Positions 1-64,000 of a stretch of 64,000 bases of DNA are shown piece after piece. The notes under the pieces are model-generated. The model saw nothing but the letters and a program-made list of their open reading frames with translations. It was not told the origin of the DNA and made no database searches. The stretch's first letter is position 1, and each line of letters begins with the position of its first letter. Location of the stretch: positions 56,507 through 120,506 of the forward strand of contig CAZNIK010000001.1 of the NCBI GenBank assembly GCA_964573095.1, read 5' to 3'. Made by a program: the position numbers and the translations under genes. Source of the stretch: an uncultured Candidatus Saccharibacteria bacterium (GTDB taxonomy: Bacteria; Patescibacteriota; Saccharimonadia; Saccharimonadales; 2-12-FULL-41-12).

Positions 1-55
1 TAGGTTTCTTTGCCTGCCAGCACAAGGCTAGGTGGGCTGGTATACTGATTGTTAG

Positions 56-1333
56 ATGAAAAAAATCAAAAACACAAAGCAGCTACCTTCAAATTTTTTG
101 TGGGGGGCATCAACATCAGGACACCAAGTTGAGGGGCGCCTTTTAGACCAGTGGTCGGCCTGGGAGAAAAAAACCGCAAACAACGCTGCAAGCAGTGCAT
201 CGCGAAGATTGGGTAAGCTTCCAAGCTGGACTTACGTGCGCAAATCGGCTGAAGATCCGAAAAACTATATATCTGGGGAAGGGGTAGGTCATGAAACTCG
301 GTATCAAGACGACTTTGATATTCTTCGTTCTCTCAATCTAAACGCCTACAGATTTAGCATTGAATGGTCAAGAATCGAACCTCGGGAAGGTCAGTGGGAC
401 GATTCTGCAATTACGCATTATAGAAAATACATTGCCGAGCTAAAAAAAAGAGGCATCGAGCCGTTTCCGAATTTGTGGCATTGGACCCATCCGCTTTGGT
501 TTGAAAAAAAAGGAGGCTTTGCTAAGAAGAAAAACATTAAGTACTTCGAGAGATTTGTGCGTAAAGTGAATCAAGAATTATTCGAAGACATCACCTATGT
601 GGTGACCATTAATGAAGCCAATAACTTTGCAACACTCGGATATATAACTGCCATTTGGCCTCCCGGCAAGAGAAATCCACTGCTCGGCGTCAAAGTAATG
701 CGCAATCTTGTGAGGGCGCATAAGCGATCTTATGCAGTGCTAAAAAAGGATCGACCACAGCTTCGGGTGGGTGTTGCTCATAACGTGACTGCCAATGTTC
801 CCCAAAACCCCCATAACGTTTTTCATGTCGCTATGTCGAAACTCAGTGATTATTTTTGGGACGTGTGGTTCTATTCAAGGATACAAAACTACCAGGATTA
901 TGTTGGGGCGAACTTCTACATGACGAACTATTGGCGGTTCCTCACATTTAAGAATCCGAGCGCTCCCGTGAATGACCTTGGTTGGTATATGGAGCCGGCC
1001 ACGGTGGGATATGTGGTGCGCCGATTATGGACTCAACACAAAAAACCGATAATAATTACCGAAAATGGGGTGGCTGATCAGCACGATCAGTATCGTAAAT
1101 GGTGGCTCGATCAAACGATTAACGCGCTTTTAGAAGCCCGCGATGATGGCGTGGAGATAATCGGTTATTTTCACTGGAGTCTCTTGGATAATTTTGAGTG
1201 GGCTGAAGGCTATTGGCCTCGATTTGGGCTTGTAGAGGTAAACAGGCAAGAAAATATGAAAAGAACCATCCGACCGAGCGCAAAATGGTTTGCCTCCCGG
1301 ATCAAGCAGGTCACTACGGATTCAGTCGACTAA
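56..1333 (+). CDS. Glycoside hydrolase family 1 (beta-glucosidase/6-phospho-beta-glucosidase-like)
   Basis: 425 aa; the GH1 acid/base motif TINEANN and nucleophile motif IITENG are visible in the translation; length is typical of GH1. Confidence 0.75.
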   Translation: MKKIKNTKQLPSNFLWGASTSGHQVEGRLLDQWSAWEKKTANNAASSASRRLGKLPSWTYVRKSAEDPKNYISGEGVGHETRYQDDFDILRSLNLNAYRFSIEWSRIEPREGQWDDSAITHYRKYIAELKKRGIEPFPNLWHWTHPLWFEKKGGFAKKKNIKYFERFVRKVNQELFEDITYVVTINEANNFATLGYITAIWPPGKRNPLLGVKVMRNLVRAHKRSYAVLKKDRPQLRVGVAHNVTANVPQNPHNVFHVAMSKLSDYFWDVWFYSRIQNYQDYVGANFYMTNYWRFLTFKNPSAPVNDLGWYMEPATVGYVVRRLWTQHKKPIIITENGVADQHDQYRKWWLDQTINALLEARDDGVEIIGYFHWSLLDNFEWAEGYWPRFGLVEVNRQENMKRTIRPSAKWFASRIKQVTTDSVD

Positions 1334-1446
1334 CTCTTTGGACTAGTGTTGTCGCCATCATCCAGTACACCATATGTTGTGTATTTTGTGAAACTGTGGA
1401 TAACCCAGTAGTTTTTAGGGGTATTTTGTAAAAAAAATGCTTGTGC

Positions 1447-1495
1447 GTGGGTAGTAATGGGTAGTATATTGCAGTCAGTGGGTAATCGTGGGTAG
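1447..1495 (+). promoter_or_regulatory. MraZ operator: direct repeats GTGGGTAG / TGGGTAG / GTGGGTAA / GTGGGTAG in helical phase
   Basis: TGGG cores lie at 1448, 1458, 1479 and 1489 (10-11 bp spacing, two pairs one extra turn apart). They sit 65-115 bp upstream of the mraZ start. An inverted copy TAGCTACCCA lies at about 1504. This matches the known MraZ-box architecture (TGGGN direct repeats with a 10-bp period). Confidence 0.6.
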
Positions 1496-1561
1496 GCAAA
1501 ATAGCTACCCAAGAAGACGATCAAAAATAAAAACCACTAGTAACAACAACTAATACACCAC

Positions 1562-1921
1562 ATGGCCACGGTAGACTATTTCGAAAGGAAACTCGACGAC
1601 AAACGGAGGTTAACAATACCCACCGAAGTTCGAGCCGAGTTTGCCAGCGGGGTAGTTGTGACCAGAGGTTTTCAGCAATATCTGCACCTCATCCCAAAAA
1701 ATGTCTGGGAAGAGGAAGTCGAACCGCAACTGAAAGGAAATATCCTTGACGAGCGGACCGCCGACTTGAACGTGCAGTTTCGTGCAGGGAAAACCGAGGG
1801 TGAGATAGACGACAAGCAAGGTCGAATTGTCATAGAACAGCATTTGTTGGACTATGCCGGGATCGAACGAGCGGTTGTCGCGGTGAGGGCTGGACGCTAT
1901 TGGCGTATCCAGGCTAGTTAG
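1562..1921 (+). CDS. mraZ: Transcriptional regulator MraZ
   Basis: 119 aa with two DXXXR motifs (LDDKRRLTIP and IDDKQGRIVI), a tandem-repeat architecture, and first position in the dcw cluster. Confidence 0.75.
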   Translation: MATVDYFERKLDDKRRLTIPTEVRAEFASGVVVTRGFQQYLHLIPKNVWEEEVEPQLKGNILDERTADLNVQFRAGKTEGEIDDKQGRIVIEQHLLDYAGIERAVVAVRAGRYWRIQAS

Positions 1922-2251
1922 TTGTAGTCGTACATTAAAAACTAAGTTCAATCAAGGTATATAGCTTTCAAGGTCAGCTATTCGGCAGTCAGTATGTGGC
2001 TCTAGGGCAAACCACGAGATAAAACCCTTGCACCTTTTTAGGTTAAACACCTCCCAAAACTCCACCTCACACATAAGTCTCTAAAAACTTAGAAAATAGT
2101 TACATTACCAGAGATTTTAGTCTTTAGAATAGAATCTCTATCTCGGTAAAGTAACAAACAAAAACAAAAACATTAGCCAAAAGCAAAAAACAAAAAACTG
2201 GCTGCTGAGTAGGTGACCTTGTAAAATAAAAACATCAAAAACAAGATACCA

Positions 2252-3130
2252 ATGAACAACCATACACATCTGCCAGTCTTGGCGAATGAAGTGCTGCAGT
2301 ATATTCGTCCCTCAGAAGGGGATGACTATCTCGACGTAACCGCTGGTTACGGTGGGCACGCAGGGCTTATATTAGAAAAGATTGGCAAAAGTGGCTCAAT
2401 GACGCTTGTTGACAGAGACGTAAGCGCCGTGGAACAGCTTGCAAAAAGCTTTGCCCGAGACAAGCGCGTCATGATATATCACAACGATTATCTAACCGCC
2501 AGCCGAGGGCTTGCACAAGATGGACCACAATTTGATTGTATTTTGGCTGACATTGGGGTATCGTCACCGCACCTTGACAACCCAGATCGTGGCTTTTCGT
2601 TTATGAACGATGGTCCGCTTGATATGCGCATGGACACTACGCAAGAGCTTACCGCAGACACTGTGGTGAATCAGTGTTCGGAGAAAAGGCTTGTTGGTAT
2701 TCTGCGCGAATATGGCGAAGTGCGAGGCGCAACACGACTCGCTCGGGCCATTATTGATCACAGACCGCTTCATACAACCAAAGCTTTGGCCACGATCATC
2801 CAAAACAATACCAGTCCGCCCGCTCGCATGAGAGTGTGTGCTCAAGTATTTCAAGCACTGCGCATCGTCGTAAATGATGAGCTCGGGCAGCTTGAGAGAA
2901 GTCTTCCTTTGTGGCTTCAGCTCCTTCGGCCGAAAGGTCGTCTGGGAGTTATTACCTTCCACAGCCTCGAAGACCGTATTGTGAAGCAGTTCTTTGCTGA
3001 ACACGCTGGCAATCGATTTGACGCAGAGCTTCTTTTGCTGACAAAAGGCGTTGTTACTGGTGAAAACACAGAAATTGTTCTCAATCCGCGTGCCCGAAGT
3101 GCAAAACTGAGGGTTGCGCAGCGAAAATAA
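2252..3130 (+). CDS. rsmH: 16S rRNA (cytosine1402-N4)-methyltransferase RsmH (MraW)
   Basis: 292 aa; N-terminal HxPVL(ANE) followed by the SAM-binding DVTAGYGGHA motif; canonical dcw position after mraZ. Confidence 0.9.
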   Translation: MNNHTHLPVLANEVLQYIRPSEGDDYLDVTAGYGGHAGLILEKIGKSGSMTLVDRDVSAVEQLAKSFARDKRVMIYHNDYLTASRGLAQDGPQFDCILADIGVSSPHLDNPDRGFSFMNDGPLDMRMDTTQELTADTVVNQCSEKRLVGILREYGEVRGATRLARAIIDHRPLHTTKALATIIQNNTSPPARMRVCAQVFQALRIVVNDELGQLERSLPLWLQLLRPKGRLGVITFHSLEDRIVKQFFAEHAGNRFDAELLLLTKGVVTGENTEIVLNPRARSAKLRVAQRK

Positions 3131-3279
3131 AAATAAAAGAAAGGGGGATGTTTGATGCCAATACAGGTAAAAAGCAGCTCCCGCACCTATAGGGTACACG
3201 TCCGAGTTCTTTAGAACAAAAAAGTTGTACTACATCAAACTATAGGTTCGAACGGTAACCCACAGGTCAATACTATACT

Positions 3280-3666
3280 TTGATCTGTGGGAACTACCGA
3301 GAAAGAAAAATAAAAACAAACATGACGTATTCAAGCTCAATGGCAATGAGTCGAAAGCGATTCGCCACAAGACATCAAAATGTCGTAAGCTTCAAAGAAC
3401 AGGCCCGAACACTTGGGCCGATCAGCAATGCGATAATATTGGTAGTAATGAGTTGTTTGCTGGGTCTTTTGTATCTTACCCAAGTCACGAAGACGAACGC
3501 GAACGGCTACACTATCGATAGCTTGCAAAAGCAACAAACTTCTTTACAAAAAGAACATGAAGAGCTAGAGCTTACCGCAGCAAGGCTGCAGTCTCTAGAC
3601 CGAGTGGCCACAAATTCAGCCTCTCAAAACCTTGTTTCTGTCTCGCCTAGCGCAACCTTGCAGTAA
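3280..3666 (+). CDS. ftsL: FtsL-like cell division protein (small bitopic, coiled-coil)
   Basis: A single TM segment (ILVVMSCLLGLLYL) followed by a heptad-like coiled coil (LQKQQTSLQKEHEELELTAARLQ). It sits between rsmH and ftsI. The true start may be the internal Met at about 3322. Confidence 0.45.
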   Translation: MICGNYRERKIKTNMTYSSSMAMSRKRFATRHQNVVSFKEQARTLGPISNAIILVVMSCLLGLLYLTQVTKTNANGYTIDSLQKQQTSLQKEHEELELTAARLQSLDRVATNSASQNLVSVSPSATLQ

Positions 3667-5422
3667 CGCTAAACGAAAGGATAGGATGCGCCCAAAAGCA
3701 ACTGATTCACGCAATTCAATCAGTATTGCAAGATTCCATCTTTGGTATGGGTTGCTTTTGCTTGTCTTTGTTATCTTTATTGTTCGCTTATTTTACTTGC
3801 AAGTTATCCAACATGACTATTATAAATTGGCAGCTCTAAAAGCGCAGTTTAAGCAGTATGAAATACCTGCTGACCGAGGTATTATTGTGGCTCGTGACGG
3901 AAATCAAGAGGTGCCAATTGTTTTGAATGAACCAGTGTTTACGGCGTTTGCTGATCCAAAATATGTGAAAGATCCCAAGGCAGCTTCCCAGGCCGTCGCA
4001 AACATTATTGGGGGCGAGCCCAGCAAGTACGAGTCAATTATGCGGGAAGATACGAGATACGCGGTACTTGCAAAGAAACTCTCAAAAGAAAAAAGTGACC
4101 AAATCACAAATCTTAAACTCAAAGGCATTGGTACTAGAGAAGGTTCTCAGAGAACATATCCCCAGGGAACTCTTGCCTCGCAAGTCCTTGGGTTTGTAAA
4201 TGACGAAGGTAAGGGTACATACGGAATCGAACAGTACTTAGATAGTCAGCTAGGTGGAAAGCCTGGAGAGCTAAAAGCTATCACTGACGCAAGGGGAATC
4301 CCACTCGTGAGTAATAGCAATAATGTTCTGCGAGAACCACAAACTGGAGAGCGCATTGCACTCACTCTCGATATCAGTATGCAGCGACGGATCGAGGACA
4401 TGCTAAAGGCACACTTAACTGAGGTCAAGGCTCCCTCCGGCAGCGTTGTTGTTATGGACCCAAATAACGGCGCCATAAAGGCTATGGCCAACTATCCCAC
4501 CTACAATCCTGCTGAGTTTTCAAAAATTACTGATCCAAAGGTTTTCACCAATCCGAATGTGAGTGAACCGTTAGAAGTCGGATCTATTATGAAAACTCTC
4601 ACGGTCGGAGCGGGGTTAAATGAGGGGGTGGTGAACACAAACACAACATATTCTGATCCTGGGTTTTGGAAAATTGGTGATGCAACTGTCAAAAATGTTG
4701 AAGAAGACGGTGGAGCAGCGACACGAAGCGTTGCTGACATTTTGCGCTATTCTCTCAATACCGGCGCAACCTATATTCTTATGCAGCTTGGCGGGGGACA
4801 AATTAATGAGCAAGGTCGAACAAAGTGGCACGATTATATGACAAATCACTATCGTCTTGGACAAAAAACCGGCATAGAACAAGGCTACGAAGCTGATGGA
4901 TATATTCCAAGCCCAACCGAAGGTTTTGGATTAAATATTACCTACGCGAATACGGCATTTGGCCAGGCGATGACCGCCACACCAATTCAAATGGCGAGCG
5001 CTTTCTCGGCCACTATCAATGGCGGTATTTATTATCAACCCCACCTCGTTGAGCCCAAGAAGTCATCCGACGTGAAAGTATTGAATAGTGCAGTCATTAA
5101 ACCAGAAGTTTCTGAGCAGCTAAGAGTAATGCACGAAAATAGTGTTCAAAAAAATTATACATTTCTCGTCAAAAAGGGTTATCGAATTGGCGGCAAAACC
5201 GGTACGGCTCAAATAACGAAGCCTGGAGGAGGGTATTACGACGATCGATTTAATGGAACCTTTGTTGGGTATGTTGGCGGTGATAAGCCGCAGTATGTAA
5301 TCATGGTCAAAATAAACGAGCCAAAGGTACCGGGTTATGCGGGGAGGGCCGCCGCCGCACCCCTATTTCTAAAGACGACAAATATGCTGATCGACAATTA
5401 CTCTGTGAGAGGGGTCAACTGA
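3632..5422 (+). CDS. ftsI: Peptidoglycan D,D-transpeptidase FtsI (class B PBP)
   Basis: 596 aa; N-terminal TM; the three transpeptidase motifs are present (SIMK = SXXK, SLN = SXN, KTGT). The start may instead be the Met at about 3686. Confidence 0.85.
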   Translation: MFLSRLAQPCSNAKRKDRMRPKATDSRNSISIARFHLWYGLLLLVFVIFIVRLFYLQVIQHDYYKLAALKAQFKQYEIPADRGIIVARDGNQEVPIVLNEPVFTAFADPKYVKDPKAASQAVANIIGGEPSKYESIMREDTRYAVLAKKLSKEKSDQITNLKLKGIGTREGSQRTYPQGTLASQVLGFVNDEGKGTYGIEQYLDSQLGGKPGELKAITDARGIPLVSNSNNVLREPQTGERIALTLDISMQRRIEDMLKAHLTEVKAPSGSVVVMDPNNGAIKAMANYPTYNPAEFSKITDPKVFTNPNVSEPLEVGSIMKTLTVGAGLNEGVVNTNTTYSDPGFWKIGDATVKNVEEDGGAATRSVADILRYSLNTGATYILMQLGGGQINEQGRTKWHDYMTNHYRLGQKTGIEQGYEADGYIPSPTEGFGLNITYANTAFGQAMTATPIQMASAFSATINGGIYYQPHLVEPKKSSDVKVLNSAVIKPEVSEQLRVMHENSVQKNYTFLVKKGYRIGGKTGTAQITKPGGGYYDDRFNGTFVGYVGGDKPQYVIMVKINEPKVPGYAGRAAAAPLFLKTTNMLIDNYSVRGVN

Positions 5423-5441
5423 GGTATAATAGGGGCACGAT

Positions 5442-6497
5442 ATGATCGCAGTAATACAAACATTTGTTCTCAATATTGAAATAACGCAGTTGATCGAGAT
5501 ATTGTTATTGGCGTTTCTTGGCTTTGCCTTCAGCATTCTTATTACACCTTTGTATACCACCTTAGCCTACAAGGGGGAGTGGTGGAAGAAGGCAAGGAGT
5601 ACCGCTGTCACGGGAGAGAAAGCCAAGGTGTTTAATAAGCTCCACGCCGAAAAGCATAGATCGTTGATTCCAACCATGGCTGGTATCGTCTTTTTGGTGT
5701 CAGTTACACTGGTAACGATTGCATTTAATCTTGTTCGTGAAGAAACTTGGCTGCCGTTGGCGGCATTTGTAGGTGCAGGTTTTATTGGTTTAGTCGACGA
5801 TATCATTAACATCCGAGGTAGCGGTAAAGGTGTTGCCGGACTACCCTCAAAACTAAAACTCTTACTGATAACGATTGTGGCGCTCATTGGCGGCTGGTTC
5901 TTTTATGCAAAACTCGACGTAACTTCAGTAAATGTGCCGGTGTATGGTGATCTTAGCATTGGCTGGTTGGTTGTTCCTCTTTTTGTCTTGGTCGTTATTT
6001 CAACCGCAAACGCCGTGAATATCACCGATGGCTTGGATGGTCTGGCGGGTGGACTTACGGCAATCGCATTTGGAAACTATGCAATAATTGCATTTCTCCA
6101 AGAACGGTACGGGGTGGCTGGGTTTTGTATGACAGTCGTCGGGGCGTTATTGGCCTATACATGGTTCAACATTTTCCCGGCAAGATTCTTTATGGGTGAC
6201 GTCGGATCGTTTGCTCTCGGAACGGCTTTGGGGGTGGTTGCGATGATTACAGACACGGTTTTGTTGTTGCCAATTATCGGTGCCGTCTTTGTTGCCGAAG
6301 CGGGGTCGACGTTACTACAGATTCTGTCAAAAAAACTCCGTGGTGGCAAAAAAATATTCAAAATTGCCCCACTTCATCATCATTTTGAGGCAGTCGGTTG
6401 GCCAGAAGCCAAAGTCACAATGCGCTTTTGGGTGCTCGGCCAAGTATGTGGTGTTATTGGCTTGATGGTGTTCTTAATCGGTAGTTACCATGTTTAG
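5442..6497 (+). CDS. mraY: Phospho-N-acetylmuramoyl-pentapeptide transferase MraY
   Basis: 351 aa polytopic membrane protein with the signature NAVNITDGLDGLAGG and a PLHHHFE-type C-terminus. Confidence 0.9.
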   Translation: MIAVIQTFVLNIEITQLIEILLLAFLGFAFSILITPLYTTLAYKGEWWKKARSTAVTGEKAKVFNKLHAEKHRSLIPTMAGIVFLVSVTLVTIAFNLVREETWLPLAAFVGAGFIGLVDDIINIRGSGKGVAGLPSKLKLLLITIVALIGGWFFYAKLDVTSVNVPVYGDLSIGWLVVPLFVLVVISTANAVNITDGLDGLAGGLTAIAFGNYAIIAFLQERYGVAGFCMTVVGALLAYTWFNIFPARFFMGDVGSFALGTALGVVAMITDTVLLLPIIGAVFVAEAGSTLLQILSKKLRGGKKIFKIAPLHHHFEAVGWPEAKVTMRFWVLGQVCGVIGLMVFLIGSYHV

Positions 6498-7776
6498 GAT
6501 TGGACAGGCACAAAGTCGCACGGCAATTGAAAGAGTACCTTCCTCAAGTGCGAGGTCGTCTGGTTCATTGTCGCGGCGCCATCGACCAGATTATGCACTA
6601 TTAATTATCGCGCTATTGCTAAGTGCGATTGGCCTTATCGTGGTGTACTCAATTAGTCCCGGCCTTGCGATTACGCGAAATGTCGACAGTAATTATTTCG
6701 TAATAAAGCAGTCGGTTGCAATACTACTTGGTCTCGTGGCATTTGCAGTTTTCTGCAATTTACCAACAGTTCTGCTTAAGCATATGAGGAAAGCGCTCAT
6801 AGTTGCAAGCGCCGTTGGCGTGGTTGTTATTCAGTTCTTTGGCGACGAGGTAAATGGCGCCGCAAGATGGGTTCAGATAGGTGGATTGTCGTTTCAAGTG
6901 GCCGAGCTCATCAAGCTCACTCTTGTTATCTGGGCCGCATGCTTTCTGGCAAATCGCATAAAAAATGACGAGATGAATAGTGCCGACAAAACGCTCAAGC
7001 CGCTGCTGATCGTGTTGTTGCTAATTGCAGTCTTGGTTGCGGGGCTCGAAAGTGATCTGGGCTCGGCCGGTGTCATGATCGCAATTTTGGGTGCAATGGC
7101 CTTTACCGCCGGTTTGCCCCTAAAGAAGATTGCGCTCATAGTCGGGGTGATCTCGATCGGTACTATTTTGGCGGTATCAAGCAGCGGCTACCGACGAGAT
7201 CGAGTGGCAACATTTCTCAATCCCTCAAGAGACTGTCAAGCCAGCGGCTATCAAGCCTGTCAAGCATTAATCGCTGTCGGCAGCGGGGGAGTGTTGGGAC
7301 TAGGACTCGGTAAAAGCGTTCAAGCCTATGGCTATCTACCAGAGGCCGCAAATGATTCAATATTCGCAGTTCTGGCAGAGAAGTTCGGATTTGTTGGGGT
7401 AAGCGGCGTGCTTGGACTATACCTCTTACTTTTTTCCCGAATGAGACGAATTATCGAGAGAACCGCTGACACATTCTCCAGACTTCTCGTTATTGGTATC
7501 CTGGCATGGCTGAGCACGCAAGCCATAATTAACATTGGGGCGATGATCGGACTTTTACCACTAAAAGGGATCACTCTGCCATTTATTAGCTATGGGGGAA
7601 CAAGTTTATTGTTTGTGATGGCCGCCGTAGGCATTGTTTTCCAAATATCACGATATACAAGTTTTGAGCCTATTAGAACTACAAAGCCGGTAAAAAAGGA
7701 GACGGATCATGACGATAGTCTTGGTCGGAGGCGGGTCGGGAGGCCATATTACGCCACTACTAGCAATCGCTCGTGA
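6490..7776 (+). CDS. ftsW: SEDS-family peptidoglycan glycosyltransferase FtsW
   Basis: 428 aa, about 10 TM segments, FtsW/RodA-like conserved stretches (GAxxWxxxGxxSFQxxE), positioned between mraY and murG. Confidence 0.85.
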   Translation: MFRIGQAQSRTAIERVPSSSARSSGSLSRRHRPDYALLIIALLLSAIGLIVVYSISPGLAITRNVDSNYFVIKQSVAILLGLVAFAVFCNLPTVLLKHMRKALIVASAVGVVVIQFFGDEVNGAARWVQIGGLSFQVAELIKLTLVIWAACFLANRIKNDEMNSADKTLKPLLIVLLLIAVLVAGLESDLGSAGVMIAILGAMAFTAGLPLKKIALIVGVISIGTILAVSSSGYRRDRVATFLNPSRDCQASGYQACQALIAVGSGGVLGLGLGKSVQAYGYLPEAANDSIFAVLAEKFGFVGVSGVLGLYLLLFSRMRRIIERTADTFSRLLVIGILAWLSTQAIINIGAMIGLLPLKGITLPFISYGGTSLLFVMAAVGIVFQISRYTSFEPIRTTKPVKKETDHDDSLGRRRVGRPYYATTSNRS

Positions 7777-8872
7777 ACTTCGGAGGAGTCACAAGGAAAT
7801 TCGGCTTGTGTACGTCGGTGAAAGGGGTGGGCAGTTTGGTGATATTGCTCGATCGAGCGGCCTTTTTGATGAGTGTCATGTTGTTTTTGCCGGTAAATTG
7901 CGAAGATATTATGGCGAGTCTCTGCTTCGACGAATTTTTGACATCAAGACAATACTACTGAATGTGAGAGATGTAGGGTATCTACTGATTGGGAGCATCC
8001 AGTCAGTACTGCTGCTACATCGCCTTCAAGCCCAGGCGGTATTCTTAAAAGGTGGTTTTGTGTGTGTGCCGGTGGCTCTTGGTTGCAGATTTCATCGCGT
8101 GCCGTGTGTCACACACGATTCCGACGCAGTTCCAGGCTTATCTAATCGGCTTGCCGCCAGATACGCTCAGGTTCATGCCGTTGCAATGCCTGCACAATAC
8201 TACGACTATCCGGCCCAAACGATCCGTGTAGTCGGTGTGCCGATAAACCCACAATTTTCAACCCATAAAACGGCCACCCAAAGTCTAAAAAAAGCCTACA
8301 AGGTACGTGGCAACCATCCGATCCTACTCCTCACAGGTGGGAGCCAAGGTTCAAGAAGGCTTAATTCGGCGCTGATCGCGGCCTTGCCAGCGCTCGTCAA
8401 AAAGCACCCAAAAATACATATCTTTCATCACGTAGGCATGGGCAACGAAACCCAATATGATAAAGTCGAGCAGCGCCTAAAGAAGCATGTTACGTGTTTT
8501 GATTTTTCTGATGCCTTGTATGAAATGAGTGCGCTTTCAGACATTGTAATTACAAGAGCCGGCGCCACAACCCTCGCAGAATTTTCGTCGCAGGCAAAAG
8601 CCTGCATTATTATTCCGCATCCCGAACTTGCAGGCGATCATCAAACTAAGAATGCAGCTGTATATGAGGATTCCGCTGCTGCGCTTGTACTAAATGAACG
8701 TGATGTTCTTCGCGATGAGTCGATCTTGCCGACGGCAATAGATGGTCTTCTTAGAGATGCATCGTTACGGAAGCAATTTGGTGAGAACGCTCAAAAGCTT
8801 ACGCCGACAATGCCCGCAGCGCGTTCGTTGGCAAAAATTTTGACAGATATTGTGGGAGAGACACCCAGGTGA
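7709..8872 (+). CDS. murG: UDP-GlcNAc:lipid I N-acetylglucosaminyltransferase MurG
   Basis: 387 aa; N-terminal GGGSGGHITP glycine-rich loop; GT28 family fold; its start overlaps the ftsW tail. Confidence 0.85.
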   Translation: MTIVLVGGGSGGHITPLLAIARELRRSHKEIRLVYVGERGGQFGDIARSSGLFDECHVVFAGKLRRYYGESLLRRIFDIKTILLNVRDVGYLLIGSIQSVLLLHRLQAQAVFLKGGFVCVPVALGCRFHRVPCVTHDSDAVPGLSNRLAARYAQVHAVAMPAQYYDYPAQTIRVVGVPINPQFSTHKTATQSLKKAYKVRGNHPILLLTGGSQGSRRLNSALIAALPALVKKHPKIHIFHHVGMGNETQYDKVEQRLKKHVTCFDFSDALYEMSALSDIVITRAGATTLAEFSSQAKACIIIPHPELAGDHQTKNAAVYEDSAAALVLNERDVLRDESILPTAIDGLLRDASLRKQFGENAQKLTPTMPAARSLAKILTDIVGETPR

Positions 8873-9774
8873 AACGGTTGTTTAAAAGGAAAAAGCTGGC
8901 ACGAAGGCAAACCGGTGATTCATCTTATACACGCGGTTCAGCCTATCATTATAGTGCCCGCCGAGCCGATGTGGAGCGAAGTCTCGACAGAGGTGCCGAT
9001 AGCTTTGAGCAACCCGACCCCCAGGCGAGAGGAAAAGTTGGCACGCTGGGTATCCTTTTTGCTGGGGTAGTCATTTTCGTATGTGCGATCTATATGCTAG
9101 GGTTATCAACCGATCCAAAAATAGTAGTTCATGGGAAGCGCGACCTACTACGAAACGAGCAGGAGTACTCAAAACAAGCCAAAGCCATACTCGAAAAGTC
9201 ATTGTCTAACAGATCAAAACTTACCTTAAATACGCAGAAGATAGAAACAGAGTTAACTACGCGATTTGCGGAGCTCTCCTCGGTTGACGTCAAGACGTCA
9301 CTGATACGGCACAAACCAATAATTAACCTCACACTTTCTCAGCCGTCGGCGATTTTGAGCACTAGAAGTTCAAAATTCTTGCTCGACGAAAACGGCAGAG
9401 CATTATTTGATATCATCAAAGATGCTCCAAATTTTGATACTAGCACACTGCCGCTTATAGAGGATAAAACGGAAATACCGGTGAGACTGGGGAAGCCTGC
9501 ACTTACGAGTGCCCAAGTGAACTTTATTCATGATATTGCGCTTCAATCGGAGGCAAGGCAGCTAAAAGTAAGTTCGATGGATTTGGTTGGCGGAGGAGGG
9601 GAGTTGGATGTTCGCTACGAAGGATTACCTTACTTTGTAAAGTTTAATTTTTTCGAAGATGCCAGGAAGAGCAGTGGAACGTTCTTTGCAGCCAAGGAAC
9701 GGCTTGAGCTAGAGAACAAACCACCAACCGAATATATAGACGTTCGGATCCCAGAACGTGCCTACGTAAAGTAG
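8869..9774 (+). CDS. ftsQ: Cell division protein FtsQ/DivIB-like (POTRA domain)
   Basis: Basic cytoplasmic N-terminus, a single TM (GILFAGVVIFVCAIYML), then an extracytoplasmic POTRA-like domain. Its start overlaps the murG stop (ATGA). Confidence 0.55.
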   Translation: MKRLFKRKKLARRQTGDSSYTRGSAYHYSARRADVERSLDRGADSFEQPDPQARGKVGTLGILFAGVVIFVCAIYMLGLSTDPKIVVHGKRDLLRNEQEYSKQAKAILEKSLSNRSKLTLNTQKIETELTTRFAELSSVDVKTSLIRHKPIINLTLSQPSAILSTRSSKFLLDENGRALFDIIKDAPNFDTSTLPLIEDKTEIPVRLGKPALTSAQVNFIHDIALQSEARQLKVSSMDLVGGGGELDVRYEGLPYFVKFNFFEDARKSSGTFFAAKERLELENKPPTEYIDVRIPERAYVK

Positions 9775-10030
9775 TTCCACTTCCGCTGCCCCACTATGTT
9801 CGCAAATTGTTCGCTATACATAAACGAACTAATAATTTAAAAACTATTCAATAACTTTATAATTAGAAATTGTCAAATATTATTATAAAAAGCGGGGAAA
9901 CAGGGGATTTGTGCCAAAAAATATATAAGACGTAAAATATAGCAAAAAAGCAAGTCATGCTGTGGATAAGTCTAGTGGTATGATTATTTTTCAGACACTA
10001 GACAAGAAAGAAGCATAAAAGGACCTCAGC

Positions 10031-10327
10031 ATGCAGGATGTAAGCAAAAGACAGTTAGCGATGTACGAGCCAATGGGCGACACTAGAACAGCAAACGGCA
10101 ATAACGGAACGCCAAAAAGTAGAATCCCCCGCTCCAGGGAGGTACTAGAAGACATCTACAGACCATTATATATAAGTCGCAAAATATACATTGTGCGACG
10201 TTATGTCTATAATTCAATGTGGGTTCACCCACTGTCTTTTGCAACTTTGTTTTTTGGTTTGTTTTATGGCTTTGCTTTGATTATGCATCTTCTACTTTAC
10301 CCTGCCGCCAGCTACCTAAATATATAG
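10031..10327 (+). CDS. Hypothetical small membrane protein
   Basis: 98-aa ORF with a C-terminal hydrophobic helix, sitting in an AT-rich intergenic region. No homology was recognised; it may be spurious. Confidence 0.2.
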   Translation: MQDVSKRQLAMYEPMGDTRTANGNNGTPKSRIPRSREVLEDIYRPLYISRKIYIVRRYVYNSMWVHPLSFATLFFGLFYGFALIMHLLLYPAASYLNI

Positions 10328-10569
10328 CCCATACGCACCCACACCTCAATTGAAGCCACGTTCTCCAGTGTTCGTATTTTGTTTAGAATATTTGCAAATG
10401 ATATTTTTTGTAAGCCAGCCAGAGACTTATCGAGCCTGTCTTCATAAGCTACGCGGCCGGCCTAAGAAATAAATTCATATATAGCCAAGTTATGCGCATT
10501 AAGTTAAGCCCTATTAACTTCTACTCTTCTGTTTATTTACACTGCCACAGAGCTTTAGACTCAGCTCTG

Positions 10570-12342
10570 CTAACTTTTGTGGGCCACAGAGAGGCGTGAT
10601 AGTATTCCGATAATTTCGTTTACATTGGACTCAATAAAGCCGTTTTCTATGTTGTTCTCTTGTCCTAAATAAGGCTTTGTTTGGTCAAGCTCTACTGAAA
10701 TGAGGGGCTTTAAGTCTTCATCGGGCATAGAGGCGGGACGACCGGATATAGTTAATTGGTGTATACCATCATGGACTAGAATTTTGGCTGCAACCACAGC
10801 TGAGGCTTTGGTTTTTCCTATCTGTTCGTTTTCGAACTCCGATTGGTAGCCTGTATGTACCAGCGCTAGTCTGGCAATACGCCGCATTAGCACCTCGTCA
10901 CACTTACGGACTTCACCGAGTAAGCTGTTGAAACGCTCACCGACTTTTAGGGTTGAGAAAATGCGACGATCACTGGCTTCAAGTTTTTCTAAACGACTAA
11001 GTGCGAGATCTAACGGTGCTTCACCCTCGTAGGGATTATAGTCTTTATCTGGATAGTCAAAGAAATTATTAAGTCTTTGGCGCACTTCCCGCTCAAGAGC
11101 CACTCCGCCGTCCCCAGAACCCCACTGGTCGCGATATTGCTCGTGTTCGTGTAGTAAGCCGGCCTCATAGCAATACCTGGCAATTTGTTGGGCCATCTCA
11201 CCCAAGCTACTTCGGACGTAATCAGTCTTTTCTGGTGTCTCAATGTCTTTAACTTGCGGTCTTGCTATAAGGGCAAATAATAGCTCGCGCACGACCTGTT
11301 GATGCTGCTTGGTACTAAGTTTTAGGTCGTCGGCATACTCTAATCTCGAGAAATCGCGGGAAATCGTCGCAATTTGTGTCGCCAAACCAGTTCTAGTTTC
11401 GGCGAAGATATCCACACGGCGTGCCGCATCCTTGTCTGTAGAAGGATGGGCAGCAACTAGGGCAACTTGTCGGTTATCGGCCAGAATGGTTTTGGGAATG
11501 ATGGTTGCTGTGTCGTGCGAGCGGGGTGCCGATGAACCAGAGCCATCAACTATCGTAAGGTCTCTACGCTCCCAATCCGGGCCTTTTAATTTTAATTTAG
11601 CAAAAATTTTTCTTACTAATTGCTTCTCATGGGCTTGAGCAAGCGATTCATGGCGTAAGTCAACCTGTTGATTTAAAAATTCTTGAATGACATCATAGGC
11701 CGGTTTTCTTTCAGACTTGTTCTCATGAGAAAAGCCTTTAATTACACTTCTCATGGCCTCAATTAGTCCGTGTCGCGAGGACCCATCGTCAGCTGTGGTT
11801 ACATAGAAATTGTCGTCATACATTTCCTCGCCAAGTTGCACATAGCTGCACTGACCATTTTTACGACGCGCAAAACTTGCAATCGGCAATAAAGTATCGC
11901 TGCCGACTTTTATTGCTAGCATTGGATCACCGTCAAGAACGTGAATCGTGCTTTTGGCTTCTGTTTTGCGAGGGATAAGCTTTCGGAATGATTTTAGGAT
12001 GGTTTTAGCATTAGGATCTTCAACGATGTTGATTGACTGCGCCACCACCAGGCTGGTCGAACGACCATGCAAGTTAAGGCGGTGTTGTGAATCCTTAGCC
12101 TCCAGATCTTGGCAAACAATTTGTTGGGATAGTTCGCTATTTCCCACGATGTATTTATATTCTATCCATCGCAGGCTCTTTCCGTTGACGAAAGCGCCTT
12201 GCATTAACTCGTTTGCCTCTTTACTGAGGTCAGCTGCTGCAATGCTACAGTCTGAAAACTCCATGCTTAGAGCGCCGCCCAAAAGGCTGCGCTCTAGCTC
12301 ATGATTGGTTTTGAGTACTGGATCTTGCTCGCCGTGAATCAT
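10570..12342 (-). CDS. Hypothetical protein (590 aa), no domain recognised
   Basis: Long uninterrupted ORF with normal codon usage, 32 bp downstream of the sigma-r4/HARE-HTH gene on the same strand, so likely co-transcribed. Only weak, unverified motif resemblances were seen (DDGSS, DGSGSS, NPY). Confidence 0.6.
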   Translation of the reverse strand: MIHGEQDPVLKTNHELERSLLGGALSMEFSDCSIAAADLSKEANELMQGAFVNGKSLRWIEYKYIVGNSELSQQIVCQDLEAKDSQHRLNLHGRSTSLVVAQSINIVEDPNAKTILKSFRKLIPRKTEAKSTIHVLDGDPMLAIKVGSDTLLPIASFARRKNGQCSYVQLGEEMYDDNFYVTTADDGSSRHGLIEAMRSVIKGFSHENKSERKPAYDVIQEFLNQQVDLRHESLAQAHEKQLVRKIFAKLKLKGPDWERRDLTIVDGSGSSAPRSHDTATIIPKTILADNRQVALVAAHPSTDKDAARRVDIFAETRTGLATQIATISRDFSRLEYADDLKLSTKQHQQVVRELLFALIARPQVKDIETPEKTDYVRSSLGEMAQQIARYCYEAGLLHEHEQYRDQWGSGDGGVALEREVRQRLNNFFDYPDKDYNPYEGEAPLDLALSRLEKLEASDRRIFSTLKVGERFNSLLGEVRKCDEVLMRRIARLALVHTGYQSEFENEQIGKTKASAVVAAKILVHDGIHQLTISGRPASMPDEDLKPLISVELDQTKPYLGQENNIENGFIESNVNEIIGILSRLSVAHKS

Positions 12343-12374
12343 TTAGGGTAACTCCAGCAATACCTAATTAAGTG

Positions 12375-13400
12375 CTATTCGGCGAGAGCGTAGGTTGCTT
12401 TCGCGGTGCGCTGGAATTGGTCCTTCCCTTGCAGGTTGAGGAGAATAGTCGTTTCTTTTACGTAGCGACTTTTCAAAACTCGCTTTACAATCTCATCACG
12501 ATGCAGTGGTTCGCCGGCTTCTTTTAGAACATCAGAGATAATGTCGGCAACAGTACCTTTTTTGTAGCCCCATTCCTTTAGGGCGTAGATACCCCTACCG
12601 ATAAGCACAAAACGTTTGTCTTTAATTAGTTCGTTATGAATAGCTTGCGTCGTTACGTCCTTGCGCTTGAAATCGCTTTTTTTGATTGCATCTGCAATCT
12701 CATTAAAGTGCATATGCTTGCCGTTTTGCTGCAAAATTACATAAATCTTGTCGCGAATATTCTTTGGGTTGACGGTTGGCCATTTGATAAGCCCCCATTT
12801 ACCGTTTAGAGTCGCCAAGTTCTTAGATGTCGTAGAAAGCGCCTCTGTGTGCTTCGGGTCTTTGTGCCCCGCTTGGGTAGCTACGACGTCTGCGGTTGCG
12901 GGCTCTCCGATTGCTTTTATGGCGTCAATAATTGTACTGACAAGTTTATGGACTTTCTTTTCGTCGTGCACTGTGGCGATGGTGATTGATTGATGAAAAT
13001 GATCATTGTCCGAAATTACGGTAAGTTTTGGTGCGAGTTCTGCCACAAACGCCAGACGGGCTTGGTCTATCTTCGTGCTTGCTTCTTTCGTAAGCGTATT
13101 TGCGAGATTAGACACTCGAGCAATTTTTCCAGATTTCTCAAGCACCTCAATAACCGTCTTTTGAAATTGCTCAACTCCTTGCAGTTCACCTGCATCGGCG
13201 TGCGCCCGCAGACGAGCCATAACGGCTTTTTCTAATTGGCGCACTCGTTCTCGAGTAATTCCGAGAAGCTCCCCTATTTGCTCCAATGTTTCTTTTCGAT
13301 CATATAGACCATATCGACGTGCAACAATTTCGCGCTCTCTTTCGCGCTCTATAGTGCCCAGAATTTGCTTGATGAGTTGTTCGATTTCTTTCTTCGTCAT
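12375..13400 (-). CDS. Sigma-70 region 4 domain protein fused to tandem HARE-HTH winged-helix domains
   Basis: The N-terminus ERE..IVARRYGL...TLEQIGELLGITRERVRQLEKAVMARLR is a textbook sigma70 region 4. The C-terminal half has two repeats ending in F..IGRG.YALKEW and ATYALAE, typical of HARE-HTH (RNAP delta / restriction-enzyme HTH). The start was chosen at MTKKEIEQ; the ORF extends to 13442. Confidence 0.65.
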   Translation of the reverse strand: MTKKEIEQLIKQILGTIEREREREIVARRYGLYDRKETLEQIGELLGITRERVRQLEKAVMARLRAHADAGELQGVEQFQKTVIEVLEKSGKIARVSNLANTLTKEASTKIDQARLAFVAELAPKLTVISDNDHFHQSITIATVHDEKKVHKLVSTIIDAIKAIGEPATADVVATQAGHKDPKHTEALSTTSKNLATLNGKWGLIKWPTVNPKNIRDKIYVILQQNGKHMHFNEIADAIKKSDFKRKDVTTQAIHNELIKDKRFVLIGRGIYALKEWGYKKGTVADIISDVLKEAGEPLHRDEIVKRVLKSRYVKETTILLNLQGKDQFQRTAKATYALAE

Positions 13401-13681
13401 TCGCCGTATATGTTCCTTCTCTTCTCTGCCGGGGTAGCACAAAATGATTAACGTAAGTATTATTATATCACTTATATATAATCAAGTCAAATATATATAA
13501 TAATGAATGCTTGCCACCTTTGTCTCAAATAACCCCGTTAGTATATGAGTTTTTGTTAATTCACTTCCCTAGCAAAAACAGATTATTGCTGTTTTGTGAA
13601 CTTATTGTAACACGAAGTTTTGTATTGTGTCTAATTTATGCGTTAGCAGTTTGAAAAGCCCAGGAAATAGGTTGTAGTTAA

Positions 13682-15964
13682 CTATTTTTTGCGCCGTTGT
13701 AGTCTTTTTTTGCGGGCTGGCGCTTTAGAGAGCATTTCTCTGCATGCCTCCTCTGTTAAAGACTTGGGATCAACATCTTTAGGGATACGAGCATTTTTTG
13801 TTCCGTCACTGACATATGGCCCGTATGGCCCATTGATTATGGCGATGCCGCTGTCAAACTTTGCAATATACTTGTCCGCTTCTTTTGCTTGTTTTTCGGC
13901 ATAAAGCGTGCGAGCTTCTTGTTCGGATATTGTGAGAGGGTCACGTGGTTTTATAGAGACAAACATCGATTCAATCTGAATGTATGGTCCAAATCGACCA
14001 ATATTTGCCTTAATGTCCTTTCCGTCTTCGGTTTTACCAACCACACGGGGCAATTTGAACATTTCGAGCGCTTGCTCCAAAGTGACAGTCTTGATGGTAG
14101 CTCCTTCTGGCAATGGTGCAAATTGTGGCTTTTCTTCGTCCTCTGTTGAGCCCTTTTGTAGCATTGGCCCAAACTTACCATATCGCGCCACGATCGGCTT
14201 GCCGGTCTTTTCATCTGTCCCTAGCGATCGTGCTTTGGAAGTTTCTTCGCGGGTCACGTTGGCTGATTTTTCTATGAGGGGGTGGAAATCCTTATAGAAG
14301 TTTTTTATCATATCTTGCCAAGTGCCTTGCCCTTCTGCAATATGATCAAAACTCTCTTCGACCTTTGCCGTAAAGTCATAGTCTAGTATTGGGCCAAAAT
14401 GGGTGGTTAAAAAGTCGGTAGTAATGTCAGCGAGATGAGTTGGAATCAGTTTTGCTCGCTCAACCCCCGCTGTCTCGGTGGTGGTTTGCTCTTCAATTTT
14501 TTTGTCCCTCAGCACAAAGTTTTGAAGTTCTCTGGTAATACCTTCGCTATCAACCCTCTCAACATAGCCTCTGGTTTGGATAGTAGAAATAGTGGGGGCG
14601 TATGTGCTTGGACGTCCAATGCCCAGCTCTTCAAGTTTGCGCACCAGCGAAGCTTCAGAGAATCTAGCGGGTGGGCGATCAAAAGCTTGAACGGCTCGTA
14701 CATGGTCAAGCGGTAATCGGTCCCCCGCACTCACCTTAGGAAGTATCGTGTCTTCCTTGCCGCCGCCGTATACTTTTAGATAACCATCAAACACCAATAC
14801 TTCGCCCTTGCCAACAAATCGTTCCTCTCGAGTATTGATTTTGATGGTAACTTCAGTTCGTTCAATCTTTGCACTCGCCATTTGACTTGCCAGCGTTCGT
14901 CGCCATATTAGCTGATACAGCTTTCTTTGCAGTTCATCACTTCCAGCTTCTTTTTGATCAAAATTCGTTGGACGAATTGCTTCGTGGGCTTCTTGGGCAG
15001 CCGCATTTTTTGTTTTGTAGGTCCTTAGTTGATGGTAGTCCGCTCCAAAGGATTTCGTAATATAGATTTTTGCCCCATTTAATGAGGTAGTTGAAAGATT
15101 TGTGCTGTCGGTTCGCATATAGGTTATATGGCCTGTTTCGTAGAGGCGTTGGGCGAGCGTCATCGTTTGACGGACGCTGAACCCAAGCTTGGACGCTGCC
15201 TCCTGCTGCAAACTGCTCGTGGTGAATGGCGGGCTTGGATTGCGTACTGCCGGTTTACTCGCAACGTCGACAACTGAAAATTCGGCATCTTTTAGGTCGT
15301 CTAAAAATTTTTGGACTGTGGCGTGGTCGCTCAAAGGCTTTTGGAGCTCTGCTTTTAGTGTCGTGTCGTTGACGGTAAAATAGGCGCTAACTTTGAAATG
15401 TGAGCCAGCCGTAAATTGCTCGATTTCACGTTCTCTCTCTACTATTAGACGAACGGCAACAGACTGCACGCGCCCCGCGCTAAGGCCGGTTTGGACCTTT
15501 TTCCAGAGAACTGGCGACAGCTCGTAGCCAACGAGCCGATCAAGAACCCGTCGTGCTTGTTGGGCATCCACAAGGTTAATATCAACGGTTCTGGGGTTCT
15601 TAATTGATGCGTCAATTGCTGGCTTGGTTATTTCGTGAAACACAATGCGTTTGGTGGTTTTTGGATCAAGCCCGAGTGCCTCACACAGGTGCCAGGCAAT
15701 CGCCTCTCCTTCGCGGTCTTCATCACTTGCCAGCCAAACAGCTTCGGCTGCCTTGGCATCCCTTTTTAGCTGAGCAACAATCTTCTTTTTGTCGTCAGAT
15801 ATTTCATAGGAAGGCCTAAAGTCGTTCTCTTTGTCAATGGCGAGGCCTTTTTTTGGCAAATCACGAATGTGACCAAAACTACTTTTTACTGAAAAATTAC
15901 TTCCGAGATAGCGCTCGATAGTTTTGGCCTTAGCTGGGCTTTCAACGATGACTAGGTTCTTCAT
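13682..15964 (-). CDS. topA: DNA topoisomerase I
   Basis: 760 aa; TOPRIM N-terminus (MKNLVIVESPAKAKTIERYLG) and a C-terminal Lys-rich tail. Confidence 0.9.
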   Translation of the reverse strand: MKNLVIVESPAKAKTIERYLGSNFSVKSSFGHIRDLPKKGLAIDKENDFRPSYEISDDKKKIVAQLKRDAKAAEAVWLASDEDREGEAIAWHLCEALGLDPKTTKRIVFHEITKPAIDASIKNPRTVDINLVDAQQARRVLDRLVGYELSPVLWKKVQTGLSAGRVQSVAVRLIVEREREIEQFTAGSHFKVSAYFTVNDTTLKAELQKPLSDHATVQKFLDDLKDAEFSVVDVASKPAVRNPSPPFTTSSLQQEAASKLGFSVRQTMTLAQRLYETGHITYMRTDSTNLSTTSLNGAKIYITKSFGADYHQLRTYKTKNAAAQEAHEAIRPTNFDQKEAGSDELQRKLYQLIWRRTLASQMASAKIERTEVTIKINTREERFVGKGEVLVFDGYLKVYGGGKEDTILPKVSAGDRLPLDHVRAVQAFDRPPARFSEASLVRKLEELGIGRPSTYAPTISTIQTRGYVERVDSEGITRELQNFVLRDKKIEEQTTTETAGVERAKLIPTHLADITTDFLTTHFGPILDYDFTAKVEESFDHIAEGQGTWQDMIKNFYKDFHPLIEKSANVTREETSKARSLGTDEKTGKPIVARYGKFGPMLQKGSTEDEEKPQFAPLPEGATIKTVTLEQALEMFKLPRVVGKTEDGKDIKANIGRFGPYIQIESMFVSIKPRDPLTISEQEARTLYAEKQAKEADKYIAKFDSGIAIINGPYGPYVSDGTKNARIPKDVDPKSLTEEACREMLSKAPARKKRLQRRKK

Positions 15965-16041
15965 ATTATTATGTAAGTAATAACGCTTAGTATAGCGGTT
16001 ACAATTTCATACACTACGCGCTTTGTTGGAAGAAATCAAGT

Positions 16042-16899
16042 TTAGCGAATATACCAATTCCCGCCACGCGGCTGGACGACGCCCTTTATCTCGAGCAGTG
16101 TGAGTTGTGCTTGAAATTGCTCCGGTTTTAGGCCGCTTTTTTCAAGCAGTTCGTGGCTGCTGTGCGTGCCACGTCCTATCAAATCGAGGAGTTGTCTCTC
16201 TGTTTCGTTTTCTGGATAATATTCGTTCCCAAGACTGGTTTGCTCTATGTCCAGTTCGCGCAGGATATCATCGGCCGACAACACTGGAGCTGCGCCGTTT
16301 TGGATTAGCGTATTGGTTCCTTTGCTGGTTGCGCTGGTAATATCGCCTGGTACCGCCATTACTGTTATTCCAAGTTCAAGCGCAAATTGGGCCGTATGCA
16401 AGCTACCACTTTTTTCTGCTGCTTCAGTAATTACCAGCACGTCAGACAGTGCCGCAATCAGTCTGTTTCTCTCTATAAATTGGTGTTTTAGGCCTGGAGC
16501 ATCTTCGGGATACTCACTAATAAGTAGTCCGCCTCGTTCGATAATTTTCATTGCCAAGCCATAATGTGATGAGGGATAAATATTTCGTAGTCCAGTTGGC
16601 AAGACCGCAATCGTTTTTCCGTTTTGTTCTACCACCTCGCGGTGAGCAACGCTGTCTACCCCAAGGGCGAGTCCACTTACGATCGGTATGCCTCGCGCCG
16701 TAAGCGCCCTCGAAATAGAGCTTGTTACTTCCCTGCCGTAGTTACTTATTTTTCGTGAGCCCACTATACCGACAATTGGTTGGTGGTCCAGAAGCTGGAC
16801 ATTGCCAATTGCGTGTAACTTCTTTGGGCGCTGGTGAAGAGCAGCCAGCTTTTTTGGAAGCGGTGTTTCGGTAATGGTTATTATTTTATTAATTTGCAT
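16042..16899 (-). CDS. dprA: DNA processing protein DprA (Smf)
   Basis: 285 aa; Rossmann-like DprA core (GIVGSRKISNYGREVTSSISRALTARGIPIVSGLALGVDSVAHR). Confidence 0.85.
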   Translation of the reverse strand: MQINKIITITETPLPKKLAALHQRPKKLHAIGNVQLLDHQPIVGIVGSRKISNYGREVTSSISRALTARGIPIVSGLALGVDSVAHREVVEQNGKTIAVLPTGLRNIYPSSHYGLAMKIIERGGLLISEYPEDAPGLKHQFIERNRLIAALSDVLVITEAAEKSGSLHTAQFALELGITVMAVPGDITSATSKGTNTLIQNGAAPVLSADDILRELDIEQTSLGNEYYPENETERQLLDLIGRGTHSSHELLEKSGLKPEQFQAQLTLLEIKGVVQPRGGNWYIR

Positions 16900-16923
16900 T
16901 TAATACAAAAAAGTTAAATAGTC

Positions 16924-16952
16924 TTGACACAATGAAATATATTTGCTATTAT
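16924..16952 (+). promoter_or_regulatory. Near-consensus sigma70-type promoter (TTGACA-17-TATTAT)
   Basis: TTGACA at 16924-16929, a 17-nt spacer, TATTAT at 16947-16952. It fires into a roughly 340-nt region without a long ORF that ends at a strong hairpin/T-run. Confidence 0.45.
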
Positions 16953-17244
16953 TGCAATTCTGAAGAGTTCTATCTGATTTAGGACTTTTTGTACCTTCCA
17001 TACCCCAATGTTAGATTGTCCTAAAGCATGTGTTGCTGTTTGTCGCTTTTACCCTCCGCGACTTACAAGTATACCGACTTCAACTTAGATTGTAAGCTGT
17101 TTTAGGGCACACTAATCCCTTTGACCACTGTCGCCCTCCTCGTGTTTATTGAGTTGTAGGGTCTAAAGAACAGCGAAACGCCGGTGTTGTCTATGCTTTT
17201 TGCGAGAATAGATAACAACTTCAAGGTGGGTTGAAGGGTGTAAT

Positions 17245-17289
17245 GAGCCTCCAGCGGTGCCCACCCCCTCTGGAGGCTCTTCATTTTTA
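17245..17289 (+). terminator. Rho-independent terminator-like hairpin (10-bp stem GAGCCTCCAG/CTGGAGGCTC, 15-nt loop, then TTCATTTTT)
   Basis: A perfect 10-bp inverted repeat followed by a T-rich run, seen directly in the sequence. It lies just upstream of a TATAAT-like box for the next ORF. Confidence 0.45.
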
Positions 17290-17325
17290 GCTGTATAATG
17301 GCAAGGCTAAAGCGTACAAGTTGCT

Positions 17326-17604
17326 ATGGAGCTTATAGGAAACAGAGTCGAGTTTGACGATCAAGACTTTTTGCAGATTGGCATACGTGGTCCAATGCTG
17401 CTTCGTGAGGCTTGGAATGAATACGAGAGAACACTGGACGACATCAGTGACTTAAATATGAAGTTTCAAAATGAGTTTGATTACATGCCCGACGCGGAAC
17501 AAATGCAGCTTAGGATAGATCAAGCGCGGGCTGGAAGTCGGTTGGTCTGCATGCAAAGGCTTACGGCCGTCGCTTTGATGCGCGAAATTGAGTCTATAGG
17601 GTAA
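17326..17604 (+). CDS. Hypothetical protein (92 aa)
   Basis: ORF only; no recognised domain. Confidence 0.3.
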   Translation: MELIGNRVEFDDQDFLQIGIRGPMLLREAWNEYERTLDDISDLNMKFQNEFDYMPDAEQMQLRIDQARAGSRLVCMQRLTAVALMREIESIG

Positions 17605-18235
17605 ACGACCGTGTTTCCTCTTGAAGTTGCCCAGCGTTGTGGGCATATTCACTTAGTATCGAGTTTGCTTCAATAAGCAGTAATGGGATCATTGCTGTAT
17701 CTTTTTTGCCAAACGCAGCAAGTACAAAATCGGCACTATCTATGTGAGCCGACGAATTTGGTCCAATGCCAATCCTCAGTCGACCGAAATCATCACCACA
17801 GTGGGCGATGAGCGACTTTACTCCGTTGTGACCCGCACTTCCTCCGCCGATGCGAGTTCTAATGTGCCCGAAATGAATGTCTAGCTCGTCGTACACCACC
17901 AGCGTCGAGGAATTGGCAATTTTGTAAAATCTTTGAACTGCTTGCAGCGCCCTTCCACTCTCGTTCATGTAGGTCGTTGGTTTACATAAAATTACTCGAG
18001 TTGAGCCAATGGTTTTTGATGTAGTCACGCAAAACTGATCTTTCTTGCTAACCCACGGATCAAAACCATGTTTGGCCGCAAAAAAATCAATAATTTCAAA
18101 GCCAATATTGTGTCTAGTATTGTTATATTCTTTACCAATGTTTCCAAGGCCGACAATCAAGACGGTCTTGTTCATGCCAGTGGTATACAAAGGAGCGTTA
18201 TCACCGGTACTTGGCCGTTCTTGGAACAACCCCAT
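17594..18235 (-). CDS. pth: Peptidyl-tRNA hydrolase
   Basis: 213 aa with LIVGLGNIGKEYNNTRHNIGF at the N-terminus, canonical for Pth. Confidence 0.85.
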   Translation of the reverse strand: MGLFQERPSTGDNAPLYTTGMNKTVLIVGLGNIGKEYNNTRHNIGFEIIDFFAAKHGFDPWVSKKDQFCVTTSKTIGSTRVILCKPTTYMNESGRALQAVQRFYKIANSSTLVVYDELDIHFGHIRTRIGGGSAGHNGVKSLIAHCGDDFGRLRIGIGPNSSAHIDSADFVLAAFGKKDTAMIPLLLIEANSILSEYAHNAGQLQEETRSFTL

Positions 18236-18280
18236 TAATCACTGCCCCGAGAAGTGTTGTTTCGACAGCTATGCATTATT

Positions 18281-19663
18281 TTATTGTACCTCTTTTGTAG
18301 GCGAATGTCCGTGTCGATGGGCGGTGTGCTTTTCGATAAACCAAAGCTGGACCGGTGTGCCTTCAAAGCCATACTCTTCTCTCATGCGTCGCTCCATGTG
18401 TCGTTTGTAGCTCCAATGCAGAAATTTTGTATGGGAGCCAAACACCTTGAAGCTCGGAGTTGGGTTATCGTTTTCTTGAGTAATATAGTTCAGCTTTGGC
18501 GTGCGGTTCTTTAGGCCTGCGGGTGGGTGGCGGTCGGTAACCCGGCGGAGCCAGCGATTGAGCTCGGGGGTTTTAATGCGAATGCTGCGTTGATTCATGA
18601 TGTTCAGCACAATCTCAAATATTTTTGTGACATTTTGACCGGTGACGCTACTCGTAAAAATCAACGGTGCCCAAGGCACGAAGTCATAGTTGTTCGCGAT
18701 GGTAGGCGCAATGGCATCTCGAGTATAGGGGTTTTTGTCGGTAAGACTATCCCATTTGCTCACAACAAGTGCCAGCCCCTTGCCTGCCTCCTTCACAAGT
18801 CCTGCTATCTTTTGGTCCAGCTGCACATTGAGCTCGTTTACGTCCATCAGCAATAAACAGACATCTGCCTGTTCAATAGCTGCAAGCGAACGAATTACGC
18901 TAAATTTTTCAACCCCTCTTTCTATTTTTCCCGACCGACGTATACCGGCGGTATCGAGAAGTTCAACTTCCCGACCTTGATACTTCACAATCACCCGGTT
19001 TACATCTCGAGTAGTACCGGCCCTATCTGCAACGATGGCTTGCTGTTTTTTTGCGAGGGCATTAAAAAGCGCCGATTTGCCGACGTTTGGTCGACCAAGT
19101 ATTGCAATGCGGATTCGATCGTCATCTTCAACAATGGACGCTTGTGACAGAATGCGTGATAGATACTCGAGTATGTCATCAATTCCCTTTGACTGGGTGA
19201 CAGAAGTCGGGAAAATCGGTTTGATTCCAAGCTTTTGGAGGTGATCAAAAGGCTTGCCCCTCGCTTTGTCGGCCTTGTTTCCTACAAGAAGCACCGGCTT
19301 TTTTGAGCGAAGTGCCATTTTTGCAACTCGGCGGTCTTCTTCGTTGATTTGCAAGTACGCCTCAACCATGACAATGATCACGTCTGCACCGTCGACGGCC
19401 TGGGCTATTTGTTCTTGAATAGTAAATTCAAAATCGTCTTCGGGGTTTTTCATGCCGGCGGTGTCAACAATCCAGAAGTCGCGCGGTTTGCTATCAGTAA
19501 GTTCTGCGGGAAGACTCGCCTTTGCCATAATGCTGTCCCGGGTTGTCCCGGGTTCGTCAGCAATAATCGCTTCTCTTCGCTCTAATATCGCATTGAACAA
19601 GCTTGACTTGCCAACATTCGCCCGTCCGACGATAGCCACAATTGGAACTTTATTTTTTGCCAT
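18281..19663 (-). CDS. der: Ribosome-biogenesis GTPase Der (EngA)
   Basis: 460 aa with two tandem GTPase domains (GRANVGKSSLFN and GRPNVGKSALFN P-loops; DTAG motifs) and a C-terminal KH-like domain. Confidence 0.9.
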   Translation of the reverse strand: MAKNKVPIVAIVGRANVGKSSLFNAILERREAIIADEPGTTRDSIMAKASLPAELTDSKPRDFWIVDTAGMKNPEDDFEFTIQEQIAQAVDGADVIIVMVEAYLQINEEDRRVAKMALRSKKPVLLVGNKADKARGKPFDHLQKLGIKPIFPTSVTQSKGIDDILEYLSRILSQASIVEDDDRIRIAILGRPNVGKSALFNALAKKQQAIVADRAGTTRDVNRVIVKYQGREVELLDTAGIRRSGKIERGVEKFSVIRSLAAIEQADVCLLLMDVNELNVQLDQKIAGLVKEAGKGLALVVSKWDSLTDKNPYTRDAIAPTIANNYDFVPWAPLIFTSSVTGQNVTKIFEIVLNIMNQRSIRIKTPELNRWLRRVTDRHPPAGLKNRTPKLNYITQENDNPTPSFKVFGSHTKFLHWSYKRHMERRMREEYGFEGTPVQLWFIEKHTAHRHGHSPTKEVQ

Positions 19664-19715
19664 ACTACTGTAGTAATTATAGCATCAATCATTTAATCTT
19701 GCAAGATTTTACAGA

Positions 19716-20375
19716 TTAGAGGTTACGATACTGTCCACTTTTCAATGTACCGAGTGAGATGTTACTTACCTGCGTTCTGTGAAGATCGACAACTTGATAG
19801 CCGAGAGCTGAGAACGTGCGTCGAATTTGACGGTTCCTTCCCTCTGTAAGAGTGAGCTGAAGTCGCGTGCCAGAAGAATCTATTTTTTGGACCGCGAATA
19901 TGCTCGGCCCATCATCAAGCTGGACGCCTCGATTGCAAATCATTTTTTGGTCAGCTGGGTTAAGCGGCTTATCGAGCTTTACGAGATACACCTTCTGCTT
20001 TTGATAGCGGGGATGCGAAAGTCTGTTTGCGAGTTGCCCATCGTTTGTGAGCAAGAGCAGCCCCGACGTGTCTTTGTCTAGCCTACCAACCGGCTTTAGG
20101 TGCGACAGACTAGCTGGTAGCAGCTCGTAAATGGTTTTGTTGCCCTGTCGCCGTCTGCTGCACACATAGCCAGTGGGTTTGTTAAAAACAATTGTCTGAT
20201 GAGGTTTGTCGGCGTGCACTAGCTTGCCATCCAGGTGTACAATGTCGCCTTCGTGAACTATTTGCCCAAGGGAAGGTTTTGATTGGTTTACCCGTACCCG
20301 GCCTTGCTCTATGGCCGTATCCGCGGCTCTTCTGGATAAATCTGTGGCACGGGCGATAAATGTATTTAAGCGCAT
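19716..20375 (-). CDS. RsuA/RluB-family pseudouridine synthase (S4 domain + catalytic domain)
   Basis: 219 aa; N-terminal S4-like RLNTFIARA; catalytic VGRLDKDTSGLLLLTNDG motif. Confidence 0.75.
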   Translation of the reverse strand: MRLNTFIARATDLSRRAADTAIEQGRVRVNQSKPSLGQIVHEGDIVHLDGKLVHADKPHQTIVFNKPTGYVCSRRRQGNKTIYELLPASLSHLKPVGRLDKDTSGLLLLTNDGQLANRLSHPRYQKQKVYLVKLDKPLNPADQKMICNRGVQLDDGPSIFAVQKIDSSGTRLQLTLTEGRNRQIRRTFSALGYQVVDLHRTQVSNISLGTLKSGQYRNL

Positions 20376-20412
20376 CGGTTCTTGTGTGGTGTTGGACTAA
20401 TTCGCGGTAGTT

Positions 20413-21663
20413 CTACAGTGCTATTTTGCTGTGATCGTCGACTGGAGCCTCCGGTGGCGGGGTGTTGCTTGGTTCGACAACGGTTTGCGTTGCTGGGTCG
20501 ACGACGTTGCCGACTCCCGCTTCTGCCTCTGCCATTGCCTTAAGGTCGGGAGTCTTGGTAAGGTCGTTGATTGGTTCGATGACTTTCTTTTTTGGAGAAT
20601 CGTCGAGGGGGTTTTCTGGTTTGTGGGGTTCGGCTTGGGTAGGTGGTGTGGGGCCCTCCTCTTTTACTGGGGGTGGTGTCTGGGTTGGGCTCACGACACC
20701 AAGACTTTCAGCTCCGTTAATAATGCTTGGGTTTGGGGTTGCTTGCTTTGGTTCTTCCTCTGTGTTTGTGGCTTTGGCTTCTGCAACTTCCTCTTGTTGA
20801 AGTGCCTCGGCGAGACTTGGGCCGACGACACTAACGGGCTTGGGATTTTCTGTTGCTACCGGCGCGGCAGGTGGTGGTGTCGTTTCTTCGCTCGGTGGAG
20901 TTGGTAATTCAACTTTGATTGCCGGTTCGGTTGCTTCAACGGGTGGAGCGGGTGTGGGGGTCGCCGGTGCAGCCGGAGCTGTTGCAGCTACTGACTGAGT
21001 TTCTTCGGCGCTGACGGGTTGTGCGGGCGGAGTCTCAATATTCGGTGCTGTGCCAACTGGTGGGTCAAGCTCAACCGGTGTTGTTGTTGGTTCTGCGCCG
21101 ACAGCTTCTTTGGTTTTTGGCTCGGTCACTGCTTGGGCTTGGTCTTGCTGTGGGGCTGTGTTTTCGGTCGTTGCCACTACGGGATTGGTAGGGTTGACTT
21201 GCTCTGTAGTCGCTGCAGCTTGGGGTGTCGCCGGTTCAGTTGTTGGATCGACGGTGGTAGCTCCATCGACTCCAGTAATTGGGGCGTCACCAGAATTGTC
21301 TTGCAGGACATCTTTTACAGCTTTTGCGACATCTTCGAGTGTAACCTGTGATTTTACAAGGTAACGATCGGCGCCGAGTTTATCAGCCCGTGCTTTATCT
21401 TCTGCCTGGGAAAGAGCCGTCATCATAATTACTTTGGTGTTTTTTGTTTCTGGCGCGTTTCTAAGGATGTCAAGCATATCAAAGCCGCTAATTCTTGGCA
21501 TCATCACGTCAGAAATGATGAGATCTGGCTTTTCTTTTACGGCAAGCGCCAAGGCTTCTTCTCCGTCTTTGGCGGCTACAATAGTGTGCCCTTCAGCAAG
21601 CAAGCGGGCGCCATAAATTTCCCGAAGGTTGTTGTCGTCCTCAACGAGCATTATTTTGGCCAT
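20413..21663 (-). CDS. Response regulator receiver domain protein with ~290-aa Pro/Thr/Ala/Glu-rich disordered C-terminal tail
   Basis: The N-terminal 120 aa is a CheY-like REC domain (MLVEDD...DLIISDVMMP...KVIMMTAL...K). The rest is low-complexity PT/E-rich sequence with no output domain. It lies downstream of the kinase in the same operon. Confidence 0.7.
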   Translation of the reverse strand: MAKIMLVEDDNNLREIYGARLLAEGHTIVAAKDGEEALALAVKEKPDLIISDVMMPRISGFDMLDILRNAPETKNTKVIMMTALSQAEDKARADKLGADRYLVKSQVTLEDVAKAVKDVLQDNSGDAPITGVDGATTVDPTTEPATPQAAATTEQVNPTNPVVATTENTAPQQDQAQAVTEPKTKEAVGAEPTTTPVELDPPVGTAPNIETPPAQPVSAEETQSVAATAPAAPATPTPAPPVEATEPAIKVELPTPPSEETTPPPAAPVATENPKPVSVVGPSLAEALQQEEVAEAKATNTEEEPKQATPNPSIINGAESLGVVSPTQTPPPVKEEGPTPPTQAEPHKPENPLDDSPKKKVIEPINDLTKTPDLKAMAEAEAGVGNVVDPATQTVVEPSNTPPPEAPVDDHSKIAL

Positions 21664-21735
21664 ATTGTATACCTATCCCCTGTTTCTCGTATTCATTTTA
21701 TAACGAAAGTATATCACGTTTATGCTTCGTTCTTA

Positions 21736-23070
21736 CTAGATCAAGCTCGATGCTTGCTTTTCTTTCATTTGAAGTGTTTGGGCGCGTTGTGAAGTAAGTC
21801 TGGGGAGGTTAATAAAAAAAGTGCTGCCTTTGCCCAGCTCGCTTTCGGCCCAGATTGTGCCGTTATAGAGTTCGACGATCTTTCGACAGATAAACAGGCC
21901 AAGGCCCGTTCCGCCGATGGATCTTGTGGCTGAGTTGTCAACTCGGTAGAACTTTTGAAATAAATGAGGTATATCACTCTCTGGTATACCCGCACCCGTA
22001 TCTCTAATGCTGATTTGGACCACTGTGTCATTGCCCGTGATTCCGAGCGATACTTTCCCGCTATCAGTGTATTTTGTTGCGTTATCAAAAAGATTTGTAA
22101 TTACCTCTCTCATGCGGTCGGGGTCAACCAACACGAAATACAGTGGTTGAATCGTTTTGCCTTTGATGCTCGCATCGATAACGCTGTTGTCTCCCATGGG
22201 GTTGGAGTTTGTAACAAATTCTATGCCTAAACCTTTCTTTTCTGCGCCAAATCGCAAGTCTTCAGCAAGCTGCTCAACAAAGCTCCCCATTTCAGTTACG
22301 ACTGGATGACTTGTAAGCCGCCCGTCCTCTGCTTTTGCGCTCGTCAGAAGATCCTGGAACAGTTTGCCAAGATGCTGAGTGCTCGCGTGAGCTTTTTCCA
22401 AATATTCGCGGGCTCGGGCATCGATATTGCTCACTTTGTCATTGAGCGCCAACGCCAGGTAGCCTTCAATTGCGGCAACTGGTGTTCTCATTTCATGGCT
22501 CGCGGTGCTGATAAACTCTGCCCGTTGCTCTTCTTCGGAGCGTTCCTTACTTACGTCGCGAAACACTGCAATCGAACCTACTAATTCGTTATTTTTTGGG
22601 GCAACGACTGGCGAAATAACCAGCGAGATAAAGACGTGCTTATTTGCCCGATCTACGAGCGGAACTGTTTGGCTAAAACGCCCCCTGGTCGTAAGTACTG
22701 TTGTAAAAGGATGATCATTGTCTGAAACGGTAATATTATTTTTCTCATCGCTCAAAATACGAAGCACTGTCTTTGCATCAAAGCCCAGGGCTTCATCTAT
22801 TGGCCAGCCGGTCATTTCAGAGGCAGCTTTATTAAACAGGGTGATGGTTCCCTTCATGTCGGTCACGATCACACCGTCGCTTAGTGACTCTATGAGCGTC
22901 TCGGATTGGAGATCCTTGCTTTTGGCAACGTTTTTTACTAGTGTTTTATCGCTCGCCTTGCCTTCGCCCTTTTTTAGACCTCGCACAACCAACAGCACGC
23001 GAACTGATGCTGTAATTATTATCGCAACAATAACAATAGTGATAATGACTGTCAGCATCACCGAACCCAA
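21736..23070 (-). CDS. Sensor histidine kinase (TM-PAS-HisKA-HATPase_c)
   Basis: N-terminal TM helix, a PAS-like segment, H-box (ISTASHEMRTPVAAIEGY), then N/G1/G2 boxes (GTGLGLFICRKIVELYNGTIWAESELGKGSTF). Confidence 0.8.
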   Translation of the reverse strand: MGSVMLTVIITIVIVAIIITASVRVLLVVRGLKKGEGKASDKTLVKNVAKSKDLQSETLIESLSDGVIVTDMKGTITLFNKAASEMTGWPIDEALGFDAKTVLRILSDEKNNITVSDNDHPFTTVLTTRGRFSQTVPLVDRANKHVFISLVISPVVAPKNNELVGSIAVFRDVSKERSEEEQRAEFISTASHEMRTPVAAIEGYLALALNDKVSNIDARAREYLEKAHASTQHLGKLFQDLLTSAKAEDGRLTSHPVVTEMGSFVEQLAEDLRFGAEKKGLGIEFVTNSNPMGDNSVIDASIKGKTIQPLYFVLVDPDRMREVITNLFDNATKYTDSGKVSLGITGNDTVVQISIRDTGAGIPESDIPHLFQKFYRVDNSATRSIGGTGLGLFICRKIVELYNGTIWAESELGKGSTFFINLPRLTSQRAQTLQMKEKQASSLI

Positions 23071-23213
23071 GTACTGCTTTGATTGAGCTTATGCATATGC
23101 AGTGGATTATAGGCCATCCAGGGGTCGATCAGCTAGTGCTTTTCGTCCTGCGTGGACATTCTACCTCTGTTATGCTAGACTCTCATATGCATTCCTCGTT
23201 CACGGTCTGCCAA

Positions 23214-23232
23214 ACGGCCTCATCGTCTAACG
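23214..23232 (+). repeat. 19-nt duplicate of the 5' end of tRNA-Glu (acceptor + D-arm: ACGGCCTCATCGTCTAACG)
   Basis: Exact match to 23359-23377, which is the 5' end of the intact tRNA-Glu, but not followed by the rest of a tRNA. Confidence 0.6.
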
Positions 23233-23260
23233 TGAGAACTGCCAGTGGCAGTTTGCAAGG
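23232..23260 (+). repeat. Hairpin element copy 1 (GTGAG-AACTGCC-AGT-GGCAGTT-TGCAAGG)
   Basis: 29 nt, 24/29 identical to 23508-23536. The two stem differences (A:T to C:G and C:G to G:C) are compensatory, so the 7-bp stem is preserved in both copies. Confidence 0.55.
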
Positions 23261-23360
23261 CCGCAGGTGCGGCGGCACCGAGGAGGGCCCGACGGATTTT
23301 TTAGCAAAAAAATACCGGTGAGTCGATTCCAATCGAACCTTAAATAAGCGCAACATTCAC

Positions 23361-23435
23361 GGCCTCATCGTCTAACGGTTAGGACACCAGGTTCTCATCC
23401 TGGCAATCGGGGTTCGATTCCCCGTGAGGTCACCA
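23361..23435 (+). tRNA. tRNA-Glu (anticodon CUC)
   Basis: 75 nt by manual cloverleaf: acceptor GGCCTCA/TGAGGTC, anticodon stem CCAGG/CCTGG with loop TTCTCAT (CTC), T-arm CGGGG-TTCGATT-CCCCG, and an encoded CCA. Confidence 0.85.
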
Positions 23436-23443
23436 CGAAAAAT

Positions 23444-23469
23444 AGCTCAGCAGATGCTGGGCTTTTTTC
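23444..23469 (+). terminator. Hairpin + T6 run immediately after tRNA-Glu (putative intrinsic terminator)
   Basis: AGCTCAGCAGATGCTGGGC forms an imperfect stem and is followed by TTTTTT at 23463-23468. Confidence 0.4.
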
Positions 23470-23507
23470 GTGTTCAACGAGGATTGTGCACCGATTGCGG
23501 CAATCGG

Positions 23508-23536
23508 GTGAGCAGTGCCGGTGGCACTGTGCAAGG
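23508..23536 (+). repeat. Hairpin element copy 2 (GTGAG-CAGTGCC-GGT-GGCACTG-TGCAAGG)
   Basis: Homologue of 23232-23260 with covarying stem positions. It is preceded by a 17-nt palindrome CCGATTGCGGCAATCGG (23491-23507). Confidence 0.55.
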
Positions 23537-23594
23537 GAGTCAACTCTTGTAAACTGGTTTGCAAAGACGTTGCGACGGGCTCGCCGAAGGTGAG

Positions 23595-23616
23595 TCGATT
23601 CCCCGTGAGGTCACCA
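23595..23616 (+). repeat. 22-nt duplicate of the 3' end of tRNA-Glu (T-loop/acceptor/CCA: TCGATTCCCCGTGAGGTCACCA), att-like
   Basis: Exact match to 23414-23435. It is preceded by GGTGAGTCGATTCC, a 14-mer also present at 23317-23330 just upstream of the intact tRNA. Confidence 0.6.
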
Positions 23617-23671
23617 AAGTAGAAATGTTTACTTATACACGTGAAGTTGTTATGAGTTACAATATTAGAAT

Positions 23672-24886
23672 ATGGCAAATAAAAGTCTAGGTGCAGCAAA
23701 GAATGCAAAAAACGATGAGTTTTATACGCAGTTTTCTGATATCCAAAAAGAAATTGAAGCATACCTAGAATTCGATCCAGACACCTTTCGTGGGAAGGTG
23801 GTGTATTCCAATTGCGATGACCCCTTTGAAAGTAATTTCTTTCGTTACTTTGCACTTAATTTTAACCGTTTGGGCTTAAAAAAACTGATTGCCACAAGCT
23901 ATAAACCGTCACCTATTGCAAACACGCAACTTGGATTATTTGGTGACGATATTACAATTCAGTCTGAAAAAGGCAGGCCAAATGTAACAGCAAATAAGTT
24001 CATTATTAATGAAGTGCATGATATGGATGGAGACGGTGCTTTCAACATCTCGGACATTGCTAAACAACTTAAGGCTAATAAAAATAACGAATGGGGGCCG
24101 CTCAAAGGTGATGGTGATTTTCGTAGTGAAGAATGCTTAGAGCTTCTAGAACAGTCTGACATCGTGGTTACGAATCCTCCATTTAGTCTTTTTCGTGAAT
24201 ACGTAGCACAGCTCATGGAGCACAAAAAGAAATTTTTAATTATAGGAAACATGAATGCAGTTACTTATAAGGAAATTTTTCCTTTGATCAAAGCCAATAA
24301 AATATGGTTGGGAGTGACGCGACAAGGCACTGGATCAATGTGGTTTCAGGTAAGCCAAAACATGCCAGAGAAAACAGGTCAAAGAGTGGATCAAAACGGC
24401 ATACGATACCAAACAATCGGCAATTCGGCGTGGTTTACTAACCTTGATCACGGGCGACGTCATGAAAAACTATCTTTAATGACGACTGATGATGTTGTCA
24501 AGTTTGGAACAAAAAAAGACCTCGTTAAATATGACAATTACGACGCAATTGAAATATCCCTTGTAAAGTATATCCCGAAGGATTACAGGGGCGTAATGGG
24601 TGTACCGATTACTTTTCTAGGAAAGTATAATCCCGAACAATTTGAAATTCTCGGTGCTACACAAAGAGGTTGCCATGATGAGGTTCCTGATACCAGAAAA
24701 TATGATGACTATTGGGAAGTAAGACAAGATGGCACGAATACTGGATCATCTGGCGGCAAAACTAACGAAAACGCAAATCTAGTTGGTAATGATGGTAAGA
24801 AAAACTACTTTATTAACAAGGATGGGCGGATTGTACAATCTGCATATCAACGAGTATTTATTAGACACAGGAAGGAAGCGACATGA
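23672..24886 (+). CDS. DNA N6-adenine methyltransferase, EcoRI-methylase-like family (NPPF catalytic motif)
   Basis: 404 aa. Catalytic motif [10 protein letters not shown] is present. The N-terminal block NDEFYTQ...[22 protein letters not shown]...[11 protein letters not shown] matches my memory of the M.EcoRI family; the family assignment is from recall, not a search. Visibly lower GC than flanking genes. Confidence 0.75.
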
Positions 24887-26046
24887 TAACCACACTAAAA
24901 ACAGATATTATAATACGAGAAATCGTTGAAGGATTTGAATACAACGAACTTGAAGGCAAAGGTCTATTTGGTCTTTCAGGTAAGCTAACCATCCAGCCTG
25001 AATATCAAAGAAATTATATTTATGCTGATGGCAAAAAAGACGTTGCAGTAATAGAAAGTATTTTGAAAGGCTATCCTATTGGTGTTCTATACTTCAACAA
25101 GATAGATGATGATAAATACGAAGTACTAGACGGCCAACAGCGAATAACAAGTATCGGGCGTTTTATTAAAGGTAAATTTGCAGTTAAAGACGTAAATGGC
25201 CACGAACAATACTATAGTGGCATGTCAGAAGAACAGCGTAAGTTGATCCTAGATAAAGAACTACTTATATACATTTGCGAAGGTGAAGAACAGGAAATGA
25301 TGAAGTGGTTTGAAACCATTAACATCGCTGGCGTACCTTTGAAATTGCAAGAAATAAGAAATGCCGTTTACCACGGACCTTTCGTTAATAAAGCAAAAGA
25401 GATTTTCAGCAACAGTCAGGATGCCAATGTTCAAAAATGGAGCACCTATATTGCGGGTGAAGTTAAGCGTCAGGACTTTCTCGAAACAGCATTAGATTGG
25501 GTAAGTAACGGCAATATAGAAGCCTACATGAGCAATCACCGCAATGATGACAATATCGATGAACTTAAAACCCACTTCGACAAAGTTATAGATTGGGTCT
25601 CTTATACATTCACGGACGTACATAGTGAAATGCGAGGGCTTGAATGGGATCGTCTCTATAAAGAATATGGCTCTAGTTCATACGATCCTAAAAAAATCGC
25701 AAGCAAAGTTAAAGAACTTTATACAAGCTATGAAGTGCGTAGGAAGAAAGGTATTTTCGAGTACATTCTTAGCGGTATGGATGATCCGTCTTTGCTCGAG
25801 ATACGGATATTTGAACCTTCAACTATCAAGACAGCCTATGCACAACAAACGGCTAAAGCTGAAGAAGAAGGAGTGTCGAACTGTCCTATTTGTGCTTCAG
25901 GAAGCAACAACAATAAAGACCGAATTTATAAATTATCGGAAATGGATGCGGATCATGTAACTGCATGGAGTAATGGCGGTGTGACCGACATAAGTAACTG
26001 CGAGATGCTGTGCAGTACTCATAATCGCGCAAAAGGCAATAGATAG
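24883..26046 (+). CDS. DUF262 (ParB-like nuclease, DGQQR motif) + C-terminal HNH endonuclease; GmrSD/SspE/BrxU-like
   Basis: 387 aa. The N-terminus [11 protein letters not shown]...[14 protein letters not shown] is the DUF262/ParB-N signature. The C-terminus CPIC...[32 protein letters not shown] is an HNH (His-Me finger) motif. The start ATG overlaps the MTase stop (ATGA) and is preceded by a GAAGGAAG Shine-Dalgarno sequence. Confidence 0.75.
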
Positions 26047-26062
26047 AAGATAGCTCTAAATC

Positions 26063-26923
26063 ATGAATTTAAAGAAAATATATAATAGCACCACCACCCT
26101 GGAAGAATGGCTCTCATATAAAGGTTCCACTGAAGATGGCGAGAGTTCTTATTTTGAGAACAAGGAAGTTGGCATTGATTTGAACACGACAACTCCAAGC
26201 ACAGTTGGCGACTTCAAGCTTCGCATCGCAAAAGAAATGTCTGCATTTGCTAATACTGATTCAGGGATTATAGCACTCGGAATTGATAGCAAGCTGCAAG
26301 TTAATAATCTGACTGCTCGTCTAGAGGATTGGCTCGATAAAAATATTCGAGATATGCTGGAGCCGCAACTATCAGGTATCGCTCTTAAAACATGCACAGA
26401 TTCTGCTGGCAACGAGTTTGTCTTGATGTATGTGCCCAAGGGCAATGTTATTCCGTACAGGGCGAGTTCCGTGAAAAGCTGTGAAAAAGAAAAAAAGAAT
26501 TTGCGGGAATATTTCCAGAGAACTGGTACCAATAGCGTACCCATACCTATGCCCATAGTTCGGAGCCTGTATCTATCAAATGAACGCGCAACAGACGTGT
26601 CAGCTCGCGTAAAGCCAGTCGCAGTCCATCTAGGTGATGAGGAGGAGCAGCCATATATCGAGTTGGGTATAGAAATTAAGCCCGACCAGACGCGCCTTAT
26701 TAACGAATACTACCTCAAAGCAAGTGTTCTTCTCCTTGATGTAAACTTGAAGCCTCTGAATAAGGTAGCGATTGACCTCGTACCATTTGGACCAAATAGT
26801 CCACAACGACCTATAATTCCACCCGATAGCATTTATCCTATGAATGAATTCGGTACGGTAAGCGTAACAAGGATGAATATTAACTTTTCGGATAAGTCGA
26901 GTGATTATCACTCGGGGTATTGA
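26063..26923 (+). CDS. AlbA_2 / Schlafen-like (putative DNA-binding 'divergent AAA') domain protein with uncharacterised C-terminal domain
   Basis: The N-terminal 150 aa fits the AlbA_2 pattern (YFENKEV...EMSAFANTDSGIIALGIDSK...NEFVLMYVPKGNVIPYRA...YFQRTG). The C-terminal ~130 aa was not recognised. The gene is AT-rich like the two preceding genes. Confidence 0.5.
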   Translation: MNLKKIYNSTTTLEEWLSYKGSTEDGESSYFENKEVGIDLNTTTPSTVGDFKLRIAKEMSAFANTDSGIIALGIDSKLQVNNLTARLEDWLDKNIRDMLEPQLSGIALKTCTDSAGNEFVLMYVPKGNVIPYRASSVKSCEKEKKNLREYFQRTGTNSVPIPMPIVRSLYLSNERATDVSARVKPVAVHLGDEEEQPYIELGIEIKPDQTRLINEYYLKASVLLLDVNLKPLNKVAIDLVPFGPNSPQRPIIPPDSIYPMNEFGTVSVTRMNINFSDKSSDYHSGY

Positions 26924-27075
26924 TAATACTAACAAAATCGGTGCCCAAGCCAGTTATTATAATATATTTATAAGGTTTGGACGATTTATCGCAACTACCT
27001 CATTATTTTAAGCAATAATACCCCAAAGCGAATATGCTTTTCTCTTTCTTATTTGTTTTCCTCCACCTATAATGA

Positions 27076-29184
27076 GTGCCAAGAAGAAAGCGAAAATATT
27101 TAGTGGTACCAGAAATAGATGAGGCTATCGAACAAGCTGTTGCGGAGGGTGTTCCTCCGCAAAACATTGCCAGTAACCTAATTGCCAAGGGTTGGCCCCC
27201 AAAGCTTGTGAATGAGGTAGTGCATTCGTGGCTGCTGTATCATGGGCGCACCTATAGCAAAACTGGATTCAAGACATGGGTTTCGAGCTATAAACAAAAG
27301 GCCCTTATCCCGGCGCTGATCGTGATTTTTATCAGCGTTATTACGTCTTCGATTGCGTTGCTTCGTCCCTGGCCGACAAAGATAATGGTCGATTCGGCGT
27401 TTGGTAATGTTCCGGCGCCGGACTGGATTGGCGACTACACCAAGCCGGCCACTCTCATCCTTGTGACGTCGTTAATGACGGTTGCGATTTTTGTTTCTGG
27501 CGCGCTGATCGGTTCTTTTCGAGATTACATGGTTTTTAAGTTGAGCTTTCGTTTGAACCGTGATGTCAAGGAGGAGTCGCTGCGGCACATTCTGCACCTG
27601 CCGCTCTACCAGAAGGGTCGTCTAAGCAAAGGAGATTACATCCATCGCCAGAACACCCTTACCAATAGTCTGTCGGAATATGTGCTGGGTACCACAGCCG
27701 CGATTGCACAGTCGATAATCATGGTTTTTGGGATACTGCTCGTTATGCTGAGTTTTAGTGTTCGATTGACTGTGATAAGCATCATAATACTGCCCGTTCT
27801 ATTTATTCTTACAAAGGTCTACGGTCCGCGCCTTAGTCAGATTTCTCGGAAGCTTACAAAAAATTCGAGCTATGCAACCTCGATTATTACCGAGTCAGTC
27901 GATAACGCTGAAACGGTTCAAGCGTATAGTCTTGAGGAAAAACAGATAAAAAAAGCTAACCAGCTATGGCTTCAAAGCTATGACTACTCTCGGAGTGGTT
28001 TGCTCTGGGGCAGAACCTATCGTTTCACGAATGGACTTCTTATTGTGCTGGCAACAGCGACGGTGATGTATTTTGGTGGCACTGCTGCGCTGAATCGAGA
28101 AATATCTCTTGGTGAACTACTGATATTTATGACGTACATGGGCTACTTGCTTGTGCCCGTGCAAACCTTGGCTAGTCAGATTGCTGCGCGGAGCCAGAGA
28201 AAGGCGGATGTCGAAAGGGTGTATGAGGTGCTCAGCGACTACCAAGGGGTTGAAAATCTACGCGCCGATAAGCATTTTCCGATCAGCAAGGGGCGGATTG
28301 AACTTCAAAATGTGAGCTATTCTTATGGGGATAGCATGGTGCTGAACAATGTGAGCTTGACTGTAGAAGCTGGTCAGAAGATTGGCATTATTGGGCCGAG
28401 CGGCAGCGGCAAAAGCACACTACTAAAGCTCCTGCCGCTATTTCTCGAACCGACGATGGGAAAAATCATGATTGATGGAATTGACGTGCAAACAGTTTCG
28501 CTTCGAGAACTTAGGCGCGCGATTGCGTGGGTCAGCCAGACGCCCCAGCTCTTTAACGAAAGTATTGGCGACAACTTACTGGATAGTGACCCATCAAGAC
28601 ATGTTTCGCACCAAGAAGTTGAGCGAGCCATAGATGTTGCTGATATGAAGGACTTTGTCGTAAAACTGCCGTCCAATATTAATACCGTCGCGGGAGAGAG
28701 TGGGAATAATTTGAGCGGCGGGCAGCGTCAGCGTGTTTCGCTTGCCCGAGGACTGTTAAAAAACTCTCCAATTATTTGCATGGACGAACCAACTTCGGCG
28801 CTTGATGGTAAAAGCGAAAAGAAAATTCATGATTCAATTCTCCAACTCGTTGAAGGTAAAACTGTGATTTTAGTTACGCATCACCAGTCTTTGCTAAGCC
28901 TCATGGACGTAGTGTACGTCATGGAAAATGGAACGTTGGTGAATGTTGAGAGTCTTGGGGGGCTCGATAACTATCTTCTGAAGATGAATGATATGGAGGC
29001 GAAGGATATGAAAAAACAAGCGGAGCTTGAGGAGGCTCGACTGGCCGAGCAAATTCTAAATGAACAGAACCGAAAAAGGCTAGAAGAACTTGAAGCCGAC
29101 AACGAAGCCCTACAGCAAAAGGCTGATTTCCGGTCAACATCCTCCCCTTCTTCGGATGACGTGACGATTTTTATCAATCACTGA
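27076..29184 (+). CDS. ABC transporter, fused permease/ATP-binding exporter (type I ABC exporter) with N- and C-terminal extensions
   Basis: 702 aa: a ~60-aa soluble N-terminus, a 6-TM domain, then an NBD with Walker A GPSGSGKST, signature LSGGQRQRVSLARGLL and Walker B ICMDEPTSALD, followed by a C-terminal coiled-coil tail. Confidence 0.8.
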   Translation: MPRRKRKYLVVPEIDEAIEQAVAEGVPPQNIASNLIAKGWPPKLVNEVVHSWLLYHGRTYSKTGFKTWVSSYKQKALIPALIVIFISVITSSIALLRPWPTKIMVDSAFGNVPAPDWIGDYTKPATLILVTSLMTVAIFVSGALIGSFRDYMVFKLSFRLNRDVKEESLRHILHLPLYQKGRLSKGDYIHRQNTLTNSLSEYVLGTTAAIAQSIIMVFGILLVMLSFSVRLTVISIIILPVLFILTKVYGPRLSQISRKLTKNSSYATSIITESVDNAETVQAYSLEEKQIKKANQLWLQSYDYSRSGLLWGRTYRFTNGLLIVLATATVMYFGGTAALNREISLGELLIFMTYMGYLLVPVQTLASQIAARSQRKADVERVYEVLSDYQGVENLRADKHFPISKGRIELQNVSYSYGDSMVLNNVSLTVEAGQKIGIIGPSGSGKSTLLKLLPLFLEPTMGKIMIDGIDVQTVSLRELRRAIAWVSQTPQLFNESIGDNLLDSDPSRHVSHQEVERAIDVADMKDFVVKLPSNINTVAGESGNNLSGGQRQRVSLARGLLKNSPIICMDEPTSALDGKSEKKIHDSILQLVEGKTVILVTHHQSLLSLMDVVYVMENGTLVNVESLGGLDNYLLKMNDMEAKDMKKQAELEEARLAEQILNEQNRKRLEELEADNEALQQKADFRSTSSPSSDDVTIFINH

Positions 29185-29198
29185 TGTCTTAAGACAGG

Positions 29199-29750
29199 CT
29201 AGACTTCGAGTTCGCCAATGCCTGGCTCGCCTGGTGCAGATTCGTCACCAGAGCCTGGCATTTGACCTATTCCTGGATCGTCGTAGTCGCCTCCAGCGCC
29301 CGCGCCAGCATAATCGACCCCTCCGGCCGCCGGGGCTTCCCCGACGGGTGCAGGTGGCGCAATTGGATCGATGGTACCCGCAACAGGAGTTGTGGGAGTG
29401 ACCACCGTTTGGCTTTCTGTGCCTACAACTGGGCTTGTTGTGGCAGTGGTTTCTGGAACTGGCAGATTGTTTTGTAGTGGCTGAACAGCCTCCGATGTTT
29501 CTGTGTTGTCGGCCGCGGTTTCAACGCTTTCTGGTGTGCTAACAGTGGGCGTTTCTTCAATGACTGGCAAAGGTTGCTCGGTGTTTACCGTCTCAACTTG
29601 GGCGCCTACTGGCTCCACTACTTGACCTGCTTGTTGGCTGGCGATTGGTACGAGCGTTTCTTCGTAGGCTTGTTGGGCTTGATTATAGTCACTGGTGATC
29701 CCAGTATCTTGTTTTTGTTGCGTACTGTCGTCTTGTGAAGAGTCGTCCAT
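29199..29750 (-). CDS. Acidic Pro/Thr/Glu-rich low-complexity protein
   Basis: 183-aa ORF, compositionally biased (PT-rich, many D/E), with no catalytic motifs. Its coding status is uncertain. Confidence 0.35.
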   Translation of the reverse strand: MDDSSQDDSTQQKQDTGITSDYNQAQQAYEETLVPIASQQAGQVVEPVGAQVETVNTEQPLPVIEETPTVSTPESVETAADNTETSEAVQPLQNNLPVPETTATTSPVVGTESQTVVTPTTPVAGTIDPIAPPAPVGEAPAAGGVDYAGAGAGGDYDDPGIGQMPGSGDESAPGEPGIGELEV

Positions 29751-29880
29751 TTGATACCCTTTATTTTACGTGATAATTATGGTTGCCACTATATATGCGG
29801 GCTATAGCTTTCGTCAATTAAGAATAGTATGAACTCCTAGGACATCGAGCTTGGGTTTGTGGTGCCTAGATGGCTAATGG

Positions 29881-30318
29881 CTACTGCAAGCCGGGGACGT
29901 ATTCGTGAATACTGCCGTACTCTATGTGGTGTTGTGGCGGGTTATTGATTGCCAAGAGCGCTGCTTTGATGGTTGGACTATGTGAGACTGCGACTACCGC
30001 ATCGAGGTCTTGAACTCGCCCAACACAAAGGTCTTCGAGAAGGGTGTTTGTAAGGTGTGCGAGAGCTGCGCTGTCGTCCGAGCGTGGCGAGAGTACATCG
30101 TTGTAGCATATTTCGTCTACCCCGAGTGTTTTGGCAATAATCTTTGAGGTTTCGTCGGCGCGAATAGTGCAAGAAGAAAAGATGGCAACTTTTCCCAAAT
30201 TTTCAGCCTTTAGCCAATCGGCTGCCTGTTGGGCTTGGTTTCTGCCAACTTCAATCAGTGGCCCGTCCTCTTTCGGTCCATACTCAAAAGCACCGTGTCG
30301 CACTAAAAAAGTTCTCAT
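29881..30318 (-). CDS. Histidine phosphatase family protein (SixA/phosphoglycerate-mutase-like)
   Basis: 145 aa; RHG motif at the N-terminus (LVRHGAFEY), a later SSCTIRADETSKI segment and a C-terminal VSHSP His. Confidence 0.55.
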   Translation of the reverse strand: MRTFLVRHGAFEYGPKEDGPLIEVGRNQAQQAADWLKAENLGKVAIFSSCTIRADETSKIIAKTLGVDEICYNDVLSPRSDDSAALAHLTNTLLEDLCVGRVQDLDAVVAVSHSPTIKAALLAINNPPQHHIEYGSIHEYVPGLQ

Positions 30319-30362
30319 GATAGTATCCTAGTTTGGCCAATGAGGATTTGCAAGCACTAGAG

Positions 30363-31649
30363 TTACTTTATTGTTATTGCCGCCAACTCATCCCAGCAGG
30401 TCGTATATCTTGGGCTTCTGGTAAGGTGTTTTGGCTCCCACGTTCGGCTAAGGTCCTCACTCGCAGCGTGTAGTAATCGTCGCCCATATTTATCGTTTAG
30501 TTTGTCCACGGCTTTCATTCGCCGCACCTCTTTGTCAAACTGGGCGGGATTTTTTGCGCCAAAGAGATCTGGTTGAAACGAGTCGTTTTTGACAAGATCG
30601 CTCAATAAAACTCCCCCTCGATGATAAAGGGCGCCTGGTTTGTGAAAAGAACTGAGCATTCTATTTGCGAGGGCAGTGAGCGCGCCTGTGTCGGCGGTAG
30701 CTTGGGCCAAAACTATTTCTTTTGTCCATTTTTGATAGCCGGGCTTATGGCGATTTGAAGACAGAAAAACCTGTAGCTTTCTTGCAACCAGGCCTTGGGT
30801 TCTGAGTCTATGTGCGGCACGCGCAACAAAACTTGCCAAGGCACTTTCTACGACGTGGAGCTGGTTTGTGTCTTCGCCGAACGTTCTTGTGGCGCTAATG
30901 CTCCGTTGCCCGACCTTAATTCGTTCGAGGGGGATACACGATTGCCCTCGAAGCTCTCGCACAAGGCGTTCGCCAATAATTGAACCAAATAATTTATGTC
31001 CTTGGGTGGGTGTGAGGTTCCGCAAGTCGTGTGCTGACGATAAACCAACTGCCCTTAGGCGTGGTGCCATTCGCCAGCCAATCCCCCAGATATCTTCAAG
31101 CGATGTCTGCTCGAGGTAGTGATCATGCTCGTTTTTGGAACTATCAATGTATAAAACGCCTTGCAAGACGTGGCTCTTCTTTGCGCGCTCACCTGCGAGT
31201 TTGGCGAGTGTTTTTGAGGTGGCGATGCCGATACTAACGGAGACGCCAGTCCATTTTTGAATTTTGGATCGCACGGCTTTTCCCCACTCTTCGAGGTCTG
31301 GTATTGATAGTTGCGAAATATCTAAAAACGACTCGTCGATCGAGTATACCTCCACGCGAGGGGTTATGCTGGTAAGTATTTCGGTAATGCGACGGGAGAT
31401 ATCACCGTACAATTCGAAGTTGGCACTAAAGCGCACCACCTGGTTTTCGTTCAACACTCGTTTGTATTTGAATGCCGGGGCTCCCATCGGAATTCCAAGC
31501 TGTTTCGCTTTGTTGCTTCTGGCTACAACGCAACCGTCGCCACTGCTAAGAACAACCACCGCCCTGCCCGCAAGATCTGGTCGAAAGATTTGTTCGCACG
31601 ACACAAAAAAGTTATTACAGTCAATCAGCGCAAATAGAGGTTGTTTCAT
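30363..31649 (-). CDS. umuC: Y-family translesion DNA polymerase (UmuC/DinB-like)
   Basis: The N-terminus LIDCNNFFVSCEQIFRPDLAGRAVVVLSSGDGCVVARSNKAKQLGIPMGAP is canonical for the UmuC/Pol IV palm domain. The start was set at MKQPLFAL, overlapping the umuD stop by 4 nt. Confidence 0.8.
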   Translation of the reverse strand: MKQPLFALIDCNNFFVSCEQIFRPDLAGRAVVVLSSGDGCVVARSNKAKQLGIPMGAPAFKYKRVLNENQVVRFSANFELYGDISRRITEILTSITPRVEVYSIDESFLDISQLSIPDLEEWGKAVRSKIQKWTGVSVSIGIATSKTLAKLAGERAKKSHVLQGVLYIDSSKNEHDHYLEQTSLEDIWGIGWRMAPRLRAVGLSSAHDLRNLTPTQGHKLFGSIIGERLVRELRGQSCIPLERIKVGQRSISATRTFGEDTNQLHVVESALASFVARAAHRLRTQGLVARKLQVFLSSNRHKPGYQKWTKEIVLAQATADTGALTALANRMLSSFHKPGALYHRGGVLLSDLVKNDSFQPDLFGAKNPAQFDKEVRRMKAVDKLNDKYGRRLLHAASEDLSRTWEPKHLTRSPRYTTCWDELAAITIK

Positions 31650-31987
31650 AGTTGCTTCATCCGATGAATAACAGAGGTTACAGTGCCCCATAGTTCTTTT
31701 TTTAGGGCATCTGCGGCCAGATTACTCATGACGAATTGGTCGTGATCCCACCAAACCACCACGTCGTTTTTAGTTGGCTCAACTGCTCGATCTATCACTA
31801 CAATGTCACCAGAAAATATGCCCAGCTCTTTCCATTCATTGCTGTCAAGGCGCATCAAATAAGTTGCTGAAGGATGTGCGATAAGTAGGCGTGAGAGGTC
31901 GAGCTGTCGGCTTTGTGAGCCAATTGCCGCATTTGGAAACCCAGCGTGTGTTGAAACACCGAGATCTCTAAGTGCCTCTTCGTCCAT
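31646..31987 (-). CDS. umuD: UmuD-like LexA/S24 peptidase-domain protein
   Basis: 113 aa; AGFPNAA (cleavage-site region), LDLSRLLIAHPSATYLMRLDSNEW (Ser nucleophile region) and GIFSGDIVVIDR, consistent with the S24 fold; lies upstream of umuC. Confidence 0.65.
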   Translation of the reverse strand: MDEEALRDLGVSTHAGFPNAAIGSQSRQLDLSRLLIAHPSATYLMRLDSNEWKELGIFSGDIVVIDRAVEPTKNDVVVWWDHDQFVMSNLAADALKKELWGTVTSVIHRMKQL

Positions 31988-32006
31988 AGAATTAGTATAG
32001 TTCTTT

Positions 32007-32381
32007 TTAGAGTGATTCTATAAAGCGAACAAGTTCTTTTGGAGTAATATCGGCCTTGATGACGTAGCCGTCAGCGTCTTTTTCTATCGATTGGCGAGTT
32101 TTTTCATCTTGCTCAAGATTTGTCGCAATAATAACCTTTGCTCGAAGATCTGGTTTGTCTGAGCGTAGTCTTTTTAGAACATCTACGCCGAGCATCTCGG
32201 GAATAATAATATCGAGCAATATTACGTCAAATTCATCGCTCATGGCTCTTTCCAGCCCTTTATCGCCAGTGTTGACGACCTCGATTTTATGACCAGCTTT
32301 TGTGAGCGCGCGCTCATAAAGCTCGCCAATAAAGCGTTCGTCTTCGATGCATAGAATATTTTTTGGTTTGGTTTGTTCCAT
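32007..32381 (-). CDS. Stand-alone response regulator receiver (CheY-like)
   Basis: 124 aa; DD...D(ILLDIIIPE)...T...K pattern; no output domain; downstream of the histidine kinase. Confidence 0.75.
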   Translation of the reverse strand: MEQTKPKNILCIEDERFIGELYERALTKAGHKIEVVNTGDKGLERAMSDEFDVILLDIIIPEMLGVDVLKRLRSDKPDLRAKVIIATNLEQDEKTRQSIEKDADGYVIKADITPKELVRFIESL

Positions 32382-32387
32382 TATCTC

Positions 32388-33917
32388 CTACTGTCGTTGC
32401 ATGGTGTGGTTTTTTATCCATCCGTGTCGCTGTCGGGTGATCTCATTATTATCTGTTTTGTCAGCTTCGGCAAGGCGATCGTACGGTAATATTGTAAAAC
32501 TGAAGGTGCTTCCCTTGCCGTCACTCGACTGAGCCCAGATGTGTCCATGGTGGGCTGTAATGATTGCTTTCGATAAATATAATCCCAGGCCAGTGCCACC
32601 AATTTGGTTTGCGTTTCGGTGATTTCTGTAGAACTTCGTAAAAAGGTGTGGCATCACCGAGCTTGGTATTCCGACTCCTTGGTCCTGGACGGTGGTCTCG
32701 ACCAAGCCTTCTTGATTCACATAGCTCTTTACAATGATCGACGGGGCGCTTTCGGGGCTGTACTTGATGGCATTATCTACTAGATTGGTGAGGACTTCAG
32801 AGATTGTGATTTTGTCGACCGCTACCGGAGGAATATTTTCTCCAACTTCTAGGGAGATAACCTTATCATTTACTTTTGCCCGCATCTGAAGGCTGCTCAG
32901 AACGGTTTTTAGGGTTAACACCCAATCATCCTCGCTGAGATGCAAGTTTAGTTGATTCTCTTCGACGCGAGCGACGCTAAGGATTTTTGAGACGAATCCA
33001 GCAAGCGTTTCGGCAGAGATATTCATTTTATATATAAAGGTTTTTGTTTCGTCATTGATGTTTGGGCCAAGCTCGTCTTCTATTGCTTCGATATAGCCTC
33101 GGAGAATTGTGAGGGGTGTGCGCAGTTCGTGGACAGCCAGTGCCACAAAACTCATGGCGTCTTGTTCTGTGGCATAGGCGTCACTATGATCGAAGAATAC
33201 TATCATCAGTTCGATGCCGCTGGCGTTTTGTTGGCTCAAGCTTGCGGCGATATCAAAGTAGGTTGACTCACTGGTGCCAGCTTTCGTTACCTTGACCTTA
33301 TTCCAGGTTTTATTTGCGTTTACCGCCTGGTTTTTGGTCGCTTCTAGCCAGGCATCCAATGTGTCATCGGCTTCAAACTCGAGTGTCATTATCTGATGGA
33401 GGCTTGACCCAGCTAAGCCAGAGTTATCTTTAAACACCGCAGCCGCCGTCGTGTTTGAGATGATGATTTTGCCAGCAGAGTCGAGTCCAAATATCGGCAG
33501 TGTAATTAGATCGAGCGAAGACTGCTGATTTGTGGCTGTACGGGCTGTTTGAGTCGGCGCTCCGTTGGTTGCGAGATCGTATACTTGACGCGCAAGCGAC
33601 GCAACCAACTCTCGGCCAAGAGACAGTTCGTCAATGTTTGGTGCGGCGATAAGTGTTTCCTTGGGCGAAATGTGAAGGATTGCTTGTGACAAGTAGCGCA
33701 TTGGTTTTGTGGCCGCCCCCCCGATATGAGAACTCGCGAAAATACACACGATACCCCAGAATACCGCCGCTACAGGAAAAACCACGACCGATGGTAGCTC
33801 GAGCACCTCGACAGCTACAAAAAGAGCGCCAATGCAGATAAGGCCTAAAATCAGCAGCCATATCAGCACTCGGGCCTTTATGGCCGAGACGTATTTTTCT
33901 ATAAAACCCTCATTCAC
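32388..33917 (-). CDS. Sensor histidine kinase (2 TM, HisKA, HATPase_c)
   Basis: H-box LAVHELRTPLTILRGYIEAI; N box TNLVDNAIKYS; G boxes DQGVGIP and GGTGLGLYLSKAIITAHHGHIWAQSSDGKGSTF. Confidence 0.8.
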   Translation of the reverse strand: MNEGFIEKYVSAIKARVLIWLLILGLICIGALFVAVEVLELPSVVVFPVAAVFWGIVCIFASSHIGGAATKPMRYLSQAILHISPKETLIAAPNIDELSLGRELVASLARQVYDLATNGAPTQTARTATNQQSSLDLITLPIFGLDSAGKIIISNTTAAAVFKDNSGLAGSSLHQIMTLEFEADDTLDAWLEATKNQAVNANKTWNKVKVTKAGTSESTYFDIAASLSQQNASGIELMIVFFDHSDAYATEQDAMSFVALAVHELRTPLTILRGYIEAIEDELGPNINDETKTFIYKMNISAETLAGFVSKILSVARVEENQLNLHLSEDDWVLTLKTVLSSLQMRAKVNDKVISLEVGENIPPVAVDKITISEVLTNLVDNAIKYSPESAPSIIVKSYVNQEGLVETTVQDQGVGIPSSVMPHLFTKFYRNHRNANQIGGTGLGLYLSKAIITAHHGHIWAQSSDGKGSTFSFTILPYDRLAEADKTDNNEITRQRHGWIKNHTMQRQ

Positions 33918-33945
33918 CTACTTGCCCACCTCCGTTAAAGTAGTG

Positions 33946-35163
33946 TTACGGACTGTATTTTGCTGCACCAGGATCTTTCAGAAGAGTAAACCAGGTTTGG
34001 CCAGCATCTAATGCGACTGGCTTTCCATCAGCTCCAACAAATTGTAGTTGCTCTTTGTCGCCGGCTTTTTTCCATGTGACTTGCTGAACTTGACCATCTT
34101 GAAAGATAAAAGCAGTTCCTTCACCAGTCGTTTGGTAGACCGAGTATATCCCGCTTTGTGACCAGCCCATGACCAGCGCTACTACCGTCTTGGGGGCGAG
34201 CTGTGCCCCGCTACGCTCATCAGTATGCGGTCGTCCTCCCATACTCCTAAGATATGTATTGGAAGCGGCATCGTAGTCGTAGTGCACATTGTAAAGTGGG
34301 CTAGAGATCGTAAAGTCTATTGCCTTTGCGGTGGGAGGTAAGCCTTTCTTTTCATCTTTTCGAAGAAAGCTTTTTACATCACTGGTGTTATAGCCTCTTC
34401 CTCGAGAAGCTTCATCCAGTTTCGCCATTGAGCTATAAAGATTATGTGGGGCATATCTGTTACTTACTCTCTGAAACGCCCCGCCATTTGCTCCGTGGTC
34501 AAGATCTTTTAATCCCAAAGCTCGAAGCGTTGCGAGGCCGTCCGCGCTCCCCCCAGCATGAACAAAAATTGGATCAAATGGTGCCGTCAAACGAGCATAG
34601 TAAGGCCGCACTGATCTAATGGGTCCTATATAGTCTGGTTGTGATTCAAGGAATGAGGCATTAAATCTAGTAATGCCACCTTCAGCAATTGCTTCAAACA
34701 CAACCCCAGCGTCCTTTAAGCCCGACTGTGGACGAGCATCGGGGCTATTTTCGATCTGAATAGATGTTACGGGTCGTTTGTTGACATCAATCGGAATTTG
34801 AACCCCTGTGAGTCTTGATGCCTCAGTTGTGGGTTTTGGTGGTGCTTCTTTTTTCTGTACCACTGGTGGGGTTGCTGCCGGTGTGCTTTTTCGCGTGAGG
34901 GCGTATGCGCTGCCACTTCCAATGATAAGTACAACACCAACAAGTACGCCGAGTAGAACTTTTTGTCGTTTGCTTAGGTTCTTTATCGAAAAGCGTGTCC
35001 GATTTTTGCCGTCATCAGCGGATACTTTTGTTATTACAAAGCCGTCCTCCCTTGCCATGAGCTCGGGTTCTACAAAGACTGGTTCACTCGGTGGAGCTGC
35101 TATTTCGAGGTTTTTGTTTTCATCCCCAGGTTTAGGTCCTCGGGGACGGATGTCGTCGACCAT
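33946..35163 (-). CDS. DUF3048-family (YerB-like) membrane-anchored protein
   Basis: N-terminal disordered region plus a TM, then a domain whose conserved stretch (ENSPDARPQSGLKDAGVVFEAIAEGGITRFNASF) matches my recollection of DUF3048; this is from memory. Confidence 0.45.
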   Translation of the reverse strand: MVDDIRPRGPKPGDENKNLEIAAPPSEPVFVEPELMAREDGFVITKVSADDGKNRTRFSIKNLSKRQKVLLGVLVGVVLIIGSGSAYALTRKSTPAATPPVVQKKEAPPKPTTEASRLTGVQIPIDVNKRPVTSIQIENSPDARPQSGLKDAGVVFEAIAEGGITRFNASFLESQPDYIGPIRSVRPYYARLTAPFDPIFVHAGGSADGLATLRALGLKDLDHGANGGAFQRVSNRYAPHNLYSSMAKLDEASRGRGYNTSDVKSFLRKDEKKGLPPTAKAIDFTISSPLYNVHYDYDAASNTYLRSMGGRPHTDERSGAQLAPKTVVALVMGWSQSGIYSVYQTTGEGTAFIFQDGQVQQVTWKKAGDKEQLQFVGADGKPVALDAGQTWFTLLKDPGAAKYSP

Positions 35164-35190
35164 AGGGTATATTTTAGAATGCTTACGTTT

Positions 35191-36639
35191 TTAAGGCAAA
35201 TCTGGAAATGATTCAATTTGAGCGTCTATTCGTCGCAATGCGACATCTTTGCCGAGGGTTTCCATGGTTTCAGCAAGCCCCGGACTTGACGGGCTTTGTG
35301 TGACTGCGATGCGGATAAGGCTAAACAAGACCCGGGGCTTCTGACCAGTCTCCTCGAGCAGCTGATTTAGTGTTATTTGCAGTGCCGTGTTGCTCCAGTC
35401 GTTCTGCGCAAGGAGCTGCGCCCTTGCCCGCTTCAGCCAGTCTGCAAGTGCAGACGGCTCGTAGCTGTTTAGCGAGCTGTTTTGATTTATTAGCTGATTG
35501 TTTAGGGGTAGATCACGAAAGAAGAAGTCTGTTAGGTCTGGAAGCTCCTCAAAGTACTTGAGGCGCTCTTGCACGAGGCTCAAAACTGCTCGCTTGTATG
35601 AAGCGTCGCTTGTTTTTGCTGAATGAGGCCAATAGGACTCAACCCTTGTGACTAAATCATCAAGAGGCATATTTCGGATGAAGTACCCATTTGTCCAGAG
35701 CAAGCGCTTCTCGTCAAACTGGGCGCCGCTTTTTTGAACTCGTTCGAGGCTGAAAGAGCGGAGTAATTCCTCGCGGCTGAATACTTCCTTGGTTGTGCCA
35801 TCATTCCAGCCAAGAGTTGCAATAAAGCTAATAAGGGCATCTGGAAGAAACCCACTGCGCACATACTCCAAAATGTCTTTGGCGTTATCCCGCTTGCTCA
35901 GCTTTTTGTTTCCGACCTCATTTAATATATGAGGCACAGTTGCAATTCGCGGGGGTTTTATCGATAGCGCTTCATACAAGTCAAGGTAGTTTGGCATGCT
36001 CGAAATGAATTCTTGGCCTCGAATAATGTGGGTTATATGCATCTCGGCATCGTCGACGATATGCGCAAAGTTATAGGTCGGATAGCCATCGGACTTAAGT
36101 AGTATAAAGTCATCACTTTCGCCTTCGGGGGTTGTAATTGGTCCAAAAACGTCGTCTTGATAAGTGCGGGAACTCACGCTGCTCTTAAAGCGCAGTGGTT
36201 TTGTTCCGTCCCATTTGGGCGGATCTTTGGGTCTATGATCGCGAAACTTAAACGCCCGTCGTTCTTTTTGTGCTTTTTCGCGCAGCGATTGAATTTCGCT
36301 GGGAGAATACGGATCGGCGTATGCTCGGTCGGCATCAATCAATTTTTGTGCCCATTTTTTGTATATATCAAGACGCTCGCTTTGACGATATGGTCCGTAC
36401 TCTCCGCCGATGTGGGGCCCTTCGTCTGGCATGAGTCCAAGCGCCGAGAGACTGTCGATAATATGGGTTTCTGCACCAGAGACTTCGCGCGTTTTGTCAG
36501 TATCTTCAATTCGTAGTACAAATTGGCCGTGTGTTTGTCTGGCTACAAGCCACGCAAAAAGCGCCGTTCGAACGCCGCCCACGTGCAGATACCCAGTCGG
36601 GCTTGGTGCAAATCTAGTTCTTGCTGGCTCCATCTGCAT
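35191..36639 (-). CDS. gltX: Glutamate--tRNA ligase
   Basis: 482 aa; HIGH-type motif (PSPTGYLHVGG) and KMSKS-type motif (KLSKR); class I GluRS layout. Confidence 0.85.
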   Translation of the reverse strand: MQMEPARTRFAPSPTGYLHVGGVRTALFAWLVARQTHGQFVLRIEDTDKTREVSGAETHIIDSLSALGLMPDEGPHIGGEYGPYRQSERLDIYKKWAQKLIDADRAYADPYSPSEIQSLREKAQKERRAFKFRDHRPKDPPKWDGTKPLRFKSSVSSRTYQDDVFGPITTPEGESDDFILLKSDGYPTYNFAHIVDDAEMHITHIIRGQEFISSMPNYLDLYEALSIKPPRIATVPHILNEVGNKKLSKRDNAKDILEYVRSGFLPDALISFIATLGWNDGTTKEVFSREELLRSFSLERVQKSGAQFDEKRLLWTNGYFIRNMPLDDLVTRVESYWPHSAKTSDASYKRAVLSLVQERLKYFEELPDLTDFFFRDLPLNNQLINQNSSLNSYEPSALADWLKRARAQLLAQNDWSNTALQITLNQLLEETGQKPRVLFSLIRIAVTQSPSSPGLAETMETLGKDVALRRIDAQIESFPDLP

Positions 36640-36656
36640 TATTGTAACAGATGAGA

Positions 36657-37688
36657 CTAGAGACTATTGGCGATACGAAGCAGTTGATCGCTTGTTAGGC
36701 TGGCATCGCCCTCGAGCTGGTACCACACGCCGCCATCTACCCAGGTGGCGTTTGAGCTGTTGTAGATATATACCGTCTTGCCGCCGTCTTGATAGGTTTG
36801 GTAGGGTTGTTTGTTCTGGGTAACGGTGTTTGCGAGCAGCGAAGCACTATTCCAGTTACTTGCCTGTTGCGTGAGTGTGAAGCCTTTATTGTCGGTGCGA
36901 GATCTAAAAGAAACCGAAACCTTACCTGGTTCGTGCTTGACAGAAGTAGCACCATACCCAGCCGGTTTATATCCAGGCATGCTCGCGGGAACTCCCGCGC
37001 GCGTTGCTGCGAGCCGCATTTCTATCGACGGCGCATTCTGGTAGGCAAAGAAGCCTACCAGCAAAAGCCCCGCGACCGATAAAAGTGCGATGTTTCCAGC
37101 TTTACTTTTGAGTCCGTATCTTCGCAGCGCGCGGCCCTTTTTGTGGGCTGCGGAGTCAAACTCTTTTAGGTGCGAGTCAGCGTTTTTTATTGCTTGTTCA
37201 AATATAGTGGGCTGAGTGGTGTGGTGATTCGCTTGTCGGGTTGAATTGCTGCCGCCTTTGTGCGGCTTCGCTACAGGCAATGCAACTGGTAGATGAGCCT
37301 GTCTTTTTGGTACAGACGTATGTGCGTTGGAATGATTGAATCTATGGACAAGCGGGTTTTTCGAGCTTTGTTTTGCTCTGAGCTCTCGAGCTTTTGTGGT
37401 TGCATCTTCCGCGATCGGTCTTTTTGAAGTGACATCGTTTCTAATGACGGGTTTCTTAACTGCCGGTCGCATAAGGGTCTTGGCTTTATCCTGCTTGCGG
37501 GTTGCCGTTGGAGCAACTTGGTGAGTCCCGCGGGTTTTTTTTCGAGCAAAACCATCAATGGCAGTTCCAGTTTTCGGTATGACGCTGGTGGGCGTCGGTT
37601 TTTCGGAAGGGACGTCGCTGATAATTCTGCCACTTCGGGCGTCATACCTTTTACCGTTTAGCTCGATTGTTGAAGTGTTATTTCCCAA
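36657..37688 (-). CDS. Hypothetical membrane-anchored protein
   Basis: 343 aa; a basic/low-complexity N-terminal half, a single TM (IALLSVAGLLLVGFFAY), then a C-terminal extracytoplasmic domain. It is 17 bp upstream of gltX on the same strand. Confidence 0.4.
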   Translation of the reverse strand: MGNNTSTIELNGKRYDARSGRIISDVPSEKPTPTSVIPKTGTAIDGFARKKTRGTHQVAPTATRKQDKAKTLMRPAVKKPVIRNDVTSKRPIAEDATTKARELRAKQSSKNPLVHRFNHSNAHTSVPKRQAHLPVALPVAKPHKGGSNSTRQANHHTTQPTIFEQAIKNADSHLKEFDSAAHKKGRALRRYGLKSKAGNIALLSVAGLLLVGFFAYQNAPSIEMRLAATRAGVPASMPGYKPAGYGATSVKHEPGKVSVSFRSRTDNKGFTLTQQASNWNSASLLANTVTQNKQPYQTYQDGGKTVYIYNSSNATWVDGGVWYQLEGDASLTSDQLLRIANSL

Positions 37689-37830
37689 CGCTGGTGCCTT
37701 GACCCTGTTTAGATTTTTGGTGCTTATTCAATAGTGTAGTCCTATCTGTCAAAAAAATAAAGCAAATTTTGCCTCTTTCTTAAGCTGTGAATAATCCAAA
37801 AAAAATGGTATAACTGAGTGCTGTAGTAAC

Positions 37831-39318
37831 ATGGATTTTCTTGACCCAAAAGCAAAAAAAAGACGCGGCGTTCGACTTGGAGTCGGATATGTTCTGACAG
37901 CTATCCTCATTTTAACTGCAACCACTATTTTGGTTTTTAACGCCTATGGATTTGATGTTGACAGGAAAACCGGCGAAGTAATCCAGAATGGACTGGCATA
38001 CATTGACAGTGCTCCTAACGGTGCAACGATTCGCCTAAACGGCAAAGAGTATAAAGACCGGACAAACACCCGAATAACCCTGCAAAGTGGCGGCTACGAC
38101 TTATCGATCTACAAGAATGATTATAGGGACTGGAACCGGGCGTTTTCGCTGGACGGAGGAGAGGTTCAGCGTCTTACATATCCTCTGCTTATTCCAAAAA
38201 CACTCGACAGAACAACAGTCTTTGGCTATGAATCGGCACCAAGTTTTGTGTCGGAAAGTCCAGACCGTCGATGGGTCATTACGAGCGTTTCCAACTCACT
38301 TACGAGCTATATTCAGTATGACCTCAATACGTTGACTGCAAATAAGCTGCCAACTGAGAAGGCGATCGCCTTTCCCGCAGAACTTTTCACGAAAGCTGAC
38401 GGTGGCCACAGTGTTGAGTTGGTCGAATGGTCCAATGACAACAAGCACCTTCTCGTCAAACACAGTTTTGCTGGTGGCCAGGAGTTTGTGGTACTCAATC
38501 GGGATGTTCCAACAGAGTCAATCAACATCAATAAGCTACTCAACCAAAACCCAGGAGCTGTATCTTTGATAGACAAGAAATATGATAAATGGTATCTGCT
38601 TACAAACCCTGGAGGACAGCTTGCGACAGCGGATGCAAAAACCAAGCAAGCCACCCCTCTTCTGTCTGGTGTCGGTGTCTATAAGTCTCATGGCGAAGAT
38701 ACGTTGGTCTACACGATGCCAGTAGTAAATTCCAACGTCCAGCGAGTTATGATTCGCCAAGGCAATGACACGTACGCAATCCGTGAAATTTCAGCTGGCA
38801 CCGCTATGTTAGATATCGCCCGCTACGATAGTTCTTGGTATATCGTCATTGGAAGTGCCACTGATAAAAAAACCTATGTGTACAAAAACCCCCAAACAAT
38901 CCTTTCAAAACGCGACAAGTCTCGACCAGTTCCCTCGGCCGTGCTCCGAAGCCCCGATTCTCTTACAAAGGTGGGGTTTTCGCAGAACACGCGCTTTGTT
39001 TCCTCGCAAAGCGGACAACACTTCGAGGTTTATGACGCCGAATACAAGAAGCTCTATCGGTTTAATGTTGCAAAGCCGTTTGATCCCGGAAGTACTGTCA
39101 CTTGGATGGACGGCCATAGGTTGTCGGCCAAGAGTGGCGGCACATTAATTATTTTTGATTTTGACGGTTCTAATCTCCAGGATCTCGTTGCCTCGATTCC
39201 CCAATCGATACCAATGTTTGATAGGGATTATACGTTGCTTTACAGCGTTGGTGCTTCGAGCACCCCAAACAAATTCGATTTTGTAAAAACAAATTTACGC
39301 GCTAAGGCCGACCAATAA
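37831..39318 (+). CDS. Hypothetical membrane-anchored protein with PEGA-like domain and beta-rich C-terminus
   Basis: N-terminal TM; IRLNGKEYKDRTNTRITLQSGGYDLSIYKNDYRDW resembles a PEGA domain; the remainder was not recognised. Confidence 0.4.
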   Translation: MDFLDPKAKKRRGVRLGVGYVLTAILILTATTILVFNAYGFDVDRKTGEVIQNGLAYIDSAPNGATIRLNGKEYKDRTNTRITLQSGGYDLSIYKNDYRDWNRAFSLDGGEVQRLTYPLLIPKTLDRTTVFGYESAPSFVSESPDRRWVITSVSNSLTSYIQYDLNTLTANKLPTEKAIAFPAELFTKADGGHSVELVEWSNDNKHLLVKHSFAGGQEFVVLNRDVPTESININKLLNQNPGAVSLIDKKYDKWYLLTNPGGQLATADAKTKQATPLLSGVGVYKSHGEDTLVYTMPVVNSNVQRVMIRQGNDTYAIREISAGTAMLDIARYDSSWYIVIGSATDKKTYVYKNPQTILSKRDKSRPVPSAVLRSPDSLTKVGFSQNTRFVSSQSGQHFEVYDAEYKKLYRFNVAKPFDPGSTVTWMDGHRLSAKSGGTLIIFDFDGSNLQDLVASIPQSIPMFDRDYTLLYSVGASSTPNKFDFVKTNLRAKADQ

Positions 39319-39321
39319 GCC

Positions 39322-40482
39322 TTAGTTTGAGAAAACTCTGGTAATACGGTACCAAAGGGTTGGAGAGTTGCTTGGTAGTTTTTCGGGCGCACGTGATGAG
39401 TCGGTGGCGCTGCTTTCTTTGTTAGTGGATGGGTCTGGAAATATCTGTTCGGCTTGGACTATTAATCTATTTGTCGACGTGCCAGGGGGGTCACACGTAA
39501 TAAGTGTCATGGTGGACGGTCGATCGGTATTGTTTAGTACGCTCGTGTCTTTGGGATCTGTAACAAACTTGTTATAGACCTTATACACATATCGTTTTCC
39601 GTCTTTTTGAACGATGAAGGTATCGCCATTTTCAAGGCTTTTTAAAAGTATAAATGCAAATTTGTACTTGCCCTTGTTTAGGATGTTGCTGCTCGAGTGA
39701 CCAAAGATGACAGAGTTGCCCTTTTCGCCGGGATTGGGGGTCGTAATATAATGAACAACGCCATTTTCGAGTCCCTTTTGCACATCCTTTTCTTCTATGC
39801 TGGGCACGTCATAAATTACGGGTGCCTCCAGATTAATTTTTGGAATAATTATTTTCGCCTCTGGCCCAACTGGGCCACTGTTATTGGGGTCAACAATTAT
39901 TGGCGTGGCGCTCACATTTTGGCTCGGTCGAATGAAGGGGGCAATAAATCGCTCATTGAAAAAGCTAAACATTAAAATGACTACCACGAGCGTACCCATG
40001 CCCACTCCAAACACCATAGCTCGTACATGGTGGCTGTCGCGGAGTCGTTTTTGTGCCGAGACCTTCTTGAGCAGTTGTTTTTTGACATCGCCGTGACGGT
40101 TATTGCGTGGATGTGGGGTTGCATTTTTTTTGGGCAGTTCAGTTATTGGGGGTGTCTTTTTGTTTGTGGTTGCTGGTTGTCGCCTTTCTCGGTCGTGTTC
40201 GGCATAAAATTCTTGCCAAACCTCGTGTTTTTCCACGTCGCTGAGATTGACATAGTATTCGTGCCAAGCAGTCTGAATTTCGGCTAGTCCCTTCCCGGAG
40301 TCTGCTAGGCGCTTCATGTAGTTTTGATGTTTCGACGTCGACTTTCCGAGATGCGCTACTTCATCAATTTCTTCCTCCGCGCTGGGCTCTTCTGCATACA
40401 GGGCGTCAAGTTTACCACGAATAAGCTCCACGGCTTTGTCTTGAGCTAAATCTTCTTTGTTATTATTGCTTTGAGGGTCCAT
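39322..40482 (-). CDS. Sortase-family transpeptidase with long cytoplasmic N-terminal extension
   Basis: C-terminal catalytic domain with His (NSVIFGHSS), Cys (LTLITCDPPGT, the TLxTC motif) and Arg (TNRLIVQAE); a TM helix precedes it; the ~150-aa N-terminus is hydrophilic. Confidence 0.65.
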   Translation of the reverse strand: MDPQSNNNKEDLAQDKAVELIRGKLDALYAEEPSAEEEIDEVAHLGKSTSKHQNYMKRLADSGKGLAEIQTAWHEYYVNLSDVEKHEVWQEFYAEHDRERRQPATTNKKTPPITELPKKNATPHPRNNRHGDVKKQLLKKVSAQKRLRDSHHVRAMVFGVGMGTLVVVILMFSFFNERFIAPFIRPSQNVSATPIIVDPNNSGPVGPEAKIIIPKINLEAPVIYDVPSIEEKDVQKGLENGVVHYITTPNPGEKGNSVIFGHSSSNILNKGKYKFAFILLKSLENGDTFIVQKDGKRYVYKVYNKFVTDPKDTSVLNNTDRPSTMTLITCDPPGTSTNRLIVQAEQIFPDPSTNKESSATDSSRAPEKLPSNSPTLWYRITRVFSN

Positions 40483-40548
40483 AAAATAACCAGCTCAAAT
40501 AGAGGCTGTGTTAGTAATTATAGTATACTTACTTCGACAGTCATACGT

Positions 40549-40633
40549 GCCGGAGTGGCGGAATTGGTATACGCGTGCGACTCAAAATCGCATTCTTTCG
40601 GGATTGAGGGTTCGAGTCCCTCCTCCGGCACCA
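40549..40633 (+). tRNA. tRNA-Leu (anticodon CAA)
   Basis: 85 nt by manual fold: acceptor GCCGGAG/CTCCGGC, anticodon stem TGCGA/TCGCA with loop CTCAAAA (CAA), long variable arm, T-arm GAGGG-TTCGAGT-CCCTC, encoded CCA. Confidence 0.85.
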
Positions 40634-40724
40634 TTGAAATCTGTACGATTTTGAAATGGCATGGTGGCAAACACCTAAGAGTACTTGTTCTGTTGTGTCA
40701 TGTCTTTGGGATAAGGAGCGATAA

Positions 40725-41252
40725 GTGGGGCATCTGAACGTTGAGATAAAAGCACGATGTGATAACCAAGATATCATAAGGAACTACCTAAAAGAGCATA
40801 AGGCTGACTTTAAGGGCGTAGACCATCAAATAGATACGTATTTTATTGTGTCGAATGGTCGCTTAAAGCTAAGAGAAGGTGAAATTGAGAACTTTCTCAT
40901 TCACTATCAGCGTTCAGACCAAGCAGGACCTAAGCAGTCAATAATCACGCTTTATACTTCACAGCCGAATTCAACGCTTAAAGAAGCTCTGACAAAAGCC
41001 CTAGGCGTTTTGGTGGTTGTCGACAAAAAGCGGGAGATTTACTTTATTGAAAATGTAAAATTCCACATTGATGCGGTAAAAGGACTGGGTACGTTTATGG
41101 AAATCGAGGCCATAGACAAGGACGGCAACATCGGGAATGAGAAGCTAAATGAACAGTGCCAAAAATATCTAAAAGAAATGGGCATTAAAGATGAAGATTT
41201 AGTGTCTGTTTCTTATAGTGACTTACTGCTTAAGAAAGTGGCTGCCGTTTAA
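40725..41252 (+). CDS. CYTH-domain protein (class IV adenylate cyclase CyaB / triphosphate tunnel metalloenzyme family)
   Basis: 175 aa; the N-terminal NVEIKARC motif (ExExK-type) and size are typical of stand-alone CYTH proteins. Confidence 0.6.
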   Translation: MGHLNVEIKARCDNQDIIRNYLKEHKADFKGVDHQIDTYFIVSNGRLKLREGEIENFLIHYQRSDQAGPKQSIITLYTSQPNSTLKEALTKALGVLVVVDKKREIYFIENVKFHIDAVKGLGTFMEIEAIDKDGNIGNEKLNEQCQKYLKEMGIKDEDLVSVSYSDLLLKKVAAV

Positions 41253-41340
41253 AATACGCCAGCTATCTTGCATGCAAAAACATTGCAATCTTGCAGTTGT
41301 TCCATTTTTTGGTGTCCTTGTACGGTAAGGACACCATGGT

Positions 41341-42114
41341 CTAGATTTTTGTTTCCCAGCAGGCGCACGCGAGCGCCTCTTTTATCTTTGTGGGGTTCTG
41401 AAGAGCCCACACGGCCGCTAGCGGAGCAATATTCTCATTTTGCGACGAAGTAGTTGAGATTACTTCGCCTTGATGTGTCACCCACAGCGTCTGGTTGTCG
41501 ACTACCATTACAAAACTTCTGCAACTCTCCGAGACTTCTTTGAGCGACTGCGCAAATTGAGGGGGTGCCTGGGTAGACGTTATCGGTTGCAGTACTTTTA
41601 GCTCGCGGGCAGCATTCTGAATGTCGCGGTGGGTAAACATCACCACTCGTTGATCAGATGACAAGATGTCGGACGCGTCAAGCGTTATAGTGGTGAGGGC
41701 ATTTGTGGCGATAATCATCGTTTTGGGACAGGTTTGCATGAACTGCTCAATCAATAGACTTGTTTCGCTATTCTTGCCAAGATCACCAGCAATCAAGACA
41801 CCATCTGACCAGCGGGCGAGTTCTAAAAGCTCTGCCAGAGAGGTTTTTGCAAACCCACCGCTTGGATTGCTCGGGGCGTACTCAATAAAATCAAAACCGT
41901 GTGTTATTTTGCGCAGACTATCTGGAACAACTGCCCGCACATGTCCCGCCCCCGCCGCGCTGGATCCGGCGAAGCTTCGGGCAACAACAGAGAATCCCGC
42001 AGAACTTCCACCAATAATCAACAACTTACCTGCTCCACGCTTTGTGACTGGCTTGCTCCAAAGTAGGTCTGGATATAACGGCTTATCCCTTTGCTGCTTC
42101 CAGTAGCCCGCCAC
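41341..42114 (-). CDS. NAD(P)H-hydrate dehydratase-like (YjeF C-terminal / carbohydrate-kinase fold) protein
   Basis: KRGAGKLLIIGGSSAGFSVVARSFAGSSAAGAGHVRAVVP...DGVLIAGDLG fits the YjeF_C pattern. Confidence 0.5.
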   Translation of the reverse strand: MAGYWKQQRDKPLYPDLLWSKPVTKRGAGKLLIIGGSSAGFSVVARSFAGSSAAGAGHVRAVVPDSLRKITHGFDFIEYAPSNPSGGFAKTSLAELLELARWSDGVLIAGDLGKNSETSLLIEQFMQTCPKTMIIATNALTTITLDASDILSSDQRVVMFTHRDIQNAARELKVLQPITSTQAPPQFAQSLKEVSESCRSFVMVVDNQTLWVTHQGEVISTTSSQNENIAPLAAVWALQNPTKIKEALACACWETKI

Positions 42115-43040
42115 TAAAAAATCAATCCTATCAGTGTTTGGCCTACGTCGTAGTTTGAGCGATCAGAGCCAGAGTGGCCTGCAAGGGTCCAGTGTAGTTG
42201 ACTGTTTGGGAGGGCGTTGTGGAGTGCGTAGGCCGACGCTGGCAAGCACACCATGTCATACCGACCGTGCACAATATGAATTGGCATGGTGAGTTTGTTG
42301 GCGTTTTTTAGTATGTAATCGTCTTTGATAAAACAGTTATTGCTGACGTAGTGGGCAATTATACGAGCGTAGGATATGTCGTAGTCTTCGTAATCTCGAA
42401 GCTTAAATCGATGATCCAAGGGAATAATGCTTCCCTCACCTTCTGTGTAGTGGTAGGCTGCCTTTTTTGAGTTTTTTTCGAGAATTTGTTGGCGGAGGTA
42501 TGCACCGGGACGGTCCAAATATTTCTTTGGAATATTCTTTACGTAAAATTCGTATACTTCTGGAAAAAAGATGCGATATCCGGCGTTGTCAAACCAGTCT
42601 AGCTCTTCTTTTGTGCCAAGCATAATCCCGGCAATAAGCATTTTGCTGACCCGCTCTGGGTGCGAAATTCCGTACATGAGCGCCAGGGTTGAACCCCACG
42701 AACCCCCGTAAAGCGCAAATTTTTTGATTGCGAGCTTTGAGCGAATAAGCTCAATATCCGCTATTAAATGGTCGGTGGTGTTGTGTTGTATCGATCCTTT
42801 AGGAATACTGTTCCCTGCGCCGCGTTGGTCGAAAAAAACTACATAATGTTTTTTAGGGTCAAAACGGTCTTTGTGCTTGTCGGACAGACCAGCTCCAGGC
42901 CCACCGTGCAGGAAGATAATCGGCGTGCCTTTGTCATTTCCCCACTCTTGTACATATATTGTGTGATGTCCGTCTGTGGTTTTCCATCTGTGTTCAGCGA
43001 TGGTGTGTTTATCTCGAGTAAAATTTTTTAGACCACTCAT
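42114..43040 (-). CDS. pip: Proline iminopeptidase (S33 alpha/beta-hydrolase)
   Basis: 308 aa; nucleophile elbow GGSWGS, and HGGPG near the N-terminus, typical of prolyl aminopeptidases. Confidence 0.65.
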   Translation of the reverse strand: MSGLKNFTRDKHTIAEHRWKTTDGHHTIYVQEWGNDKGTPIIFLHGGPGAGLSDKHKDRFDPKKHYVVFFDQRGAGNSIPKGSIQHNTTDHLIADIELIRSKLAIKKFALYGGSWGSTLALMYGISHPERVSKMLIAGIMLGTKEELDWFDNAGYRIFFPEVYEFYVKNIPKKYLDRPGAYLRQQILEKNSKKAAYHYTEGEGSIIPLDHRFKLRDYEDYDISYARIIAHYVSNNCFIKDDYILKNANKLTMPIHIVHGRYDMVCLPASAYALHNALPNSQLHWTLAGHSGSDRSNYDVGQTLIGLIF

Positions 43041-43059
43041 ATGAATGAAGTATACCCTC

Positions 43060-44292
43060 TTAAGACGCTTGAAGCCTACGGAGATTTACTGCATCGGACA
43101 GTAGGTTTAACATTTTTTCTGTTTCCGCAAGGCCGACACAGCCATCAGTTATGCTTTGGCCATAGACCAGGTTTTTCTGGTCATCAAGCGATTGTGATCC
43201 CTCTACAAGATTACTCTCTATCATTACGCCCTTGATCGCCACTTCTCCGAGCGCAATCTGATGAGAAACATTGCTGATCACCTCGGCTTGCTTTCGAAAA
43301 TCCTTGTTACTATTTGCGTGCGCGGCATCAATTAGTATGGCTTCGAGCAAGTTTTTGTCGCGAAGGATGTTTTTCGCAGCCTCAACCTGTGCAGGAAAAT
43401 AATTTGGTCCTTCTTGGCTTCCCCGAAGAATAATGTGGGCCATCACGTTTCCTGTGGTCGTCACTTGCATCGGAGTGCCTTGCATATTCATGCCCAAAAA
43501 GTCGTGTGGTGCGTTGGCAGCTACTACTGCTTCGGCTGCTGCCTGGATGCTGCCTTCGGGAGTGTTTTTGAAACCAACTGGAGAAGATGTACCAGAAGCA
43601 TATTCTCGGGCTTTTTGGTCAGTGGTATTTCTCGCACCAATTGCATCGTAGGCAACAAGCCCGTTAAAGTACTGAGGCGTATTAGCGTTTAATCGTTCCA
43701 TGGCGATGGGCATGCCTAGGTTTGTAATTTGACACGACAACATTCTAGATAAAACTATTCCAAGGTTAATATCGTTTGAGTCGTCGAGCCTGGGGTCGTA
43801 TTCAAAACCTTTCCAGCCAAGTTCGGTTCTTGGTTTTGCCATGTACGCTCGCATGACAATCTCAAGATTATCCTTATGAAATTCGCGCTGCTCGTAAAGC
43901 CAGCTTGCGTATTCCAGAGCGCTTTCGGCGTCGTGAATCGAGCATGGTCCCACAATCGCGACCAAGCGATCATCTTTACTCGAAAGGATCGCTTCAATAG
44001 AGGATCGACTTTTGCGGGTGGTGTTTGCGCTTTCTTCGGTAACCGGTAAAACTTGCGCCAGCGCCTTTGGGGTAAGGACTGGTGTTTTTTCTGCAATTCG
44101 AGTGTCAACAATATCATCTTCGTTTATCTCCGTGGTTGGTTTGTACCCAAGGTCCTCTCGCACATTTTCGAGGAGCTGTAGTTCGGTTTGTTCGGCAACC
44201 TCAGCCGCGCGTTCTTGTATGCGTAGCAGCGAATCCTTTATTCGTTCAGCCTCATGGATGGGGTTTAATTGTGGTGTTGTTTCTGGTGACAT
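43060..44292 (-). CDS. aroG: 3-deoxy-7-phosphoheptulonate (DAHP) synthase, class I (AroF/G/H type) with ~50-aa N-terminal extension
   Basis: KDDRLVAIVGPCSIHD and the downstream class-I motifs; strong RBS AAAGGAGAAG 7 nt before the ATG at 44292. Confidence 0.8.
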   Translation of the reverse strand: MSPETTPQLNPIHEAERIKDSLLRIQERAAEVAEQTELQLLENVREDLGYKPTTEINEDDIVDTRIAEKTPVLTPKALAQVLPVTEESANTTRKSRSSIEAILSSKDDRLVAIVGPCSIHDAESALEYASWLYEQREFHKDNLEIVMRAYMAKPRTELGWKGFEYDPRLDDSNDINLGIVLSRMLSCQITNLGMPIAMERLNANTPQYFNGLVAYDAIGARNTTDQKAREYASGTSSPVGFKNTPEGSIQAAAEAVVAANAPHDFLGMNMQGTPMQVTTTGNVMAHIILRGSQEGPNYFPAQVEAAKNILRDKNLLEAILIDAAHANSNKDFRKQAEVISNVSHQIALGEVAIKGVMIESNLVEGSQSLDDQKNLVYGQSITDGCVGLAETEKMLNLLSDAVNLRRLQAS

Positions 44293-44307
44293 TACTTCTC
44301 CTTTAGA

Positions 44308-44335
44308 ATAATAAAAAACCGCCGTAGTGGCGGTG
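44308..44335 (-). terminator. Intrinsic terminator in aroG leader (attenuator): CCGCCACTACGGCGG + U6
   Basis: On the minus strand: CACCGCCACTACGGCGGTTTTTTATTATT, sitting between the leader-peptide ORF and the aroG RBS. Confidence 0.6.
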
Positions 44336-44357
44336 TAGCTTACTGACTTTAGTTAAT

Positions 44358-44435
44358 CTATTTTTTAGATTGCAGGTGCATACCGCCGCTTTTTCGGCTC
44401 GTAAACCAGAAGAAACTATAGTATGCGTTACTCAT
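44358..44435 (-). CDS. aroG leader peptide (25 aa: MSNAYYSFFWFTSRKSGGMHLQSKK), aromatic-codon attenuation sensor
   Basis: A minus-strand ATG at 44435 opens a 25-codon ORF containing the run Tyr-Tyr-Ser-Phe-Phe-Trp-Phe. It ends 22 nt before the terminator hairpin. The GCGGCGG segment inside the ORF can alternatively pair with the 5' arm of the terminator, giving an antiterminator. Confidence 0.55.
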   Translation of the reverse strand: MSNAYYSFFWFTSRKSGGMHLQSKK

Positions 44436-44564
44436 AACTATTAGAGATGATAACCCATAATCGCCCCAAATGGCAAGGTGTGGATAAGAAGGGTTGACGC
44501 ATAAGCGCTTTATGCTACTATCAGAGTTAGTATCTAAAAAAACTAAAAAACAAAAAGGTTAAAC

Positions 44565-44855
44565 ATGTCAAAAAGCAAATTAGTAAATTCCGAGCATGGC
44601 ATTGCCCATCTTGGGTTAATTCTGGTTGCTCTCGTTGTTATTGGGGTGGCGGGCTTCGCAGCCTACCGCGTAACCAGCCAAAACAACAAGAACGATAGTG
44701 TTGCAACCAACCAACAAACTGCAGCAGATGAAGATTCTGATATGGCCTACGACGATAGCTCGAAAGCGCTTGAGAAGAGCATCGAAAATTCAGATAAAGA
44801 TGTGAATGCTCAAAGCGATGCATCTACAAATGCTTCGGAGGCTAGCAATGAATAA
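44565..44855 (+). CDS. Hypothetical small membrane protein with acidic tail
   Basis: 96 aa; one TM (LGLILVALVVIGVAGFAAY) followed by a D/E/S-rich tail. Confidence 0.3.
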   Translation: MSKSKLVNSEHGIAHLGLILVALVVIGVAGFAAYRVTSQNNKNDSVATNQQTAADEDSDMAYDDSSKALEKSIENSDKDVNAQSDASTNASEASNE

Positions 44856-45951
44856 GAATCACTTAAAGCAAATTAGTTTATTTGGTATAAGCGCCGTATT
44901 TTCCCTATCCGTTTTGGCGGTTCCAGTAGCAGTTAGGGCGGCCACAACCGGCGGTACTGCTGCCCCAAGTTCGACAGACCAAGGCATCTCGGTGACGTTC
45001 AAAAGCGAAGCCGATTGTGTAGCTGGTGTACAAGCTGCGTCACTCGAAAAAATTAAGGCGTACGGCGAAAACAGAGTTAAGGGTCGCCTTAACAGCATTA
45101 ATTTCAAAAGCAAGTCGGGCGAAGGCAGTAAGTTTGGTAACGACGTATCGATAGAAAAATTTTACAAAGTTAAAATTGATGCGCTTAACAATCATAAGGC
45201 CGAAGCAGATAAACTGATCAAGCAAGAAACAGCCAAAGTGTCTCAACCAACAGGTGGGGTCGCGGCTCCCGCAACTGTTGATGTTTCAAGCTATGTCACT
45301 CGATTGGAAACTGACAAGCGTGACATGAAGGCCGTAGTGGCAAATGCAAAAACTGTGCTTACAAAAAGCCAGGCTGATCTAAAGACCGCAGACTCACAGC
45401 AAAAAGCTGCCGAAGCAGCTTGTGCTGCGGTTTGGAAAACAAGAATGCAGACCTATCAATGGCAGCGCTGGCTCAATCAACAGAGTATTGACAATTCTTA
45501 CCTAAATCTTGCGCTGGTTGACGTAAGTAACCAAGTTGCAACTAAGCTTTCGGTGTTAACCAAGGCTAATCCAACTGCTAACAAAGCAGCCTTGGCACAA
45601 GTGAAGACTTTGCCGGATGTTGCACCGGTGCTAAAAAGTCTCGACGCAACCAACGGTGTACTTAAGGGAATAACTATTGACGAGATTAATCAAATCCCAT
45701 CAACGGCGAGTCCTGCAGCGACAAAAGCCTACTTCGCGACCAAGGTTGGCAACCTTAAGGCTACTAAGGCCCAGATTAAGCAAATGTATGAAGCCTCCAA
45801 GAAAGTTAAGGAAGCAGTTCGTGCAGAAGTAAAGAAGAGTTACAAAGGAACGGCTCAAGCAAAAAAAGTCGAAACCAAGCAAGGCGTTGACGTAAAAAAG
45901 AATAACAGCTCATCTACGCGCCAAGGAGGAACTCAAGCTCCTAGCCGATAG
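44806..45951 (+). CDS. Hypothetical secreted/membrane-anchored protein (signal peptide, Ala/Lys-rich coiled-coil-like)
   Basis: 381 aa; N-terminal signal-like helix (ISLFGISAVFSLSVLAVPVAVRAA); no recognised domain. Confidence 0.35.
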   Translation: MLKAMHLQMLRRLAMNKNHLKQISLFGISAVFSLSVLAVPVAVRAATTGGTAAPSSTDQGISVTFKSEADCVAGVQAASLEKIKAYGENRVKGRLNSINFKSKSGEGSKFGNDVSIEKFYKVKIDALNNHKAEADKLIKQETAKVSQPTGGVAAPATVDVSSYVTRLETDKRDMKAVVANAKTVLTKSQADLKTADSQQKAAEAACAAVWKTRMQTYQWQRWLNQQSIDNSYLNLALVDVSNQVATKLSVLTKANPTANKAALAQVKTLPDVAPVLKSLDATNGVLKGITIDEINQIPSTASPAATKAYFATKVGNLKATKAQIKQMYEASKKVKEAVRAEVKKSYKGTAQAKKVETKQGVDVKKNNSSSTRQGGTQAPSR

Positions 45952-46142
45952 TAACAAGAGTGCGTTTTAGATAAAGACCTCTCCCTTGGGTGGGCGAGGT
46001 CTTTTCTTTTTTCTCTCACTCAGTCATCCCAAGATGCTTCGGCACCAAGTATCACATTACAAAAGTACTACATTATTAAGCGATCGCTTAATAATGTAGT
46101 ACTAATTCTAATTTTGGATTGTGTTTACTTAAAAAAATGAGG

Positions 46143-46943
46143 CTAGGACAGCTCAATGCTGACTGGGCAGTGATCAGAGCCCATTACGCTGGGGTGTATT
46201 TGTCCATCAGATACTTTATTTTTTAGGCTTTTTGAAACCATTATGTAGTCTATGCGCCAGCCAACGTTTCGAGCACGGGCGTTCGCCCAGTGCGTCCACC
46301 AAGTGTAATGACCATTCCCTTTGGTGAATTGCCGGAAGGTGTCGACAAATCCAGCGTCGATAAAATTTTGGAAGCCCTCTCGCTCCTCGTCTGTAAAACC
46401 GTGTTTTCCGACATTTGGTTTTGGGTTTGCCAGGTCATCCTCAGTGTGCGCAACATTGAGGTCGCCCATGAAAATCACTGGCTTTTTTTGCTCGAGTTGC
46501 TTCATGTAGTCCAGGAAAGCCTTGTCCCATGCTTCATGTCGCAGCTTAAGGCGCGTCAAATCGCCCTTGGAATTGGGGGTGTAGACACTCACAATATAGA
46601 ACTCTGGAAATTCAGCCGCAATAATTCGCCCTTCCCTGGTCGGGTCGCCGTAGGTATCGGATATGTCGCCGTATTTTTTTGTGATTGACTGCGGGAAGTC
46701 GTTGATAACCGACAACGGTTTTATTTTCGTAAATATAGCCGTTCCAGAATAGCCTCGCTTTTCGGCGCTGTTCCAGTATTCAATATAGTCTGGGAGGTCT
46801 ACTTCAGACTGATCAGCAAGGGCTTTGGTTTCTTGCAGGCACAAAATATCTGGTTGATGATCATTAATAAACGGCAAAAATAGCCCTTTGTTATGCACTG
46901 CCCGAATGCCATTGACGTTCCAAGAATATATTTTCATTGCCAC
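46143..46943 (-). CDS. xth: Exodeoxyribonuclease III (AP endonuclease)
   Basis: 266 aa; MKIYSWNVNGIRA N-terminus and the C-terminal SDHCPV motif of the EEP/ExoIII family. Confidence 0.85.
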   Translation of the reverse strand: MAMKIYSWNVNGIRAVHNKGLFLPFINDHQPDILCLQETKALADQSEVDLPDYIEYWNSAEKRGYSGTAIFTKIKPLSVINDFPQSITKKYGDISDTYGDPTREGRIIAAEFPEFYIVSVYTPNSKGDLTRLKLRHEAWDKAFLDYMKQLEQKKPVIFMGDLNVAHTEDDLANPKPNVGKHGFTDEEREGFQNFIDAGFVDTFRQFTKGNGHYTWWTHWANARARNVGWRIDYIMVSKSLKNKVSDGQIHPSVMGSDHCPVSIELS

Positions 46944-47001
46944 TCACCTCTTTGCTGCGATTGTAGCACGATACGGTGTTTGCTACACTAAGCCGTTAGA
47001 T

Positions 47002-47709
47002 ATGGCATACAGAAGAGTACTTTTAAAGCTGTCTGGTGAACAACTTGCCGGAAAATATGACAATGGTATTGACCCAGATCGAGCTAAGTACTTTGCGCAC
47101 GAAGTAAAAAAGGTTGCCGAAGGCGGCACCGAGGTTTTGATAATGATCGGTGGCGGAAATTTTGTTCGTGGCGCCCAAACTGCGGGACATGGTATTCGCC
47201 GGGTGACTGCCGATCAAATGGGTATGTTAGCAACCTTAATCAATGCGCTTGCCCTCACAGACATATTTGAAAGCGAGGGTGTAAAAACCCGCTGTCTTAG
47301 TAGTATTTTTGCCCAACAAGTCGCGGAGCCTTTTGTATATCGCCTTGCCAACAAGCACCTAGAAAAAGGTCGTGTCGTAATTGCTGCAGGAGGCACCGGC
47401 AGGCCGTATATGACGACCGACACAGCGGCGGTATCTCTTGCGCTTGAACTCGACTGCGAGATTGTCCTAAAAGCAACAAAAGTTGACGGAGTATATGATA
47501 AGGACCCCAAGAAATATTCTGAAGCGAAGCGCTTCGAGGCCCTCACCTACCAACAGGCCGTTGAAGACTCGAACATCAAAGTGATGGATAAAGCCGCGAT
47601 GGGCCTTGCCATGGAGCAAGGAATGAAACTTATCATTTTTAACGCAATGCAAGAAGGCGCAATTTCTCGGGCAGTATCTGGTGGAGAAGTCGGTACCACA
47701 ATACGCTAA
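47002..47709 (+). CDS. pyrH: UMP kinase
   Basis: RVLLKLSGEQLAG, GGGNFVRG and the amino-acid-kinase fold; the start was set at MAYRR (the ORF extends to 46888 but overlaps the xth start). Confidence 0.85.
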   Translation: MAYRRVLLKLSGEQLAGKYDNGIDPDRAKYFAHEVKKVAEGGTEVLIMIGGGNFVRGAQTAGHGIRRVTADQMGMLATLINALALTDIFESEGVKTRCLSSIFAQQVAEPFVYRLANKHLEKGRVVIAAGGTGRPYMTTDTAAVSLALELDCEIVLKATKVDGVYDKDPKKYSEAKRFEALTYQQAVEDSNIKVMDKAAMGLAMEQGMKLIIFNAMQEGAISRAVSGGEVGTTIR

Positions 47710-47730
47710 TCTTGGCCTGGAGATTGTTAT

Positions 47731-48459
47731 ATGAAAAAAATACTGATCGTTCAAGTTCGACCGGAGGATGAAGCTGCCGACAACGAACTCGAAGCGTTTT
47801 TAAAATTTGGACAATTATCGAGCGATGCAATCCACAGAGTGCAGGCTGACAGAGAGGCTATGGGAGATATTGACCTTTCTAACTATGCGGCCGTTATTGT
47901 CGGTGGTGGACCTCTCAACGTCAGCGACGCCGAAAAATCCGAACAAGCGATGCGAGCGGAGCAAGATATATTCGCGCTGCTTGATAAAGTTGTTGAGCAT
48001 GACTTTCCGTTTTTGGGGGCGTGTTATGGCTTCGGTGCGCTTGTGGCACACCAGCGTGCCATGGTGTCAAAGGAGCAGTATAGTGAGGATGTTGGCGCTA
48101 TTACGATTGTGCGAACCCGCGACGGCGACAGGGATCCACTGTTAAAAAATCTACCAGCAGAATTTCGGGCATTTGGCGGGCACAAAGAAGCCTGCCAGAC
48201 CCTTCCCTACAGTGCAACGCTACTTGCGGGGTCTGAAAACTGCCCCGTACAAATGATTCGAATTAAAAATAATATCTATGCTACTCAGTTTCATCCCGAG
48301 CTTGATACCAATGGAATTGTCCTACGAATCAACGTCTATCGTCACGCAGGCTATTTTCCTCCAGAACAGGCTGATGAACTTATTGCGACTGTAAAAAAAG
48401 AAGTCGTTAGCTTCCCGCCCGTAATTCTGGAAAATTTTATGGCCCGCTACCGCATATAA
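47731..48459 (+). CDS. Class I glutamine amidotransferase-like protein
   Basis: 242 aa; nucleophile elbow GACYGFG and a C-terminal His/Glu region (QFHPELD) typical of GATase1. Confidence 0.55.
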   Translation: MKKILIVQVRPEDEAADNELEAFLKFGQLSSDAIHRVQADREAMGDIDLSNYAAVIVGGGPLNVSDAEKSEQAMRAEQDIFALLDKVVEHDFPFLGACYGFGALVAHQRAMVSKEQYSEDVGAITIVRTRDGDRDPLLKNLPAEFRAFGGHKEACQTLPYSATLLAGSENCPVQMIRIKNNIYATQFHPELDTNGIVLRINVYRHAGYFPPEQADELIATVKKEVVSFPPVILENFMARYRI

Positions 48460-48655
48460 ATTCGGAAATTATTGGCGGTACATTTGATTCTGGAATTTTC
48501 CACCTGTTTTGCTTCTTACATCTCTCCATCAAAATGAGACACGGCCTAAGCTCGCACAATCCATTTTTGACAGATGCAGGTCTATGTACTATAGTATATG
48601 ATATTTAAGCAGTTTAATTCAAAGACCTCTATGGTTTAAGGAGTAAGTACTCGCG

Positions 48656-49585
48656 ATGGAATTCAAAGTTAATGGTTTGAAGGTAGAAATTAACCCAGCA
48701 GAACTACATGATGATCAGCTCACTGGTCTTGCCCAAGAAGTGTTTACGACAGCCAACGAACGAGGCTTAGAACTGCCTGTTGTGAGTGGTGCTCTCGCAG
48801 TTGAAGGTGTGATGCGCACTGCTGTGGTCGCAGAAACTCATGAGTCCGCGGAGGTGAAAGAAACCATCGCTGGTCTACTCTCTCCAGCATACAGTGGATT
48901 TCAAGCCACCGTAGCACAAATAAATATGAGCCGTAAGAAAAAAGAACTATTTGGGAAAAAGGAACAACTTACCGTTGTCGATCAAGAAACTGTAGCAGCT
49001 GAATTTGCGGAATGGTTTGATCAAGGCCGGCTTGCCTACGTTGCCAGAGCTATGGAAGCGAACCCAAGATTTACTTGGACTCTCTTGGCTATTCCAAATG
49101 AAACCGTCACCGCGGATGAATATCTAGCAGGCACACGAAGATTTGGGGAGAGCCAACCACTCCCAACAAAAATTTTTTCTAACATAGTTAAGCAATATAC
49201 TGCTCAAGAAATCTCTGGCACTAACCCATCTAACGGGAAAGCCGTTAAATTTAAGCTCGTGCCGAACAAGTATAGTCCCGAAATCTACGGCAATGTTGCT
49301 ACGCAGAAAGCGCAGTTGGCTGAGCATCAAGCAGAAACCCCGTTCTTAGAAGCCACCACCCCCCTAGAAGACTTAACCTGGATAAATACCAAGAGAGCGA
49401 GTGGCGATAAACTAGTTGGTTCCCAAACGACTCACGCTACCTATATGCGTAACATTACCTTAGAACCCAAGCGCATAGATGGGCGGACATGCGTGCCAGA
49501 CCTGTTTGTTAATGACGATGGCACACTGTGTGTTGATGGCTCGAGTGTCCAGCGCAGCAGCGGCGTTCGCCTCTCAATAGGGTAA
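48656..49585 (+). CDS. Hypothetical protein (309 aa)
   Basis: ORF only; no recognised domain; followed by a roughly 300-bp non-coding stretch. Confidence 0.35.
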   Translation: MEFKVNGLKVEINPAELHDDQLTGLAQEVFTTANERGLELPVVSGALAVEGVMRTAVVAETHESAEVKETIAGLLSPAYSGFQATVAQINMSRKKKELFGKKEQLTVVDQETVAAEFAEWFDQGRLAYVARAMEANPRFTWTLLAIPNETVTADEYLAGTRRFGESQPLPTKIFSNIVKQYTAQEISGTNPSNGKAVKFKLVPNKYSPEIYGNVATQKAQLAEHQAETPFLEATTPLEDLTWINTKRASGDKLVGSQTTHATYMRNITLEPKRIDGRTCVPDLFVNDDGTLCVDGSSVQRSSGVRLSIG

Positions 49586-49896
49586 AACCCTTATATATCT
49601 TATAGTTTGTTTGTTTTTTTCTTTTATTCTTTTAATGCAGTGCTTTCAAGGTGCAATAATTCTTGAGTAACAGCGGCGCAGATTTTTGCCTGCCTTAGGC
49701 ACTCGCTGGCTCGCTCAGTTGTCCAGCTGTCTTCGGTAGCCAGCTGCGGCGAGGAACAGGGGTAGCGGCTCTCCATCGCGTTTCGTAAGAGGGCTGCTGT
49801 TCCATATATAGATTTATTAAACTATATTATAAGCAATAAGTCAATTTTTATTCTGTAACGTAGTTCACTTTGGCTTCCAATTCAGATTTTCAATTT

Positions 49897-49988
49897 TGGC
49901 GGAGAGAGAGGGATTCGAACCCTCGGTACGTATTGCTACGCACACACGCTTTCCAAGCGTGCTCCTTCAACCGCTCGGACACCTCTCC
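49897..49988 (-). tRNA. tRNA-Ser (anticodon GGA)
   Basis: 92 nt on the minus strand by manual fold: acceptor GGAGAGG/TCTCTCC, anticodon stem CACGC/GCGTG with loop TTGGAAA (GGA), long variable arm, T-arm GAGGG-TTCGAAT-CCCTC, encoded CCA. Confidence 0.8.
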
Positions 49989-50256
49989 TCGTCGAAACAA
50001 TCTAAAAAGCTCGTTAATTTTGGCTGATATTTCATGTAAGCCAAAACACACTGAGCTTATCGATGCTTCTCCTCTAAAAATTGTAAACAGACTCGCCGTG
50101 GTTTACAATTTTTTATTTTTAATCCAAGAATTATTCGACTACATACTCAACCAAAAATACTACAAAACCATAAACGGATAAAAATTACCACATTATCTTC
50201 TTGCGAGAGGTGTTCAACTCAGCGTAGACTAGTAGGTAGTAGATAAATCAAAAACT

Positions 50257-51147
50257 ATGGCTACAATTCAACTTAAAGACGTATCGAAACTATACGGCTT
50301 CGGCGACGCAACTACCATCGCGCTTGAAGACGTAACCCTTGAAGTTAACAAGGGTGAATTTGTCGCGATCATGGGTCCCAGTGGCTCTGGGAAATCAACC
50401 CTTATGAACATGATTGGTTTGCTGGATCGGCCCACCCACGGTGTGTATAGGCTCGATGGTCGCTCGGTCGAGAAACTCCGTTCCAATGCTCGGGCCAAAG
50501 CCAGACGAGACAAAATTGGCTTTGTGTTCCAGTCCCCTAGTCTCTTGCCTGGACTAAGTGTGCTCGAGAATGTTGCGTTGCCACTGGCCTACCGTGGAAA
50601 GTCGTTGACCAGAAGAAATCGCTTAGCCTTTGAAATGCTGGATAGAGTTGGACTTGCAAACCGCGCCTATTTTTCCCCGCGACAGCTTAGCGGTGGGCAG
50701 TTTCAAAGAGCAGTGATTGCTCGAGCGCTCATTAACGGCCCCCAAGTAATTATTGCTGATGAACCAACTGGAAACCTCGACAGTATTTCTTCGAGACTGG
50801 TCATGGAGCTTTTGCGTGAAATACATCAAATGGGTAACACCATATTGATGGTGACCCACAACCCAGAATTGACTCGATATGCAACCAGGGTCCTTTACAT
50901 GAACGATGGAAATATTATTCGAGATGAAGAAACCCGTCTTGGTGAAGTTTCTAAAGTACCAAAAGAAGAAGAAAAAAAAGAAGTGATGGATTTGGAGGAA
51001 GAAGATCTCGCCAATGTGTCAGCAATAATGAGCGAAATACCAGACGCACAACCACAAGCTCCGCAGCGAAAAAAGCCAATAAAAAAAGCCAGAAACTTGC
51101 CGAAAAGAAAGCGCAATCGTAAAGCGAAAGGCGTAGTTAGGCGATGA
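50257..51147 (+). CDS. ABC transporter ATP-binding protein, MacB/LolD/FtsE-like, with Lys/Glu-rich C-terminal tail
   Basis: Walker A GPSGSGKST, signature LSGGQFQRAVIARAL, Walker B IIADEPTGNLD, H-loop VTHN. Confidence 0.85.
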   Translation: MATIQLKDVSKLYGFGDATTIALEDVTLEVNKGEFVAIMGPSGSGKSTLMNMIGLLDRPTHGVYRLDGRSVEKLRSNARAKARRDKIGFVFQSPSLLPGLSVLENVALPLAYRGKSLTRRNRLAFEMLDRVGLANRAYFSPRQLSGGQFQRAVIARALINGPQVIIADEPTGNLDSISSRLVMELLREIHQMGNTILMVTHNPELTRYATRVLYMNDGNIIRDEETRLGEVSKVPKEEEKKEVMDLEEEDLANVSAIMSEIPDAQPQAPQRKKPIKKARNLPKRKRNRKAKGVVRR

Positions 51148-52373
51148 TGATCTCAGAAAATGTGAAGATGGCCCTTGCGTCTATTCGATCCGCCAGGCTG
51201 AGAAGTTTTTTTACTATGCTTGGGATAATCATTGCGGTAGTGAGCGTGGTAACAATTGTCAGTTTGGGTGAGGGAGTAAAAAAGCGGGTCCTTGGGCAAA
51301 TCAGTCACGCTGGAAACAGTGTAATTACCGTAAAACCTGGCAAGTTAGTGAACCGTAGCGTGAATGGTGAGATTCAGAGCATTAATTTACTCGCCCCGCA
51401 AACAACATCCACCATCACCAATAAAGACATCGAATCCATTACGAATACTGATGGTGTGCAAGCGGTGGCACCAATGAGTTTTGTGAGCGGTGTGGCCAAG
51501 GCGAATGGCTCAACCTTTAATGATGGCGTGGTTATCGCCACCAGCAATCAATATCCCCGCGTTACCTCTCAAAAGGTAGAATTTGGGTCGTTTTTCACAA
51601 GCGATGAGAGTGACAATCGATCGATTGTAGTTGGGGCTGGGGTCGCAGAAAAACTATTTAAGGAGTTTGTGCCGATAGGCAGCACAGTCAAGATCAGAGA
51701 TCAGTCATTCATTGTCAAGGGCGTATTCGAAAGATTACCGAGTGACCCCACTGCGGGGGGCATAAACTATAACAATGCCCTGTTTATTACCCGAGATGCT
51801 GCCAAAACAATTTCCGAAAATCAGCCCGCAGTCTACCAAGTTCTTGTGCAGCCGAGTCCCACTACCAACGCTTCTGAGCTGACTTCTAGGGTGAACGAAC
51901 GACTTATGAGCAACCACGACGGGGCGGTTGATTTTACTGTCTTGAGCCCAGAGGAGACAGTCGCGGTTACAAATAATGTCTTGGACATCATTACAACTGC
52001 AACTGCTGTGATAGCAATAATCTCCCTTCTTGTGGGTGGTGTGAGCATAATGAACGTCATGCTTGTTTCGGTTAGTGAGCGCTCGAGAGAAATTGGGATA
52101 CGAAAAGCGATTGGTGCGACCGATAGACAGATTCGACAACAATTCTTGATTGAATCTGCAGTCTTGTCGATCTGGGGCGCATTGGTAGGAATACTAGTCG
52201 CAGTAACGATCAACATAGCTTTGCTTGTTTCCACGAATTTACAACCCGTAATTACCTGGCAACCAGTAGTGATTGCGGTCGTTGTGTCAATTTCGGTCGG
52301 AATTGTGTTTGGGGTTGTACCAGCAATAAAGGCTTCGAAAAAAGACCCAATTGAGGCACTTCGACCTAACTAG
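51144..52373 (+). CDS. ABC transporter permease, MacB/FtsX family
   Basis: 409 aa; an N-terminal TM, a large extracytoplasmic domain, then a C-terminal 3-TM FtsX-like bundle. Its start overlaps the ATPase stop. Confidence 0.75.
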   Translation: MMISENVKMALASIRSARLRSFFTMLGIIIAVVSVVTIVSLGEGVKKRVLGQISHAGNSVITVKPGKLVNRSVNGEIQSINLLAPQTTSTITNKDIESITNTDGVQAVAPMSFVSGVAKANGSTFNDGVVIATSNQYPRVTSQKVEFGSFFTSDESDNRSIVVGAGVAEKLFKEFVPIGSTVKIRDQSFIVKGVFERLPSDPTAGGINYNNALFITRDAAKTISENQPAVYQVLVQPSPTTNASELTSRVNERLMSNHDGAVDFTVLSPEETVAVTNNVLDIITTATAVIAIISLLVGGVSIMNVMLVSVSERSREIGIRKAIGATDRQIRQQFLIESAVLSIWGALVGILVAVTINIALLVSTNLQPVITWQPVVIAVVVSISVGIVFGVVPAIKASKKDPIEALRPN

Positions 52374-52417
52374 TTGTGTGGCGCTGATGAATCCCCGCGT
52401 GGACTTGATTGAGAAGT

Positions 52418-55276
52418 CTAGTGTATGAGTTGCTTTTTACGAGCAAGCAAAGTGATTGTTAGTGAGGCAACGAGCGCGAGTAGTGTACTCGCAGGGCCGA
52501 CACCTGCAGCCGTGAGTGCAATGCTGAGAGCCACAAAAACGGCAATTGTAAGTAACACGAACGTTCGAGAGAAGCGATATCGTATGAACTCACTCCCAAG
52601 GTAGTAATACGGGAACACCGTGATTACCAGGAAGGTGCTCGACAGTAAGCCGCCAATAAGCACTACCGCAAGTCCTTCCCAGAACGGACTCATTATTGCC
52701 AGAGGTATCAATGATCCAACTGCGGTAAGGCTGGTTGCGATCAGTGGGCGGAATCGCTCGGCAAGGGCCTCGTGTGCGGCATCAACGGCGCCCATGCCCG
52801 CCGCTCTCGATTGATTGGCGTAATCAGTCAGCAGGATGGTATTTTTTATGCTCAAACCGATGAGGGCGAAGAATCCGAGCATTGCGAAGAAGCTAAAGGC
52901 ATTGTCTGTGAGATACAGTCCGAGGGTAATCCCGAAGAGGCTAAACGGTATTGCCAAAAAGATAAGCAGTGGCTGGAATAGGCTTTTGAACTGGAATGAC
53001 AGTAGCAGATATATGACAAATAGCAATGCGGGGAATGCAATTGCCAGTGTTTTGAAGCTGTCCTGGTTTTCTTCTTCTTGGCCAATGCTAAAACTGACCG
53101 CGTCTTTATTTAGACCATAGCTCGCCACTCGGTTTTCGTTGAATTCTTTTTTGATTGCGTTTTGGCCGAGTGTCACAAGCGTGGTGGTGTCGTCGTCAAC
53201 AAATTTTGCTTGGACCTCGACAAATTGTTTCCCGTCGTCTCTGGTGTAGATACTTGGGTTGACTACCGATACCGATTCTATTTTTGCCTGGCTCCCATCA
53301 ACGCGCTCGAGTTTTGCGCTGTTAAGGTAGGTTGCGATGTCCTGCGCGAGTTTTAGGGCGGCGGGTCGGTCTTTCGTGCTATCAATTCGTACTCCAAATG
53401 GTGAAGCGGGTGGACCAGCGCTTAACTGATCAACGCTCACCTTTGCGTCGTTGAAGTTGCGAAAACTATTCTCAAGCTGATTTACGATTTCGGGCGACTT
53501 GATATCTCTTTTGTTGTAGTCAATTAATTCGACTTGCAATAGGGCGCTTTGTATATTGGCTTGACCGAAGTAGGACGCTTTTACAAAATTTGCATTTAGC
53601 TCTTTGCCAACAATTGTGTCGGCTCGATCAGTAATATTCTGCGCCTGCTCGATAGTGGTATTGGGTGGGAAAGTCAGCGTGACACTGATTTGCGTCGAGT
53701 CTTTATCTGGCGGGAAAATATTAAAGGTTACTTTTTGAAACAAAAAACCGCCTGCCATGATAAAACCTAACCCAATAAACACAGCTCCCATTCCGACACC
53801 GACAAGTTTCTTTCTCGAGCCTTTTGCCCAGAGCATTGGTGTTGAGATGATGCGGGCAATTTTTTCCTCGATACCGGCAGAAACTTCACGGACGTTCTCC
53901 CCCATTTGCTTTTTGCCAAGCAGCAAGAATCGTGCAAATAAAGGAATAAATATCAGTGCCACAAACAGGCTTATTACCAGCGCCATAATAATTGTGATGG
54001 GTATGGCTCGAATAAAGCCACCCAAAATTCCGCCTACAAATATTAGTGGCGCAAAACTTAGTGCTGCGGTGGATGTTGCGGCAACCATTGCGCGACTTAT
54101 CTTCCGTGTTGCGATCGACACAGCTTTTCTGCCCGATTTTTGTTTTTTTCTTTCGGAGTCAATAGCCTCGACCATAATAATGGTGTCGTCGACGATTAGT
54201 GCCAGTCCCAAGATCAGCGCGAAGAGCGTAATGGTGTTAAGCGAATAACCGATTAGATACATGATGCCGTTTACGGTTGCGAGCACAGTAATCATGGCGA
54301 TGACTGTGATGATGGAAGCACGGATAGCGATAACGATCGAGCCGACCACCAATACTGCGATTAGGCCCTCGAGCAACGCTTTTTGAAGTTCGTTCACCTG
54401 CATCACAATTCCTGGAGCGTAACTGGCGCTAATCGTTGCTTGGAACCCCTTAAACTCTGGATTGGCGTTTAGTGCATCAACTGCTGCTTGCACTTGCTTG
54501 TCTAGAGCAATATTGTCAGCCCCTTGCTTAGCTTGAATTCCTATGACTGCCGAGTTGTAGAATCGGTTTTTTTCGTCTTGTCTTTGGCCGAATCTATCAA
54601 AACTGTTTTGAGCCGATTCGCTTTGGCCGGTAGCGGGATTTGTAGCTGTTTCAAACTGATCAATAACCGAAATACTCTCGACTAAGTCAAGGTTTTTGCT
54701 GTTTAGGAACTCACTTGCCTTTTTTGCCCTTTCAACAATGGTCGCTGTCGGAACGTTGGGATCTTGAGAGTAGAAGGACACCACCATATCGTCGCCGCGT
54801 TGAGTAAACCCAAACTTAAAGGCTTCAACTTTTGCTGTTGCTTGATCTGGGATGACGTTTGCTGCGTCAAGATTTTTTTGTATCTCTCGGCTCTTGTTTT
54901 CGGCATTCACATCATCCTTATATGACACGATTGCGTTATAGAAGTTGTCAAAGCTTTGAGTTTGTACCGACTTAACGCCGTCTTGTTTCAGTAAGAAATC
55001 ACTTAGTGGTTTTGCAACTTCTTTGTCGACTTTTACAGGGTCGTTTACCAGGTACGTTCCTTGAGTAACAGCAAATGGAGAGTTGACACTGGGAAAGCCC
55101 TCTCGCTGCAGTAGTGTGGTGTAGCTCAACGCACCGAAGACAGTAATAATGAGCCAAATAAGCGCAGTTGTTCTCGGACGGTCAAAAAAGAAAAGACTCA
55201 GTCGCTGGAGTGGTTTTAGCTGTGTGCTACTTTCGGATGCTCTTGCTGAACTACGACGTTTAGGTTTTTTAGCCAC
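52418..55276 (-). CDS. RND-superfamily efflux transporter permease (AcrB/HAE-like)
   Basis: 952 aa; the N-terminus FFFDRPRTTALIWLIITVFGALSY...FPSVNSPFAVTQGTY parallels the AcrB N-terminus (FFIDRPIFAWVIAI...YPTIAPPAVTISASYPG); 12 predicted TMs; the LIVDDTIIMVEAI motif is present. Confidence 0.7.
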   Translation of the reverse strand: MAKKPKRRSSARASESSTQLKPLQRLSLFFFDRPRTTALIWLIITVFGALSYTTLLQREGFPSVNSPFAVTQGTYLVNDPVKVDKEVAKPLSDFLLKQDGVKSVQTQSFDNFYNAIVSYKDDVNAENKSREIQKNLDAANVIPDQATAKVEAFKFGFTQRGDDMVVSFYSQDPNVPTATIVERAKKASEFLNSKNLDLVESISVIDQFETATNPATGQSESAQNSFDRFGQRQDEKNRFYNSAVIGIQAKQGADNIALDKQVQAAVDALNANPEFKGFQATISASYAPGIVMQVNELQKALLEGLIAVLVVGSIVIAIRASIITVIAMITVLATVNGIMYLIGYSLNTITLFALILGLALIVDDTIIMVEAIDSERKKQKSGRKAVSIATRKISRAMVAATSTAALSFAPLIFVGGILGGFIRAIPITIIMALVISLFVALIFIPLFARFLLLGKKQMGENVREVSAGIEEKIARIISTPMLWAKGSRKKLVGVGMGAVFIGLGFIMAGGFLFQKVTFNIFPPDKDSTQISVTLTFPPNTTIEQAQNITDRADTIVGKELNANFVKASYFGQANIQSALLQVELIDYNKRDIKSPEIVNQLENSFRNFNDAKVSVDQLSAGPPASPFGVRIDSTKDRPAALKLAQDIATYLNSAKLERVDGSQAKIESVSVVNPSIYTRDDGKQFVEVQAKFVDDDTTTLVTLGQNAIKKEFNENRVASYGLNKDAVSFSIGQEEENQDSFKTLAIAFPALLFVIYLLLSFQFKSLFQPLLIFLAIPFSLFGITLGLYLTDNAFSFFAMLGFFALIGLSIKNTILLTDYANQSRAAGMGAVDAAHEALAERFRPLIATSLTAVGSLIPLAIMSPFWEGLAVVLIGGLLSSTFLVITVFPYYYLGSEFIRYRFSRTFVLLTIAVFVALSIALTAAGVGPASTLLALVASLTITLLARKKQLIH

Positions 55277-55359
55277 AATACCACTCCCCGATTATCATTC
55301 TTGTTATGAATGATATCAGAGATTACTTCATGTTCTCAACTAATTGGCGTGAAGTTCTG

Positions 55360-56073
55360 CTATCTGTATTCTGGATTTTCGAAGTCAAATCGCGCCCCAG
55401 CATCCCACTCACTTCTCTGGTTGCCAAATGCTGGCAGTCCGCCATTGTCCTTAATAAGTTTTGCGAGATGCAGGAGATTCCACGTCATAAATGTGGTATT
55501 TCGATTGGTAAAATCATTATTTAATCCCCCACCCTTAGGGTCTAAGTAGCTTGGTCCAGGGCCAGCTTCGCCAATCCACCCCGCATCGGCTTGCGGTGGG
55601 ATGGTGTAGCCTAGGTGCTGCAGGCTGTAGAGGACGTTCATTGCGCAGTGCTTAATGCCATCCTCGTTTCCGGTAATGAGGCAGCCTCCCACTCGTCCAT
55701 AGTACGCGTATTGTCCGTGTGCATTTAGTATTGATGAGTTTGCGTATAGCCGCTCGATAACTTTTTTCATTTCACTACTGTTGTCCCCGAGCCAAATCGG
55801 GCCCGCAAGCACTAAAATGTCAGCTGCCATTACTTTGGATTGAATCTTTGGCCAGTCATCTTTTTTAAAGCCATGCCCTGTCATGTCTGGGTATACACCG
55901 GGAGCAATAGTGTGATCCACCGAACGAATGACAGTAGTTTTTACACCATGCTTCTCCATGATTGATTTACTTATACGGATAAGTCCCTCGGTATTGCTGA
56001 CTTGTGGAGAGGGTTTTAAAGTCGCATTGATAAAAACTGCTGACAGGTCACTAAAGTCATATTTTTTGCCCAC
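55360..56073 (-). CDS. NADPH-dependent FMN reductase-family flavoprotein
   Basis: 237 aa; flavodoxin-like fold signatures (INATLKPSP..., DILVLAGPIWLG). Confidence 0.5.
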   Translation of the reverse strand: MGKKYDFSDLSAVFINATLKPSPQVSNTEGLIRISKSIMEKHGVKTTVIRSVDHTIAPGVYPDMTGHGFKKDDWPKIQSKVMAADILVLAGPIWLGDNSSEMKKVIERLYANSSILNAHGQYAYYGRVGGCLITGNEDGIKHCAMNVLYSLQHLGYTIPPQADAGWIGEAGPGPSYLDPKGGGLNNDFTNRNTTFMTWNLLHLAKLIKDNGGLPAFGNQRSEWDAGARFDFENPEYR

Positions 56074-56199
56074 GACTATTCTCCCTTACGCCTTATGCCT
56101 AAAGTTAATTCTCTTCCTTTTCGCGTGCAGAGTCAATTGAGATCACCAAGATGCATGTTTGTGGTAAAAATATAATACCTATGCCATAATATACTTTTT

Positions 56200-57048
56200 A
56201 TGACTTCACCAAATCACGAAACTCTTAGTCAACCAAACACCTTTGGCGGCCCCGAGCCTTACGACATCGACAGAGGTTCTGAGCTCGCTATGCAGTCACT
56301 TGGTAGCCTTGGGCTATTGCCCAGCCTCAGTCTTGTTCGCAAGATTAGAGATGTCGAGGGGCAAATACGCTACAACCTGTGTGAGCTTAGTGTGGCACTT
56401 CAAAAAGATTCTGACGGTTTAGCTGCTCAAGTGATGCCGATGGTAGTTCCGCTAGTTTCACGCAAACTGCCTCTTTTTGGACAGAATGGCTTGGTCAACA
56501 GATTTGACGCGCAAAAAAGTGGCTATCAGTCGTATGCGACTACCGTTAATAGTCAAAAACTGGCGCACCTTTCTGCCGGTGAGCTAAATAGTCAAATGTC
56601 AAGGACGCCAATGTACGCTGCTGCCGCCGATAAAATCAAGGGGGTTGGTTACGAGACAGCTGCTCTTGTCGTTGGCGGAAAAGATGCTGGTCTGGTGCAC
56701 AAAGGAAAGTCACTTAGCGAACAACGAACGCTGGTGAGGCAAGCCCAGAGCGAGCACGCCTTGCGCACGCAGGCCGCAACTGCTCTTGGGGTGTTAAGTC
56801 TGCCGGCTTATATCATGGCCCAAACAATGGCCCGTGAATCGAATGCTCAATTTTTTGACCAAAATTCGACCAAAACCAGCTTTATACAATATCGAGGGAC
56901 TGCAAACTCAAACGGTAATTACCAAGTTCCAGTTGCGCACTTTAACTTTCCAAGCTTACTGCTGTCAGTAAAAGATGAGGGCGCTGATCCAGATGTCGGT
57001 GTTCGTTTGACGCTGTCAAAAATACGGACTAATCCATATTTTGAATAA
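56200..57048 (+). CDS. Hypothetical protein (282 aa)
   Basis: ORF only; no recognised domain. Confidence 0.35.
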   Translation: MTSPNHETLSQPNTFGGPEPYDIDRGSELAMQSLGSLGLLPSLSLVRKIRDVEGQIRYNLCELSVALQKDSDGLAAQVMPMVVPLVSRKLPLFGQNGLVNRFDAQKSGYQSYATTVNSQKLAHLSAGELNSQMSRTPMYAAAADKIKGVGYETAALVVGGKDAGLVHKGKSLSEQRTLVRQAQSEHALRTQAATALGVLSLPAYIMAQTMARESNAQFFDQNSTKTSFIQYRGTANSNGNYQVPVAHFNFPSLLLSVKDEGADPDVGVRLTLSKIRTNPYFE

Positions 57049-57214
57049 ACTTCCAGCCAAAGTATAGACCGGCAATACCTCCTGCGACACCAAGTAGCAA
57101 GGACCAGCCCGATAGCATGTTGCTATCTCCCCAGAGGGTTGGTGCGTAGCTTCCGACAAAGGTTCCGATACTCACAAAAACGATCAATAAGCCCTTCATA
57201 GTATTTAGGATACC

Positions 57215-59855
<2,641 letters not shown>

Positions 59856-59876
59856 CTACGTAATAAGTATAAGCAA

Positions 59877-60782
59877 CTACCGGGCTGCCAGCAATTCCTG
59901 TACGGCATCCCACATTTGCGGATAACCCTTTATTCGTAACCAGAACCACCACTCTAGTCCCCATAAATCAATTGGACTCATGCCGGTTTTTAGCGCGTAG
60001 CGTACATTACTTTTTAATATTTGCGGGTTCATAAACTCCAACTGCTGGTGTATGGGAATGCGTGTAATTTCTTGGTCGAGCCACGGTTCGGCCTGCAGCT
60101 CGTGTATGAACGGTCTAGAGCCGCAAAAAAGGTTGATTAACGACGCACGAAGTTGGTAAAACTGCGGCGGTCTATGCGACTGTACGTTTTTTCCGCGCTG
60201 CGTTGTGTGTCTGTAGAGTGACATGGCATATTGATCTGCCCTTGGTTTCCGGATAGGCAGGCCATAGCTATCCGAGAGCGTCATAATGACTCGATGATCT
60301 GGGTCGAGCCGCTTAACCAATTCAAGTTCTTTCGTGAGTCGTGTGCGGTCAAAATCTTGGTCAACGCAATACCCAAAGCGTTTCAGCAGTGCTTCATTTT
60401 CTAGCTGGTAGCTCTCCAGAGCGGGATGGTTTTTGTAGCGACTAACGGTTGCTTCGAGATATGAACAGAGTGCAGCCCTCCAATCATCCTTTGGCAATGT
60501 TCTCGCCCAATCGGGTAGATGACATTCGGGCCATCTGGGTTGACGCTTTCCGATACAGAGGCTTATCGATCCGCCGTAGCTGCCAATCAGCTCAAATTGC
60601 CAGTCAAGCTCAGAGAAATCATATCGACCTTGCTCTGCTTCGTGTATGTTCCAATAACTCATCAGCCGGAATCGACGAAAGCCGAGCTCTTGAAGGGCGG
60701 CTGTAAGGCTTTCTTGCTTTGGGACACCGAGCTCTTGAGCCCGATGTAGCGAAAAGCTGGTTCCCAAAATGGCGTTTGACAT
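59877..60782 (-). CDS. Putative glycoside hydrolase-like TIM-barrel protein (clan GH-A-like)
   Basis: 301 aa; candidate acid/base LENEA and nucleophile region IHELQAEPW; the assignment is weak. Confidence 0.3.
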   Translation of the reverse strand: MSNAILGTSFSLHRAQELGVPKQESLTAALQELGFRRFRLMSYWNIHEAEQGRYDFSELDWQFELIGSYGGSISLCIGKRQPRWPECHLPDWARTLPKDDWRAALCSYLEATVSRYKNHPALESYQLENEALLKRFGYCVDQDFDRTRLTKELELVKRLDPDHRVIMTLSDSYGLPIRKPRADQYAMSLYRHTTQRGKNVQSHRPPQFYQLRASLINLFCGSRPFIHELQAEPWLDQEITRIPIHQQLEFMNPQILKSNVRYALKTGMSPIDLWGLEWWFWLRIKGYPQMWDAVQELLAAR

Positions 60783-60861
60783 ATCTACAGTGTACAGTTA
60801 AGAATCACTCTCGAATAACTCATAATTTTGGCCAAAACCCACTTTTGGTTATGATAATGAC

Positions 60862-61344
60862 ATGCCATACACAATTTCAGAAGAAAACGATAAGATCTTT
60901 AATTTCCTAAAAGTTCATCCTGTTGCTGCGGTAGCGACCGCCACCACTTCTGGGGTGCCCCATATTGCGTCTGTCTATGTTTCGGTTGATGATTCACTTA
61001 ATCTATATTTTATTACCAAAACAAACACTACCAAGGCAAAAAATATACTTTCTAACGCTAATGTTGCGTTGTCGATAACGGATGCATCGGCCCTCAAGAC
61101 GGTTCAAGTACTTGGTACGGCTCAGAAGATAGAGGACCCCAATCTCACGCACCAGATTCTGACAAAAGTAACAAGTATCGCCCACTCCACGGCGCAGGCC
61201 GATACGCCACCATTAAATAAATTAGCCGCTGGTGACTATATTGCGTTTGTCGTACACCCGAGCAGTATGCGGCTGGCTGAGTTTATTAAGCCACTTGCCT
61301 CTCAAAGCGAAGGGATATTTGACGAGGCTCAGCTGGGAAATTAA
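60862..61344 (+). CDS. Pyridoxamine 5'-phosphate oxidase-like FMN-binding protein
   Basis: 160 aa; split-barrel-like pattern (VAAVATATTSGVPHIASVYVSVDDSLNLYFIT). Confidence 0.45.
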   Translation: MPYTISEENDKIFNFLKVHPVAAVATATTSGVPHIASVYVSVDDSLNLYFITKTNTTKAKNILSNANVALSITDASALKTVQVLGTAQKIEDPNLTHQILTKVTSIAHSTAQADTPPLNKLAAGDYIAFVVHPSSMRLAEFIKPLASQSEGIFDEAQLGN

Positions 61345-61541
61345 TACTTATTTAAGCCAAGAATCTCGAGAATAATTTTCATCAAAAGCAAAAACAGACC
61401 CGAAGGCCTGTTTTCTAAGTTAAGCGTTGTTAGCTTTCACCTCACACCTAACCTACACTTAATAGTACCGCAATTTTTTGAACGTGCAAGCCTCGGACGA
61501 CAGAAATGTGTATAAGTTGTGGATATATTTGTGGAAAAAGC

Positions 61542-62027
61542 CTATCGCCTAATCTGGTCAACGCGCTCTTGAATTTTGCTAAGGGTTTTTTCTGGATCCT
61601 CAACCCCCATCAGTGTGATAGTTTCGGTCTTACCCAGACGGTCCATGTTAACAACAATATTACCGTAACCCATCTGACCACCGAAAAAAGATTGATCAAG
61701 CTCTACCGACGTGACGGAACTAATCGCATAATACTTTTTCTTGACGGCGCCGAGCATACGTCTTCTGACAATTATCGAATCGGCAGTTGCGCTATACGAT
61801 AGTTTCTTTTTGTTGCTGTGTATTATCAGCAACGCAGCAACTGTGAGCCCAATAATAATCCAGCGCGCCAGCCGGGTTAAGAAGCTGGTGTCGGCTCCCA
61901 CCAAGTTATCAAAGGCATTAAATAGCTGAGTTGCGAAGATCAGCAGAATAATACTAAAGGCAATTACAATGCCTGCTTGATACTGAGCGGGCTGGGTACT
62001 TCGTTTTATCTCTAGAGAATCGTCCAC
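61542..62027 (-). CDS. Membrane protein with bacterial PH (bPH_2/YdbS-like) domain
   Basis: Two N-terminal TMs followed by ...YYAISSVTSVELDQSFFGGQMGYGNIVV, typical of bPH_2. Confidence 0.4.
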   Translation of the reverse strand: MDDSLEIKRSTQPAQYQAGIVIAFSIILLIFATQLFNAFDNLVGADTSFLTRLARWIIIGLTVAALLIIHSNKKKLSYSATADSIIVRRRMLGAVKKKYYAISSVTSVELDQSFFGGQMGYGNIVVNMDRLGKTETITLMGVEDPEKTLSKIQERVDQIRR

Positions 62028-62058
62028 GTTGAATAGATTATACCCTATCCCGAGAATA

Positions 62059-62259
62059 CTACTTGTGCCGTGGTTGGCTCAGTGTAGTTCGAGGGCTAAA
62101 ATTGGCGTGAGCATTTCGGACGGCTGGCGATGACTCCGCACCATGCTTTTTGCCCTCGCCAGAAATTGGTTGGGTCAACTTGGTGTGGTATCCCCGACTG
62201 CTCTTCTCTAAATCAATGAGGTGAGGTTTTTGTGCTTTGTTCCGCTTTTTGTGCGACAT
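62059..62259 (-). CDS. Hypothetical small basic protein (66 aa)
   Basis: A perfect GGAGG Shine-Dalgarno sequence 8 nt upstream of the ATG at 62259 (MSHKKRNKAQKPH...); no homology recognised. Confidence 0.35.
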   Translation of the reverse strand: MSHKKRNKAQKPHLIDLEKSSRGYHTKLTQPISGEGKKHGAESSPAVRNAHANFSPRTTLSQPRHK

Positions 62260-62663
62260 ATAAAATCCTCCTTGCACATTCTATTATGCGCCTTTGCGGT
62301 AGTGCATACAAGGTAAGCCGGGTATAAAGGAGTAGTTTATATTGGCAGAGCAATCATGTATGAGTGGTTATTCTTCAACTCCCCTGGAGAAAAAACAAGC
62401 TATGCAAAACTAGCTACTCTTCTTGCTCAAGAAATTGTGGGTTTGCAACGAAGGCATACTCTAAATAGCTGTCAACGAGATCGCCATAGCGCTGGAGGAA
62501 GGCAGTTTCTCTGCTTCGCGCCCAAAACACATCGGCAGCGCTCGTCGGCACCTCTTGCGCTTGGACTCAAAACAAATCATGTGTCAGCGAACTTTTCATA
62601 AACCTATAATAATAGTTTTCCAAACCAAGGTGTTAGGTTTATGATGAATTCATAAGATCGTGG

Positions 62664-63398
62664 TTATTGTTTTGGCACTAGTTTTTGTTCCAGCTCAATT
62701 AGATTGAGTATGTCTCTTTCGACAAGATATGTCTGGACATTTTTATCCCAGCCAGTTGCCACGAATATCCCAACAAGAATAAACATGATTCCGATTGTGA
62801 GCTGAAACCAGCCCTTCGGATTGCTTACCCATTTAATCTTTAGGAGTAGTTTTTGGCCAAGAAGCGCGATCGCCAGCAAGGAAGTTGCAACCCCAAGACA
62901 ATACATCACTAGGTAGAGAATGCCTTTTTGAGTATTCGCTGGCACTACCGTTGCAACAACCCAAGCGTATGTTGGACTACAGCTGCTAAAGACAGGACCT
63001 AAAGCAGCACCAGTTAGGACCGCAGACAAAGTTCGATTCTTTTTTTGAAAAGCCTGGGCGAGCAACTTCTGAGAACGGTGTTCTGTGCCGGTTCTTATAA
63101 TAATTTTTGCCCACAAGTCCGGGAAAATCATAAAAAAACCAAGTGCGATAATTAATATGCCAGCACCGATACTCCAAACTTTTGGATCAATACCCACAAA
63201 CACGGTGCTTATTTTGAGGAGTAATGTGAAGATGACTAGCGAAACGACAAGACTAGCCGTGATTATGTACGGTCGTCTTCTGTCTCTATCTCGGGCATCT
63301 AGACTTCCACCTAAGATAATTGGCAGCAGCGGGAGCACGCATGGAGCGAGCACAGTTAACAGTCCCGCAACGTACGACAGCAATGCGGTTACAGCCAT
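62664..63398 (-). CDS. ccdA: CcdA/DsbD-family membrane thiol-disulfide electron transporter
   Basis: 244 aa, 6-8 TMs, the first TM carries Cys (LAPCVLPLLP) and there is a second conserved Cys-containing TM. Confidence 0.55.
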   Translation of the reverse strand: MAVTALLSYVAGLLTVLAPCVLPLLPIILGGSLDARDRDRRRPYIITASLVVSLVIFTLLLKISTVFVGIDPKVWSIGAGILIIALGFFMIFPDLWAKIIIRTGTEHRSQKLLAQAFQKKNRTLSAVLTGAALGPVFSSCSPTYAWVVATVVPANTQKGILYLVMYCLGVATSLLAIALLGQKLLLKIKWVSNPKGWFQLTIGIMFILVGIFVATGWDKNVQTYLVERDILNLIELEQKLVPKQ

Positions 63399-63408
63399 AG
63401 GTAGTTGC

Positions 63409-63891
63409 CTATGATTTTATGCCACTTACGGCGTCAGAAAGTGATGTTGCTGACCACTGGGAAATCTCATTGCCCGCATCATCAACTTGCACAAAGGTGT
63501 ATTGTGTTGTCACTCCGTATTTCTTTCGAAGGTCTGGTGTGTTATCAAAGTCAGTCTTAATTATTAGAGTGTCGCTAGGAACGCTATCTGTACTTCTTGT
63601 GAGGTCCTTGTCGATTTTTTGGCAAATTGGGCACCAGCTGGCATGAAAAAAGTAAACTTTTTTGTAATTAGAGTATCGATTAGGGTCAGTGTTGTATGTC
63701 GCAAGCGTGATGTAGCGTGCATCAGTGTCATTATTGCTGGTCGTCGACGTGGAGGGCTGCTTATCTGTAGTGGTTGTCGCCGAGCTGTTAGCTGGGTCAC
63801 CACTTGAGTTATTTTGAGCATTTAGAAAAATTATTGCGGCAACCCCAATCGCCAGTATTGCCATTACTACCAAAACCAACCTTTTGTTCAT
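63409..63891 (-). CDS. Secreted thioredoxin-fold thiol-disulfide oxidoreductase
   Basis: Signal/TM N-terminus, Ser/Thr-rich linker, CxxC active site in FFHASWCPICQK. Confidence 0.6.
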   Translation of the reverse strand: MNKRLVLVVMAILAIGVAAIIFLNAQNNSSGDPANSSATTTTDKQPSTSTTSNNDTDARYITLATYNTDPNRYSNYKKVYFFHASWCPICQKIDKDLTRSTDSVPSDTLIIKTDFDNTPDLRKKYGVTTQYTFVQVDDAGNEISQWSATSLSDAVSGIKS

Positions 63892-64000
63892 TATGTTTCA
63901 TTATACTTGATTTGTTGCAATCCCACGCGACAAGCTTGTCATGGTGCTTTAATTCCCCGCGTGTTTGGCTGCGCTTTCCTCTTGAGTCCAAAAATGTGAC

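Follow-up and report, generated by a model that had tools for sequence, protein, structure and literature searches.

The 64,000-nucleotide (64 kb) stretch of DNA analyzed here, called the window throughout, comes from a member of the Saccharimonadales (CPR/TM7) and encodes a DAHP synthase (DAHPS) of class I-alpha on its minus strand (Table 1). The identity of this protein, proposed in a first-pass annotation, is borne out by matches to PF00793 (230 bits), TIGR00034 (391 bits; cutoff 173) and NF009395 (424 bits; cutoff 343). The gene is followed after a gap of 19 nt by a gene for a prolyl-aminopeptidase-like alpha/beta hydrolase, which the gene for a weakly YjeF-C-like protein overlaps. From these gaps and from the finding of no terminator-like site on the minus strand between them, the two downstream genes (41341..43040) are probably co-transcribed with DAHPS. 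The same gene order is present in L001, the one close relative found by a genome scan. No other shikimate or trp genes are found in the 64 kb window. Among the relatives, the leader also stands at the head of operons that contain trpS, or a TrpR-like gene together with trpC and trpB.

The region 5' of the DAHPS gene (aroG) contains a promoter-like site, a short ATG-initiated ORF and an intrinsic terminator, followed 3' of the terminator by a strong Shine-Dalgarno sequence, which the terminator does not sequester. The terminator with its U6 tract just before a strong aroG ribosome-binding site is thus present as first annotated. It is not the terminator of an upstream gene, since the neighbour upstream of the leader in the window is divergent and, in L165, the rpsI gene located 5' of the leader promoter has its own terminator. 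The interval originally assigned to the whole arrangement (44292-44470) does contain the leader elements, but the -35 box of the promoter falls just outside it.

Table 1. Features of the DAHPS locus and of its leader in the window.
Feature	Coordinates	Strand	Details
Promoter-like site	44447..44476	-	-35 TTGCCA (44476..44471), 18-nt spacer, -10 TATCAT (44452..44447)
Leader ORF	44435..44358	-	MSNAYYSFFWFTSRKSGGMHLQSKK; 25 codons + TAG; ATG start between promoter and DAHPS
1:2 hairpin (anti-antiterminator)	44378..44426	-	leader nt 9-57; -15.5 kcal/mol; aromatic-codon tract (44426..44404) pairs with 44399..44378, region 2 included
Aromatic codon run	44403..44423	-	Y5 Y6 S7 F8 F9 W10 F11 (TAC TAT AGT TTC TTC TGG TTT)
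Mini-hairpin	44398..44385	-	GCCG (44398..44395)-AAAAAG-CGGC (44388..44385); -6.4 kcal/mol; inside the 49-nt 1:2 hairpin
Region 2	44382..44389	-	GCGGCGGT; antiterminator 5' strand, complementary to terminator 5' arm
Small stop-codon hairpin	44355..44371	-	AATCTA-AAAAA-TAGATT; contains leader stop TAG (44360..44358); -2.7 kcal/mol
Intrinsic terminator	44313..44334	-	ACCGCC (region 3, 44334..44329)-ACTAC-GGCGGT (region 4, 44323..44318), T6 44318..44313; -10.5 kcal/mol
DAHPS Shine-Dalgarno sequence	44304..44298	-	AAAGGAG; strong; 5 nt before DAHPS ATG at 44292
DAHP synthase, class I-alpha (AroF/G/H type)	43060..44292	-	410 aa, N-terminal extension of ~60 aa; regulated gene
Prolyl-aminopeptidase-like alpha/beta hydrolase	43040..42114	-	next gene after DAHPS
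Weakly YjeF-C-like protein	42114..41341	-	257 aa; overlaps preceding hydrolase gene

The promoter-like site of the window matches the consensus at 10 of 12 positions, and both hexamers are kept in L001. Its -10 box lies 11 nt before the leader ATG, so that the 5' UTR would be only ~3-5 nt long, with the start site placed by the consensus hexamers alone. No Shine-Dalgarno sequence is found before the leader ATG in the window, and the ribosome probably starts the leader on an mRNA with little or no 5' UTR (leaderless or nearly so). Its efficient translation is an assumption, given the missing Shine-Dalgarno sequence and a -10 gap of 11 nt versus 7 nt in most relatives. The ORF agrees with the 25-aa minus-strand leader first described, including the run YYSFFWF (6/7 aromatic residues), which is the proposed site of ribosome stalling. 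A TTG-initiated ORF ~100 nt further upstream (MTCLTFLFFSFFRY) encodes another aromatic-rich peptide of the kind that arises readily from T-rich DNA.

Conservation of the leader among relatives

Comparative analysis was based on 15 leaders from the 14 orthologous, Saccharimonadales-type DAHPS lineages that could be retrieved (54-89% protein identity); the other 79 loci of the genome scan served as negative controls, and a scan of JGI metagenomes with the DAHPS protein gave a best match of 47% identity and no close relatives. A promoter, an ATG-initiated ORF with an aromatic core, region 2, the terminator and a Shine-Dalgarno sequence precede the DAHPS gene in 14/14 lineages. The leader, whose loss from related genomes the first-pass annotation had named as evidence against it, is therefore retained (ORF, core, antiterminator and terminator alike) down to ~55% identity. 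The typical promoter of the relatives is TTGACA-17-TATATT, with the -10 box exactly 7 nt before the ATG in 12/15 leaders and 9-11 nt before it in the other three; the 7-nt spacing suggests that the ORF is leaderless. L164, L165 and L167 each have an inverted repeat between the promoter spacer and the opening 8 nt of the leader; this repeat could be an operator able to coexist with attenuation.

The leader ORF encodes 20-26 aa in all 14 lineages (24-26 aa in most, with 12-15 residues from the Trp to the C-terminus). A [Y/F/W]-W-F core in frame with the ATG is found in 13/15 leaders, the remaining two having Y-L-F (L166) and Y-T-W-F (L172). The distance from the ATG to the Trp codon is 21, 27, 30 or 33 nt, always in frame and free of stop codons despite a variable N-terminal sequence, and the residue after W-F is Thr in 11/15 leaders, encoded by all four Thr codons. 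The CGGT of region 2 follows the last Phe codon by 16-18 nt (21 nt in one leader), the stop codon precedes the terminator by 22-29 nt, and the distance from the ATG to the end of the terminator is 113-129 nt in the 15 leaders. Depending on the lineage, the GGCGGT of region 2 encodes G-G, V-A-V/L-A-V or W-R-S, which covers all three frames; the constraint on region 2 is therefore at the level of RNA and not of peptide. This result rests on L161/L162, L163, L173/L174, L167/L168 and L169, of which L161/L162, L167/L168 and L173/L174 were each seen in two assemblies. A frameshift in the tail of L176/L177 was discounted as a sign of an unconstrained tail, L176 being an assembly with split genes; the leader details of L172 and L176 are less reliable in general because split rplM, trpS and trpC genes suggest indel errors.

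In leader codons 1-13, the window and L001 share 95% identity and differ by just two changes (TAT>TAC and TTC>TTT), both synonymous. The terminator arms are 100% identical but the terminator loop only 38%, and the tail, loop and spacers together range from 38% to 58% identity, compared with 65% at the third codon positions of DAHPS. The ancestral core is one codon each for Tyr, Trp and Phe, and the expansion to YYSFFWF is specific to the lineage of the window and L001. In most lineages, which have a single codon for each of the three, the leader would be a weak sensor by classical standards.

The arrangement is confined to this family in the material searched. A comparable ORF with terminator was found at 0/141 distant DAHPS loci versus 13/15 family leaders, and a covariance model built from the family (R1) gave 72-110 bits for its members and no more than 26 bits in ~850 kb of controls. 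R1 recognizes one copy in the window, and no second copy or other regulon member was found in these 64 kb. Searches against Rfam returned only tRNAs and noise: no leader family reached the gathering score in the whole window, and no T-box, Trp_leader, Phe_leader or other leader matched at E<=10 over 43900..44900.

Predicted alternative pairings and their energetics

The terminator stem is invariant in 14-15/15 leaders, and its loop differs in both sequence and length. Region 2 can pair with the 5' arm of the terminator, as first proposed, and the core of this antiterminator (GGCGGT:ACCGCC, mutually exclusive with the terminator) is paired in 13-15/15 leaders, with 73% of cells pairing in register versus 32-56% when one strand is slid. 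Duplexes of regions 2 and 3 from the same lineage are more stable than those from different lineages (-16.5 versus -14.2 kcal/mol, permutation p=1e-4), an advantage that arises from lineage-specific flank extensions. Strict compensatory covariation is thin because the helix cores are nearly invariant; in the fixed-register count for the antiterminator, the observed values are reached in 25-56 of 500 shuffles. Such fixed-register counts are only suggestive, given invariant cores and flank helices with bulges specific to each lineage. The anchor-based duplex comparison is the more informative of the two. RNAalifold, applied to a MAFFT alignment in which the terminator region of L163 is out of register by 2-3 columns, returns the terminator only, alternative folds being beyond its reach.

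The mini-hairpin GCCG-AAAAAG-CGGC of the first-pass annotation does exist in the window. As a partner of region 2 it is not the most stable one there, nor is it the conserved one, and the anti-antiterminator is better described as the 49-nt 1:2 hairpin, in which the aromatic codons themselves take part. An analogous long 1:2 hairpin with different base pairs is predicted for L001. In the other lineages, the 1:2 pairing is ACCGnCnC/GnGGCGGU immediately 3' of the Phe codon, and 68% of cells are paired in register versus 26-42% when slid. The small hairpin that contains the leader stop codon lies within the loop of the antiterminator and is weak on its own; most relatives have a hairpin of other sequence in the same place.

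Calculated energies for the window favor the terminator over the antiterminator by 5.3 kcal/mol in free RNA (ddG, antiterminator minus terminator, +5.3) and by 7.4 kcal/mol with a ribosome at the stop codon (+7.4), whereas with ribosomes placed on F8-F11 the difference ranges from -2.0 to +1.7 kcal/mol. At equilibrium, the terminator keeps an advantage of 1.7 kcal/mol when the stall is exactly at W10 or F11. According to the folding model, then, free RNA or a ribosome at the stop would favor the terminator, and a ribosome on the aromatic codons would make the antiterminator competitive; masking region 1 in the folded leader likewise moves the balance from terminator to antiterminator, in keeping with the first-pass proposal. 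Region 2 ends ~21 nt upstream of the leader stop and would not be fully covered by a ribosome located there.

Full-length minimum free energy structures fail to switch cleanly in some leaders (at equilibrium, the terminator persists in every state of L165, L166 and L170), and truncated "co-transcriptional" folds were added for this reason. In RNA cut before region 4 with a ribosome stalled at the Trp or Phe codon, the 2:3 helix is predicted to form in 15/15 leaders. Free RNA cut at the same point forms it in 12/15, so the 1:2 hairpin can act as a kinetic trap only.

Proposed attenuation and competing explanations

The element is very probably a transcription attenuator of the ribosome-mediated (leader-peptide) type, with the DAHP synthase operon under its control, and the layout first proposed for the window gains support from its conservation in 14 lineages, its absence from distant loci and the predicted folding. 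Most likely, the bacterium switches on the first enzyme of aromatic amino acid synthesis only when tyrosine, phenylalanine and tryptophan are short. The analysis shows which sequence elements are present, how they are conserved and spaced, where they are complementary, and what their energetics are; the transcription start, translation of the ORF, stalling, termination and read-through are inferred.

The transcript would begin only a few nucleotides upstream of the leader AUG, or in most relatives exactly at it, so that a ribosome could load as soon as the leaderless or nearly leaderless mRNA emerges. With charged tRNA-Tyr, tRNA-Phe and tRNA-Trp plentiful, the ribosome would pass region 2 toward the stop codon while regions 3 and 4 are being made; region 2, occupied by the ribosome or caught in the 1:2 hairpin after its departure, would leave the ACCGCC/GGCGGT-U6 terminator to form, and transcription would stop before aroG. 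If any one of the three charged tRNAs were scarce, the ribosome would stall on YYSFFWF with a footprint that opens the 1:2 hairpin on its 5' side and ends short of region 2. Region 2, set free, would then pair with the emerging region 3, the terminator would not form, and aroG and the genes downstream would be transcribed.

It is very unlikely that the leader is instead an RNA element recognized by some protein or ligand (TRAP-like, PyrR-like, T-box or an unknown riboswitch) with an incidental ORF, or that control is exerted at the promoter by a TrpR-like repressor. Conservation of TGGTTTAC and GGCGGT at the nucleotide level would suit such an element, but a search at a threshold as loose as E<=10 gave no match to an Rfam family, T-box and known leaders included, and an element of ~120 nt is too short for a T-box. 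An untranslated RNA would also not account for the reading frame, which is kept from the ATG to the core despite variation in length and sequence, nor for the location of the ATG at the predicted transcription start. As for a repressor, a TrpR-family gene follows DAHPS in L161, L167, L169 and L172, and the inverted repeat at the leader start of L164, L165 and L167 is a possible operator; however, no TrpR-like gene is found near the window locus, and a repressor would leave the terminator/antiterminator pair unexplained.

Another reading draws on TnaC, a peptide of 24 aa with the sequence K-W-F-N-I-D and with W12 and P24 as landmarks. The near-invariant W-F-(T) core of the leader, acting in the exit tunnel as a nascent-peptide sensor of free tryptophan or another aromatic ligand, would arrest the ribosome near the stop codon, and the arrest, not the supply of aminoacyl-tRNA, would choose between terminator and antiterminator; free aromatic amino acid would keep the ribosome on or close to region 2 and so enforce termination. 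The length of most leaders and the span from the Trp to the C-terminus (~14 residues from Trp to stop) do resemble TnaC, Thr after W-F by all four codons hints at a constraint on the peptide, and the single Trp codon of most lineages is weak for tRNA sensing. Against this, the peptide tail from the core to the stop is unconserved and read in three frames, it has no conserved terminal Pro or Asp at a fixed spacing, and L166 has Leu in place of the Trp. The RNA elements fully explain the spacings (16-18 nt from Phe to region 2, 22-29 nt from the stop to the terminator), and the ACN codon doubles as the 5' strand of the 1:2 helix. A TnaC-like sensor wired to an intrinsic terminator, and with it a new class of CPR arrest peptides, therefore appears highly improbable.

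Coincidence would mean an ordinary terminator or insulator hairpin beside an aromatic-rich ORF that arose by chance in intergenic DNA of moderately high AT content. In its favor, T-rich DNA readily yields such peptides (as in the upstream TTG-ORF) and, for the window alone, ~8% of shuffled windows contain a short ATG-ORF with 6/7 aromatic residues. It is effectively refuted by the comparative data: the layout kept in 14 lineages but at none of the 141 control loci, the fixed spacings, the separation of family from controls by covariance score, and a pattern of segment identities to L001 that points to selection on specific parts. Within the window itself, the six frames contain four runs with at least 6/7 aromatic residues, of which YYSFFWF is the sole one with Phe, Trp and Tyr and the sole one in a short ATG-ORF (mean of 0.08 short ATG-ORFs with a run of at least 6/7 in shuffled windows), and the terminator pattern occurs once versus 0 expected. 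Protein identities of 54-63% and differing gene contexts argue against a single recently transferred cassette as the source of the relatives' loci.

Significance and comparison with known systems

The usual picture of CPR bacteria, Saccharibacteria included, is one of reduced epibionts reliant on their hosts for amino acids. To our knowledge, almost nothing is known of the cis-regulatory RNA of CPR bacteria, and a search of the accessible literature turned up no account of attenuation or leader peptides for Saccharibacteria, CPR or Patescibacteria; this leader may represent the first family of leader-peptide attenuators in the Candidate Phyla Radiation. A clade-wide DAHPS attenuator points to Saccharimonadales that make aromatic compounds, probably tryptophan, at a rate tuned to tRNA charging, to coupling of transcription and translation tight enough for attenuation, and to probable translation of leaderless mRNAs. 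If it is indeed the first such family in CPR bacteria, it would imply tight coupling on leaderless mRNAs and regulated aromatic amino acid or tryptophan biosynthesis in some Saccharimonadales. The motif (promoter, ATG..[YFW]WF, 16-18 nt, GGCGGT, ACCGCC-loop-GGCGGT-Tn) can be used, together with R1, for annotation of CPR genomes and for judging aromatic amino acid status from metatranscriptomes.

The specific leader appears to be new, as the first-pass annotation supposed, no earlier description having been found, but the concept is not. The mechanism is a classical one in a lineage without an earlier description, and the advance lies in its distribution and physiology and not in the mechanism, because the device is a textbook one with a known closest analogue, aroR-aroF of Corynebacterium glutamicum. 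There, the aroR leader (Phe-Tyr-Phe) attenuates the DAHP synthase gene aroF (cg1129) (Mentz 2013, PMC4046766; PMC11802643; also Neshat 2014, as cited in PMC11802643 and PMC7356990); it is interpreted, and in part demonstrated, as ribosome-mediated attenuation in response to the supply of aromatic aminoacyl-tRNA. The ilvB leader peptide of C. glutamicum, according to the citation of Morbach 2000 in PMC4046766, is leaderless and has no Shine-Dalgarno sequence. Like the leader of the window, aroR is a short ORF with adjacent aromatic codons (three) upstream of DAHPS. The two differ in host (Actinobacteria versus CPR/Saccharimonadales), in the inclusion of Trp here as a W-F core, expanded to YYSFFWF in the window, and in the location of region 2 inside the ORF. 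With aroR compared through its literature description, an independent origin seems likely.

With the enterobacterial trpL and pheL (pheA) leaders, the family shares the four-region logic, the regulatory codons in or next to region 1, the mutually exclusive 1:2/3:4 and 2:3 pairings, and the intrinsic terminator before the first structural gene. The enterobacterial leaders have a start codon dependent on a Shine-Dalgarno sequence and one kind of regulatory codon, whereas here Tyr, Phe and Trp codons are mixed and the Shine-Dalgarno sequence is missing. The trpL ORF stops before region 2 but the present one crosses it, with the stop ~21 nt beyond, and the 2:3 helix is here more stable than the 3:4 helix, unlike those of trpL and pheL.

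TnaC of the E. coli tna operon has in common with the present leaders a similar length (24-26 aa here) and a W-F dipeptide at positions 10-13. TnaC requires its conserved W12, D16 and P24, acts through Rho and has a catabolic target, whereas the leaders of this family have an unconserved, frame-variable tail without a terminal Pro, an intrinsic terminator and a biosynthetic target. T-box riboswitches, which precede aro, trp and aminoacyl-tRNA synthetase genes of Firmicutes, also let tRNA charging set the choice between terminator and antiterminator, but they are ~200 nt or more in length, compared with ~120 nt here, and the present element has a conserved ORF in place of a specifier loop and T-box sequence.

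Elements of the putative attenuator

All sequence elements that the first-pass annotation had claimed for an aromatic-amino-acid attenuator upstream of the DAHP synthase gene (DAHPS) are present on the minus strand. Six-frame translation of the whole window yields only four stretches with at least six aromatic residues in seven, of which the leader stretch is the only one containing F, W and Y together and the only one lying within a short ATG-ORF; shuffled windows contain a mean of 0.08 comparable aromatic-rich short ATG-ORFs. A covariance model built from the leader alignment finds a single copy of the element in the window, and no second one.

Features of the DAHPS leader and its surroundings (positions within the window)
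Feature	Position	Strand	Basis
Putative attenuator elements and DAHPS start	44292-44476	-	sequence inspection
Sigma-70-like promoter (TTGCCA, 18 nt, TATCAT)	44476..44447	-	
25-codon leader ORF, MSNAYYSFFWFTSRKSGGMHLQSKK, without Shine-Dalgarno (SD) sequence	44435..44358	-	
Region 2 (antiterminator 5' strand), GCGGCGGT	44389..44382	-	
Small hairpin holding the leader stop codon	between region 2 and terminator	-	
Intrinsic terminator (ACCGCC-ACTAC-GGCGGT, then T6)	44334..44313	-	
DAHPS SD (AAAGGAG)	between terminator and DAHPS	-	
Class I-alpha DAHP synthase, 410 aa	44292..43060	-	PF00793, TIGR00034
DAHPS N-terminal extension, residues 1-60	44112-44292	-	
Divergent 96-aa ORF	44565-44855	+	
Defence-type cluster adjoining tRNA-Glu	23672-26923	+	

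No SD precedes the leader ORF in any of the 15 leaders (the window and 14 relatives). A near-consensus promoter, mostly TTGACA-17-TATATT, ends exactly 7 nt 5' of the ATG in 12 of the 15, with a pyrimidine at -1; gap and pyrimidine together are the signature of a leaderless mRNA predicted to start at the A of the AUG. The gaps in the window (11 nt) and in L001, its nearest relative (10 nt), imply a UTR of probably ~3-5 nt, judging from the promoter consensus only. A leader peptide without SD is documented for Corynebacterium ilvB (Morbach 2000, as cited in PMC4046766). In three relatives (promoter to leader start at L164:1300-1345, L165:1310-1356 and L167:1310-1358) the leader ORF opens with 8 nt (ATGTCAAT or ATGTCAAG) that are the reverse complement of a second TTGACA copy (ATTGACA or CTTGACA) in the promoter spacer, and the outer bases co-change (A..T versus C..G); this inverted repeat, for which the window shows no clear counterpart, is a possible repressor operator across the -10 box.

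Conservation among relatives

The nearest genome match is the Candidatus Saccharimonadales MAG L001 (89% DAHPS identity), and the remaining genome and JGI-metagenome matches are from unrelated phyla (at most 48% identity). Among the matches listed from a large protein collection are more than 100 full-length DAHPS homologs at 53-63% identity, whose named sources are nearly all Saccharibacteria, Saccharimonadales or Patescibacteria, with one Dormibacteraeota. Contigs of the most divergent homologs were chosen, giving with L001 14 lineages besides the window, and the layout 5' of DAHPS is the same in every examined locus. The window's DAHPS carries an N-terminal extension of ~57-62 residues relative to AroF/G/H models, kept in the 120 homologs listed (93-100% query coverage), and alignments to non-CPR homologs all begin at residue 58-63; it may serve as an additional element for allosteric control or oligomerisation.

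Leader peptides of the 14 relatives and lineage-specific extensions of the antiterminator (2:3) helix
Locus	Leader peptide	2:3 extension
L001	MSNAYYSFFWFTSPKRGGSSSFDQ	
L161	MLRVLSLSNNYWFTDTPVAVCSVRS	GTGGCGGTTTGTTC with GAAGAAACCGCCAC
L163	MLKVRNFYYWFAAPQLAVCSVRFRG	
L164	MSILSTSNSQYWFTDTSSGGYFAVFA	
L165	MSRLSANSNQYWFTDSSRGGYFAVFA	
L166	MLIADTYLFTETPYGGLLDV	
L167	MSRLMYTGQFWFTDTFMWRSFTQCS	
L169	MSRFQDGSPYWFSGSARGGRLRLNA	
L170	MSSNQQNCAYWFTPYYPSGYLAVSA	GCGGTTAT with ATAACCGC
L172	MSIAKSNYTWFTDLYDDGCFNVHL	CGGTTGCT with AGTAACCG
L173	MNKLSQIFFYWFAYPQVAVCSVRS	
L175	MSAMQYNQWWFTGANRGGSYCVSA	
L176	MSAQRHNAFWFTGFHEAVSLGVCIN	
L177	MSAQRYNAFWFTGFSRGGKLSVSA	

The leader ORF spans 20-26 codons, the stop-to-terminator distance is 22-29 nt, and the entire element measures 113-129 nt. 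N-terminal to the aromatic core the peptide varies in sequence and length, with the frame always kept; the tail after the core is not conserved across leaders, and most lineages have a single codon per aromatic amino acid. The terminator stem (ACCGCC/GGCGGT) is near-invariant, around a loop that is different in almost every lineage. A rule requiring an ATG-ORF 10-40 aa long, three aromatic residues in a row within it and a perfect-stem terminator no more than 60 nt away picks out 13 of the 15 leaders versus none of 141 distant DAHPS loci, and the covariance model scores 72-110 bits on family members versus a maximum of 26 bits in ~850 kb of control loci. In two assemblies, L176 (ENA ERZ25039495 contig_30877) and L172 (ERZ25039522 contig_23123), rplM, trpS and trpC are each split into two ORFs, which suggests indel errors, so small differences in tail frame should not be over-read; sequencing error may likewise account for fine leader details of both, the L176/L177 tail frameshift among them.

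The window is 95% identical to L001 in leader codons 1-13 (the only changes, TAT>TAC and TTC>TTT, being synonymous and aromatic) and 100% in the terminator arms, versus 38% in the terminator loop, 58% in the leader tail, 58% in the spacer from stop to terminator and 65% at DAHPS third codon positions. The CGGT of region 2 lies 16-18 nt past the final Phe codon, except in L169 (21 nt), and is read in all three frames (as G-G, as V-A-V/L-A-V, and as W-R-S or G-R-L); this argues that region 2 is conserved as RNA, its distance from the putative stall site being fixed. The leading edge of a ribosome with a Phe codon in the A site lies ~10 nt ahead, as is general knowledge from toeprinting, and by this footprint region 2 is just past it. 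W-F is followed by Thr in 11 of the 15 leaders, with each of the four Thr codons in use, and the others have Ala or Ser (columns 40-42 of the leader alignment, A1), which hints at a peptide-level constraint beyond the needs of a simple tRNA-sensing model.

Alternative structures and energetics

Region 2 can pair with the terminator 5' arm (region 3), forming six core pairs in 13-15 of the 15 sequences; 73% of helix cells are paired in register versus 32-56% with the partner strand slid. Strict covariation is limited because the helix cores are invariant. Beyond the core, extension of the helix is lineage-specific, so that own-lineage 2:3 duplexes are stabler than cross-lineage ones (-16.5 versus -14.2 kcal/mol; permutation p=1e-4). 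An anti-antiterminator (1:2) hairpin, ACCGnCnC / GnGGCGGU, lies 3' of the Phe codon in most lineages (68% of cells paired in register versus 26-42% slid). The window and L001 instead have a longer hairpin of -15.5 kcal/mol, formed by pairing of the aromatic codons to region 2 plus its flank; the mini-hairpin proposed in the first pass does exist (4 bp, -6.4 kcal/mol), but only as part of this longer structure.

For the window leader, the free-energy difference of antiterminator minus terminator is +5.3 kcal/mol in free RNA, +7.4 kcal/mol with a ribosome at the stop codon, and -2.0 to +1.7 kcal/mol with a ribosome on F8-F11. When the RNA is cut before the terminator 3' arm (region 4), mimicking co-transcriptional folding, all 15 leaders form the 2:3 helix if a ribosome occupies a W or F codon; in equilibrium folds, switching is not seen in every lineage. 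Conserved elements, spacing, complementarity and state-dependent energetics support the attenuator interpretation. The proposed mechanism is classical ribosome-mediated attenuation of DAHPS, for which we infer where transcription starts, that the leader is translated, that ribosomes stall on it, and that transcripts in vivo either terminate or read through.

Probably regulated genes and known systems

DAHPS is followed in the window by a prolyl-aminopeptidase-like hydrolase gene and a weakly YjeF-C-like gene (a 19 nt gap, then an overlap), an order shared with L001, and no terminator was found between DAHPS and these two genes. Among the ~45 annotated ORFs of the 64 kb window, nothing else was found for shikimate, Phe/Tyr or Trp biosynthesis, which places DAHPS away from any other aromatic-pathway genes of this genome. 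The divergent ORF, kept in L001 and without a Pfam match, encodes a protein with a single predicted hydrophobic helix and a tail that is acidic and rich in Ser; this ORF and the leader promoter share one intergenic region of 129 nt. Besides an EcoRI-like adenine methyltransferase (PF13651, 431 bits), the small defence-type cluster encodes a GmrSD/HNH restriction endonuclease and a protein with a Schlafen AlbA_2 domain.

Downstream of the leader-DAHPS unit, the relatives have trpS in L175-L177 (L175:1958-2980, TIGR00233 281 bits; L177:1522-2538), genes for an M20 ArgE/DapE-type deacylase and a class-Ib tRNA synthetase in two others (L164:2760-4242; L170:2787-4245), a TrpR-family gene (PF01371/TIGR01321-like) directly 3' of DAHPS and before trpC and trpB in three (L167:2756-3868; L169:2771-3845; L172:2792-3888), and a TrpR-family gene alone in L161 (1534-1791). 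These downstream genes tie the element to aromatic, especially tryptophan, supply. The TrpR-family genes beside DAHPS suggest that a repressor acts there alongside the attenuator, and the presence of peptidase genes or trpS behind the same kind of leader hints at an operon with a wider role in "aromatic starvation". L167 has its TrpR-like domain and TrpC joined in a single 370-aa protein, an unusual repressor-enzyme fusion.

The literature searched yielded no description of attenuation by leader peptides for Saccharibacteria or CPR, which is not proof of absence. The leader is a new, clade-wide instance of a known regulatory kind, its mechanism not new; its value is for CPR physiology and genome annotation, and it is offered as sequence-based evidence for probable leaderless translation coupled to transcription in Saccharimonadales lineages. 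T-box membership was rejected, there being no Rfam match, as was membership of the TnaC-type arrest peptides, the tail being unconserved and read in three frames. Of the systems described, the one nearest to the window's is the aroR leader of C. glutamicum (Phe-Tyr-Phe; PMC11802643, PMC4046766, PMC7356990), likewise an aromatic-codon leader 5' of a DAHP synthase gene (aroF), with a reported response to limitation for Phe. Enterobacterial trpL and pheL share the working principle, without an Rfam family match to the window's leader. The textbook case of E. coli trp differs in two respects: the window's ORF runs through region 2, so that a translating ribosome would physically cover the antiterminator strand, and the 2:3 helix is stabler than the terminator (3:4), so that termination probably needs ongoing translation or a kinetic 1:2 trap.
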